This document shows, in pieces, positions 1 through 64,000 of a stretch of 64,000 nucleotides of DNA. The translations under genes were made by a program, and so were the position numbers. Numbering within the stretch: the stretch's first letter is position 1; the number at the start of each line of letters is the position of its first letter. The stretch is from Styela clava (taxonomy: Eukaryota). The DNA is taken from positions 8,990,001 to 9,054,000 of the forward strand of contig NC_135262.1 of assembly GCF_964204865.1 (NCBI RefSeq), given 5' to 3'. Under the pieces are notes generated by a model. It was not told the DNA's origin, did no database searches, and was given only the letters and a program-made list of their open reading frames with translations.

Positions 1-1387
1 AACCTAAATTTTTGGACGTCGTCGTAAAACTTGACCAGCTGAAGGAAGATTTTCTAAAAATAAATCCACTCGGAAAAGTTCCTGTACTAAAAGATGAAAG
101 CTTTTGCTTAAATGAAAGGTAGTATTAGTACATAAATGAAAGTTATCAAAAGACTAGGAACGTAATTGAACAATTTTATGGCGCGTCATTTGGAGAAGGC
201 ATTAGACAAGCAATGGATAACAGGTTAAAAATCAGAAATATTTCAGATCTACATCTGGTTGAGGGGGTGGGTGCGAACATGGAGATTGATTCCGATATTT
301 TAAACCCTCAATGTCAAGATAGGTAAATCCAATTCTTTATCACACCTAGCCTGTTACAGGAACAGGATGAAGCTTTGTATTTAGCCAATGTTCATTTCAG
401 CTTCAAAGTCTTAGTAGAAAGTTTTAACAGAAATACAGGGAATTAATATTTGTCTCAATTGTATTTTGGTCAAATGGGATTAGATTAGAAAGCTCTGAAT
501 ATCTAAATTAAATACAGTTCAGCCATATAATGAACAAATGATTAATGATCATATTCATTTTAATTTTTTTCAAGTATTTATATTTATGATGATATTTTTT
601 ATTCCGCAGTCACGCCATTGCTCAGTATGTCTCTCTCAAATATGAAGAAGATTACAAGTCGCAAAAATTATATCCGACAGATTTGCAGAATCAAGCAAAA
701 GTCAATTCGCTCATGTATCTTGAATCAAATTGCTTTTCAAAAATCTACAATTACGTGGTAAGTGTTTTTAATTGCAACACTGACGATGCTGGTAATATTG
801 TTTTCAAAACTGAAATCTTTAAATGCAAATTTTTGAGACAAGCAAAGCTAAATTTGAAACAAATTTCAGCTTTCTCATAGTATTATTTTAAATACTTGTA
901 ATATGTAATTGTACTTTTAATTTTATTTTTATTAATTATCACCTCACTTTGTAGCACTTAGGACTGTGGTTGAGTGATCAACCACCAAGAAAAGACAGAT
1001 TGAATGATGTTTATTCGAGTTTGAATAGTTTGGAAACAATACTTGAGCGAAGCAAATTTCTTGCCGATGAACATCCAACATTGCCAGGTGAACACAGAAT
1101 TTCAGCTTTTGGAATAAGCATTTATTTATTTTTATTCGTCAGATTTCAGCCTAGTGTCTGATATTAAACTTTCAGATTTGTTTGCTATTGCAACAGTCAA
1201 CTTGCTCGATGTGGCAAAATTCAATGACTACCAGAAATATCCCCATCTTGTGGCGTGGAAACAAAGAATGCAGCAACTTCCACATTACGAAGAAAGCGTT
1301 GGGAAGCACTTTCGAGTGATAAATGATTTCTATCAGTCGAAAGCTTATTTAAACCTTCCTAAAAATGATTATTGGGGCATAAAATAG
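1..1387 (+). CDS. Glutathione S-transferase, theta/delta-like (GST-A), 5'-partial; exons <1-118, 610-757, 955-1087, 1176-1387
   Basis: Spliced translation gives ...KINPLGKVPVLKDESFCLNE/SHAIAQY...LYPTDLQNQAKVN...HPTLP/DLFAI...YPHLVAWKQRM, covering GST N- and C-domain motifs. All junctions are GT-AG and in frame. Confidence 0.93.
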
Positions 1388-3339
1388 TGTGCAGATAACG
1401 CTATCTTTAAAGGTATTGTACGGACTGACAATGCTCATCAATCAATGATAATATTCAACACAATATCTCCTCAATGGATACAGTATAATATACTTTCGTT
1501 GTGAAAATTAAATTTCCCACAATGTTTTCTATAGCGTGATTCTACATCTAACTCTTGGCGGCAGTGAAGCAGAGATAGGAGAAATTTATTATTTCGTCAA
1601 CCAGAAAAACAAGCATTGCATCAATAAAAAAATGTACCACAACATACGCAAAGTTTTCCGGTATAGACTGTGGGACGTAACGACCACACCATCAGAGTCA
1701 GCTTCCCCCAATCAGGATCGTCAGACGATTGTCCACTCAAATTTATGTTTGTTGCAACATTATTGTTAGAGAGTAAAATTAACTTGAAGGCTGGTTACAT
1801 ACTCTTTACAATTCTGCAACAGTGACTCGTATACAACCAACTTCGTATAGGCAGATGATCTGAATTTGAACGAAAAGATACGCTTAGTAAGCACGAGTAT
1901 TGCTATGAAGTTGGCGTACGCTTAAACGCCTGTAACGCCGAAGCAGACCACAATGGTAGGCTACTAGGCTACCTGTAGTCTGACCACCAGATTACTGAGA
2001 CGTGATCACGGAACCACGGTACAGTGCACAATTTTCAATTTTGATGTGAAAAACGATTATCATGGAATACATTGATATTTTTGAAATAAACAATTGTCTT
2101 CTAACGATAACAACGAGCTTTAACCAATGACAATGTCAAGGCAATTGGTCCAACAGTTGAAGGGAAAGACGACTCTTTTACAACAACAACAACAACGTGA
2201 TACATAGGTTCACTTCGTTTTCGATAAATAGTAAAGATTTCAATGGAGGTATAACTATTAATCAATATTATCAGACGAGTTGATTTAAAAATGCTTTTAC
2301 AAATTAATTTGTCACAATTAAATTGGGAAGAATGTAAGAATAAATAGTAGCGAATATCTAGATAACAACACGCATTCCTAATGAAGGGAAATTTCCGTGA
2401 CAAAGTTTCACATTAATCTGACGGACGGCGAGATAATTACGGTAACAATCGAAAATTAGGATTGTTGAAAGGACTCGGGGCGGCATTTCAACTTTTTTAT
2501 TCAAATATCTTATATCTTAATTATCATATATCTATATAATAAGATAAAATAAAGTCTACACTCTACATATATGGCCACGGTGAGGAAATCTTATAATTCA
2601 TTTTGTAATTCTTTTTACAATATCTGAACCATGATGTTGTCAAAAATGGGACTAGAGGAACAGGGTGGGACAAGTGTAAAGAAATGGGACAAATGTGAGA
2701 CAGGCGTTGTAATATCATATATATCTGATAACCCAACTGTTTCTGTAGAGACCTTATACGTGACGTTTCAAAAAAATTTGGGGATGAAAGATAAAATAAT
2801 CGTCACGGATCATCGATCGTTGTCTAATGAAAATTGATTAACAAGTTTCAAATAGTAAGCCTGACCGCTGTGAATGAACGCAAAAAATAAAAATAAGGAC
2901 CGTGCTTTGCAGTTTCGACCTTTTTGCCGTGTCATGTTAGGGCATCACTCTCTAGCTGAGTGATGCGATTCCAAGAAAGGCAATGTGGGGTAAAGTCAAT
3001 GAATATCAATTTGGATTTGTTGAAAAATACCTAAACGAAGAAATACATCTGAAAAATTTATACTGATCAGGCGACAGACAATTTGTCCAGCTATAAGAAA
3101 AATTATCTTATGAATTAATACTTTTACTCTCTAACTTAGTGCAAACTGGACGATTATTATCCAGCTACGAGGTATTTTAATTAAGATAGGTGGTAAGCCC
3201 AATGAACTCGTTAGTATAATCGTGGAAAAGATAACAAATTTCCATACATGGCTGGGTCGAGAATATCAATTTATGATCTAGACTGTAGGTGTAGGATATA
3301 TTCCTTTTCAGAACAAAGCTACGCACAGTCCGTATGGTA

Positions 3340-4385
3340 AGTAATAAATCTAAAAACCATACATGTACATTGTATAAGAGAAATATTTTCAGGCGATAAA
3401 TGATGGAGTGTGTTTAAAAGTAGCGTTGCATGTGTGCAGGACAAATTCCTTGTTGTGTCCTATTTTTGTTTTTTTTTGGCAGAAAAATGAAATCGAGGAT
3501 TCTATGACTAGATAAATTCTCTAGCGTTACAAGATACGATATATTTCTTTTACAATCTGCAAGCACGCATTGTTTTTTTGTTGTTGAATATTTCCGGTGT
3601 ATAGCAACAATGTGCAAATCAATTTGCACGATGCCATGAATGTCTAGACGCAAGAGCAAAACCTGATCGAAGAGAAAACATCTCAGAGACACTTCAATTG
3701 AGATCTTCTTTATTTCTTATATATACTTGAAAATTCTCGTATTCATAGACGTATTCCAAGTCAAAAGAACGGGAGATTTTATAAGCTAGAGCGATAGACA
3801 GAGATTTATTGTTACAGATGTTTCCAACATTATGAGTAATATTATTCGATGCTTTCACGAGACAGGGTGTCGGCTTGCGAATGGGTACTAGAAGCCAGCG
3901 AAGAGTTAATGGACGGGTATCTGTTTATTTATATTGGTGCATGTGATAATTTCTTATACCATCTGGACAAACTGTCACCTGGTAATGTGGATTGTACAGC
4001 AATCAACTTATGATCGAAACTGGAGCATATATGCCCATTTTCAAACATTGGCACCAATCCACAGTTCTTTTGTCAAGTAATAAATCAGGAATATATACAT
4101 GTATGTTTGTATATTATATTAAATAAAGGAAACGTTATTAGACAACAAGTAATTGAATGCTCATGTGTTCGAAAGTAGCGTGGCATGTGTGCAGGACAAA
4201 TTCCTTGTGTTGTTCTATTTTAGTTTATTGGCAGACAAATAAATTTTGTGATCAAATAAATTTTTTAGTGTTCAAAGATACGATACATTTGATTGCCAAT
4301 CCGGTGCGTGTAAGCTAAAACGTGCAAATCAATTTCACGTTTTATAATTGAATGCAATCATGCTGTCATAAATGATTAGACGCTA
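3340..4385 (+). repeat. Diverged direct duplication (~3340-3655 and ~4077-4385) upstream of GST-B
   Basis: Shared blocks in the same order, e.g. AAAGTAGCGT(T/G)GCATGTGTGCAGGACAAATTCCTTGT, AAGATACGATA and GTGCAAATCAATTT. Confidence 0.7.
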
Positions 4386-4662
4386 GCGAAATAACATCAG
4401 ATTTTTGTAAAACTACATCATAGAAGATTGAGTACTAGCTAGGCATTTGTAATGTTGCCACAATATTATCGGTTTGATTCAATGAAATGAATTTTGTGGT
4501 TAACTTGGTTGCAACTCAAGATCAACTTGATCTAAGAAAATATATTTATAGACAGTCTTTTTTTAGCATAAATCATAAAACATATCGTACTACTGATACC
4601 GCCTAAATAAAACCAAATATTCTCTCAGTAGCTAGCTTAGAATACTGCAACCTCGAGATTAT

Positions 4663-6446
4663 ATGCAGAAGATGGAGTTCTACTACCATCCTTTTAGTTC
4701 ACCTTGCATGGGAGTCTGGTTCACTCTCAACCAATTGGGCGTAAACTTTGAACTTAAATTTGTCGACCTAATTACGGAAGTTGACCAGCGAAAGGAAGAA
4801 TTTTTGAAAATGAATCCACTTGGAAAAGTTCCTGTACTTAAAGATGGAGATTTTTGTTTGAACGAAAGGTGAAATATTTATTGCAGTGGAATATATTTAT
4901 CCTATGCTGAAGCACTTTAACGGCTAGGCCATTGCGACGGCGCCATGGTACAAATGGTATGAGTTATATCCAACGTTAATCTTAAACGAAACCGTAACAG
5001 CCTCATCAAAATCCAGCCCACCAACTCATATATAAATTTTCTTAGTATATCTATTTGAGCTTAGCTTTTTATATTCTGCAGTCACGCCATTGCTCAGTAT
5101 TTATGTCTAAAATATGAAGCGGATGATACAGCTCAAAAGTTATATCCGAAAGATTTGCAGAATCAAGCAAAAGTTAATTCGCTTATGTATCTCGAATCTG
5201 ATTGCCTTTCAAAAATCTACAATTACGTGGTAAGTTTTTGTAATTTCAACATGATAATATTATATTGATTGAAAAATAAATTTTAAACACGAATTTATGT
5301 TACATTTCTATCTACACTGATTGCATTTTTATTATGCATGCAACTATATGACTATGTAGACGATATGACTATTTACAGCATAACAAAAAGCTTCAAATTC
5401 AGGACACGGATAATTTTGATGTTTCAACTCATAGTATTACTGTGGAGAAATTTTTAAGTAAATCATGAAAAGTCAGTTCAACTTTAGATTAATTTAACGC
5501 CTTCTCCCTCAGCGATATCTTAAATGCTTGTAATATGGTGTGAAGTCTTCGCAAATTTTAGTATTAGCTAACTCCACTTTTTGTAGAACTTGACCCTCTG
5601 GGCGCGTGATCAACCACCAAGGAAAGACAGATTGAATGATGTTTATTCGAGTTTGAATAGTTTGGAAACAATACTTGAGCGAAGCAAATTTTTGGCCAAT
5701 GAACATCCCACATTGCCAGGTGAATAATCAGCAATATTGATTTATCCGTCCCATTTTACTTTATTTTACGTTATGTCTAGTATTAACTGATGCTCAAAAC
5801 TTATATTTTAATTTTTCCTGGAAAAGGTCGACTAATGAGAGTTTCGTGCATTTTGAATAAGTTGTTTTGAGAATAAACAGAATATAATATAAAATGTGTC
5901 AAATTATCTTCGCAATCAATAGTTAAGTATTCTGAAAGAATTCTCTGATAATATAATTTCGAGCTAAATAAAAATTTCCTTTTTTTTCCTCAATACGTGG
6001 CCAATATACCTAATCCATAAGCCAATATACCAAACAACGTTATACTAATTTCATCAAATCAATACGTCACATTAACAGAACCCATTAATCCATTAACAGA
6101 ACCCTACAGAACTTTTGATCTTCGTCTCTTGAAACTATTCAGTCCAGTCATAAGACATAATGGGGCAAAGTTCTGGTTCTTTTTATTTTTGTTATCATTG
6201 AATGTCACTTTATTTTTTTATGTGAAATTTCCAGATCTGTTTGCTATTGCAACAGTCAACTTGCTTGATGTGGCAAAATTCAATGACTATCAGAAATATC
6301 CCAATCTTGTGGCGTGGAAACAAAGAATGCAGCAACTTCCACATTATGAAGAGAGCGTTGGAAAGCACATTCTAGCCATAACTGATTTTTTCCAGTCAAA
6401 AGCCTATTTAAATTTGCCGAAAAATGACTACTGGGGCATAAAATAA
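4663..6446 (+). CDS. Glutathione S-transferase, theta/delta-like (GST-B); exons 4663-4868, 5082-5229, 5587-5719, 6235-6446
   Basis: MQKMEFYYHPFSSPC...NPLGKVPVLKDGDFCLNE/SHAI...; catalytic Ser motif present; same exon structure as the paralogues. Confidence 0.95.
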
Positions 6447-6999
6447 TGTGGAAATATATATGTATTTTTAGTGATATGAAAGAATCATTGTCAAGGGCAT
6501 CATTGCTAAGAATAAATGGTGATATCTATTAACACAATATTCCGTTCATTATTCGATGAGAACGCTGTGTGTTGTTCAAATTTTATCTTCCACACTTGTT
6601 TCTATTGCGTTGTTTGCAGGCATCTTGTGACATCGACATTGAGACAATCAGAATTTTGACTTGTCTGACGAGTGAACTTTCGCCCTTGTTAAAACATTCA
6701 TTACTATCTCGTAACAATGACTTGTATAGCGCCAAGCTCGTTTTATCAATATCTCTCAGAGTAATATTTTAGAAATTTCGGCTAAAGGTGCCGCGGATCT
6801 TCGTTTAATAATTCTTGATGTGTCGACAAATAATACATCAGTTACACAATAAGCCAATGGGAATTAAACGTGTTTTTTCCATCCAGCCTCAAATGACGTT
6901 AGTTTTATCAGTTTTATCGTATCAATAAGCTACTTATAGTTTTCTCTGTTGTTTTCAGTCTTGCCAAATATTTTATTTTGGTGTTTTTATGCTGACGTC

Positions 7000-7345
7000 A
7001 CCGAAATCGCCAATCGAAGCGCTAAAAATTGCAAATCCCGTAATTTCATTTCAATGATTTCAGCAATAATAATAATTGTGGTAATAGTCCGGCAGATGAG
7101 GGGCCTTTTTGGGCCCTACCTTGTTTTCAGACATAAAGTTTTTTTTATTTGTGATTGTTCATCTTGGGGTTATTGCCAATCATTTCTACATGGGTGTGGA
7201 GTTTGCAGCCTTGAGCAATTTTTTTTACGGCTTGATATTTGTATTAGTGTTTTTCATCAAATCTGTGCACCATAATGGCGCACAACCTGAAACCTAACCT
7301 GTTACAATACTATGTTCTGGTTGTGCACAAACTACGGAAGCACCA
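7000..7345 (+). repeat. Repeat element with a degenerate palindromic MITE (7265-7345); an inverted copy lies at ~9351-9660
   Basis: ATAGTCCGGCAGA...GACATAAAGTTTTTTT is the reverse complement of ~9540-9592. The GGCGCACAACCTGA core is shared with 9351, 11443 and 18071. Confidence 0.6.
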
Positions 7346-7479
7346 AATTTACTAGGAAATAAAAATCAATAACTTTTAGGTATTTTTTGAACCCAGCTTT
7401 GGGTCGCGACCCATATACAGTATATGGAAATACTGTTGAAATACGCGTAAAATAAAGAGTACTATTTCAAAATACCCGC

Positions 7480-8230
7480 TTTTGTTGCAATTACCAATAC
7501 AAGCCTGCTCATGCAGTCGGCAGTGGTTCAAGTGGATATACACCCGGTGGAGAACAGTCAATTATTTGCTAGCAAGGATTGGTATGCAGCGTGATGATCA
7601 CGACGATGCAGTGAAAGATAATGCTATCACGAGAACAAGAATGAGAAAATTGCTACATTTTATAGTATATCCCTGGGAAAGAATGTAGTTCATTCTTATG
7701 TTCCTTACCAATGCTTTTCAAACTACCAAAGACTTTCAACACTTTTGCTTCTTCTCTTCTATGAAAATACATTGGATACATAGGAGGCCGTGGTTCCCTT
7801 TTAGGAAACCCTGTCATAAACTTAAATAGGCAACCGTGCTTCTCTTGCCTGTTGTCATGCTGTCCCTCGAATTCAGCTACAACAAAAAAATTCACAAAAA
7901 CGGGTTTTAGATTTTATGATTTCATTATTATTCTCGACAAGAAATGATATATATACGGTGAATTAATTGTGGTTGTTGGGGATGTTTCAAAAAAAAGGTT
8001 GAATGGAAAAAAAGGATTTGACAAAACGTGAAGGTTTGAGAGTAGTAGAGAAGTGGAAAAAATACTCCCATGTTTCTTCATTTGATAACCACGCCACAGA
8101 ACTTCTCCGATAAATATACGCAGCAATTGCAAGAGGCAGAAATGCCAAGATGGGATTTCATCGCATTGCAAACCAATATTAGCGATTCTCAGATATATTC
8201 GCGCATTCCCATCTGAACAGCGTGGAGAAG
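7480..8230 (+). mobile_element. Highly degenerate hAT-like transposase remnant
   Basis: TRWRTVNYLLARIGMQ (ORF 7482-7688) resembles the hAT TRWNSTYxMLxR motif. Near 8170-8220 a frameshifted NQY/LAIL...PSEQ resembles the hAT C-terminal YLAIPATSxPSER motif. No intact ORF. Confidence 0.35.
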
Positions 8231-9350
8231 ATTATACCTATCTACACACTTGAAAAACTATGTCAGATGAGCGTCATATTATTGAATATCAGTGAAGGAA
8301 TAGTGCAATGGGAAAAGACATATAAGGCGGAACTTTCAGTAATATGCATCAAATAATCTTATTGTGGAATATATATATTTAAAAATATTTCGTAACGCCA
8401 ACCGCAGTCCGAAACTTTTTGTCTCTGGCTGAGCTTAGATACCAATTGGCACTCATGTAAACTGGTAAGAGGCACGCGATGGAGCAGATAATATGAGTAT
8501 CCATCCCCCAGCTGTCATTTGAGTAGGTACTGCTGTTTTTATTGCAGATGATACTGATTTTTTTGTGTTAAAGATTTACTGGCATCGCCGATTTAAGGAT
8601 GTCAAGTGATGGATATAAATAAACCATTTGAAAACCAACACGCAGTATTACAAAACTTACTTCCAACACGCGGTTTGAATGAATAAAAAAGCTGAAACTA
8701 GTATTCTTTAAAACAGCAAACAAATTCTATGGAATGAAATCATACACAAAAGCTCGTCAAAAACCTATAGCTCAATAAACAAGTGGAATTTGATGCTTGT
8801 TCGCAAAAATGTGCGCGTTACTACGTACAACCGAAGGACGCAGGAAAATGTGTGTGATGTACTAGTGATCAAAATATTTGACTCAACTATGTTGGCATAA
8901 CAGATGCACATCTCGGTTTCGCATACGCATACCTTCTATCTTCACAAGGATATATTAATTTGACCAAGGTCAATGCTGCACCTGAAAGGTTGCGGTTCTT
9001 CCAAAAGAAAACACGTTACACATCTTTAGATACCAGTGGATGGTTTCACATGGCCTTGTTTGGAGTAAAAGACTAGGTCGAATATTCCAATCCATTTCAA
9101 CTAATGAAATATTTCCCAAGTCCCTAAGCTTTAAGCAGGAAAACGAAATGCCCGCAGCAACACAAATGTAGTTTGACGAGCGCAAAAGAAAGTGGCTAGA
9201 TGCTGTCGATGGATCTTGGCTTATATTAGTGAAATAAACTACCATTTATTCCACTAAAATTGAATTTCTGACATTGTAAGGAGATGCAATGTTACTATGT
9301 ATTCAAAACTAACCCATGTAGTTATGAAATAATTGTTTTTAACGAAAATG

Positions 9351-9448
9351 TGCTCCCGAAGTATTTGTACCAAGATGGCGCACAACCTGAACATTGCATG
9401 TGTACCAGGTTAGGATTCAGGATGTGCGTCATCTTGGACTTAATACTT
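9351..9448. mobile_element. Palindromic ~100-bp MITE copy
   Basis: CCAAGATGGCGCACAACCTGAA...TTCAGGATGTGCGTCATCTTGG inverted arms. Confidence 0.7.
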
Positions 9449-9960
9449 TAAATCCACTTAAAAAAAATTGCTCAACATTATATACTCCACACCCACCTGG
9501 GTATCATTATTTATGTCATATACATTATATCTAAACAATAAAAAAAACTTTATGTCCCAAAACAATGTTAAAGCCCGATTCTGCCGGACTATATCGTTTG
9601 TTACAAAATTACATAAGAAAACGCTGGGACTGAAGATAGAATTAGCATGCGTATTTTCAATTTGCTTCAATTTTTTGTGTCCGTTTGCCTAGACAGCTAA
9701 TAAAAAACGATTTGCTTGATTGATATTTCCCATATTTTCTTTCTTGACCTCTTCTATATTTTGAAATGTCAGTGATTTTCGTTATAGGAGCGAGAGTCAC
9801 ATTTTGATGGATTTTCGTTGTAACTTTATGATTTGTAAATGGGAAAGTTTTTTTTTGGTTAATTTATTCACAGGCCTTGGATATATTGCACGTGACTTCA
9901 TCATAGTAGAAGAGAGTGAAAATCTTACGTTGTCTGAAAACTCCGAATCAACAATATAAA

Positions 9961-10282
9961 GACGAGAATATCGGTCAGAGACTGAAGACTTATCGATCGA
10001 AAGTTAGGGGATCCCCCAAAACAGCACTCTTACTCCATAGTGACACCTTGTGTCCCATCACTAATTAATTAATAACTCGCTAACTATACGACATAATTCA
10101 TCCAAAATCAATAGGCTTCTGGTACGACATATGATGAATGTACATATGTGCTAAATCTGGAGCAGATTCAATCTTGCTTTCGTGAGATATCGCGTGCATC
10201 TAACAGACAGACAGACAAACAGATCAACAAACAGACAGGCATATACCTATCAACATACTCACCGATTAAAATCCATAAGTAA
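9961..10282 (-). mobile_element. Helentron-associated (HINE/DINE-1-like) non-autonomous element, family 1
   Basis: Subterminal inverted repeat ACTTA(T/C)CGAT/ATCGATAAGT, (GTCT)n microsatellite and terminal stem-loop TCGGTC..GACCGA. Five copies in the window. Confidence 0.7.
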
Positions 10283-10635
10283 TAATGGGATACAAATAGG
10301 CTAACAAAATATTCGTTTGTGCAAAATTGCTGCAAGGGTGTAATGTAGTCCATGGCTATATAGAATATAGATTATGGCAAAGGGCTTGCATGAATAGAGC
10401 GAATCTTCTTTTCTCTCAAACTTTAAAATATGCCCGAGTCAAACAAGTGATTTTCTAATTGCGAGATGGTCATCTATTCTGATAACTATCTAATTGGATA
10501 CCGGGAGAGAGGCCGCAACTTTCTATATGGAGGCGCTCGATTCCCAGAGAAGAAATTCGGATTAATTGTAGTTTAATGAGATGGGGCAAAAATTTTCGCT
10601 GTAAAAGACACACATCAATTTATTATAACTCTTAT

Positions 10636-10747
10636 GTGCAGAAGAAGAAGCTGTAGTATCATAATTTTAGTTCGCCAAGTAGCAGAGTCTTGTCCATTCA
10701 AGAGTGAACTATGAACTTAAATTCGTCGACTTCACCACGAAACCTGA
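10636..10747 (+). pseudogene. Relic of a GST-A/B-type exon 1
   Basis: GTGCAGAAGAAGAAGCTGTAGTATCATAATTTTAGTTCGCC...GAACTTAAATTCGTCGAC aligns to GST-B ATGCAGAAGATGGAGTTCTACTACCATCCTTTTAGTTCACC...GAACTTAAATTTGTCGAC. Start codon lost, in-frame TAG, internal deletion, no downstream exons found. Confidence 0.8.
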
Positions 10748-11442
10748 TATATCTTAACTTCAAGTTTCTCCAGTGAAAGGAAACAAAAGGGAATTTTATA
10801 TGGATGAAAAGTGAGATATTCATTAACCTGACAACCAATATCCCGATTTTTTAGACTCCTCCCTTCAAAAATACTCTTGCGAGAGTTCGTAAACCAAACA
10901 AAATGAGAAGGGTGTAATGGCAATTTCACTGAACTTGAGTTTGTATCCTAGCAATTTATTACACGTACATTTACTTGTGATACTATAAGTTATTTGTCAT
11001 ATTATAATCAATGAATTTTTTTTTAAATATTTCGATCGATAGAACTACACTTATGGTAAAAATATTTGACTAATGGGTAATATGGGGTTATGGTTTGGAA
11101 GTGAGGAAGAAAAGTGATTAAAATGAAAAAAAAATTGGCATCTCGTTTTGAACATAATGAGAGTTAACCTATAGGTGTTAAGTAGTTCAAAATTTGGGAT
11201 ATACGTATTGCAAAAAAAAAAATATAATTTAGACGCGTATTATCCCAAACTCACCCAACTATGATTTGAAAGTCTAAATTTATACTTCAGAATGAGTCAC
11301 ATTGGATTGCCCATTGTCCATCTACCTCATTACTACTGTATGTGCTTTGAAAATGTATTTTTATCTCATCAAACTTTGAAATACTATGCACGTCACAATT
11401 CTACGATTACGGTAAAGTGGGTAAACTTATAACTGTTCAATA

Positions 11443-11545
11443 GGTACTCCTAAAATATGCGCACCAAGATGTCGCACCACCTGGACCCTAACCTTGTACA
11501 CAGTCTGAGTTCAGGTTGTGCGCCATCTTGGTGCGTAATATATTT
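11443..11545. mobile_element. Palindromic ~100-bp MITE copy
   Basis: GCGCACCAAGATGTCGCACCACCTGGAC...TTCAGGTTGTGCGCCATCTTGGTGCG. Confidence 0.75.
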
Positions 11546-13992
11546 ACCTTGAACCAACAGAGTAGATCGACTTTGTCAGTCAATCATACGACCGAAAGTT
11601 TTATGGCTGTATATTATGATTGACTATGGTCTAACGCTAGAAGAGGCATTGTACATGACAAGTGAACAACAGCAGCAAAAGTAAGTCAGATTAAACTATG
11701 CAGGCAGCATATAACATGTTGGCAAACCCCGCCCTCACATCCAAATAAAAGTTGTGGTAATATAATTAAATATTATAGTAAGTGCAGTGTTTATTTTTTT
11801 GAAAGATCAGTTTTTTCAAATGTTAAAATAAATTACTCGATGTTTTGAAACAGAAATCCCACATCTGCCAACAAATTTTTCAAAATCGCCGATCTTCTGC
11901 ATTGCCTATCTCTAGAACTTGTATAGATAAGATTGGTTTTGAGCATATTGTGAGCATTCTTATGCAGTTGTATTGTTATTTCGAGGTAGCATAGCAACCA
12001 AAAATCCAAACATACAGCCTGAAATAGATCCCCCAAAAAGAGTCTCACAATCCAAAATAAATATCGACGCATTCTTGCTATAAAATGTGTATATTCAATC
12101 CCATAAAATAATTATACACACGTGGTAATATTCAAATTATCAAAGTTTTTGCATATTATATACATTTACTGGCATGTATTGATTTTGGCATAATTTCACC
12201 CAGTATTTTTCAAACTTCTCAAAGATCAAAACTGTAAATTTGGATGCGTGTGGCTTTTGTGTAATAAATGACTTGTGTAGAAATTCTTCATGACCGCAGA
12301 CATAAGTTCAAATCTATCAGTAAGATCACAAAAGAAATATATTTGGCAAATACCTGATATGTTTCAAGTATGATGTAACGAAAAACGTGCTGATTCATTC
12401 AACAGCAACTTTGGTGGGCTTCAGGAAATTCTATTCATTTCTGCATGTAGACGTATAAAAATTATTACACGATTTTTTGTTTGATATATTCGGCTTTGTT
12501 GATGCATGGATTGTGCCTCTATTTCTATATAAACAGGAATGTTTTACGCTGCGTCATCTCATCGACGAAATATTTTAAATGGTATATTCATCGTTGATTG
12601 TGTACATATGTACTATGAGCGATTATAACGGAAAAGTAATAAAATCCTGTTAATAGTTTACTAGACTGTTAAAAAATAATTTGCTACGAGTTGATCAAAC
12701 GAGTAAACTCGTTTACAGATTCCTATTTAACGAGATATCATTCTCTTAAACTACTGGTGAATTTAATGTATTTTGCATGCTTTTTAATGTAGAGAAATTT
12801 GACCCTAATCGTGACAAGGCATAGTGCCTACTCTTTTCACGGCGAAATAGGACGGATATTTATTTCGAATATTGATGGAATGCCGAATGCCCTATTTTGC
12901 CAAACCAACAACTTCTTTTTACCAATGCTGGAATGTTTTCAATTTTTGCATATATGTTGAGAAACTAAACGAGAGGTTACTAGTTTTAGGTAATCCAGTG
13001 TCCGATAACATAATCCTATTTAACACAGATTTGGAAAGAATCTGGGGGTTCTTGTTCAATGTATTTTTAGGTTTAGTGTGTATTGACTACGAGAAGTATG
13101 CAAGTGTTCAAGATATTTTCAAAGCTCGATTACGTGTCTCGAACTAATTTTATTGTATTCTGAATATCTTCGTGTTCTGTATTTCAAGTTTAGAAAAAAA
13201 ATGAGACACTGCTCATTTGTAAAATCAATTTCTCATGAGATGTCTCAAAAAATAAGCTACACAATCAGTATGTACATATAGTTGTTGTTTCAAGCGTTAT
13301 TTACTAAACTGTTCAGATATCAAGCTGTTTCCGTACAACGACGTGGGGAATTAGTTTCCTAGTAGAACAGAATCGTTAAAATAAAAGCAAATTGATTGAT
13401 CTCCTAAGACTTGTCTAATACATATATATCGATAGTAATTTTTGCGAGTCTCTATTTAAAAAGCATTAGTGTATCACATATTGAAAATTACGTCGTTCGT
13501 CAATATTATACGACAGCTTTCAACATCTAACACTTCAATAATCTTTAAAGTGCTATATAACAACAACTCTTGAACGTTATTATAACACAATATCATACTT
13601 TTCGGGAAGAGAAGTAAAGGCTGTAGTCATTAGAGATATAATCAAATCTCTGAAACATGGGAATGCATTCAAAAAGAGCGGATTAGTGAAGCGCAATAAG
13701 TCAGTTTTAGAATATTGAACGGGAAATAGGCAATTTTCGAAAATGTTATGATTCTAAGAACTGACAGTTTATATGATATTCATTTTCTAGCATGAAAGAT
13801 ATGATCCTCCGCAGACAATGCTAATACATGTTGGGAGTAACGACGGAATATAATATATGTTAGAGGTTGCGAGGCAGATAATTCTAATCGAAAAACACTT
13901 GTAAAACATTTGTTAAACATGCAGATTTAAACGGTGTACTTGAAATTCGTAAATAGTTTATTCGTTAGCAAACTAATTCAAGCAAGACAAAT

Positions 13993-15796
13993 ATGCCGGT
14001 TGAATTCTACTACTTGGCTATGAGCCCTCCATGTCGCGGAGTTTGGATGGTATTGGAAGCACTTGGTGTTGAGTATACTGACAAATTCATCAATATATTG
14101 AACCAGGAAAATAAAACTCCGGAATTTGCCAAAATCAACTGGAGACAAAAAATACCGGCAATCCGTGATGGGGATTTTGTATTAGGCGAAAGGTATGAAA
14201 CAAAGATGTTATCATTCAATAAAATGATTCATTGTCAGAATAAAATTTTCACAAAATGTTACTCTTATCAGCAATTTGAATCAGTTTGTATATTTCCAAG
14301 TTTCTACAATTGTGAAATTATGTTTATTATTTAAATGTATTGCTATTTTTATTATACATTATTTCAGTCGTGCAATCGCGACATATCTCTGTGAAGAGTA
14401 TGCTGCAAGAAACAACAAAACATCCATTTATCCGAATGACGCAAAGCTCAGAGCAAGAATCAACCAAATGCTTTATGTGGATGAAAATTGGAGTGAACAA
14501 CTCATGTCTTATATCGTAAGTAGTAAATTTACATCAATGGTCAAATTGGCTGGTAATTAACGCTGAATTAATTAATAATCGTAATTTGTCAATTTTTGAT
14601 TAATTGAGTTATATGAGCCCGGTATACAATCGAGTTACATGAACGCGGAGTATACCTACTGATATTTATTAACCCCGATACCTAAAGCACATAATGTCAT
14701 AGTATTTATCATGCTCCATGTGGAAGTCAAGGAAGCGTTTCCAATGTATTTGCGTAACTTTATAATGAAATATTGAGTGCACTCACCATGATTGCTTCAT
14801 ACCTATTATACCTACCGGGTGGTTATCCCCATTTGTGTCTGCTTTATTTGTTTTATAAGTAAATGTATATTGTGTGTAACACAAGTTTTGTACATGAATG
14901 TAACTTTCAGAATATAGGCGGAGTTGTAATGCGAGGAGAAAAGCCAAAAACAGAAAACGTTGACAAAGTGAAAGAGGTTCTGGGAGCTGTTGAGAAAGTA
15001 CTGAATGAGCGAAAATACATTGCTGCTGACCAACTCACCATTGCAGGTAATGCGGCGATTATTTCATTCTACGGGGGAAAATAAACAGTTTTTTCTTTAT
15101 GAAGTGGGGTTATGCTTTTACTGTCATACTTGATCATTCAATTTCAAAATCACTTCATATGTAGTAATATGTAGTTAACATTAACGTTTGATTGATCACA
15201 ATCTCCAGATGAAAATGTACTCTAGCATTGAAAGCATTTAAATATCTTATCGCAATATTTATATGGGAATATCTTTCAGATGTTACTTGGCTTATCTTTT
15301 CTTAAAAGTGTACCAACCCACATAGATGACAAGCCTTGTACTATAAGGTGAACCAGATTCGACAAAAAGGCAATTACCAAACACAATATACTAACAAATA
15401 TCAGTAACTGTATTAATACTTTAACTGTATCAATACAATGACTGCTAAAATCGAGTTAGAAAAAGTTCCAATATTCAAACGTTATTTGGTTATGTGATAT
15501 GACGAAAATAGATCTTCGATTCAATAAGAGGTACTACTTTGAACAAATTTAGTTATATAATGTGAATAAATATAGTTACAGTATGTAAACAAGGATTTTC
15601 AAACTCTACTCATTCTTCAGATTTTTTCGTGTACGTGACTGTGGGATTGCTTCAAATGACGGAATACAAAGAGTATGATGCGTATCCTAAACTTGTAGCA
15701 TGGCAGAAAACAATGTCAGAACTTCCATATCACAAGAAAACCTGCGAGGAACCTCTGGGGCAACTGGGAGCATTCTACAAATCAAAGCTTCAGTGA
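13993..15796 (+). CDS. Glutathione S-transferase, theta/delta-like (GST-C); exons 13993-14192, 14368-14515, 14911-15046, 15621-15796
   Basis: MPVEFYYLAMSPPCRGVW...QKIPAIRDGDFVLGE/SRAIATYL...QLTIA/DFFVY...YPKLVAWQKTM...KSKLQ*; in-frame GT-AG junctions. Confidence 0.95.
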
Positions 15797-17512
15797 TCGA
15801 CTCATGAAACTTGTCAGCATATTCTGAATTCTCATAATAAAACTTTATAATACATATCAAACAATTTTGAACTTAATAAAACTCTTTTGATTCCACACAT
15901 CCTGTTTTAATGTAGCATACATGGTGTTGAAGTAGGGCGTGTATTCCGAATTGGCGTGAGTGGTAAGTGTTGCAACAGCCAGTTTTCATTGCCACACTTG
16001 AACAACCCTTGGATATATTTCAAACAACTAAATTACTAAACCTTACTATATGGTAACTTGGTGAGCGGTTCCACGGGTCGCGGTTTTTAAATGAAATCAG
16101 GGGAAATTGGTAAAAACAGATGCTCATACAGTTGTGGTCATCTCAAAAACTTTGTATATGTTTTGAAGCCTTCCCTTCAAAGGTCCTTAGTTTATATAAG
16201 CTACACCTCACAGCTGTGTATTAGAATTAAACATTCTTCAGACTTGACATTTTGGGACGGTCTCATGGATTAGATATAGTGTCGGACTTTGACGTTGCTT
16301 GAAGGGCACTGTAGGACACATGCGTACTATTTCGTTTACATCAATTTTGAGTTAGGCTTGATGTGGTAAATTCTCAAGCTTGCAACGTGGGGGTCAATTC
16401 CGGCAACGACATCGCATGGGATATTGGAACTACATAGTTGCTACATTACATTATGCAATTTGTTAATTCAGACATACATAGTTGGATATTATTCATTTTC
16501 TAAAGTACTGAGCACATTCCGGAAGAAATAACGAAAAGTAAATAAATTCACTCTTTAGTGAACAAAAACGCCTTTTAGCATGTAGTCATTTTGGTTAATC
16601 ATTTGTAAAATAAGCACATACCTTCATGACGATGCAATTTTTAAATGGGGCTTGTTCAATATTGGATGTATACCAGTAATTTCGTCTGTCACTGTGGTCA
16701 AATATTGATCATGCAACATCCTATGACAAAGCATTTTTAGCCGACCTTCGAAAGGCAACTATTATGAAACATACTGGTTTAGTATTTATTGGATGACTGC
16801 TGTTACGTACCACTCGGAAATATTTTTTTTCATTATCAAAATTTAAAATATATAAATTTTGCTATTCTAGACTTAAATATCTAACTTGAAGTATCTGAAT
16901 TTGATCAAACACTAAACGACATTTCTGACATGGAAAAACAAAATAGGCAGTGTGGTAGGAATGATAAAATAATACATTAAAATTACCTAGGCCTAGACTA
17001 GATGATTGGAATTTCTTTTTAAATATATTTATACTAGGCTACCTGTATTTGTATTAATTACTGCTATTATGTTTTTTTTTCATATAATTCACTAAAAACA
17101 AATGTTGACAATTCTATCAGAAACTTGAATGTGTTGCAAGATTGAGTTAGAGAATGCACTTCATATAATCAATAGTGGCAATCACAATTATAAACACAAT
17201 TTTTTTCGATTGCAACCTTAACAATACATAGGAAAAGAACTCGCAAGTAAAACATGTCTGATTTATCAAATACTCCAAATAAATCCCAGATATTTTTGTT
17301 TAATATTTGAAAATGAGATAAAGTAATTTCAAAGCTTATACAGTGCTCGAGTTACTCGGCAAAATTGCACAACATTAATGTCGATTGTAAAAAAGAACAC
17401 GTTTGGGTAAATACAGTCGAAAAGCAAACATTCGAAAAGAGACTTATAAAAGAAACATCGAATGTGCGCAAAGAACATTTACCCTTCGTAATTGCGCTTG
17501 CAGGTCATAACG

Positions 17513-19505
17513 ATGCCGATTGACTTTTATTACACCCCCTTAAGTCCACCGTGCAAAACTGTGTATATGGTCCTAGAGGAACTTGGACTAGAACATACAG
17601 ACCATGATTTGGATTTGAGGAAAGGTGAGCACAAAACTGCTCAATACGCTGAATTGAACCCAAGGCAAAAAGTCCCTGCACTACGCGATGATTCGCTAAT
17701 AGTTGGAGAGAGGTGAGTATTAGAATTTTAATATATTTTAAAACTGAATGTAATTTGGAAATATTGTGGAAAATCTAAATTAACTATTTTCCAAAGTGAA
17801 GTTTTAATAATTTTTTTTTGTTGTTAATTGAATCAATTACATCAGAAATAAATTGTATATGTTGTTGAATAAAAACAACAAAAAAAAATAAATATTTTTT
17901 TTACAGATTTTTGTCAGACCACAAAGATTACGTATTTTTATACTCAATTTGTATACATACGTATCGCTTGTGCCCAGAGTACATACGTTCAGCTGGTCGA
18001 TTACCAAGTACTGATGTATCTGGCAAAACCTTTAAAGTTGCTTTTGGGCCCATTCATATCAAAATAAGCGGACCTCATGAAATATGCGCACCAAGATGGC
18101 GCACAACCTGAACTCATGTTGTGTACCAGGTTAGGGTTCAGGTTGTGCGACATCTTGGTGCGCATACTTCAGGAGTACCAAATAAGCAAATGATCAACTT
18201 TGAACTTGGCGTGATTATAACAATCAATTTCAAATATGTTTTATTTTTTTACCAACCCCATATGCGTCATATTTTATTTTGCTCCGCTTTTCTTTCTCTA
18301 AGTGGTATTTCTAGGTTGATATTACCGCATAAGTCCAAAATGAGCATCACATTTTACTATAACCATATAAGAATTAAATACATTGCTATTATTGTTGTGA
18401 TCTGTTAAATTTTCATTTAAATGTTTCAGTCGAGCTATTGCTTGCTATCTATGCAACGAATACGGAGCGATGAAGAACAAGAAAAATCTTTATCCGACAG
18501 ATCCACGAACACGAGCAAAAGTTGATCAAATGCTTTACATTGATGTTGATTGGTGGGAAAGTATAGTATCCTACGTGGTAAGTTTCGACGTTGGCAAAAA
18601 CTCGACATTCAATATATTTTTTAAGTGGCACAGAAAGCAGAGCACAGTGAACTCACTGTAAGATATATACCCGAATCTTTGCGTTTTTTTGAGCAATCAA
18701 AGAAACCCAAATTAAAGGAATTAAAATTTAATTATAGTAGCATTAACCCTTTATATCACTCTGTTCTGCTCCTGCGTTTGATGAGCTAGATTAAAAAAAC
18801 TGATTTTAGGACACGATTCTGCATAGAAGAGCAAAGCTGCAGTGTACTGATATGTACGTTTGGTGCATTGTTATATTTAAACTTTAGATAGTTTACACAC
18901 TAAAATGTTCAAATGTTCACTTTATTACTATCATTGTTTCTTAGAATGTTCGAGGAGTTTTTCTGCGGAATGAAAAAACTAAAGTCGAAAATGTTGGCAA
19001 CGTCACCGACGTTCTTGCAGCTTGTAATAAAATTTTGTCTGAGAAGAAATACATTGCCGCTGATCATTTGACAATCGCAGGTAATAAATAAGTTAACTTG
19101 TTTGATCCAGTCCAATTTGAGTAAAACATATACCAATTTGATATATAGACATAGACAATAAAACCTAATTTTATTGCCCGCTTAGCGGCTTCAAATCCAA
19201 ATGCACTTCCAGTACAACACATGGTATATATATATCGAAAAGTTTGAATTGTTTCACATTTATTTTACAAAATAACAAAATTCAATAAATCATGACGCTA
19301 ATCTTCGTGTTTTATTTTTTATTTAGACTTTGCTATTTACAACACATTATCGCTGCTCAACATAACGAATTTCAATGACTACGATGCATATCCCAAAGTC
19401 GTATCTTGGAAGAAAACAATTTCACAACTTCCATATCACAAAAAAATCTGCGAGGAGCCGGAGCAAAAGTTTAGAGCATTATATCTGTCCAAACTTGAAG
19501 AATAA
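17513..19505 (+). CDS. Glutathione S-transferase, theta/delta-like (GST-D); exons 17513-17712, 18430-18577, 18945-19080, 19327-19505
   Basis: MPIDFYYTPLSPPCKTV...NPRQKVPALRDDSLIVGE/SRAIACYL...HLTIA/DFAIY...YPKVVSWKK...KLEE*. Confidence 0.95.
18071..18179. mobile_element. Palindromic ~110-bp MITE in GST-D intron 1
   Basis: ATGCGCACCAAGATGGCGCACAACCTGAAC / GTTCAGGTTGTGCGACATCTTGGTGCGCAT near-perfect inverted arms. Confidence 0.8.
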
Positions 19506-22500
19506 ACTTATAAGCTTCGATTATATAAATAAACGCGTAATTTAAGAGTAATAAACTTTGAATGACAGTGCTATTGTTAAATTTACTCAAATTTACCAAA
19601 ATGCTAACAACATCTAAAAGGAATAATTTAGTATTTTGGAGAAAATTTTAATTTTTTTGAAATTGTATGTCAATTAATTAAATAATGTATCATTTTTAAC
19701 GTATATAAAATAATAATAATATGTTAAAAAAAATTTTTTGAAGGAAAGTACAATATCAAACAATTACAGTGTACTCTGAATAATACTACAGTAGCGTACC
19801 TCAGTCGTCCGCTCAATGCCCTACACACGTTCGCTTGCTTATAACGTCAGGAAGTTGATCGACTCAGAAGTTAATCTAGTCCAGTGTTGAGATGTTGACA
19901 GTGAATAGATAACAGTGTGCGTGCCCGTATTATGCACTGAAAATGAATCATCAGCAGCAGATGTTTTGTCAATTTTAGACTAATATTAGAAATAAGTTAA
20001 AAGACCAATATATATCAACACACGATTAGATATGTCTTTCGATATATTATACACCAAATTATCAAAAATGTTGATTGCGTTGTAAATTGCAAAACTGACG
20101 GCTTTAGATCGATTTTGAATTCAGCAACAAAAATTTCAATTTTAATAAAAATTCAACATTCGGACCTTATCAATTGGAAATCCTCTTTCATGAAATCGCA
20201 TTAATTCAGGAAAATTATAGTATGATTCAAAGTTCTAAACCGCATGCAAAGCTTTGACAAATTTTAATGAAGGACACTATGGCAGATAACCCCGAGTTTT
20301 GGAATATTTAACCGCTAAATACTGAATATGAATAAATCAAAATATGCTGATGTTCCTGAGACTGAAGTCACGAATAAAACTCTTTGGAAATTACTAACAC
20401 AGGAGGGACTGAAAATTGTGTGCCACTTGTGTCTAATTGTTTTGCATTCCACAATCGGCTTAAAAACATGCTCTTATTTTTTCAAGTTAGTGCGATTTCA
20501 TCGAAGAGGTCATACAAGTTTGAGGGAAGCCTGCCGTTAGGTTAAATTCTGCAAGTTTCAATTTCTGGATTTGCCACTGATGAATTTAAAAACGGTGGGA
20601 AGTCGATTGTTTTGCGAGTTACAACGTAATCTACATTTAAGGTGGTGATAAGGTGGTGTCGGTATGATAACTATAACTTATTTTTTTCCGATATTAGTTC
20701 GAAAACTTAAAAGAATGGGGCACTGCTCTCCGGCCTTCCTATCCACCTCTGCTGATATGTTGGCAGTGACAAGCTTTTCTATACTCGACTCGCCTCTCTC
20801 AGCATACATAATTTGGGTCCACTTTCCTATCTCCATCATATTTCATTTCCCCAACCATTGCCCTATCCTCTAAGTCGTTCTAATCTCTCAGCTGTCCTAT
20901 CCGACTTCTCGCCCAACTTCTCTGTTCCTTCATGTTTCCTATCCTTGAACCGCTGCGCTCTTCAGCAACTACCATATCCGCTGCCCACTTACTTTCTTTC
21001 TGGAACTACTTTCAGCCTGCTTTTTACAGGAATACGATCCACAAGCATTTCCTGCCAATTCGTCAGTACAAATAGGTACCGCTGAGTAGAGGTACTACTC
21101 TACAAAATGTAGTAACATGATGTAATCAGATCATGTTCCAGTAGCATAGCAAGTTAACAGTAGCAAGGTTTAAAGCTACAAATTATAGTGGTCGAATACC
21201 ATTTGAGATTCCAGAAAATAAGCCTGCATTAACTGGCTCGACAAATGATGTAAATAGGACGCCATTTTCAAATTTAAAACATTTATCATCATATATCCTC
21301 AACGAGATATAAATTTGTTTCAAACTTAACTATAACCCTAATAACATCTCACAAAGTCATTCAACCTTATGGGCATGTTTCATCGACATACGTTGAAATG
21401 ATCTCATTGGCATAGTTGGGCCATATAACACATGGAAGTTAGCATAAACGTAGACTAAAAAGGCTAGATGTAAGGATCGGAACGTTGGCGAGGAGCGGCT
21501 GGGATTGGGTCTGAGACGGAGGTAACGAGGCGATATGGTGCGGTGGGTTGAGGTTAGGAGGTTGCGGGCGGTAGGAGACTGCAGGAGGACTCGAGAGAGA
21601 AGGGGTGCTAGGTATAAGGCGATGGATCGAGGATGGGAAAGATGAGAATAGGTAGGACAGTGGGTGGAGGCTAAGGCAGAGAGGGGAGGAGCGTTGGACC
21701 GAGGAGTAGAAAGGTTGATTAGGGTGAGGCAGTGTGGGTCGTGGCTAGGAAAAAAAGCTGAAGGAACTCTTCGACCCTCTCAGCATTTCTTCTAATTAGT
21801 CCTCAACTCACTAACTACTGCAACTACACTATCCCCCTCAGCTTTCCCATCTACATCCCTTTATATTTTTCCTGTCCAACAACTTCCCACATTCCTAATC
21901 ACCTGTCCTAGCCCAAGCCACTACTACCCTATCCGCATCCAAATATCCTATGGTCCTCAGCCTTCCTATTTTATTTTATAAATTACACCATCGTTTTTTG
22001 TTCGTTTTGAATGTGCCCCAGTGCCTGTCCGAATGTGCCCCACAAGTGTACCCCAGTGGGACACTTGACAGACGTTTTTTAAAGCATTTCAGTGAAAAGT
22101 TGTGTGTTGCTAGGGAATTTCTTAGTCGACGAATAAATACTACATTTACCCCTTTCTGCATTAGCCCCGCAAACCGAAATGAATGTGTAGAATATAGGGC
22201 TCAAAATATGCAAAAGAAAAAGTCCCAACCTTCCCTACTTTACCCTATTGTGCTTAGCACATCAGCTGTATTGGTATGGATGTAGCTTGAATACTTAGTC
22301 AGTTTAAATGACTGATTTCGAGAAATGGATAAAATGTCATTTTTATTGTGTATTGTATTTTGAATAAATTATTGCAATAGAACATGGGCACTTTCGTTGT
22401 TTTCATAAAACTTTAGTTTGAGGCTTAGTTTATTTTCAAAAAGAATAAATTTGACTGAATAATAGATTGTAAATTGTTGACAAAAATTGCTTTATTTCAT

Positions 22501-22904
22501 CCAGCTTGAGTATATGTTTACAGTTTTTTTTTTCGAATAATTCTCCATTTTTTTCTAATCGCATTCGACACCATGGTTAGTGTGTACGGTAATGAACACT
22601 ACGCTTATTATAGATTTCAAATTAAAACTTAGTTAACTATATAAAAGCACAGACAAAAAAAATGTTCTCACCTCCTTGATATTTAGGCTATTTTATTCTC
22701 TATAATAGTATACGGTGTTGTGCAAAGTTTGTTATAAATTTAGAAAAAATCAAAGCCCAGCTGTAAAAATACTATTGTGAATACGCTAGTGGGCGCAAAA
22801 CATCTACCGTGATATACATTGCGTGTGTGCCCTTTATGCGCGATAAACAGATGCGTAACTATCCAAATATCAAATAGGCATAGAACATAGGTTACATTTA
22901 AATT

Positions 22905-23325
22905 ATATTTTTGGACACGTAGTGGACATAACGATCGTTTCAATATTATGTTGTTGTTGTTCTTGTTCTTTGACACGTTTTTAAAAAGTCGCTTTTCTCT
23001 TCGAATACTGGACCAATTGCTTTGAAATTTTCAGTGGTTAAAGATTAATTTTTTCGCTAGAAGGCTATTACTTTTATTTATTTCAAAATTTTGCGTGAAT
23101 TCTATGACATTTGATATTTCGTCTAAAATTTTGCTGTATTATTTTTTATCCATGGGAACACGGATTTTAGTCAGTGTCATGACTGGCTGTACGTTTTGAT
23201 TCTGCAAAATTCTTGCTATTGGAAATTCAGAACTTTTTTGAGGGTACCGGTAGCGTCAAAGGTACCGGTAAGGACTGATTCGCTCTGGTCTAACGTGTCC
23301 ATATATTTGTGCGTAGCTCTCTTGT
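22905..23325 (-). mobile_element. Interspersed repeat, family 2 (Helentron/HINE-like); second copy at ~35617-35790 (+)
   Basis: Both copies share the ACAAGAGAGCTA...CAAATAT.TGGACACG head and the ACAAGAACAACAACAACATA...AACGATC tail. Class assignment is tentative. Confidence 0.55.
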
Positions 23326-23820
23326 TTTATTTACGAATATTGTTAGACCAAGAAATATTTTTATATTTGAGTTTTGCCGTCCATCACGTGGTTAAAGTAT
23401 AAATAGGGCTTGTCAGACAAAACAATGGTCAGGTACGTTCTACATATCACGTTATCTTATGTGAGATTCTAAGCCCAATTTTATTTGGCAAAATATATTA
23501 TATTTAAAACCCTTAAAAAAAATTTTTATTCTTATATTTCTCTAAATAAATTTGTATTTTGTTATTCTCAAATTAACGATATTTCAGGATAACTACACTC
23601 CAAGAATACCACCCTGCAGCTTTCATACCACATGGTTGTAAATTATAAATCAATTTCACCATAAAATGCCATCCAATTTATTTGTATTCATATGAAATCG
23701 ACTAATAATTCTAAACGAGGTTTTCAAATTATATAATTAAATATATATATATTTATAAAATTCACGAGATAGCAGGAAGTTCACAATTTCTTACAAAAAG
23801 GTGTTAAAATAGATTATAAA

Positions 23821-25449
23821 CTATTGCAGCCCTCTCTTTGCTCTGTATGCATTTCTAGTCATCTCCATGGGATCTTCGTAGGTTTTCTTATGACAGGATA
23901 GTTCCGAAATATGTTTCCTCCACTCTAATATTTTAGGATATGAGCTCATGTCTTCAAAATTTTCCGAGAGTTGGTAAATCAAGCCAGTAGTGACGTAAGC
24001 AAAGAAATCTGTGTATCGAATAGCAGACAAAACGTGTTTATTTATATACCAATATGCTTCAATAATATGACATACAATTTTTATAAAACCACGGTTAGAT
24101 GTGGAAATGAAATCATATATACCTGCGACTGTCAAATGGTTTCCAGCGATAAATTTATTCTCCGTAAGAAATTTTTCAACGGCATCAAGATAGTTTTTTA
24201 CATCCTCTTCGTATTCTTTGCACATATTCGTTTCGCCTCGGAAGAAAACTCCTCCGATATTCTAAAAATATTGGGAAGAAACATTTATATTGACGACATT
24301 ACTCAAAAGAGAATGAAAGTGTATCACAAATGATGTCCTCACTACTGAGATGTTAGACTAGAGTATTCGTTATTTTTGATGCGCCATGTAATCCAGCAAA
24401 TATATATATTGACCCGAAATAAAAAGTATTTGATTGCTTTGTATTAACTTAATATATAATCATGATAGCATGTCGTGAATGATTAAACTTTGTGAGTTTT
24501 AAGGTAGGAAGTACGTATGCCAATTCGATGATCAAAGTAATCAATATTTAAAAATAATGTGTTTTTTGCTGTTCATGCTATAACGCTGTACACAAACGTT
24601 CTTTGAGTTTGGAAAAAAATTTCTTTCAAATAATTTAGTTGGAGGTTTTGGAGGTAAAACAACTACTAGGGCATCATATAGAATGTTACCAGATAATCGA
24701 AAGCTTTGGTTAATTCTGTTATATCACGGTAGAGGTAAGAGTCCACTTTGGCTTTGCATTTCGGATCTTGGGGATACAGAGCATCTTGCTTTTTTTCGTC
24801 TTCCAATTGTCGACAAATGTAAGCGGCTATCGATCGACTGAAATAAAGTCAATTACAATAGTAAATATAATGGGAAATTTGCCAAAACCCCTATTGCTTG
24901 CCTCTGTTTTACGGGGTTTCTGTTTCCTAAAAATATTCTATCAATACAGGAGGAAAATATAACTGTTGCTATCACAATTTCGACATAATTGTAACGTTTT
25001 GTGCCGAGAAGTAAATACTGTATGCCTACGATTACATCTCACGTTGGTTTCATCTTTACATTCTATGTATATATATACCAATACAATGACTGTTCATTTG
25101 GTAAAAGAGTAAAATTTGAGTGTAATATATTATAAGAAATCTAATAAAATAATCATGGATCTGGAAATTGTTTGGTTTCCTGGTTAATTTCACTCCCGAT
25201 CATTAATGCTGAACTCAGAGGTAAATTTAAATTTGAATACCTTTCTCCCATGCAGAAATCGCCATCTTTCAATCCTGGGACTTTTTCAAACACATTAATT
25301 TTCCTGTATTCTTCTGTCTTGTGTGCTCCTGATTGTACGTCAACTACTTTTTCTTCATAATCAGCTCCACAGCCCTTAAAATGTTCTAACAACATCCACA
25401 CCGCGCGACATGACGGACTCGTCGGACTAAAGAAAAATTCTAATGGCAT
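23821..25449 (-). CDS. Glutathione S-transferase, theta/delta-like (GST-E); exons 25449-25241, 24837-24690, 24261-24123, 24008-23821
   Basis: MPLEFFFSPTSPSCRAVW...EKVPGLKDGDFCMGE/SRSIAAYI...NHLTVA/DFFAY...YPKILEW...GLQ*. Confidence 0.93.
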
Positions 25450-27240
25450 TTTTTATATTAGGTCTCAAGAATACAAACTGTAATAGTCAAAAATTGATTT
25501 TCTATGAGTAACACATTCGATATGTTAAAGATATTTCCGACTGCACCTAATCAGTCGTAGTTCTTTGATCAAAGCTTGTCAAAAGTTTCAGCTATGTCAA
25601 ATTAGCTGACATCCCGAATTGTTGCAACATCGATTAGCAATCACCATGTTTTAATTGCATCTGAGGAAGGGTTGGCGCCATTGAAATATAAGACATTAAA
25701 AAAAACTAAAGAAGTTGTTTTGTATGAAATATTAACTGAGAATCGCCACATGGACATGATTAAATCACATGACTGTCATCCTAGATTCCTAGAAGAACCA
25801 TTTTTCAAAATATTGATATCGCCTGTATTATAGTCATCGGTAAACGTTGCTACGCAAGAACATATTTCTGTTAGATGAGAGGCAACCCATTGATGCCCTC
25901 CATCAATTGTCCCAACACCCACGTATGTTATATACGCTTTTTTAAATGTAAATTGAACGTTCCAAACACTATCGAGTGTGAACGACCTTCCAATCCCTTT
26001 TTCTTATCTTCACATCGTATTTGTGCTCGACCTGCAAAATCTCATATTGTATCATCGTGCCGCAATTCTCTAATAATTATATTTAGTCCAACAAAATATT
26101 GTTGTTTGCTAACAGACTAACATTTCAAATGATCTAAGCACTGCCATCCCCAACTCTACCAGTAGATTAAATGAAATTATCAATAGAACATATAAGTTTG
26201 TTTTTCTAAACACATCTATGTACAATGAGAAAGTTTTATTTAAAGACTCTCCACTCATGGTGTGAACTACAGATCAATTCGGCTTGTTTTGACTATTTAA
26301 TACAATCAAACGTATTTGCAAACTCATCACCGCATTCACAAAGACTGAATACGGAAAACATTCGATATCTCCGTCGTTAGGGGCCATACAAAGTTACAAA
26401 ACGACGAAAGAATAATAGCAACAATGATTTAGTAACTGAAATCACAACAACTGGTTTGGTACATACTCCGATCATTATACAAAATTTTCTTTGTTCAAGC
26501 TTGACACTGACAATACCGAGCTCCATGAAATGAATTCTGTGACTTAATAATAATATTAATACCGCGATATGTCAATTTTAAACTAGACTGTATGGAATAT
26601 TAATATGACTATGGTCATATAAAACAATTTGGCAATAAATAAAGTCATGAGGTATAATATAATATATATACAGCAGTAAACAATTGTATACATATATCAA
26701 GTAGGCATACCATATTGTCATCGGTTCCGATAAAAAATAAGATATTTGAGACTTATTAAACAAACCAACGATATATGCATCAATGGCAACGTGATAATTC
26801 ACCTTAGCTTTTGGACATGGTTATTTTGAATTTGGCGCCTTGGTGTTTTAAACCATGATTATGTATGAAATTTGAATATTTTGCACTTCGGCGTTTAATC
26901 TACCCAATTTTGTACATCTCACAGTGAAGAATTTGAGAAATATAGTGGCTCTGGATGCGCCACAGACTTTCGGGACGTAAAATGTTTTTATTTTTGCTCA
27001 ATAGATACTTTCGAATTCATATCACACCATTCATAAAAATCTAAAAATCATATCGCAATAAATTACAGATATTAACATGAAGTCCTTAACGAAAGTAACC
27101 TAATCTTTTTAAAAACAATAGCTCATTTTAAAATCTTTTGTTGTAGTGTTATAATTTTTCAATCTCTCAGTTGAAGTTAATGAGGAACGAAAAAAATCGT
27201 ATTTATTATACTATAGTTAATATAAGTGTTCCAAATGTTC

Positions 27241-29728
27241 TCACAAAAATAATGGAGAATACAAAATGCAATTAGGAATAAAATCAAAATATTTTAACGC
27301 ATCTAAACATTTTTGGTATTTTTTCTTTAATTCATCAATATTGCTTCCGACTGTTTCGAATTCGAACGGTATATCGGCAATCTTTGACTTCCATGCGCTA
27401 ACATGAGGATAGTTTTTGAAGTTAAATTTTGCAACATCAAGAAGACAAATTGTGACGTAACAGAAGAAATCTGAACAAAAAACAAAAATATGACGACTCA
27501 AATAAAAATATGCAATTCAAGAGTCCTGCTGCACACTAACACAAATATATTTCTGTAACGTTTCGTCTGACCAAAATCAGACTTCCTCAGACAAGCAGTT
27601 TACAACAACTTGTTTACAACAACTTGGCTTGTTGTAAACTGCTTGTCTGAGGAAGTCTGATTTTGGTCAGACGAAACGTTACAGAAATATATTTGTGTTA
27701 GTGTGCAGCAGGACTCTTGAATTGCATATTATGATATTTTATTCCTGCTACAGCATCCTTGCATTACATGCATACGGATCCACTAGCGCAAATGCATAGA
27801 GAAAGGATTGGGAGTTAGTCTCGCGCAACCTCTACTGATCGTCAAATAAAAATGTCTCTGAAAGTTTTGAATAGAATTTGTCAAGCTAACTCTAGTCGGC
27901 ATTATCCAAAATATATTTGCAGTTGCACCTATTTAATTTCTGATAATGTAATCTATTTCAATATACGTATATATATACATTTCTACTTTTTATGCCTTGA
28001 CGAATCACGGGCACTTATTTTGTTTGAAATATGTCTAAACCTACGGTACGTATTTTAATTAGAAAGAATATTCGCCAACTTTTTCTGTACACAGTTTTGT
28101 AAAGCTGTTTTTTTCGTAGTATCGTAAGGCTTTGTGACTGGGGTACTTTGAACCTCCAATCCCGATAACAATTTGGAACAAGAACTAAGCATGGGCACTT
28201 AGACAGCGTCATTGCAGATCTGAATTTTCTCATGAATACAAATTTAATTTAGCGTTATACGTCAAATTTCTCATGTTGTCATAGACTTCAATCCAAAATT
28301 GCCAGGGAAACCGCGCATTAATTTTGATGACAAGCGATTTCAAGTATCCTATTGAATTCCGAGAAAGACCTGCTACTGATTCCTTCAATATCGAAAACAC
28401 TTAATTTACAACGTTAGAATGGTACTACTGTCAGAGAATCGATTCCTGTGTAATTGCCCAAAATAAAGGCACGTTTAAAAGCGACCCCTCTGATATCAAT
28501 AATCATTTTATGAATAGATAGAAAAAAATGTTTAGCAGTTGTACACTTGACCAGATACATTCATAAAATATCTGTCAGATATAAATATAAAATTGATCTT
28601 GTTCATGTGTGGTAAAATACATTTATTCCTTAGTCCCTTTTTAGAAATCATGAGTTTTTGTCTGCATATTGCGAACGAGTTTCCTATGCCTCCACAATTA
28701 GTGGATGTGGTCTTTAGTTTCTACGATCCGCTAGAATAAACGAAGACACCATACCTGCAACTGTTAGTTCCTCATATGCAATGTAATGATGTTCGGATAA
28801 TTTTTTCTCGTATTGTGAAACAATCTGCTTGACTGTGTTTAGATGTTCGTTATTTAGCCATTGTCCTTCGTTCAGTACTTCGTCGATGTTCTACAAAGCA
28901 TGAATATATTACTACTAATCTCGAATCGACTTAAAAAAACTCTTATAAAAACATTTATTCTTCTCGAGACTGTGTAGCTGATGTCAGTCAAATATATACA
29001 TATAACAAAACGCATTCGATTTTTCATAAAATTTGACTTGTCTCAATGCTAAGAATTAGTACTTGATAAATATATTCTTCGTGAAAGTAAATTAGTATAT
29101 ATATCAAGGACATTCTATGTTTACATAGATTGTCTAAGATTTCTAGTGCTTGACTAACCAAATATGACAAAACTTTTCTTCTTGCTTCCAAATCAATGTA
29201 CATCATCATATCAACCAATCCTCGCTTTTCAACATCTTCGGGATACAATCCAGTATTTCTTGTTTGAGATCCATATTTGTTACACAAGTATGTAGCGATT
29301 GCACGGCTTAACAAATAATATATAATAATAAAACGGAAATAGGTGTTTTTATATGATTGATGAAGGAAAATAAAATATCACAAATTCAGTGAACAACAAC
29401 TATATGATTTCAATAGACTTTTTGTACGATCACGATACTTTTTGTACAGTTTGGTTACTAAGTTATTCGGGTAACCCTACGTAAGCATACTTTTTTATCA
29501 GTATATATAAAATACTATAGAATCTATCACAACTACTAGAACCTACCTTTCAGATAGTACAAAATTGCCATCACGGATAGCGGGAATCCGTTGAGCGGAC
29601 TTTTTTTGAAAAATACCATTCGATAGTTCTTGATCCACTTTAATATATTTTAAGCCAAGTGCCTCCATAGTGAACTGTACTGGCCAACATTCAGGGTCAT
29701 TTTGGTTTGTTAAAAATTCCATTGACAT
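27241..29728 (-). CDS. Divergent GST-fold protein (GST-F), catalytic Ser replaced by Asp; exons 29728-29547, 29306-29159, 28890-28755, 27470-27241
   Basis: MSMEFLTNQNDPECWPV...QRIPAIRDGNFVLSE/SRAIATYL...ELTVA/DFFCY...YPHVSAWKS. Open throughout; exon 2 is 148 nt as in all six paralogues. Confidence 0.88.
27507..27841. mobile_element. Penelope-like element remnant: 102-bp perfect inverted repeat (27507-27608 / 27629-27730) plus tail, flanked by a 12-bp direct repeat
   Basis: The arms are exact reverse complements around a 20-bp spacer. TCAAATAAAAAT occurs at 27498-27509 and 27842-27853 (putative target-site duplication). Each arm contains a hammerhead core. Confidence 0.7.
27643..27684 (+). 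ncRNA. Minimal type-I hammerhead ribozyme motif (mirror copy on - strand at 27553-27594)
   Basis: TTGT-CTGAGGA-A-GTCTGA[TTTTGG]TCAGAC-GAAAC-GTT-ACAG: CUGANGA and GAAA cores, 6-bp stem II, short stem I (UGU/ACA) and palindromic AACGUU in place of stem III. Confidence 0.65.
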
Positions 29729-31733
29729 TTTTATTTTAACAAAATATTCAGAAATACGCCTTAGAAGAACAAATTTAACTCGTCTAGAACCAAACCACCA
29801 ACAATTAATTGTGGTACAATACTTGAAAATCTTATTATCTGGTCTATATGTGTCCAGGTAGATTGACGTAACGGACGAAGCATTTATCATGAATTTAGCA
29901 ATCAATCAATAGTCAATAGTTTACCGTTAGATTAATAGATTGATGACAAGCATGATTGGTTGATAACGTAAGTCATTTACACTTGTGCTTTATACTCACC
30001 GGTCTTGGCATAAGCTGAATTACACTTCATCTTCAGTTTCCCTCTATGACAGAAGATGCAAATTATTAAAATTATTTTCTTTGTTTTGTACTATGTTATC
30101 TTATGACTTTTGACAGGCATTTCAGTTCCAATTTTAGATATCTGAGACGTGACTTGAAAATTTCAGACAACATTACGTCAACCTGATTGATGACATCAAG
30201 TTATTAAATTGACTACAGAATAATCACGATGGTCTACAAAAGATAAATTTACGATGGAAAATGAGCTTTGCTTAATGATGTGTAGGATTTACTGCATATA
30301 TTATTTTGAATTAATTAAATTTTTGCAGTTCTGTGTTATTCTTCGTTATGACAATGAGTGAGTAAGTAGTTCACAAGGTCTTCTAATTACTCTCTACTTT
30401 CAAATATATAAAAATAAAAGATTGGCTGGCGGATTTTTCCCGCATGCTGAAACTTATTATTAACACGGTGTATCCATTTACTTCATTGAAAGCAATATTG
30501 TAATTTTGGTAATAAAATTGAATTTCATTCCCAACATCTTCCGTATAATGTCAGGAATATCTATCTCCAGGCGGAATCGCATGTAAAATCTGTGGGATTA
30601 TTAGCAGTTCCTTAAAATGGACAGTATTTGATAGAGGATAATTTTATCAAAATGCGAATGCCAATTTATTATCTCAAAAGAAGATAATTTTTCTAATAAC
30701 TTACGTATTGATTTAAAAATAGATCGTGATACCGGAACACTGTACTGGAAATGGATTTTACAACCACATGATTTGAAAGCGGTAATGGGGACCACAATTG
30801 TTGAATGTAATAATTGAATGATTTTCTCGTTTTTAAATATAAGGAATATAAATAAATTTTTTCACAATGTCGAAATTCAATGAGTGAAATTTTTATTTGT
30901 CTTTCACAAGCTGTAATATTTCTATATGCAGCTTGTGTAATGTTAAAAATGATTGCAATATTAAATGAAGAAATTTACGTTAGCGCTTCTATCTTGAGTT
31001 GAACTCATAACATGTCATAGATAGAAAAATTCCAATTCCCAACATGCCATAGTGGTTACTTTCGATTTGTAATCCCTAATACCAATTGACTCCCACGGGA
31101 TTTGTGTGTTTGTCAAGTAGATACGTTATAGATTCCATTCTCGTTCATCGATGGGCTGGACTTAAATTCAGTTTTCAGACGAGTTTATAAATATGCCAAA
31201 CCAAATACACTCATAGAAAATCTTATGTTGACCGTTAGGATTGGATAACCGCAAAAACAGAAACTCCGAAATGGCCTGATTACCGGTTTCGGGTCCTAAT
31301 TAAATATAACTTATTGACTTACTCCTAAAAGAGCATGTAGTACACAAATAAGATCCATCTAAATTATGCCAGATCTGGGTCAACACGGTATTTCCCAAGA
31401 AAACATGTAAACAGGTTTTTTGATTTGATAACAGTCGGTAAGTATATCATGATTCGACGTTGCAAAGATGTTTCAGTCTGAAAGTGAGTAGTACTGCTCC
31501 GCAATCAAACTGTAAACTCGGTATTTTATGTAGTAGGTTATTGTTGCTTGATTCAATAGCAATACTGATGTGATTAGTTGAATGAACATTTCTAGAGCAT
31601 TCTGTTTGTGTATATCCAAGTATTGTTACCGATATTCTTATTCAATTTGTGCTTCCTTGGTTTTAGCAGTTCAAAGACGACGAAGATATTATTCCGCTGA
31701 AATTATATATAGATAATTAACGAGCCATTCAAT

Positions 31734-38088
<6,355 letters not shown>

Positions 38089-38811
38089 ATTTTTATCGTT
38101 CAACAGGAGTGAAATGAAAAACGACTTTTTTAATCTTTTGTCCATTGACAACATTTCGATAATTTGAGTGTACTTGAATTATGTGTACATGTACTCCATT
38201 AATAATTTCATTATTAAAACAGAAAATAAATATTGAAAATGATAAGAATGTGTGTGAAAAGTGTAAGAATTCGAAGAAGCTCTGTCAATCAATTTTTTAT
38301 ACGTTGCAAAAAGGTCAAAAGTGCTAAAACATACACATTCACTACACAAAGTCATTAAATGTCTAAAATGGTATATTGAGTTGCAAAATACTGATTAACG
38401 AGACGAAATTTTTGGAAAATGACACCTCATTATAATTAGTGTCGGCTTTCATTTCAATAGCTGAATCAAATGCAAACCCAATTGAAAAACAATGTGTTTT
38501 GTGAAATATCTGTTATTTCGAGTGTTGTATGTATAAGTTACAATTTCCAGAAAACACTAATGACACGACAAAAGCGGAATCCATGTTGCATTATCCGCAG
38601 CTGTCGTAAACCCCCTCTGATGATGACTCCCTCCACCCCCTCCCTGACCTGTTGGCACGTGTTAGGATGTCAATGCGAGATAGTATATATATACTGATAT
38701 TGGGAATGAGTATATATATGTACCTTCTTTTTATTCAATGATTAAAAGTTTTTCAAACTATGTCACAAACATTAACATTAGAAAAATACACTGCAAACAT
38801 ATATTACCGTT

Positions 38812-39313
38812 CGACAAGATGAACTTTTAATATACTAATATCAAGCTTAGTGATTTTAGTGAAACCTAACAAGTAATACGAACCTTGCAAATTTGAATTG
38901 CTCGTATGATTTTATGTATTTTATCGAGAAAGACGATACAAATTAAAACGAGCATGAAATGTGAGCATTTCTAGAACTTTGCTCGACATATTCAAATAAA
39001 AAATATTTTTTATTACGTGTTGACTAATTTTTCCTGGAGCAACAACCACAAAAACACGTTATACACGTTGGACAAAATGAACTTTTAATATACCAATATT
39101 AAGCTTAGTGATTTTAGTGAAACCTAAAAAGTATTACAAACCTTGCAAATTTGAATAGCTCCTATGATTTTATGTATTTTATCGAGAAAGACGATACAAA
39201 ATAAAACGAACATGAAATGTGAGCATTTGTTGAAATTCGCTCGACATATTCAAATAGAATTTTTTTTATTACGTGTTTACTAATTCTTCCTGGAGAAACA
39301 ACCACAAAAACAC
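38812..39313. repeat. Two-copy tandem repeat, period ~258 bp
   Basis: GAACTTTTAATATAC..ATAT.AAGCTTAGTGATTTTAGTGAAACCTAA at 38821 and 39079; similarity runs to ACAACCACAAAAACAC. Confidence 0.9.
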
Positions 39314-40482
39314 ATTAAAAAAATTCAATAAACTTTGAAGCAAACAGGAAATTACACATTTCTAACTTGATTATTGCTAGACTCTTGCGTTCTTGGTAAA
39401 AACGAAGACGGGAAAATATGCATTTAGACAAGAGAGAAAACCAAGAGTCTAGTATTTGGAAATTGCAACAGTTTCATGATGTTAAGGAATATATGGAGCC
39501 TATATATGGAGATGTTAAGGAATACGTGGAGCCTGACGCGTTAAAGTGTCATGTTCCTAATTAAATATACTTCGTATTTGTGGTGTTTATTACATTCAGC
39601 ATTTAATAGCGAATAAATCTTATTAATAACAATATTATTTTATCACTAGAAAACTTATATAAACTGTTCTTGTTTGCCATCTGACTACTTCGTCGCAGTA
39701 TAAGACATTGCTACAACATTTGGTTAATAAAACATTGTCGTTGTACAACGTATTTAATGATTTTATATTTAACGTATATAGTGATTTTTATTTAACGTAT
39801 ATAACGATTTCCCATATTTCAAAATGCTATTTTTTTTAATTAAGAGTTATATACAAGTATACAAGTCTTGAAGCTCCAAGTTAGGTGTCAAATTCAAGCA
39901 ATTTTTTCGAGTAGTAGGCCTACTCTCGAATTAAGTGTAAATTGAATCACTGCTTCTTTGAGCGACGAGTCCAAGTAGATTTGATAAATAACGATGAAAC
40001 GAATAAAAGTGAGATTCACAGATTCACTGTAAATATGAAAAAAAATCCATCTTGCGTTAATCAAGAAATATCCATATGTTTAGTTGATTTTTATTTCTTT
40101 AAATAAAATATTTTTAGGCTTCATGACTCAGGTACCTTCAAGATTTAGCAAAATGTCACTCAGATTTGACTCTAGTCGAGTTAAGCTACAGAGCCTCACC
40201 AAAACTGTTACTTTTAAACAATTGCTATACTTTCCTAATTTCTGTTTTGAGCTTTTTGTATAAAACTTATAAAATAATATCTCGGAAATTCGATGAAATT
40301 AGTTTTCAAAAACAGTAAAACAATATTGAAAATAAAAATTGTAAGTCAGAAAATAGTATAATTAATCACAAAAAACAAGTGTTTTATTCGTATCATGTTA
40401 TAGTCTGTGATCATCATAGTGATATTAATATAGTGTAATTTTAACATAACCAAGTTTATTTAAAATTCACAAGAAAGTCACG

Positions 40483-41400
40483 ATGATTTCATTTTTAGCA
40501 ATTGCAATTTTGAGTGTCAGCAGCTCATTGGCTACTGATGGTGAGTTACATTGTTCTACTTTGAATATTTAATTTAGTCGAAGAGTTAGGCTATATAAAA
40601 CAGTATGCTTTTTCTATCAAGCTGTTATTAAAATTCTATCTTTTTTTTCATTTGTTTTAGGACTGTCAGAAGTTTGTGAATTTGTATCCCCGACGAATCA
40701 AGAATTCTGCTACTGGACTGAAGTTCACCAAACTTGGGATACGACGTATGCCCTCGCCCAGGAAATCTGCGAATTGAAAGGATCCAGTCTGGCGGTAATA
40801 AGAGATGAAGCAACATATCAGGCAATCATGGAAAATTTGAGAGAGAAAATCCCCGATTATTGGAACACCTTGTACGCATGGATTGGTAATACGTTTAATC
40901 CGGAGGTAGGTATAGATTACTAAAACAATCATTAAAATTTTCTCAGTTTTTCTGTTTAAAACCGCAGCTATAAATAAAGTACCTATACGCAATAAAATAC
41001 GTTGGCTTGTTTTATTAGTGTTGATGTGACAGTTGTGTTGCTCTATTTTGCTTAATTATATTATAGTAGCCCATAACAAAAAATAAATGTAGACTATATG
41101 TATCAAAGTCCCTGATTGAATTTAATGATTTGATGGAGTTCCTTTAAGTTCCACGATATCGTGAATGGTATTTTTCTTAATATTTTTTTGATTTATTTGG
41201 TTTAGACAAGAACTGTACTTCCTTCTAATTCTTACATCAAATGGTATCCAATAAACGAGCCGAGAACAGAATCCGAATCTTACGACAATTTTTTCTTGCA
41301 CCTCTACGTACAGCGTGATCCTGAGAGTGAGTTGCAAGGGATGGGCAACGTCTATCCAGAGTTTCTGTGGCCAGCTGTAGTTTGCGAATATAAACTGTGA
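40483..41400 (+). CDS. Secreted single-domain C-type lectin-like protein (165 aa); exons 40483-40540, 40661-40905, 41206-41400
   Basis: Signal peptide MISFLAIAILSVSSSLA, then CYW...YALAQEICELKGSSLAVI...AWIG...WYPINEPR...VVCEY*. Not visible in the ORF track but in frame after splicing. Confidence 0.88.
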
Positions 41401-41864
41401 AAGATAATTTTGCTGCATAAGTATTATGAGATATAGATAAGATATAGATACTTAATTTAAATAAATTAATCAAAATACAAAAATTATAAAGGGAGCGTTT
41501 GAAATTGTGAGAACATTGGATGTGGCAAAAACGTGACAAAACGTAACATAGTATATTGAACCAATTGTAGCTAGTATTTTGACTACTTAAACTCAAAATT
41601 TTATCAGCAATTTATTCTCCTCCCATATAGAACAAGAGACAAATCTGATGAAATATATTAGCAAATTAATTTAATTCTGCCTATGTTAATTATTAATTTT
41701 GTTGGCCTATTTCCATTGTTTAACGATTGCATGCTTTTGATTGTATGAAAGATTTTTGGAATGAAGAAAAAAATATAAATTGGCTAAAAATGTACAATGC
41801 CTGTTTGTATTGGGAATGAAACATTGTTGGGGAGAAGTTCTTAACCCCACAGTCTAGTCGAGAG

Positions 41865-41950
41865 CAGGGGTGTGCAATCTGCGGCCCCGGGCAAAATTTG
41901 TTTGGCCCGCGGTCAGGTGCCAATTTTGAATGGTGTGCTGCCCGCGAAAC
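41865..41950 (+). mobile_element. hAT (Charlie-like) MITE end fragment
   Basis: CAGGGGTGTGCAATCTGCGGCCCCGGGC...TGGCCCGCGG, typical of hAT termini; no matching far end seen. Confidence 0.45.
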
Positions 41951-42084
41951 GAGTTTTTAATTTAGTTCAATCTGGTACGTGCTAGTAATTCCAATATCTT
42001 TGCGTTACAAAGAATATACCTGAGTCAAATTTAGTACTATGCCCATAACATTACAATAACCGACAACTAGGTTGTGCAAGTTAA

Positions 42085-43912
42085 TCACTCGAAGTCATAG
42101 TCAGAGCCATATCAATAAGTTGGCTCGAGTCACACCGAATCTTTGATAAATGATAATTCAAATCCAACTTGAGTGAAGACAATGAAAAACTTGGTCACCA
42201 CTGGAACAAAATGTTCGTTTTCCAAATATTGACTGGATTGGAAGCAAGCTCGACTTCATATTAATATAATCTTCTTCGATAGGAAAAATTCACTCCCCTC
42301 TGTCCGTCGGTTCTCTTTTAATTCAGCATCATGGCCATTAACAGTTTATAGAGAAATATAATCTATGTTTAATGTTACCATTGATGACCTAACAAGGTAC
42401 TTGTTAAGGTATCAATGATGCCACCATGGAACCGCCACACGGTGCGCAATTTTAATTTCGATTGTGTCATCACAAAAACCTAATAGGAAAAAATAATCTT
42501 CTGAAGCTCCTATGCAACCCACGCATTCTTATCTCTGGCCTAGACTACCCATACAAGACGGGAAATGCATGTATCCAACATGTATCTTATATCCCCAACA
42601 GGTCACTAGGTTGGTTTTAGTTTTCTGGTCAAAAATGACATTTGTAATTTTGTTTCTTGAAAATTATGGTGAAGAAGCTGGCTTTTTCAAAGTGGGCATT
42701 CAATTAGTGAACACATTAGCTTTGAGCAAAGCAACTTTGCTAAAACGCGTCATTTAAGTTCCATTTGCTTGTGCAATATCGCGATACTCTAGCCTCGAGT
42801 TGGCCAATCCATGAAGTGAAAATAACACGAACTGACCATTTCTTTGTTTTTGGCCTTGGTCCTGTACTGTAAAATGAAAACGTTTATTTTTTACATTCTC
42901 TTTATATTCACGTTTTACACCAGAACACACATTGGTATTTTACAAAGATGGTTCTTTCTACCATATTCCAGCTCGTACCCCATCAATAATAAACCTATTT
43001 TACTATATGGAACTCTGAAATTGATTTTTCATATTCTCTGCCTATAATAATATAAGTCAACAACATTTTGGTAGAGTAAGTCATGTCACTGATACAAAAT
43101 GTGTTCAGTGCGGTCGGCGAAGCAGTTGGAGAACTCAGTGGAAAGAATAGAAAGATAAGTGAATTGGAGACTGAAAATGATCGAAAGCAAAATGAGATAA
43201 ATAATTTGAAGAGAAATCTGGCACGAAAACAAAGTGAGATACAGAATTTGGAAATAAACTTGGGACAAAAACAAAGTGAGATTGGAAGTCTGCAAATTGC
43301 ATTGGATAATGCGATGGAGAAAAACAAACTACAGCAAAAAGGCTTGGAAAAAACCTATAAACCCAACGGCTTTGTCAAAGCATGTTGTTGTTGCTGCCTC
43401 AAAAAATCGAGGTTTGCTGTAGTTCCACGTTGATACTGAACTAAGTCAAGGGGTAATTTATCACTATACAGGCAATTTAATAAATAGAGTTTACCTTATT
43501 TTTATCCCAATATTGTATTAATTACTCAGATTTGTAATTAAAAACCGAATGTCTCGGTTTATATATTTGTTAATTATTTGCTTCGCAAACATGTTTCATT
43601 TTAATATCGTTACAATTGTCATCATACATTACATTTAATAAATTGAAAAACAATTTTGTTACGTTGACTGTATGCACTTATCACCTTTAATTCAATAAAT
43701 GTGATTTTACCATTTCATAATTATATATATACAGTTATATTTCTTGATTTTGTTAAATTACGAATAAATACTATGTTTGTAACACAATGTCTGAAATTCT
43801 GTCCTGAAGAAACAGTGCTGATGTCGTGTTTAATTGAGTTTTATGATGTTCACAAGAATTTAATTTTATTTTGATTCTTGAAAGTTTTCACGCTTTGAAA
43901 TGAAGTCTGACG
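42085..43912 (+). repeat. Arm of inverted segmental duplication (partner 55758-57867, -) carrying one cysteine-cluster gene
   Basis: Continuous reverse-complement similarity from TCACTCGAA.TCA.AGTCAGAGCCATA to TTTGAAATGAAGTCTGACG. Confidence 0.92.
43083..43433 (+). CDS. Small coiled-coil protein with Cys cluster (family member 1, 116 aa)
   Basis: Uninterrupted ATG ORF with 14-aa repeats (xxKQ[NS]EIxxL) and LEKTYKPNGFVKACCCCC; four paralogues nearby; downstream AATAAA. Confidence 0.85.
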   Translation: MSLIQNVFSAVGEAVGELSGKNRKISELETENDRKQNEINNLKRNLARKQSEIQNLEINLGQKQSEIGSLQIALDNAMEKNKLQQKGLEKTYKPNGFVKACCCCCLKKSRFAVVPR

Positions 43913-44473
43913 TCAATGCAAAGGTCACTTTATCAATATATCTAGGTAATTTGATAAAGCACCCTATTGTGCGACTTATCATCAATGGACTAGGAGAAGT
44001 TATGTCAGGATTGAATTGCTAAACACGTTTAAAGTTTCCAAATTTTTTTCATCAGTATTCGTATAGTACAAAATCCTTTAATCATATTCTATTTCATATA
44101 GGCGTAATACGAATATATTTATTATGAGCATTAACAAAAACAAATGAAGATAACGTACAATAGTCTTACACATTCTCATTAATTCGATAAAAAAATCTAT
44201 CTCAGATTGTAAATGGTCTTTTTCAAATTATTTACTACTAGTCTCTGTTTTATTAAGAGTTTGCTGCAATCAAACGAATATATTTTTGTCAAAAAACATA
44301 TGACTTGAAAACAAAATTATATAACACATCACGTTGAATTTTCTGATCATGGAACAAGTTTAAAATATTAAGGTTTTATAAACTCGATTTTGTAGTATTT
44401 GTATAAATATATAAAAACACATTATTATAGGTTTCTGCATTATTGTACACAAGACTAATGTAAGACACGCTAA

Positions 44474-44956
44474 TTATTCTTGGCTTGGAGAATCCGCGGC
44501 TCCGCAACATTTGCATGGACACATCTTACCAAAACATCCCATTTTACAATTGTTTGAAGGGCACTTACAACAGCCTGTGTTGCAACAGTTATCAGGCAGT
44601 TTACAACAACTGCAACAATCATTTTTGGGGCAAAATTCACAGCAACAACATTGTTTCCTATCAGTTTCTCCTGTTTCTTCATCATTCTCAGCATTGCCTT
44701 CTTCACCATTCTTTAAACTTTGCTTTTCATGGTCAATCTCGTCGATCTTAACTCTTTGTACAAAACAGCAGCAAGTTTTTTTTATGAATCCGCGGATTTT
44801 CATCGATTTTCGTAAAGTAGATTGCAGTTGTTCGATTTCTTCTATTTGTCTTTCATATTTTTCTTTCAAGTCACTTAGTTCTTTCGCTGCTCCCGACATT
44901 TGCTCCACCATGCCGGCAGCTAGAAATCCAGCTGCGTCAATAACCAAATCAGCCAT
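44474..44956 (-). CDS. Small coiled-coil Cys-cluster protein with acidic linker and 20-Cys tail (member 2, 160 aa)
   Basis: LRKSMKIRGFIKKTCCC family motif; tail CCCCEFCPKNDCCSCCKLPDNCCNTGCCKCPSNNCKMGCFGKMCPCKCC. Confidence 0.85.
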   Translation of the reverse strand: MADLVIDAAGFLAAGMVEQMSGAAKELSDLKEKYERQIEEIEQLQSTLRKSMKIRGFIKKTCCCFVQRVKIDEIDHEKQSLKNGEEGNAENDEETGETDRKQCCCCEFCPKNDCCSCCKLPDNCCNTGCCKCPSNNCKMGCFGKMCPCKCCGAADSPSQE

Positions 44957-46337
44957 TATTTAAATTATATTTAAACTAAAGTAATAAATTCTCTAATTCA
45001 CTAATGGAACAAATTGCAACTGATTTTTTGAATAACTAGAAGTCATTTTCAACTTTTTTTGTTTGTGTGTTCTATGGGATCAGAAACCCAAACGAACGCA
45101 TCAAATAAGATGCACACTAAAACGTCTTTGTTGTGATAAAAATATTTAGTCAAAAAGTACTCCATCAACAACAAACATATTTTCGAACAAAACACTGTTT
45201 TTCATTGTTGAAAGATATTTTATATTATCCTCACTTCCTTATCAATTGGTGAAGCTTATTTACCAATATCCTTCATTTCAAAAAATACTCGTCGTTGAGG
45301 CAATATATGGAAGACAAAGCGACAACAAAGCTAACTGATACATTCTAGTTTTTGCAGAAAACTGCTGCAATTATTTCGGAACATTCAGATGTACTAAACT
45401 GTTTCATATGTTTTTTCTTTTGATATTATCAGAATGATTAAGCAATAATTGTTGTGATTCACAAAGTATAATAAATATGTGAGGCGGAAATAAAGAACGC
45501 TGCGTAATAATATATACTTATACATATATATATACTTAAAATTAGTAATATTAATGATTTTGCATCTCCTGAACCAGATAGGTACTTGATGGACATAGTC
45601 CATTTGGTAAAAATTTGGACTATTTGAAAAAATAAAGTCTTGTCTTGTCGTCTCGATCAATGAATCTAATCGGTGTAAGAATATATTTCGAAACATACAG
45701 TTTTGCTTTTTGAGGATAAATACTGCCATGGTTTTAATTGAATGAAACACGAATTGTGTTATAATTAATTATCTATCCTACAACTGTAAGCTACATTATC
45801 TTTTAATGTATGAACAACAGTAACAAAGCGAATAAAATATGATTAGAATGACGTTATGTATTTACGTTTATACTCATGATGCATGTGAATATGATTATCG
45901 TAATGTTATCATCGCTAGATTGAATATTATTATATATGTGTAATAATTACTTGACAGTTGCAAATATGTTTTGCTGTTATATTCTATGAAGTGAGATCGA
46001 CGCATTTTAGTTTAACGCTGAAGTATGTGCAAATTATAGAATTTTTTTTCATAATCCGAATTAACTCAGATTGATTTAAAATTGAGTTGATAGATGAATT
46101 TACATAATTTAAGATTTGGAGAAATATGTTACACCCAGTTGATTCTAATTACTGCAAAAGATCTGAGTGTAAACGAATCAGCTCATATATTATGATTTGT
46201 TGATATTTTTCTGGCAGATATTATTTGAATTTGAGTTAGCTATTTGTTTGAAAACAATTTCATGAATTGTTTCATTTCAATTCATTTTTTTAAATAATGA
46301 TATTAGCGATAACAGGGTATTATAAATTTTAAACGAT

Positions 46338-46682
46338 ATGGCGGGAATGGTATTGGAAGTCGTTGGAGATGTGGCAGCTAGTGCGATGGAGCAATTCAAT
46401 GAAACAAAAATGGAAATTGAGGAATGGAAAAATAAGGCTGAAAAGAAACAAGAATATATTGACGAACTAAGAATGAGAGCGGAAAAATGTTACAATGTTA
46501 ACAAATTCGTTAAGCTATTCTGTTGTTGTTGTTTAAGTAAAGCTGTAATTCCTGAGCCAGAAGAAGAAGAGCAAGACGAGAGTGAAGAAGAAGAAGAAGA
46601 AAAAACTCCGCGAAGAAAATCAAAATCTAAAAGCAGAAAAAAGTCAGACGCTCAATTAAAAAATAAAAGGAAGTCCAAATAA
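46338..46682 (+). CDS. Small coiled-coil Cys-cluster protein with acidic then basic tail (member 3, 114 aa)
   Basis: AEKCYNVNKFVKLFCCCC family motif, poly-Glu tract and PRRKSKSKSRKK...KNKRKSK. Confidence 0.85.
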   Translation: MAGMVLEVVGDVAASAMEQFNETKMEIEEWKNKAEKKQEYIDELRMRAEKCYNVNKFVKLFCCCCLSKAVIPEPEEEEQDESEEEEEEKTPRRKSKSKSRKKSDAQLKNKRKSK

Positions 46683-47603
46683 AATATTGTTTTGTTGTTT
46701 CATTGTGATTCTACATTCCAATGCATTTGTGATATTTACCAAACTCATCCACAAATGATTATTAATCAAGCTTTTGTTCAGAAGTCAAATATTTATAATC
46801 CATTGTTGCTGAAGTATTCAACTGAAAATTCAGTTTTCGATCAGTCATTGCTATTTCAAACTGTAGAATATGTTCAAGCTTTACTTGTCCAAAACTTATT
46901 GAACTTAATATATAATTTACTAGGGACATCATGCCTCCAGATTCCGCTCAAAATATGATTTAGTTTGTACTTTGATAAGGACTACATTCTAACATTTCCT
47001 CATCTGATGAAATTTTTCAATCGTACTATTGAAGTTATTTTATCTTCTGTTTGATATATTTCTATAGGACAATTACGATTTCGTCGATCTTCAAAGTTTT
47101 ATTGATAAAAACTGTATAGTATATGTTAAACTAAATTATTAAAAAAAATAATCATGTGACATTGACAATGAGTATATATGAATCAAACACACTTATTTAT
47201 TGAGATATTATTTATATAACATTTAGAAAAAAAGGGTAATTTACTTGTGTAAATAAACGGAGTAGAGTAATATGAAATATAGCTAAAAAAAAGTTATCAC
47301 CAAGCAAAACGAAACATGCTTTAATAAATTTTGTACGTGATGAACGTACTGTTTTAGTGTCTACAGTTTGCATAACACTTTTAATTCTTATAGAATGTAT
47401 TATTGTCTGTATTGGCGTTTCTTATTACCACGTTTGATTTGATTTAATTTTGGGTTGTACAATGTACATTACAAAATATGACATACAAAAAGGAATGAAT
47501 ATTGTACGTTTCTGGAATACAATCTGATAGCATTCAAATTTGGAGATAGAATATTTACAATTACTATACAAAGTGGGATGGTGAATTAGACTCGTTTGTC
47601 GTT

Positions 47604-47837
47604 TCAGATCCGCGCTTCATTGTAATGAACTTTGGATGTCTTCGGTTTAAATTTTGTTATGCAACAGCAGCAAAACACTTTTATAAAACTGTTGACTTTG
47701 TATGAGTTTTTTAGTGCTTCTTCCAATTCCACTATCCGGCGTTCTTTTTCTCGCAGTAATTCATTTGTTCCGGAGTATTCTTTATAACCAGCCACAGCGC
47801 CAGCTCCAAGCGCTGCTCCAAAGGATGCCGCCGCCAT
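47604..47837 (-). CDS. Minimal coiled-coil Cys-cluster protein (member 4, 77 aa; ATG at 47837)
   Basis: MAAASFGAALGAGAVAGYKEYSG...LREKERRIVELEEALKNSYKVNSFIKVFCCCC. Confidence 0.82.
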   Translation of the reverse strand: MAAASFGAALGAGAVAGYKEYSGTNELLREKERRIVELEEALKNSYKVNSFIKVFCCCCITKFKPKTSKVHYNEARI

Positions 47838-47902
47838 TATATCAGTTATATTATTGAAAATAGAACTAATATTGTAATTATTCACAGAAAAAATATAAAT
47901 TT

Positions 47903-49825
47903 TTCAATTATCTAGGTAAATTTTATACCGTTACTAGACTATAAATTCGAGTGTTGCTAGTATGCAAAAGTTTATAATTATTATATACATTACGCGATAA
48001 CAAGCATGATAGATTGATCATTAAACTGTGATTTTGTGAGCGAATGCAAGAAGTTGAGTATTATTTTAAAAGGACGTTACCTGAGTAGAAATTATTTCAT
48101 AACACAGTAAATGTATTCTGATCCAGTTAACTAGATTAAAATTATATCAAGAATATAATACCTCATCAGAAATGTTATAGATTAATATTCTCATTCAACT
48201 CTACACAAAGTATCATGCCCTGTGGTCTGATTGCACATATGAGTTGATTGCTAAATTCTAATAAGAATTCACTAAAAATTAACCTTTCTGAAACCTTTCA
48301 TTAGTATACAAATATTCTCGATATTATTACAGCACTTTCACACAATAGCCTAAGTATAATTTTCAATTCTCTAACACGAGTCACAATTTATCCATAAGTA
48401 TGTGCATGAAGATTGCTGGCAGATCATTTCACGTATGAACAAGTAGTTTACGGATTCCTCCACTATTCACTTTGCTCTACAAACAATTAGTAATAATCAA
48501 CTGGTTAGCTATTCCCACTTCTACCTAAACCGGTAATTGGTAGAAAATCCGCATATGATTAAGCTGTCATAATTAAGTTCCTTTCTTTAGCAAAATGCGG
48601 GAATTTAATCCTAAGACTAGTATTTAAGTAGCGTAAAATACATATAAAGATTCCCGGAACAATGATTTTATATTAACTCAGAATTCATAATTTACATATA
48701 AGCTTAGACGACAACAACAGCTCCTTTGATTCAAGTGGTGTTTCATTGTCGTCAATTTGTATATTGTTTGAACAAGATCAAATTTGCCCTGACAAGCCCA
48801 ACCAACACTTTGACTTAGCCAATATTTGTTGAATGTTTGATTCAAAGTCAAAAGTTCATACAGATCTGAATACCGCTTATAGATGGAATTAGCGCATATA
48901 AAAATAAGGAAGAATGTATTTCTTATTTAAAGTGTTTTTACATACATTCACAAAACATGTTAAAAGGCAAATATCAATTTGATAAATAGAACTTAGATTT
49001 CTTGCCAAGTTTCAATTATCTAGGTAAATTTCATACCGTTAGCAGATCATTAATTCAAGTGTTGCTAGTATGCAAAAGTTTATAATTATTATATATATTA
49101 CGCGATAACAAGCATGATAGATTGAGCATTAAACTTTGATTTGGTGAGCGAATGACAAGCAGTTGAGTGTTATTTTAAAAGGACGTTTTCTGAGTAGAAA
49201 TTATTTCATAACACAGTAAATGTATTCTGATCCGGTTAACTAGATTAAAATTATATCAAGAATATAATAACTCATCAGAAATTTTATAGAATCTCTAATA
49301 AATATTCTCATTCAACTTTACACAAAGTATCATGCCCTGTGGTCTGATTGCACATATGAGTTGATTGCTAAATTCTAATAAGAATAAACTAAAAATTAAC
49401 CTTTCTGAAACCTTTCATTAGTATACAAATATTCTTGATATTATTACAGCACTTTCACACAATAGCCTAAGTATAATTTTCAATTCTCTAACACGAGTCA
49501 CAATTTATCCATAAGCACGTGCGTGAAGATTGCTGGCAGATCATTTCACGTATGAACAAGTAGTTTACGGATTCCTCCACTATTCACTTTGCTCTACAAA
49601 CAATTAGTAATGATCAACTGGTTAACTATTCCCACTTCTACCTAAACCGGTAATTGGTAGAAAATCCGCATATGATTAAGCTGTCATGATTAGGTTCCTT
49701 TCTTTAGCAAAATGCGGGAATTTTATCCTAAGACTAGTATGTAAGTAGCGTAAAATACATATGAAGATTCCCGGATCAATGATTACTTACCGATCTTAAG
49801 ATCGGTAAGTATGTTGATAGGTATT

Positions 49826-49864
<39 letters not shown>

Positions 49865-50406
49865 ATGTTTGTCTGTTTGTCTGTTAGATGAACGCGATAT
49901 CTCACGTGGTTGAATCTGCTCCAAATTTTGCAGGTGCATGCATCTTACTTCGGACCAGAAGCCTATAGATTTTGGGTTAATTATGTCGTATAATTAGCGA
50001 GTTATTAACTAATTACCGATCTAAGATCGATAAGTCTTCGGTCTCCGACCGATATTCTCGTTTTATATTTTCTCAGAATTCATAATTTACATATAAGCTT
50101 AGACGACAACAACAGCTCCTTTGATTCAAGTGGTGTTTCATTGTCGCCAATTTGTTATCATATATTGTTTGAACAAGATCAAATTTGCCCTGACAAGCCC
50201 GACCAACACTTTGACTTAACCAATATTTGTTGATTGTTTGATTCAAAGTCAAAAGTTCATACAGATCTGAATACCGCTTATAGATGGAATTATCATATAT
50301 AAAAATAAGGAAGAATGTATTTATTATTGAAAGTGTTTTTACATACATTCACAAAACATGTTAAAAGGCTAATATCAATTTGATAAATAGAACTTAGATT
50401 TCTTGC
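47903..50406. repeat. Tandem duplication of a ~1.1-kb non-coding unit (47903-49010; 49011-50406 with HINE insertion); third, partly deleted copy at 57886-58516
   Basis: TTCAATTATCTAGGTAAATT starts both units; near-identity runs to GAACTTAGATTTCTTGC. Confidence 0.92.
49783..50062 (+). mobile_element. HINE-like family 1 copy, inserted into a T-run
   Basis: TACTTACCGATCTTAAGATCGGTAAGTA hairpin, (GTCT)n and 3' TCGGTCTCCGACCGA stem-loop. The empty site AATGATTTTATATT is present in the paralogous units. Confidence 0.8.
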
Positions 50407-52317
50407 GTTTCGTACGTAGTCGTACGTAGCACTTCACCTAACATTTTAAGCTGTACAGATACATGAAGAGTGTACCTACTTTGAAACTTGGGCATGTTTG
50501 TCAAGACCAGAAGACTCGGAAATTAGACGAACGATTATAAAATACAAACACAAATCGAGGTATGGGCCACAAACGAAAGCTATATAAAGATGCTAGCAAC
50601 AATGAATTCATATTAAACTGAGTTTCTAATTTACATATAAGCGCATACGATCGTAAAATCCCCTCCCTACGTGCCGAGTGGTGGTTCAAGGTCGTCAGTT
50701 GTCTTTGTAATCATCCAATATTTGAAAATCAAATTTGCCCGTAAGACGAGCCTTCGACTTATCGACCTATTTTGTGTTACCTATACATCTCACCTGGAAT
50801 ATTAAGATGTCCAGATTTTTAAAAAAATGCAAAAGTTATAAATGTAGGCTTCTACGGTTTTGCTAAAAGCTTAGTCTGATCAAGAGGGATATTTGTCAAG
50901 AAACGATTATACACGAAAACTTCCTGGAAATGTTAAACATACGGTCGCACTGTATAAGTAGAATTCATTCTACACAAGGTAGCTGTACTTTAAGTTGCTC
51001 TTGTATTCGTTTAGTTGAATTACTCCAACAAAATGAAGATTTTTGTGTTTATACTTTGTTTCGTATTCCTGGATGGCATGAACATGAGAGTAACATCTCA
51101 TCGCACAGCAAAGAAATGTGTTTTACCAAAGTCTCAGAAGATTAACTGGAACAAGGTTTGTTTATTATTTTATGCTGCGCTCCCGTTTTAGAGTTTGTCA
51201 AGCCGTCCGTCCCGTCCAACCTCGAAAATAACTAGCTAACGATAAACTACAAATAACATAGTAAAGAGAAAGTATATTTGTTTTATTAATAAAAAAAAAC
51301 GTTGAAAACATGCGAATGGGAGGTAAATAATGAAATAAATGAAGGAAAGTTTCAAAAACAAGCCAATTTTGTCGCAACAGCTCTCCACAATCTCTAACCA
51401 ATAAAGAAATATAAATAACCAAATGACGGCGGGCCAGATAAAATCTAACAAATATATTTGTTTTAAAAAGTTGTCTGCGTCCCGTTGTGGGTCGCGACCC
51501 ACCATTTGTGATCCGCTGTATAGGTTTTCTAATCATATTTGTATAATAGAAAACGTTGGGAAGTCAGTTATAAATATATTGCTCACGGTATAAAGTCACA
51601 TCATACCAATCAATGCACAGGTGTCTATCTACACCAGTTGAACCAAACACAAACTTATTTTTACGTTCGTAGTACTTAGTGGGGATGGTAAACGAATTTT
51701 TGAGCAATTGAAGAATCATACCAATTATGAATGCCTATAAAACATGTAAAGCTAGAAAGATAATTTTAAATTTCCTTGACTAATTTGACATGAAAATAAA
51801 CTATGCTACTCATCAATGGCTCTGAGTTGCCGCTGTCTTGATACTACACGTAACTTTTTTGTATTATATATGAAATAATTGATGTTGAGTTTCACAGATT
51901 CGTGGAAATTGGTACGAAGCCTTAAACAGAAAAAGTCCGTTGGAAAAACTATTAAGCTGTGAAGCCTGGAGTCATGTGGTATCAATTAAGAATGGCATCA
52001 AGCTAAATCTCAGAAACGAAGATTGGTGAGTGATGATGTAGTTGAACGACTATTCTTCTGCCTGTCAAATAATATATATATATATATATATGCAAAGTTT
52101 ACTTCATTTTATACAGGAAAACTCACACATATAGCGTTCTTCCGATGTTCATTAGAATTACAAAATCAGGCACAGGAATTTGGAAACCGCCGACAGGTAA
52201 GTTCCCATATTTTTTGTGCTGTTGTATTGAATAACATACAATTTTTTCTTTTTCTTTTGTCAATCGTAGGTTGTGTAATCTCAAATGTAGAATATTTTCA
52301 ATTTCAAACAATTTGTA

Positions 52318-52622
52318 AACGAGATAGCGATCAGAGACCGCCGACTTATCGATCTAGCGGCGTGTATCCTTCGCTCTGACTCAATAGCGATACCGCGTGT
52401 CTTATCACTAATTATCTAATAACTCGCTAATTAAAGGGCATAATTTATCCAAAATCAATAGGTTCTGGTCCGAGATATGATGATTACACATGCACAAAAT
52501 TCGGAGCAGATTCAGTCGCGAATTCGTGAGGTATCGCGTAACATACGAAAGTGTCCAACAGACAGGCAGACAAACAAACAAATACCTATCAACATACTTA
52601 CCGATCAAGATCGATAAGTAAT
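52318..52622 (-). mobile_element. HINE-like family 1 copy in lipocalin-1 intron 3
   Basis: Same termini and core as 9961-10282; the corresponding copy in the duplicate is at 60433-61598. Confidence 0.75.
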
Positions 52623-52827
52623 AAAAGTTCAATGACACCATAACGAAAGTTAGCATGGGGATTGTCATTAGTGTCACAATATTACAACCATGACCGATGT
52701 GTAAGTACAGTTTAGTACTGAAATTATAGCATAGTTAGTAAGAATATTAAAATACCAAAATATTAGACATTAGAAAAATGAGTGATATAATCTTGCGTTC
52801 TCTCTGCAAAATAGTGTTGTTGTATTA

Positions 52828-53125
52828 TTACTTATCGATTTTATTCGGTAAGTATGTTGATAGGTATTTGTCTGTCTGTATGTCTGTTAGATGCACGCGA
52901 TATCTCACGAAAGCAAGATTGAATCTTTTCCAAATTTTGCATGTTCATTAATCTTATCTCGAACCAGAAGCCTATTGATTTTGGGCAAATTATGTCGTAT
53001 AATTAGCGAGTTATCAAATAATTAGTGATGGGACACAAGGTGTCACTATGGAGTTAGAGCGCTGTTTTGGGGGATCCCCTAACTTTCGATCGATAAGTCT
53101 TCGGTCTCTGACCGATATTCTCATT
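52828..53125 (+). mobile_element. HINE-like family 1 copy in lipocalin-1 intron 3
   Basis: Nearly full-length reverse complement of 9961-10282. Confidence 0.8.
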
Positions 53126-55757
53126 TATAGTATTGACATTGATTCAAATTTAAAATACCCAATTACTGAGATCAAATTACTTCTTTTTAGAATACTTTCA
53201 TGTGCCTTAATTAAAAGATGTCACAATATCCTATTATCCGCTGCAGCGTATCATGTCATATAATATGCTATACATTTTCTAAACTTGTCATTGTACTTGT
53301 TCAAAAGGGTTATATGTAGTCAATTCAACATGTATTTTGACGAAAAGCTTACATTTTTTATTGTTTTTATTTTATACGCAGTGAAAAAATGGTTTGCCTC
53401 TTTGAAACAGAGTTCCGCATCACAATATTGGAAAAAAGCTCATCATGGGTAAATGCAAAATACAATTTATATAAAACATAGTATTATATTTGTTAAAGCT
53501 TTAGTTTGGAATGACATTCTGTCTCATAGTTACTGAAGCTAACAGAATATTTAACAATGGAGGTAAAGCAAAATATCTTTGAATAAACTAAAGAAAAATT
53601 GTTTGCCCAAACTTTTAGATTGCAACCTCCAAATCTGCTGAGCTGTTTGAAATGAATAACCATTTCTGAATCTACGATATGCTTTTACAAGTTTGCTTCT
53701 GTATGTTGCTTTCAGCTATGATAAAATGCTTACTTAACCCATTTTCTTATATACTTTTGCAGAATTGAAATCGATGCAAAAAGCAGGATTCGCATTTTCT
53801 ACAGATTACAAAACCTACTTCATCGTCATGTCATGTGGACGGAACGGTAAACTACAAGTCATTATTATACAGTACATTTGATAGTGTTTTATTTTCTAAT
53901 CAGCTAAATTGTTCAAATGTAACTCGTCGACCATTCAAGAAAGTTAATCTTTCATCAACTATAACTTCTGACTGAAATATTATTTTATTTCTAAATCCGA
54001 TAATGGTATATTAAAGTAATGAAACTGTTATAAAATGCCAATACGTTTCACGCTAGATTGTCCCTTAGTTTTTCTACTCAGATCTTCGTTTACCACTTCC
54101 AGAAATATAGCAAGTTTGAAATATCAGGAATTAAGAGCAATGCCTACGTAAATCATTCATGTATCAAGTGCAATAAAATAGTATTTCAACTATTTTTAAC
54201 AGGCGAGAAATACGTATGGGCGCACACGCGACATCCCTATCCCACTGCTGAATCTTTGGTTGCTATCTTCAACAGTTTGGTGAAAATTGGACACGGATGG
54301 AATGACGAGCCATTGTACTTGTCACAATGCGTCAAGATTTCTAACACATAGCCCAACCTCAAATCATTTCTGTAGAAATGATAATAAACACATACATATT
54401 CAGAGAGAAATTTTATAAAGAGGAAAAGGGAACCGCGAATGATAAGAAAAATAGTAATGAAGCTGCCCTAATACAGTTAATGACACACTTGATAGATGTA
54501 AATGACATTGTAATGTAATCTGAAATTTATTATGAAATGTGATTGAAATAAATGATGTGAAGGGTTTTCACTCAGAACTATGTCATGTTCTTCAATAACA
54601 GTAACAAAGCCACAGCAAAAATTCAGCAAATCAACCCATATTTACACTTCTCATTCAATAAACCTGTAGGCTGTAAAGTCAATCATGAACTTTTAAACCA
54701 GCGTTTCCCAACCTTTTTCGATCGCGGACTATTTTCTCTCCGGCGAAAACCTTTGTGGACTCAATGTGCGTTTATTGCAACCGTACTCTGTGTAAAAAGC
54801 AATAAAACCAAACACAACAAAACTTTAACGAATTTCAAAATCGAAAATTCGCCGCAATTACGCGTTCGTTAAAAGAGTCGAATTTTCTTGAGTATAAAAT
54901 GGCCTTTTCTGTCGCATAATATTCAATCCAATGACGACGACGAAAATTTTAAATGTCCTTCTATAAAAATATTCTTATAATTCTGCACAGACATATTTCA
55001 GATAATTTATTCATATTTCATTGCAGTTCTTCGACTTTATCTTAAGAAAGTCAAAACATTCTGTCCGCGTCGTGTTGTAAATATTAAGTGTGTTCATGGT
55101 AACTCGCGGTTGCTTTGATTTACGACAAGATGAAAGCATTACTGCTTTAAAATGGCAAGGCAATCTGGAACTATGATGATGTGAGAATATATTGCCCGAT
55201 TATATTTAGTTTGGATAAATATTTTTTTGCGATCTTGCGAATTTGTTGTCGCCGTTAGAAAAATCCTACCATCTGCTATAAATTTCCAGAAAGTACAACT
55301 TGATTTAGCACTTAGTAAAAATATATTTGAAGTATATCAGTAAATTAAAAAAACATATTCATCGCCTTGCTTTATTATTAATTTAATTGTGATCAATATA
55401 ATCTGCGGGCGTGTTGACAAAATAAAAGCAATACTACTCAGGAAATATCATGACAATGCGTGGACACAAAAATGCGTGAAAGTGCCTGATTATATTTTGA
55501 TTCGTATTTTTGTGAATTTGACAAATCTGAGCTGTTCGTACCAATGTGGAGGCTAAAAAAGCGTTTTTAATCGCGGACCATCATAAAACAAAACTTGAGG
55601 TGTTCTCCGTTTTATTTTTAGTATTGCCGCTTTTCAATTTAAAAAATTTGGGTCGCCACCATTGACACTTAGCATCAGAAAAAAAATTATTCCTCGTTGT
55701 TCGAACTCGCGAAACACCATTTAGGTATATATCGAAGCGTGTGCAGGCTAGTGTTTT

Positions 55758-57867
55758 CGTCAGACTTCATTTCAAAGCGTGGAAACTTTCAAGAAATAAA
55801 ATGAAATTAAATTTTTGTGAACATCATAATAAACTCAATTAAACACGAAATCAGCACTGTTTCTTCAGGACAGAATTTCAGATATTGTGTTACAAACATA
55901 GTATTTATTCGTAATTTAACAAAATCAAGAAATATAACTGTATATATATAATTATGAAATGGTAAAATCACATTTAAAGAATTAAAGGTAATAAGTGCAT
56001 ACAGTCAACGTAACAAAAGTGTTTTTCAATTTATGAAATGTAATGTATGATGACAATTGTAACGATATTGGAATAAAACATGTTTGCCAAGCAAATAATT
56101 AACTGATATATAAACCGAGACATTCGGTTTTTAATTAATCTGAGTAATTAATACAATAATGGGATAAAAATACGATAAACTCTATTAATTAAATTGCCTG
56201 TATAGTGATAAATGACCTTTCGACTTAGTTCAGTATCAACGTGGAACTACAGCAGCGCTCGATTTTTTGAGACAGCAACAACAACATGCTTTGACAAAGC
56301 CGTTGGCTTTATAGGTTTTTTCCAAGCCCTTTTTCATTTTCTTGATTTCCTTTTGCTGTAGTTTGTTTTCAGCCATTGATTTATCCAATGCAATTTGCAA
56401 ATTCTCAATCTCACTTTGTTTTTGTTCCAAGTTTATTTCCAAATTATTAATCTCTTTTTGCTTTGTATCATTCTCGGTCTTCAATTCAATTATATTTCTG
56501 TTCTTTCCACTAAGTTCTCCAACTGCTTCGCCGACTGCACCGAACACAGATTGTGTCAGTGACATGATTTACTCAACCAAAATGTTGTTGACTTATATTA
56601 ATATAGGCAGAGAATATGAAAAATCAATTTCAGAGTTAGATATAGTAAAATAGGTTTATTATTACAATTTTTCTTGAAAACGCAATAGAGAGACAATAGT
56701 ATTCCAGTCGGAAATTGGATATATCTTCCCTTACACTTCTGAAGAGTGTCCAATAGGTTTCTACTGATCTAAAAGGATTCTTGTTTCTGTTCCATCTATA
56801 AAGAAGACCCAGCGATCTTCAGGAAAAACAAACGAGAAACAACACAAACGAGTAGCAACGGCATGCCTGTATCCTAGCAATATTGGTCTCAGAGAGAGAA
56901 GATTTGTAAAAGCCTTTTGTTAGGCAAATCATTTATTTGTTGAATAGATGGTAGGCCTACAGATGTAACGCCGCGACCGAAAGCTATTATTCAAGAAATA
57001 AATGACTTCTCTAACAAAAGGTTTTCTCAAATCTGAACCATCGTTGTAAAATATCAATGTGTGTTCTGTTGTAAAACGTGAATATAAAGAGAATATAAAA
57101 ATTGAACTTTTCCCTTTTGCAGTACAGGACCAAGGCAAAAAACAAAGAAATGGTCGGTTCGTGTGATTTTCCACTTCATGGATTGGCGAACTCGAGTCTA
57201 GAGTATTGCGATATTGCACAAGCAAATGGAACTCAAATGACGCGTTTTAGCGCAAGTTGCGCATGCTTTGCTCAAAGCTAATGTGTTCACTAATTGAATG
57301 TTCCACTTTGAAAAACCCAGCTTTAAATCTTCTTCCCCATAATTTTCAAAAAACAAAATTACAAATGTCATTTTGACCAAAAAACCAATACCAACCTAGT
57401 GACCTGTTGGGGATGTTGGATACATGCATTTCCCGTCTTGCATGAGTAGGTTAGGCCAGAGATAAGAATGCGAATAAGAATGCAAAGGAGCTTCAGAAGT
57501 TTATTTTCTCCTATTAGGTTTTTGTGATGACACAATCAAAATAAAAAATTGCGCACCGTGTGGCGGTTTCATAAAGGCATTAAACATTGATTACATTTCT
57601 CTCTAAACTGTTGATGGCCATGATGCTGAATTAAACGAGAACCGTTTGGCCAGAGGGGGAGAATTTTTTCGTATCGAGGAAATTATATTAATATGATGTC
57701 GAGCTTGCTTCCAATAAAGTCAATATTTAGAACAATTTGTTCCAGTGGTGATGAGACGCAAGTAATTCATTGACTTTACTCGAGTTGGATTTGAGTTATC
57801 ATTTATCAAAGACTCGGTGTGAATCGAGCAAACCTAATGATATGGCTCTGACTCTGATTTCGAGTGA
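55758..57867 (-). repeat. Arm of inverted segmental duplication (partner 42085-43912)
   Basis: See the partner arm; this arm has a ~370-bp unrelated segment at ~56665-57040. Confidence 0.92.
56236..56565 (-). CDS. Small coiled-coil Cys-cluster protein (member 5, 109 aa; recent paralogue of 43083-43433)
   Basis: MSLTQSVFGAVGEAVGELSG...LEKTYKANGFVKACCCCC; the indels relative to the paralogue keep the frame. Confidence 0.85.
   Translation of the reverse strand: MSLTQSVFGAVGEAVGELSGKNRNIIELKTENDTKQKEINNLEINLEQKQSEIENLQIALDKSMAENKLQQKEIKKMKKGLEKTYKANGFVKACCCCCLKKSSAAVVPR

Positions 57868-64000: not shown

What the first reader, a model, noticed from the sequence alone, without database searches (positions are those of the whole stretch)
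43083..56565. Unassigned five-gene family of small coiled-coil proteins with a conserved F[VI]KxxCCC(C) cysteine cluster
Seen: five intron-free ORFs (43083+, 44956-, 46338+, 47837-, 56565-) share one architecture despite low identity. Each has a ~20-aa Gly/Ala/Val-rich N-terminal segment ending in E-x-(S/F), a coiled coil of variable length, then [LA]-x(3)-[YM]-[KN]-x-[NR]-x-F-[VI]-K-x-x-C-C-C-(C), then a free tail. None has a signal peptide. Known: Cys runs next to hydrophobic and basic residues are typical S-palmitoylation anchors (SNAP-25, cysteine-string protein). Inference: these are cytosolic rods anchored at both ends (N-terminal helix plus palmitoyl cluster), loosely like tetherin in topology, that could hetero-oligomerise and display different tails. 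They lie between lectin and lipocalin genes. I cannot place them in any known family, so this is the best candidate for an undescribed system here.
Basis: partly seen in the sequence, partly recalled or inferred. Interest (0 to 1): 0.85.

Follow-up and report, generated by a model that had tools for sequence, protein, structure and literature searches.

The report
Orphan sea-squirt cysteine-cluster coiled-coil genes
This sea-squirt genome region holds a small family, seen only in this genome so far, of single-exon genes for short helical rod proteins that end in a run of four or five cysteines, most likely a fatty-acid membrane anchor; the genes look real and selected, but expression and function are untested.

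Summary
The family is larger than reported. It has seven intact copies and two frameshifted pseudogenes, all within 445 kb of one contig and nowhere else in the 377-Mb genome.

Protein-level selection is clear. In the 25-codon motif block, codons that keep the same residue differ almost only at third positions (3/0/52). Indels inside the ORFs are whole heptads (7 and 14 residues). dN/dS among the three youngest copies is 0.40-0.61.

No Pfam family, solved structure or protein among about 15 billion matches the family. Styela clava proteins are in that collection, so the genes appear to be unannotated there.

AlphaFold gives one long helix, a hinge, and a short helix that carries the cysteines. 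No segment is hydrophobic enough to cross a membrane.

My best reading is cytosolic coiled-coil rods fixed to a membrane by S-acylation of the cysteine cluster, as in syntaxin 11 or SNAP-25. That is analogy, not homology. The N-terminal "second anchor" is not supported.

It is a real orphan family of moderate interest.

The parts
43083..43433 (+). Gene A, 116 aa, single exon. Predicted helix 4-92, hinge 93-95, short Cys-bearing helix 96-109.
43043..43050 (+). TATA-like box about 35 nt before the ATG of A, conserved in copies E and F.
43182..43282 (+). 42-nt (14-codon, two-heptad) tandem repeat, 2.4 copies, inside ORF A. It is the source of rod-length variation.
43371..43394 (+). Motif F-V-K-x-C5 of A.
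43763..43768 (+). AATAAA 330 nt after the stop of A, inside a block conserved in A, E and F. Likely poly(A) signal.
44474..44956 (-). Gene B, 160 aa. Same core (C-C-C-F), followed by an acidic linker and a tail that holds most of its 23 cysteines. Motif at 44765-44788.
46338..46682 (+). Gene C, 114 aa. Predicted helix 3-68, then a disordered acidic-then-polybasic tail. Motif at 46506-46529.
47604..47837 (-). Gene D, 77 aa, the shortest rod. Motif at 47664-47687.
56236..56565 (-). Gene E, 109 aa, an inverted duplicate of A (82% protein identity). Motif at 56275-56298.
55904..55909 (-). AATAAA 327 nt after the stop of E, homologous to the one after A.

Best explanation
This is a tandemly duplicated family of single-exon genes that no search found outside this genome. 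It has seven intact copies and two pseudogenes within 445 kb. The genes encode 77-160-residue cytosolic helical proteins.

Each protein is a coiled-coil rod whose length changes by whole heptads. In six of the seven copies the rod starts with a Gly/Ala/Val-rich stretch. That stretch more likely extends or packs the coil than binds membrane. The rod ends in a conserved hinge (Y-[KN]-x-[NR]-[GKS]) and a short helix, F-[VIL]-K-x-x-C-C-C-[CF]-[LIV]-x-[KR].

Inferred, not shown: DHHC acyltransferases S-acylate several of these cysteines. This pins the C-terminal end of an oligomeric rod to the cytosolic face of a membrane, and the variable tail (short basic, acidic plus polybasic, or a second cysteine string) then lies at the membrane surface.

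Shown: the ORFs, the family size, selection at protein level, the helical prediction, the lack of a membrane-spanning segment, and the lack of homologues.
For: - **Selection on the motif.** In the 25-codon motif block of the five subfamilies, 105 codon pairs keep the same residue. They differ at codon positions 1/2/3 in 3/0/52 cases, so the block is conserved as protein while synonymous sites are saturated.
- **Youngest copies.** A, E and F give dN/dS of 0.40-0.61, with Fisher p of 0.015, 0.007 and 0.09. Their ORF indels are 15, 42 and 21 nt, all in frame; the 42- and 21-nt ones equal 14 and 7 residues. Indels in the flanks are 1-27 nt with no such rule.
- **Pseudogenes.** Two B-type copies at similar divergence carry 13-, 7-, 16-, 5- and 1-nt indels and stops, so unselected copies decay.
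- **Gene signals.** A, E and F share a TATA-like box and an AATAAA about 330 nt after the stop.
- **Structure.** AlphaFold predicts helix 4-92 (pLDDT 88-98 in the core), a break, then a short Cys helix in A, and helix 3-68 in C. No membrane-spanning segment was found.
- **Motif context.** Hydrophobic and basic residues flank the cysteine run in all seven copies.
- **Precedent.** Syntaxin 11 has no membrane span and depends on an S-acylated cysteine-rich region after its coiled coil; SNAP-23 and SNAP-25 do likewise (PMC4049605).
Against:
- None of the seven proteins, nor anything similar, is in the 15-billion-protein collection. That collection does hold Styela clava nr/UniRef entries, so the genes were not annotated there.
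- Between A and E the ORF is more diverged (0.116) than its flanks (0.06-0.07). Constraint on the rod is therefore weak, or the ORF is diversifying.
- The Cys helix has low model confidence (pLDDT about 52).
- Acylation is inferred from sequence context alone. No acylation predictor or assay was available.
Confidence: 0.45

Rival explanations
1. The cysteines form a metal-thiolate or redox site. The cluster at the end of an oligomeric coil, together with the cysteine-rich tail of B, binds Cu, Zn, Cd or another metal, as a metallothionein-like buffer or sensor.
For: B carries 23 cysteines, most in a 60-residue tail, and that tail is homologous in both pseudogenes. Cytosolic cysteine clusters are either lipidated or metal-bound (general knowledge).
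Against: No metallothionein family was hit in Pfam at E up to 1. Four to five contiguous cysteines in a helix are poor geometry for chelation. Six of the seven members have no cysteine outside the cluster, apart from one in C. Metal-response elements are not enriched upstream: one match in seven promoters. The conserved hydrophobic and basic flanks fit a membrane better.
Confidence: 0.15
2. These are structural proteins that cross-link by disulfides, in the manner of keratin-associated or sperm cysteine-rich proteins, and are expressed in one tissue such as testis or epidermis.
For: Intronless, tandemly duplicated, fast-evolving small genes are typical of such classes (general knowledge). The ORF of A against E evolves faster than its flanks. 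The best solved-structure match is a keratin coil, but only at noise level.
Against: The keratin match is generic coiled-coil similarity (E 0.007 against the PDB only). The single compact cluster with basic flanks is conserved far more strictly than the loose repeats of cross-linking proteins.
Confidence: 0.12
3. The ORFs are relics. They once coded but are now silent and drifting, or they are transcribed without making stable protein.
For: No annotation or transcript-derived protein exists in the collection. Two copies are already dead. The rod is only weakly constrained.
Against: Seven frames of 77-160 codons remain open in DNA with a 7.5% stop frequency per codon. Indels preserve heptads. 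The third-position pattern in the motif is 3/0/52.
Confidence: 0.13
4. They are exons of larger spliced genes, not complete genes.
For: Most genes in this genome have introns, and a GTAAGT-like string lies just before the ATG of A.
Against: The ATG follows an in-frame stop within 1-4 codons in A, B, C and E. Every copy ends in a stop after a variable tail. The duplication unit of A, E and F runs from about 100 nt upstream to about 440 nt downstream and includes a TATA-like box and an AATAAA.
Confidence: 0.04

Closest known systems
Syntaxin 11 / syntaxin 19 and SNAP-25 / SNAP-23 (SNAREs without a membrane span)
   Same: A cytosolic coiled coil is followed directly by a compact cysteine cluster with hydrophobic and basic neighbours. 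S-acylation of that cluster replaces a transmembrane anchor (PMC4049605).
   Different: No SNARE or SNAP-25 Pfam match at E up to 1, and no SNARE among solved-structure matches at E up to 10. The rods of B, C and D are only about 25-35 residues, too short for a 53-residue SNARE motif. There is no Habc domain. This is analogy, not homology.
Cysteine-string protein (DNAJC5)
   Same: A dense cysteine string in a cytosolic protein. The tail of B resembles one.
   Different: No J domain. The core cluster has 3-5 cysteines, not about 14.
   Same: A coiled-coil rod with something membrane-related at an end.
   Different: Tetherin is extracellular, with an N-terminal membrane span and a GPI anchor. 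Here there is no membrane span and no signal peptide, and the N-terminal segment is not membrane-like.
Metallothioneins
   Same: High cysteine content in the tail of B.
   Different: No family match. The other members have only the one cluster. The helical coiled-coil body is unlike metallothioneins.

Membership tests
SNARE (Qa/Qbc, lipid-anchored type) | SNARE motif recognisable by profile (Pfam SNARE, SNAP-25) | tested here: not met
   No such family at E up to 1 for any of the five proteins. No SNARE chain at E up to 10 with the family profile.
SNARE (Qa/Qbc, lipid-anchored type) | Coiled coil of about 53 residues (16 layers) | tested here: not met
   A, E and F have about 70 helical residues, but B, C and D have only 25-35 before the hinge.
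SNARE (Qa/Qbc, lipid-anchored type) | Cysteine cluster after the coil in place of a membrane span | tested here: met
   Present in all seven copies. No membrane span.
S-acylated peripheral membrane proteins (functional class) | Cytosolic cysteines next to hydrophobic and basic residues | tested here: met
   F-[VIL]-K before and [LIV]-x-[KR] after the run in all seven copies. No signal peptide or membrane span.
S-acylated peripheral membrane proteins (functional class) | Thioester-linked acyl chains and membrane association | not testable with these tools
   Needs acyl-biotin exchange and fractionation.
Tetherin-like doubly anchored rods | A membrane anchor at the N-terminal end | tested here: not met
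   Highest Kyte-Doolittle mean over 19 residues is 1.0-1.3. Acidic residues lie in the segment, the hydrophobic moment is 0.17-0.45, and the segment is absent in G.
Metallothionein | Match to a metallothionein profile | tested here: not met
   B has no such match at E up to 1.
Cysteine-string protein | J domain | tested here: not met
   No DnaJ match.

The most novel reading that the evidence does not exclude
A tunicate-specific, previously undescribed class of lipid-anchored coiled-coil rods. Rod length is tuned in whole heptads by a 42-nt repeat, and interchangeable tails (basic, acidic-polybasic, cysteine-string) are presented at a membrane. It would be a fast-evolving membrane-surface scaffold, possibly tied to immunity or metal handling, given the neighbouring lectin genes and the tail of B.
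Probability: 0.3. Interest if true: 0.55.

Novelty: new variant of a known kind. Interest (0 to 1): 0.4.

Why it matters
If the genes are expressed, this is a compact and experimentally easy example of a new protein family built from two simple parts: a coiled coil of adjustable length and a very strong candidate acylation cluster. The family has no detectable relatives. It could show how taxon-restricted genes acquire membrane targeting, and the minimal motif could be tested as a portable acylation tag. It also marks seven probable genes missing from the public protein set for this species. It does not bear on a long-standing open question, and orphan families are common in fast-evolving tunicate genomes.

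Tried and rejected
- **Pfam.** Scanning the five proteins gave only sub-threshold generic coiled-coil families.
- **Word-indexed protein searches.** One with C and one with the seven-sequence alignment both returned nothing.
- **Profile search of 1.84 billion representatives.** It returned one bacterial repeat coiled coil at E 7e-4, which I judged spurious on reading it.
- **Exact look-up of eight sequences.** None is in the collection.
- **Structure-based searches.** The profile against solved structures gave keratin, Hv1 and endophilin coils at noise level. Foldseek on the model of C gave no match.
- **ESM Atlas.** Two calls gave only bZIP or coiled-coil clusters scoring below 0.9.
- **Rfam.** No match in 41-58 kb.
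- **Promoter comparison.** No k-mer is shared by four of the five subfamilies, and MRE, HSE, NF-kB, ARE and CRE sites are not enriched.
- **Other family loci.** Their neighbourhoods contain nothing recurrent.
- **RNA evidence.** I stopped there and did not use read laying.
- I re-ran it from the files.
- **Mobile-element origin.** Rejected: there are nine copies, all in one 445-kb interval.
Full report
**Observation.** The ORF listing and a MAFFT alignment confirm five ORFs at the stated places: A 43083-43433 (+), B 44474-44956 (-), C 46338-46682 (+), D 47604-47837 (-) and E 56236-56565 (-). They share the stated order of parts: a Gly/Ala/Val-rich start, a heptad-rich middle, the motif F-[VI]-K-x-x-C-C-C, then a free tail. 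Invariant columns are the initiator Met, one Gly, and F, K and three C of the motif.

**Family size.** A profile of the five, run over the window's own 377-Mb assembly, finds four more places, all on the same contig. F is an intact A-like copy (L005:1486-1836:-). G is an intact 91-aa copy about 10 kb past the window's end; it has the motif but no Gly-rich start (L008:1426-1701:+). The other two are B-type pseudogenes (L006, L010). A second profile that included F and G found nothing further.

The back-translated motif occurs 40 times in the genome against 67 for the reversed control. Eight of the 40 are family members, and none of the other 32 lies in a family-like frame. The family is therefore seven intact genes and two dead ones within 445 kb.

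**Are they genes?** Several independent signs say the frames are, or recently were, under protein-level selection.
- Between subfamilies the synonymous sites are saturated. Yet in the 25-codon block around the motif, 105 codon pairs keep the same residue and differ at positions 1/2/3 in 3/0/52 cases.
- Among the young copies A, E and F, dN/dS is 0.40, 0.45 and 0.61 (Fisher p 0.015, 0.007, 0.09). Polarised changes avoid the hinge and motif almost entirely.
- The three indels inside these ORFs are 15, 42 and 21 nt. The last two equal 14 and 7 residues, so the rod changes length by whole heptads. Indels in the flanks are 1-27 nt with no such rule. Tandem Repeats Finder sees the 42-nt unit as a 2.4-copy repeat inside A.
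- The two B-type pseudogenes, at about 85% identity to B, carry a 13-nt insertion, deletions of 7, 16, 5 and 1 nt, and stops. Unselected copies therefore break quickly.
- The ATG follows an in-frame stop within 1-4 codons in A, B, C and E, and a purine sits at -3 in A, B, C, D, E and F.
- The unit shared by A, E and F runs from about 100 nt upstream, with a TATA-like box about 35 nt before the ATG, to about 440 nt downstream, with a conserved AATAAA about 330 nt after the stop.

**A caveat on strand.** The long antisense ORFs over A, B and E share wobble positions with the sense frame, so the third-position test alone cannot pick the strand. The antisense frames lack a proper ATG and are absent over C and D, so the sense frames are the consistent ones.

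**Points against.** None of the proteins, nor anything similar, is in the large protein collection. As a control, a GST-like ORF from the same window finds "glutathione S-transferase 1-like, Styela clava" at 72% identity. This agrees with earlier notes of the scan that name the species, and it shows that this species' public proteins are in the collection, so the family is unannotated there. Finally, between A and E the ORF is more diverged (0.116) than the flanks (0.06-0.07), which points to weak constraint or diversification of the rod.

**What the proteins look like.**
- AlphaFold with the seven-row alignment models C as one helix from 3 to 68 with a disordered tail (mean pLDDT 69).
- A is modelled as helix 4-92 (pLDDT 88-98 for residues 21-85), a break at 93-95, and a short helix 96-109 carrying the cysteines at low confidence.
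- No 19-residue window exceeds a Kyte-Doolittle mean of 1.3, so there is no membrane span or classical signal peptide.
- The N-terminal segment contains Asp or Glu and has a hydrophobic moment of 0.17-0.45. In B and C it stays in the heptad register of the rod from the first residue. I read it as part of the coil or a small-residue packing surface, not an anchor.
- The tails differ. A, E, F, D and G have short basic tails. C has an acidic run followed by a polybasic run. B has an acidic linker and a second, very cysteine-rich stretch (23 Cys in the whole protein).

**Comparison with known families.** Pfam gives only generic coiled-coil families below their cut-offs and no SNARE, SNAP-25, DnaJ or metallothionein match. 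The profile against all solved chains gives coiled-coil noise. Foldseek finds nothing, and the ESM Atlas returns only bZIP-like clusters scoring below 0.9.

The nearest functional analogues are SNAREs without a membrane span. In syntaxin 11 a cysteine-rich region after the coiled coil is S-acylated and required for membrane association, and SNAP-23 and SNAP-25 behave likewise (PMC4049605). Here the cysteine run is flanked by F-[VIL]-K and [LIV]-x-[KR] in all seven copies. This is a resemblance in design. Membership of the SNARE family was tested and is not met.

**Mechanism proposed.** Shown: a family of selected ORFs, found only in this genome so far, that encode helical, non-secreted, non-spanning proteins with an invariant cysteine cluster. 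Inferred: the rods oligomerise, the cluster is multiply S-acylated, and the C-terminal end with its tail is thereby held at a cytosolic membrane face.

Rivals are a metal-thiolate site, disulfide cross-linking structural proteins of a single tissue, silent relics, and exons of larger genes. Their weights are given in the Rival explanations section of this report.

**Context.** Upstream lie a fibrinogen/intelectin exon and a C-type lectin exon, both weak partial Pfam hits. I did not verify a lipocalin. A and E are inverted duplicates. An 8.1-8.8-kb direct duplication (48.2-54.7 kb and 58.0-63.5 kb) flanks E. Neighbourhoods of F, G and the pseudogenes show nothing recurrent. No shared promoter word and no enrichment of metal, heat or NF-kB sites was found.

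**Verdict.** This is an undescribed orphan family built on a known design principle. Interest is moderate and depends on expression data I could not obtain.

Noticed in passing
window 48181-54700 and 58000-63494: A direct segmental duplication with a period of 8.1-8.8 kb at 92-98% identity. It flanks gene E, and part of it is present a third time at 49298-50406. Its content was not identified (no Pfam hit for its ORFs).
   Followed up: partly
window 42995-43327 (-), 44511-44963 (+), 56342-56653 (+): Long antisense ORFs over A, B and E. They share wobble positions with the sense frames and lack a proper ATG. They are by-products of the Glu/Lys/Cys-rich sense codons, not genes.
   Followed up: yes
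window 46306-46314 and 47995-48003: The word GCGATAAC occurs upstream of C and, in the opposite orientation relative to the gene, upstream of D. About 0.06 occurrences per 400 nt are expected. It may be a shared element of the divergent C/D neighbours, or chance.
   Followed up: no
window 23821-24225 (-): A GST-like ORF 72% identical to a Styela clava 'glutathione S-transferase 1-like' protein. It is probably a paralogue, or a frame that reads through an intron. I used it only as a database control.
   Followed up: partly
L048:5500-7356 (+) (contig 17, about 9.4325-9.4344 Mb): A run of long ORFs that look like a hAT/BED-type transposase, about 4 kb from family member F. Not checked against Pfam.
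   Followed up: no
L006:1430-1900 and L005/L048 (contig 17, 9.4267-9.4285 Mb): The B-type pseudogene and the A-like gene F lie tail to tail, as A and B do in the window, but in mirror order. The A-B pair was therefore duplicated as a unit and one partner then died.
   Followed up: partly
window 40573-40920 (+): An exon-like frame with a partial C-type lectin match (E 0.001, below the Pfam cut-off). It is the nearest recognisable coding piece upstream of the family.
   Followed up: partly

What the first reader, a model, noticed from the sequence alone, without database searches (positions are those of the whole stretch)
44474..44660. Metallothionein-like 20-Cys tail on one family member
Seen: after an acidic linker (GEEGNAENDEETGETD) the protein ends in 49 residues containing 20 Cys as CC, CxC and CCxCC units, with recurring PxN/PxD turns (CPKNDCC, LPDNCC, CPSNNC). 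Known: vertebrate metallothioneins also carry 20 Cys in CC/CxC motifs. Inference: this may be a membrane-tethered metal or redox buffer near a GST cluster. Alternatives are an extended palmitoylation string or a disulfide cross-linking tail; the two Phe residues are atypical of metallothioneins.
Basis: partly seen in the sequence, partly recalled or inferred. Interest (0 to 1): 0.7.

Follow-up and report, generated by a model that had tools for sequence, protein, structure and literature searches.

The report
Orphan sea-squirt protein with 20-cysteine tail
An intronless gene, likely from a sea squirt and seen in RNA-type runs, encodes a small coiled-coil-like protein whose 20-cysteine tail is kept by selection; the tail matches no published metallothionein pattern tested, but would likely bind zinc or cadmium while the protein's core likely holds it at a membrane.

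Summary
The tail is real: 20 Cys in 49 residues (44504-44650, minus strand), then 9 more residues, in an intronless 160-aa ORF (44474-44956). RNA-type contigs of 6 of 6 same-organism runs laid (3 studies) cover it, and two carry a published chordate spliced leader at AG acceptors, so the host is likely an ascidian. The gene is one of 7 intact members of a family found only in this genome (helix, then basic FxKxxCCC); only it has the tail. Against two decayed copies it lost 0 of 20 tail Cys (copies 9 of 37; p=0.02); dN/dS is about 0.14 in tail plus end, 0.9 in the acidic linker (few changes). It is not a metallothionein by descent on these tests: 8 published Cys-spacing motifs fit no better than shuffles, no Pfam hit, no MRE excess; the GST exons lie about 15 kb or more away. 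Best reading (0.45): an independently arisen metal-thiolate tail on a likely S-acylated anchor, working like rice DEP1's tail. Rivals: disulfide cross-linker (0.25), second lipid anchor (0.2). Metal binding and acylation are untested.

The parts
44474..44956 (-). Intronless ORF, 160 aa, the tail-bearing family member
   Evidence: covered by contigs of X1, X2, X3, X5, X6, X7 with no joint inside it
44504..44650 (-). 20-Cys tail, residues 103-151 (20 C, 6 K, 5 N, 4 P, 3 G, 2 F, 2 D, 2 S, 2 M, E, L, T)
   Evidence: 0 of 20 Cys lost against two decayed copies; no Cys variant among 6 ORF variants
44474..44503 (-). Cys-free end, residues 152-160, and stop
44651..44758 (-). Acidic linker, residues 67-102; predicted disordered; looks unconstrained
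   Evidence: pLDDT under 50; dN/dS 0.92 on 5 changes
44753..44806 (-). Family motif, basic-FxKxxCCC, residues 51-68; likely S-acylated membrane anchor (inferred)
   Evidence: F57, K59, C62, C63, C64 invariant in 7 of 7 members; net charge +3 to +7 around it
44807..44956 (-). N-terminal small-residue segment and charged coiled-coil-like helix, residues 1-50; no transmembrane-strength stretch
   Evidence: one helix 6-68 predicted, pLDDT 76-90 over residues 21-50; best 19-residue hydropathy 1.15
45001..45002 (-). Trans-splice acceptor AG (leader joined in run X5)
   Evidence: table 7; context; leader equals 'Chordata 1' consensus
45020..45021 (-). Second trans-splice acceptor AG (leader joined in run X2)
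   Evidence: table 5c; context
43641..44473 (-). Likely 3' UTR, about 0.8 kb, several AATAAA/ATTAAA
   Evidence: one X5 contig runs 43673-44875, an X2 piece reaches 43641; the true end is not shown by contigs
46338..46682 (+). Head-to-head paralogue, 114 aa: same core, acidic linker, then a Lys/Arg/Ser-rich tail instead of Cys
   Evidence: covered in the same 6 runs; 4 of 4 listed ORF variants silent
43083..43433 (+). Paralogue, 116 aa, no tail
   Evidence: one low-depth X5 contig
47604..47837 (-). Paralogue, 77 aa, no tail
   Evidence: covered by X2, X5, X6 pieces
56236..56565 (-). Paralogue, 109 aa, no tail

Best explanation
This is an intronless, leader-spliced gene for a 160-residue protein whose 20-cysteine tail is kept by purifying selection and likely binds several Zn or Cd ions as thiolate clusters, while the family's basic FxKxxCCC motif is likely S-acylated and would tether it to a membrane's cytosolic face. 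Shown: ORF, family of 7, tail unique to this member, leader joined at two acceptors, selection on core and tail but not linker. Inferred: (1) cytosolic location, as there is no transmembrane-strength or classic signal stretch, so the thiols would be reduced; (2) acylation of C62-C64; (3) the acidic linker as a flexible spacer; (4) the tail folds round metal, 6-7 divalent ions if it follows the 9 Cys:3 and 11-12 Cys:4 ratios of metallothioneins (4 per 11-12 Cys from PMC8476144 Table 1; 3 per 9 recalled), as local buffer, redox-sensitive store or structural module; (5) it arose independently of metallothionein genes.
For: Tail Cys lost: 0 of 20 on the gene's branch, 5 of 20 and 4 of 17 in the two decayed copies, Fisher p=0.02; 4-7.5 losses expected if neutral. 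Gene branch 10 silent/14 replacing changes over 79/350 sites, p=0.007; tail plus end 4/3, dN/dS 0.14, p=0.015; core 3/2; linker 1/4. 4 of 6 ORF variants in RNA-type contigs silent, 0 of 6 at Cys. Leader at two AG acceptors in two studies. Best 19-residue hydropathy 1.15, no CaaX end. Non-Cys residues are mostly K, N, P, G, D, S. Precedents read: MT-type peptides arise de novo and need mainly many Cys in a short chain (PMC8476144, passages); the Cys-rich tail of rice DEP1 alone confers Cd tolerance (PMC3808331, abstract); syntaxin 11 lacks a TM domain and is held on membranes by an S-acylated Cys cluster (PMC4049605, passages).
Against: No measurement of metal, lipid or location. Cys spacing matches none of 8 published MT motifs beyond shuffles (p 0.20-0.99); 41% Cys is above the 15-30% usual for MTs and CCCC is not among the usual motifs (PMC8476144). 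No Pfam or solved-structure relative. One MRE core in the 1.37-kb upstream gap, about 0.6 expected. Keeping all Cys fits a disulfide lattice equally well. The head-to-head paralogue fills the same slot with a polybasic tail, which hints that the slot serves targeting or packing, not metal storage. Selection counts are small, rest on two copies, and the 'gene branch' includes the copies' shared stem. Two of the three tail-region variants in X3 change residues (K144E, M139I).
Confidence: 0.45

Rival explanations
1. The tail is a disulfide cross-linker: the protein is a structural component (gamete, cortex or other hardening structure) whose CC pairs oxidise into a lattice, as recalled for keratin-associated proteins and sperm SMCP.
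For: 41% Cys, 8 adjacent CC pairs, CCCC, three PxN turns; full Cys retention; small intronless clustered orphan genes; the head-to-head paralogue has a protamine-like Lys/Arg/Ser tail (likeness recalled).
Against: No tissue data; no significant repeat period; no signal stretch for an oxidising compartment; no sequence relative. One search listed SMCP papers but none was read.
Confidence: 0.25
2. The tail is a second, long S-acylation string: the protein is anchored at two points and bridges or bends membranes.
For: The tail opens with basic residues and CCCC-x-F, echoing the family motif; net basic; paralogue 46338 has a polybasic tail in the same slot, another kind of membrane anchor.
Against: Few hydrophobic residues and four Pro between the Cys; retention of all 20 Cys is more than a redundant acylation string would be expected to need (inference); six paralogues do without it.
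Confidence: 0.2
3. It is a captured or diverged ascidian metallothionein, or a vanabin-type domain, fused to the family core.
For: Ascidian-type host; Cys can be split post hoc into 11+9, and the last 9 have the grouping order of the amphioxus 9-Cys domain (5 of 8 gaps).
Against: That fit is not significant (p=0.20); ascidian motif 4 of 11 gaps against 4.2 in shuffles; protein and DNA searches of the genome with the tail return only the gene and its two decayed copies, no donor; no hit to vanabin or MT structures at E up to 10. The genome's own MT gene was not located, so no direct comparison was made.
Confidence: 0.06
4. The tail is functionless read-through or an artefact.
For: Orphan; both other copies decayed.
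Against: Transcribed across ORF in 6 of 6 runs laid, same frame; selection on tail.
Confidence: 0.04

Closest known systems
Plant type C G-protein gamma subunits (rice DEP1, Arabidopsis AGG3)
   Same: One branch of a family of short helical proteins carries an extra Cys-rich C-terminal tail (19-38% Cys, no fixed motif; PMC3508898 passages); the DEP1 tail confers Cd tolerance (PMC3808331 abstract).
   Different: No G-gamma homology: no DPLL, no CaaX, no Pfam hit; tail 49 aa, separated by an acidic linker, same exon. Analogy only.
Chordate and other animal metallothioneins (ascidian 12-Cys, vertebrate 9+11, amphioxus, echinoderm, mollusc domains)
   Same: CC and CxC units, K/N/G/S/P-rich spacers, 20 Cys as in vertebrate 9+11 (PMC8476144, parts 1-2 of 8, section 11, passages).
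   Different: Spacing fits none of 8 motifs; fused to a 100-residue core and linker; 41% Cys; CCCC run; two Phe.
S-acylated, TM-less membrane proteins (syntaxin 11 type)
   Same: Coiled-coil-like helix followed by basic residues and a Cys cluster, no TM domain (PMC4049605 passages).
   Different: No SNARE homology; acylation untested; this describes the family core, not the tail.
Ascidian vanabins
   Same: Ascidian Cys-rich metal proteins; some have an acidic segment (PMC9486056 passages).
   Different: Vanabins have 18 Cys in nine disulfides on a helical core and bind V through Lys/Arg; no hit here; this tail is CC-rich and Pro-broken.

Membership tests
Metallothionein (general) | Cys-rich chain with CxC, CC, CCC motifs | tested here: met
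   20 of 49 residues, 8 CC adjacencies, 4 CxC; above the usual 15-30%
Metallothionein (general) | Small free protein made only of Cys domains | tested here: not met
   160-aa fusion with helix core and linker
Metallothionein (general) | Forms metal-thiolate clusters | not testable with these tools
   needs ESI-MS/ICP/CD
Metallothionein (general) | Metal-inducible, MRE-rich promoter | tested here: inconclusive
   1 TGCRCNC core in 1.37 kb; window rate 0.44 per kb (core motif recalled); induction untested
Ascidian 12-Cys metallothionein | [CxC]x5[CxC]x2Cx2Cx2[CxC]x4[CxC]x3-6CC | tested here: not met
   4 of 11 gaps, shuffle mean 4.2, p=0.81 (motif)
Vertebrate metallothionein | 9-Cys beta then 11-Cys alpha domain spacing; Pfam Metallothio | tested here: not met
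   beta 2 of 8 (p=0.99), alpha 5 of 10 (p=0.64); no Pfam hit; PF00131 search of the genome did not return this place
Amphioxus / echinoderm / mollusc / appendicularian MT domains | Published Cys spacing of each domain | tested here: not met
   p 0.20-0.89 against 5000 shuffles
Plant type C G-gamma | G-gamma central domain with DPLL | tested here: not met
   absent from sequence; no Pfam hit
Vanabin | 18 conserved Cys in nine disulfides, homology to Vanabin2 | tested here: not met
   no PDB sequence hit to it at E up to 10; no Pfam hit
S-acylated TM-less anchor (syntaxin 11-like, as analogy) | Basic Cys cluster after a helix, no TM | tested here: met
   7 of 7 members; best hydropathy 0.64-1.29
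S-acylated TM-less anchor (syntaxin 11-like, as analogy) | Cys actually acylated and needed for membrane binding | not testable with these tools
   needs acyl exchange and localisation

The most novel reading that the evidence does not exclude
A metallothionein-like metal cluster born from scratch on the end of a lipid-anchored coiled-coil protein: a membrane-tethered Zn/Cd buffer in a chordate, with its own Cys pattern, in a family that swaps tails (poly-Cys, polybasic, none) behind one anchor.
Probability: 0.25. Interest if true: 0.65.

Novelty: new variant of a known kind. Interest (0 to 1): 0.4.

Why it matters
Metallothionein specialists argue that such domains arise de novo repeatedly (PMC8476144); here is a candidate caught on one member of a local gene family, with two dated dead copies as built-in neutral controls and a 49-residue tail that is easy to express. 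If it binds metal it adds a new Cys architecture and a tethered form in a filter feeder that accumulates metals; if it cross-links, it marks an undescribed ascidian structural protein family. As it stands it is a lineage-restricted orphan with an untested function, so the interest is moderate.

Tried and rejected
Homologue searches outside the genome found nothing: full protein (0 of 17 candidates), 7-member alignment (0 of 4509 at E up to 10), a 'shorter' search that covered only 30-41 aa proteins and was uninformative, phmmer over 1.84 billion representatives, exact look-up of 9 sequences (0 of 9); longer or fused forms were not searched, and eukaryote coverage of these collections is unknown, so this is no proof of absence. 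Runs X13 and X14 of two other organisms: 0 contigs laid at 80%, no evidence either way. No listed holder is on record as RNA; 'RNA' is the tool's guess, backed here by the leader and empty flanks. The protein Atlas could not read the sequence. AlphaFold2 model: tail pLDDT under 50, expected as no other row covers it; Foldseek on PDB 0 matches; wider fold searches not run on a one-helix model. PDB sequence search: 2 chance hits at E 1.9. Homodimer fold of residues 4-70: no verdict, score 0.09, alignment not used. Family tree unresolved, no starred branch. Internal 12-residue repeat not significant. PF00131 did not find the genome's own MT. Earlier findings: none in 3 look-ups. Literature: searches listed no paper describing this family (listings only; subscription papers and the supplements of PMC8476144, which list ascidian MT sequences, were not seen).

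Full report
Observation. The finding lies at the 3' end of a minus-strand ORF, 44474-44956, 160 aa, read without intron. Residues 103-151 (44504-44650) hold 20 Cys in 49; nine Cys-free residues follow. It is the only such stretch in the window; 40,994 of 41,042 stop-free 49-codon windows in 284 kb hold 7 Cys or fewer. The three PxN turns are there but their period is not significant (p=0.40).

Family. Four more ORFs in the window (43083+, 46338+, 47837-, 56565-) and two beyond it (G000:C17 near 9,064.3 and 9,428.1 kb) share a charged helix ending in a basic FxKxxCCC motif; M1, F57, K59, C62-C64 are invariant in 7 of 7. All significant hits lie within 450 kb on C17; genome searches score only top candidates, so the count is a lower bound. 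Only this member has Cys after the motif; the head-to-head neighbour has an acidic linker and a polybasic tail; the rest stop 10-19 residues later. No relative was found outside the genome, within the limits given under Tried and rejected.

Expression and host. Contigs of 6 of 6 same-organism runs laid (X1, X2, X3, X5, X6, X7; three studies; 12 holders were listed) cover the ORF with no joint inside it, while 42000-42935 and 48084-48785 are empty in the four runs. Two contigs leave the genome at AG sites 44 and 63 bases before the ATG (45002-45001 in X5, 45021-45020 in X2) and continue with a leader that equals the 'Chordata 1' spliced-leader consensus in Table 1 of PMC3795323 (passage). It is not the 16-nt Ciona leader (PMC1636649, PMC3074122 passages); that this longer leader belongs to Halocynthia-type ascidians is recalled, not checked. 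Against a simple picture: one X7 contig runs past both acceptors to 45029 without leader, the X2 contig has further letters beyond the leader that map back to 44831, and one X3 contig leaves the ORF at 44911 with letters not found in the fetched loci. The runs are RNA only by the tool's guess, and contig depth was not used to rank genes.

Selection. Two decayed copies of the whole gene, tail included, lie at C17 9,426.7 kb (82% nt) and 9,475.4 kb (75% nt), with stops and frameshifts. In a three-way alignment, changes private to the gene are 10 silent and 14 replacing over 79 and 350 sites (dN/dS 0.32, p=0.007); the copies give 0.71 and 1.17; dropping shakily aligned codons 20-34 and 73-81 gives 0.26, 0.96, 0.82 (17 of 160 codons left out for gaps, 5 three-way differences unassigned). 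By part: tail plus end 4/3 (0.14, p=0.015), core 3/2 (0.18, p=0.066), linker 1/4 (0.92). No tail Cys was lost in the gene, against 5 of 20 and 4 of 17 in the copies (p=0.02; C117 differs in all three and is ambiguous). Of 6 ORF variants in the contigs, 4 are silent, 2 replace non-Cys tail residues (K144E, M139I), none touches a Cys (p=0.013); table 3 was cut by 75 rows, though the listed rows account for all differences in the ORF pieces shown, and the X3 second allele could be an unassembled paralogue. Counts are small, but the tail behaves as a working module and the linker as a spacer.

What the tail is not. Eight Cys-spacing motifs from PMC8476144 (Table 1 and section 11) fit no better than 5000 shuffles (p 0.20-0.99). 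Pfam gives nothing for the tail at E up to 10, PDB sequences two chance hits. Protein and DNA searches of the genome with the tail return only the gene and its copies, so no donor exon is visible. Five GST N-terminal exons lie between 4.7 and 29.7 kb of the window, none in the 22 other stretches fetched, and a C-type lectin exon sits between them and the family. One MRE core upstream is background.

How it most likely works. AlphaFold2 predicts one helix, residues 6-68, confident over 21-50, and nothing for the rest (uninformative for the tail). No member has a transmembrane-strength stretch or CaaX end, so a cytosolic protein is inferred. A basic Cys cluster closing a helix is how TM-less proteins such as syntaxin 11 attach by S-acylation (PMC4049605 passages); by analogy C62-C64 would anchor the family. 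In a reducing cytosol 20 thiols among K, N, P, G, D, S are most simply used to bind Zn or Cd; MT-type domains are argued to arise de novo (PMC8476144 passages), and the Cys tail that distinguishes plant type C G-gamma subunits confers Cd tolerance in rice DEP1 (PMC3508898 passages; PMC3808331 abstract). I put this at 0.45. A disulfide cross-linker (0.25) explains the selection equally and fits the very high Cys content and the protamine-like neighbour; a second acyl anchor (0.2) fits the swap of a polybasic for a poly-Cys tail; descent from an MT or vanabin (0.06; PMC9486056 passages) and non-function (0.04) are unlikely.

Verdict. Real, transcribed, selected, not a member of any metallothionein family tested; a new variant of a known kind (Cys-rich tail on a small helical protein) in an orphan family. 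No paper on this family appeared in the listings. Interest 0.4; 0.65 if a tethered, independently evolved metal cluster is shown.

Noticed in passing
G000:C1:13882500-13891500 (L050) and C1:14846500-14855500 (L051): The spliced-leader 23-mer occurs 352 times in the genome, often in same-strand pairs 5-7 kb apart. In 2 of 2 pairs examined it sits in both LTRs of an LTR retrotransposon with long gag/pol-sized ORFs (LTRs 754 bp 100% alike and 717 bp 99.2%; elements 94-98% alike). In L051 it is joined straight to the sequence that in L050 follows a pyrimidine-rich AG, as if the element's RNA was trans-spliced and the leader copied into the LTR. ORFs were not run against Pfam.
   Followed up: partly
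L052:7109 (G000:C1:7109): A leader copy followed by GT, outside an LTR pair in the 10 kb fetched: candidate SL RNA gene; not folded or checked for an Sm site.
   Followed up: partly
window 44957-46337: The tail gene and the polybasic-tail paralogue are head to head, 1381 bp apart, and both are covered in all 6 runs laid; possible shared promoter. The four genes at 43-48 kb alternate + - + -.
   Followed up: partly
window 4672-29905: Cluster of at least five GST genes (N-terminal exons at 4672, 13993, 17513, 25449, 29728).
   Followed up: partly
window 40573-40923: Exon with a C-type lectin match (E 0.001, under the cut-off).
   Followed up: no
window 50518-54668, 58614-64000 and L025:4273-8769: Three copies of a multi-kb block, 74-86% alike: local tandem duplication around the 56565 paralogue.
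   Followed up: no
L036:6580-8662 (G000:C17 9,426.6-9,428.7 kb): An inverted duplicate of the 43083/44956 gene pair 390 kb away: the tail gene decayed there, its partner stayed open.
   Followed up: yes
window 33597-35537: Open frames that look like exons of an unidentified gene; no Pfam hit.
   Followed up: no
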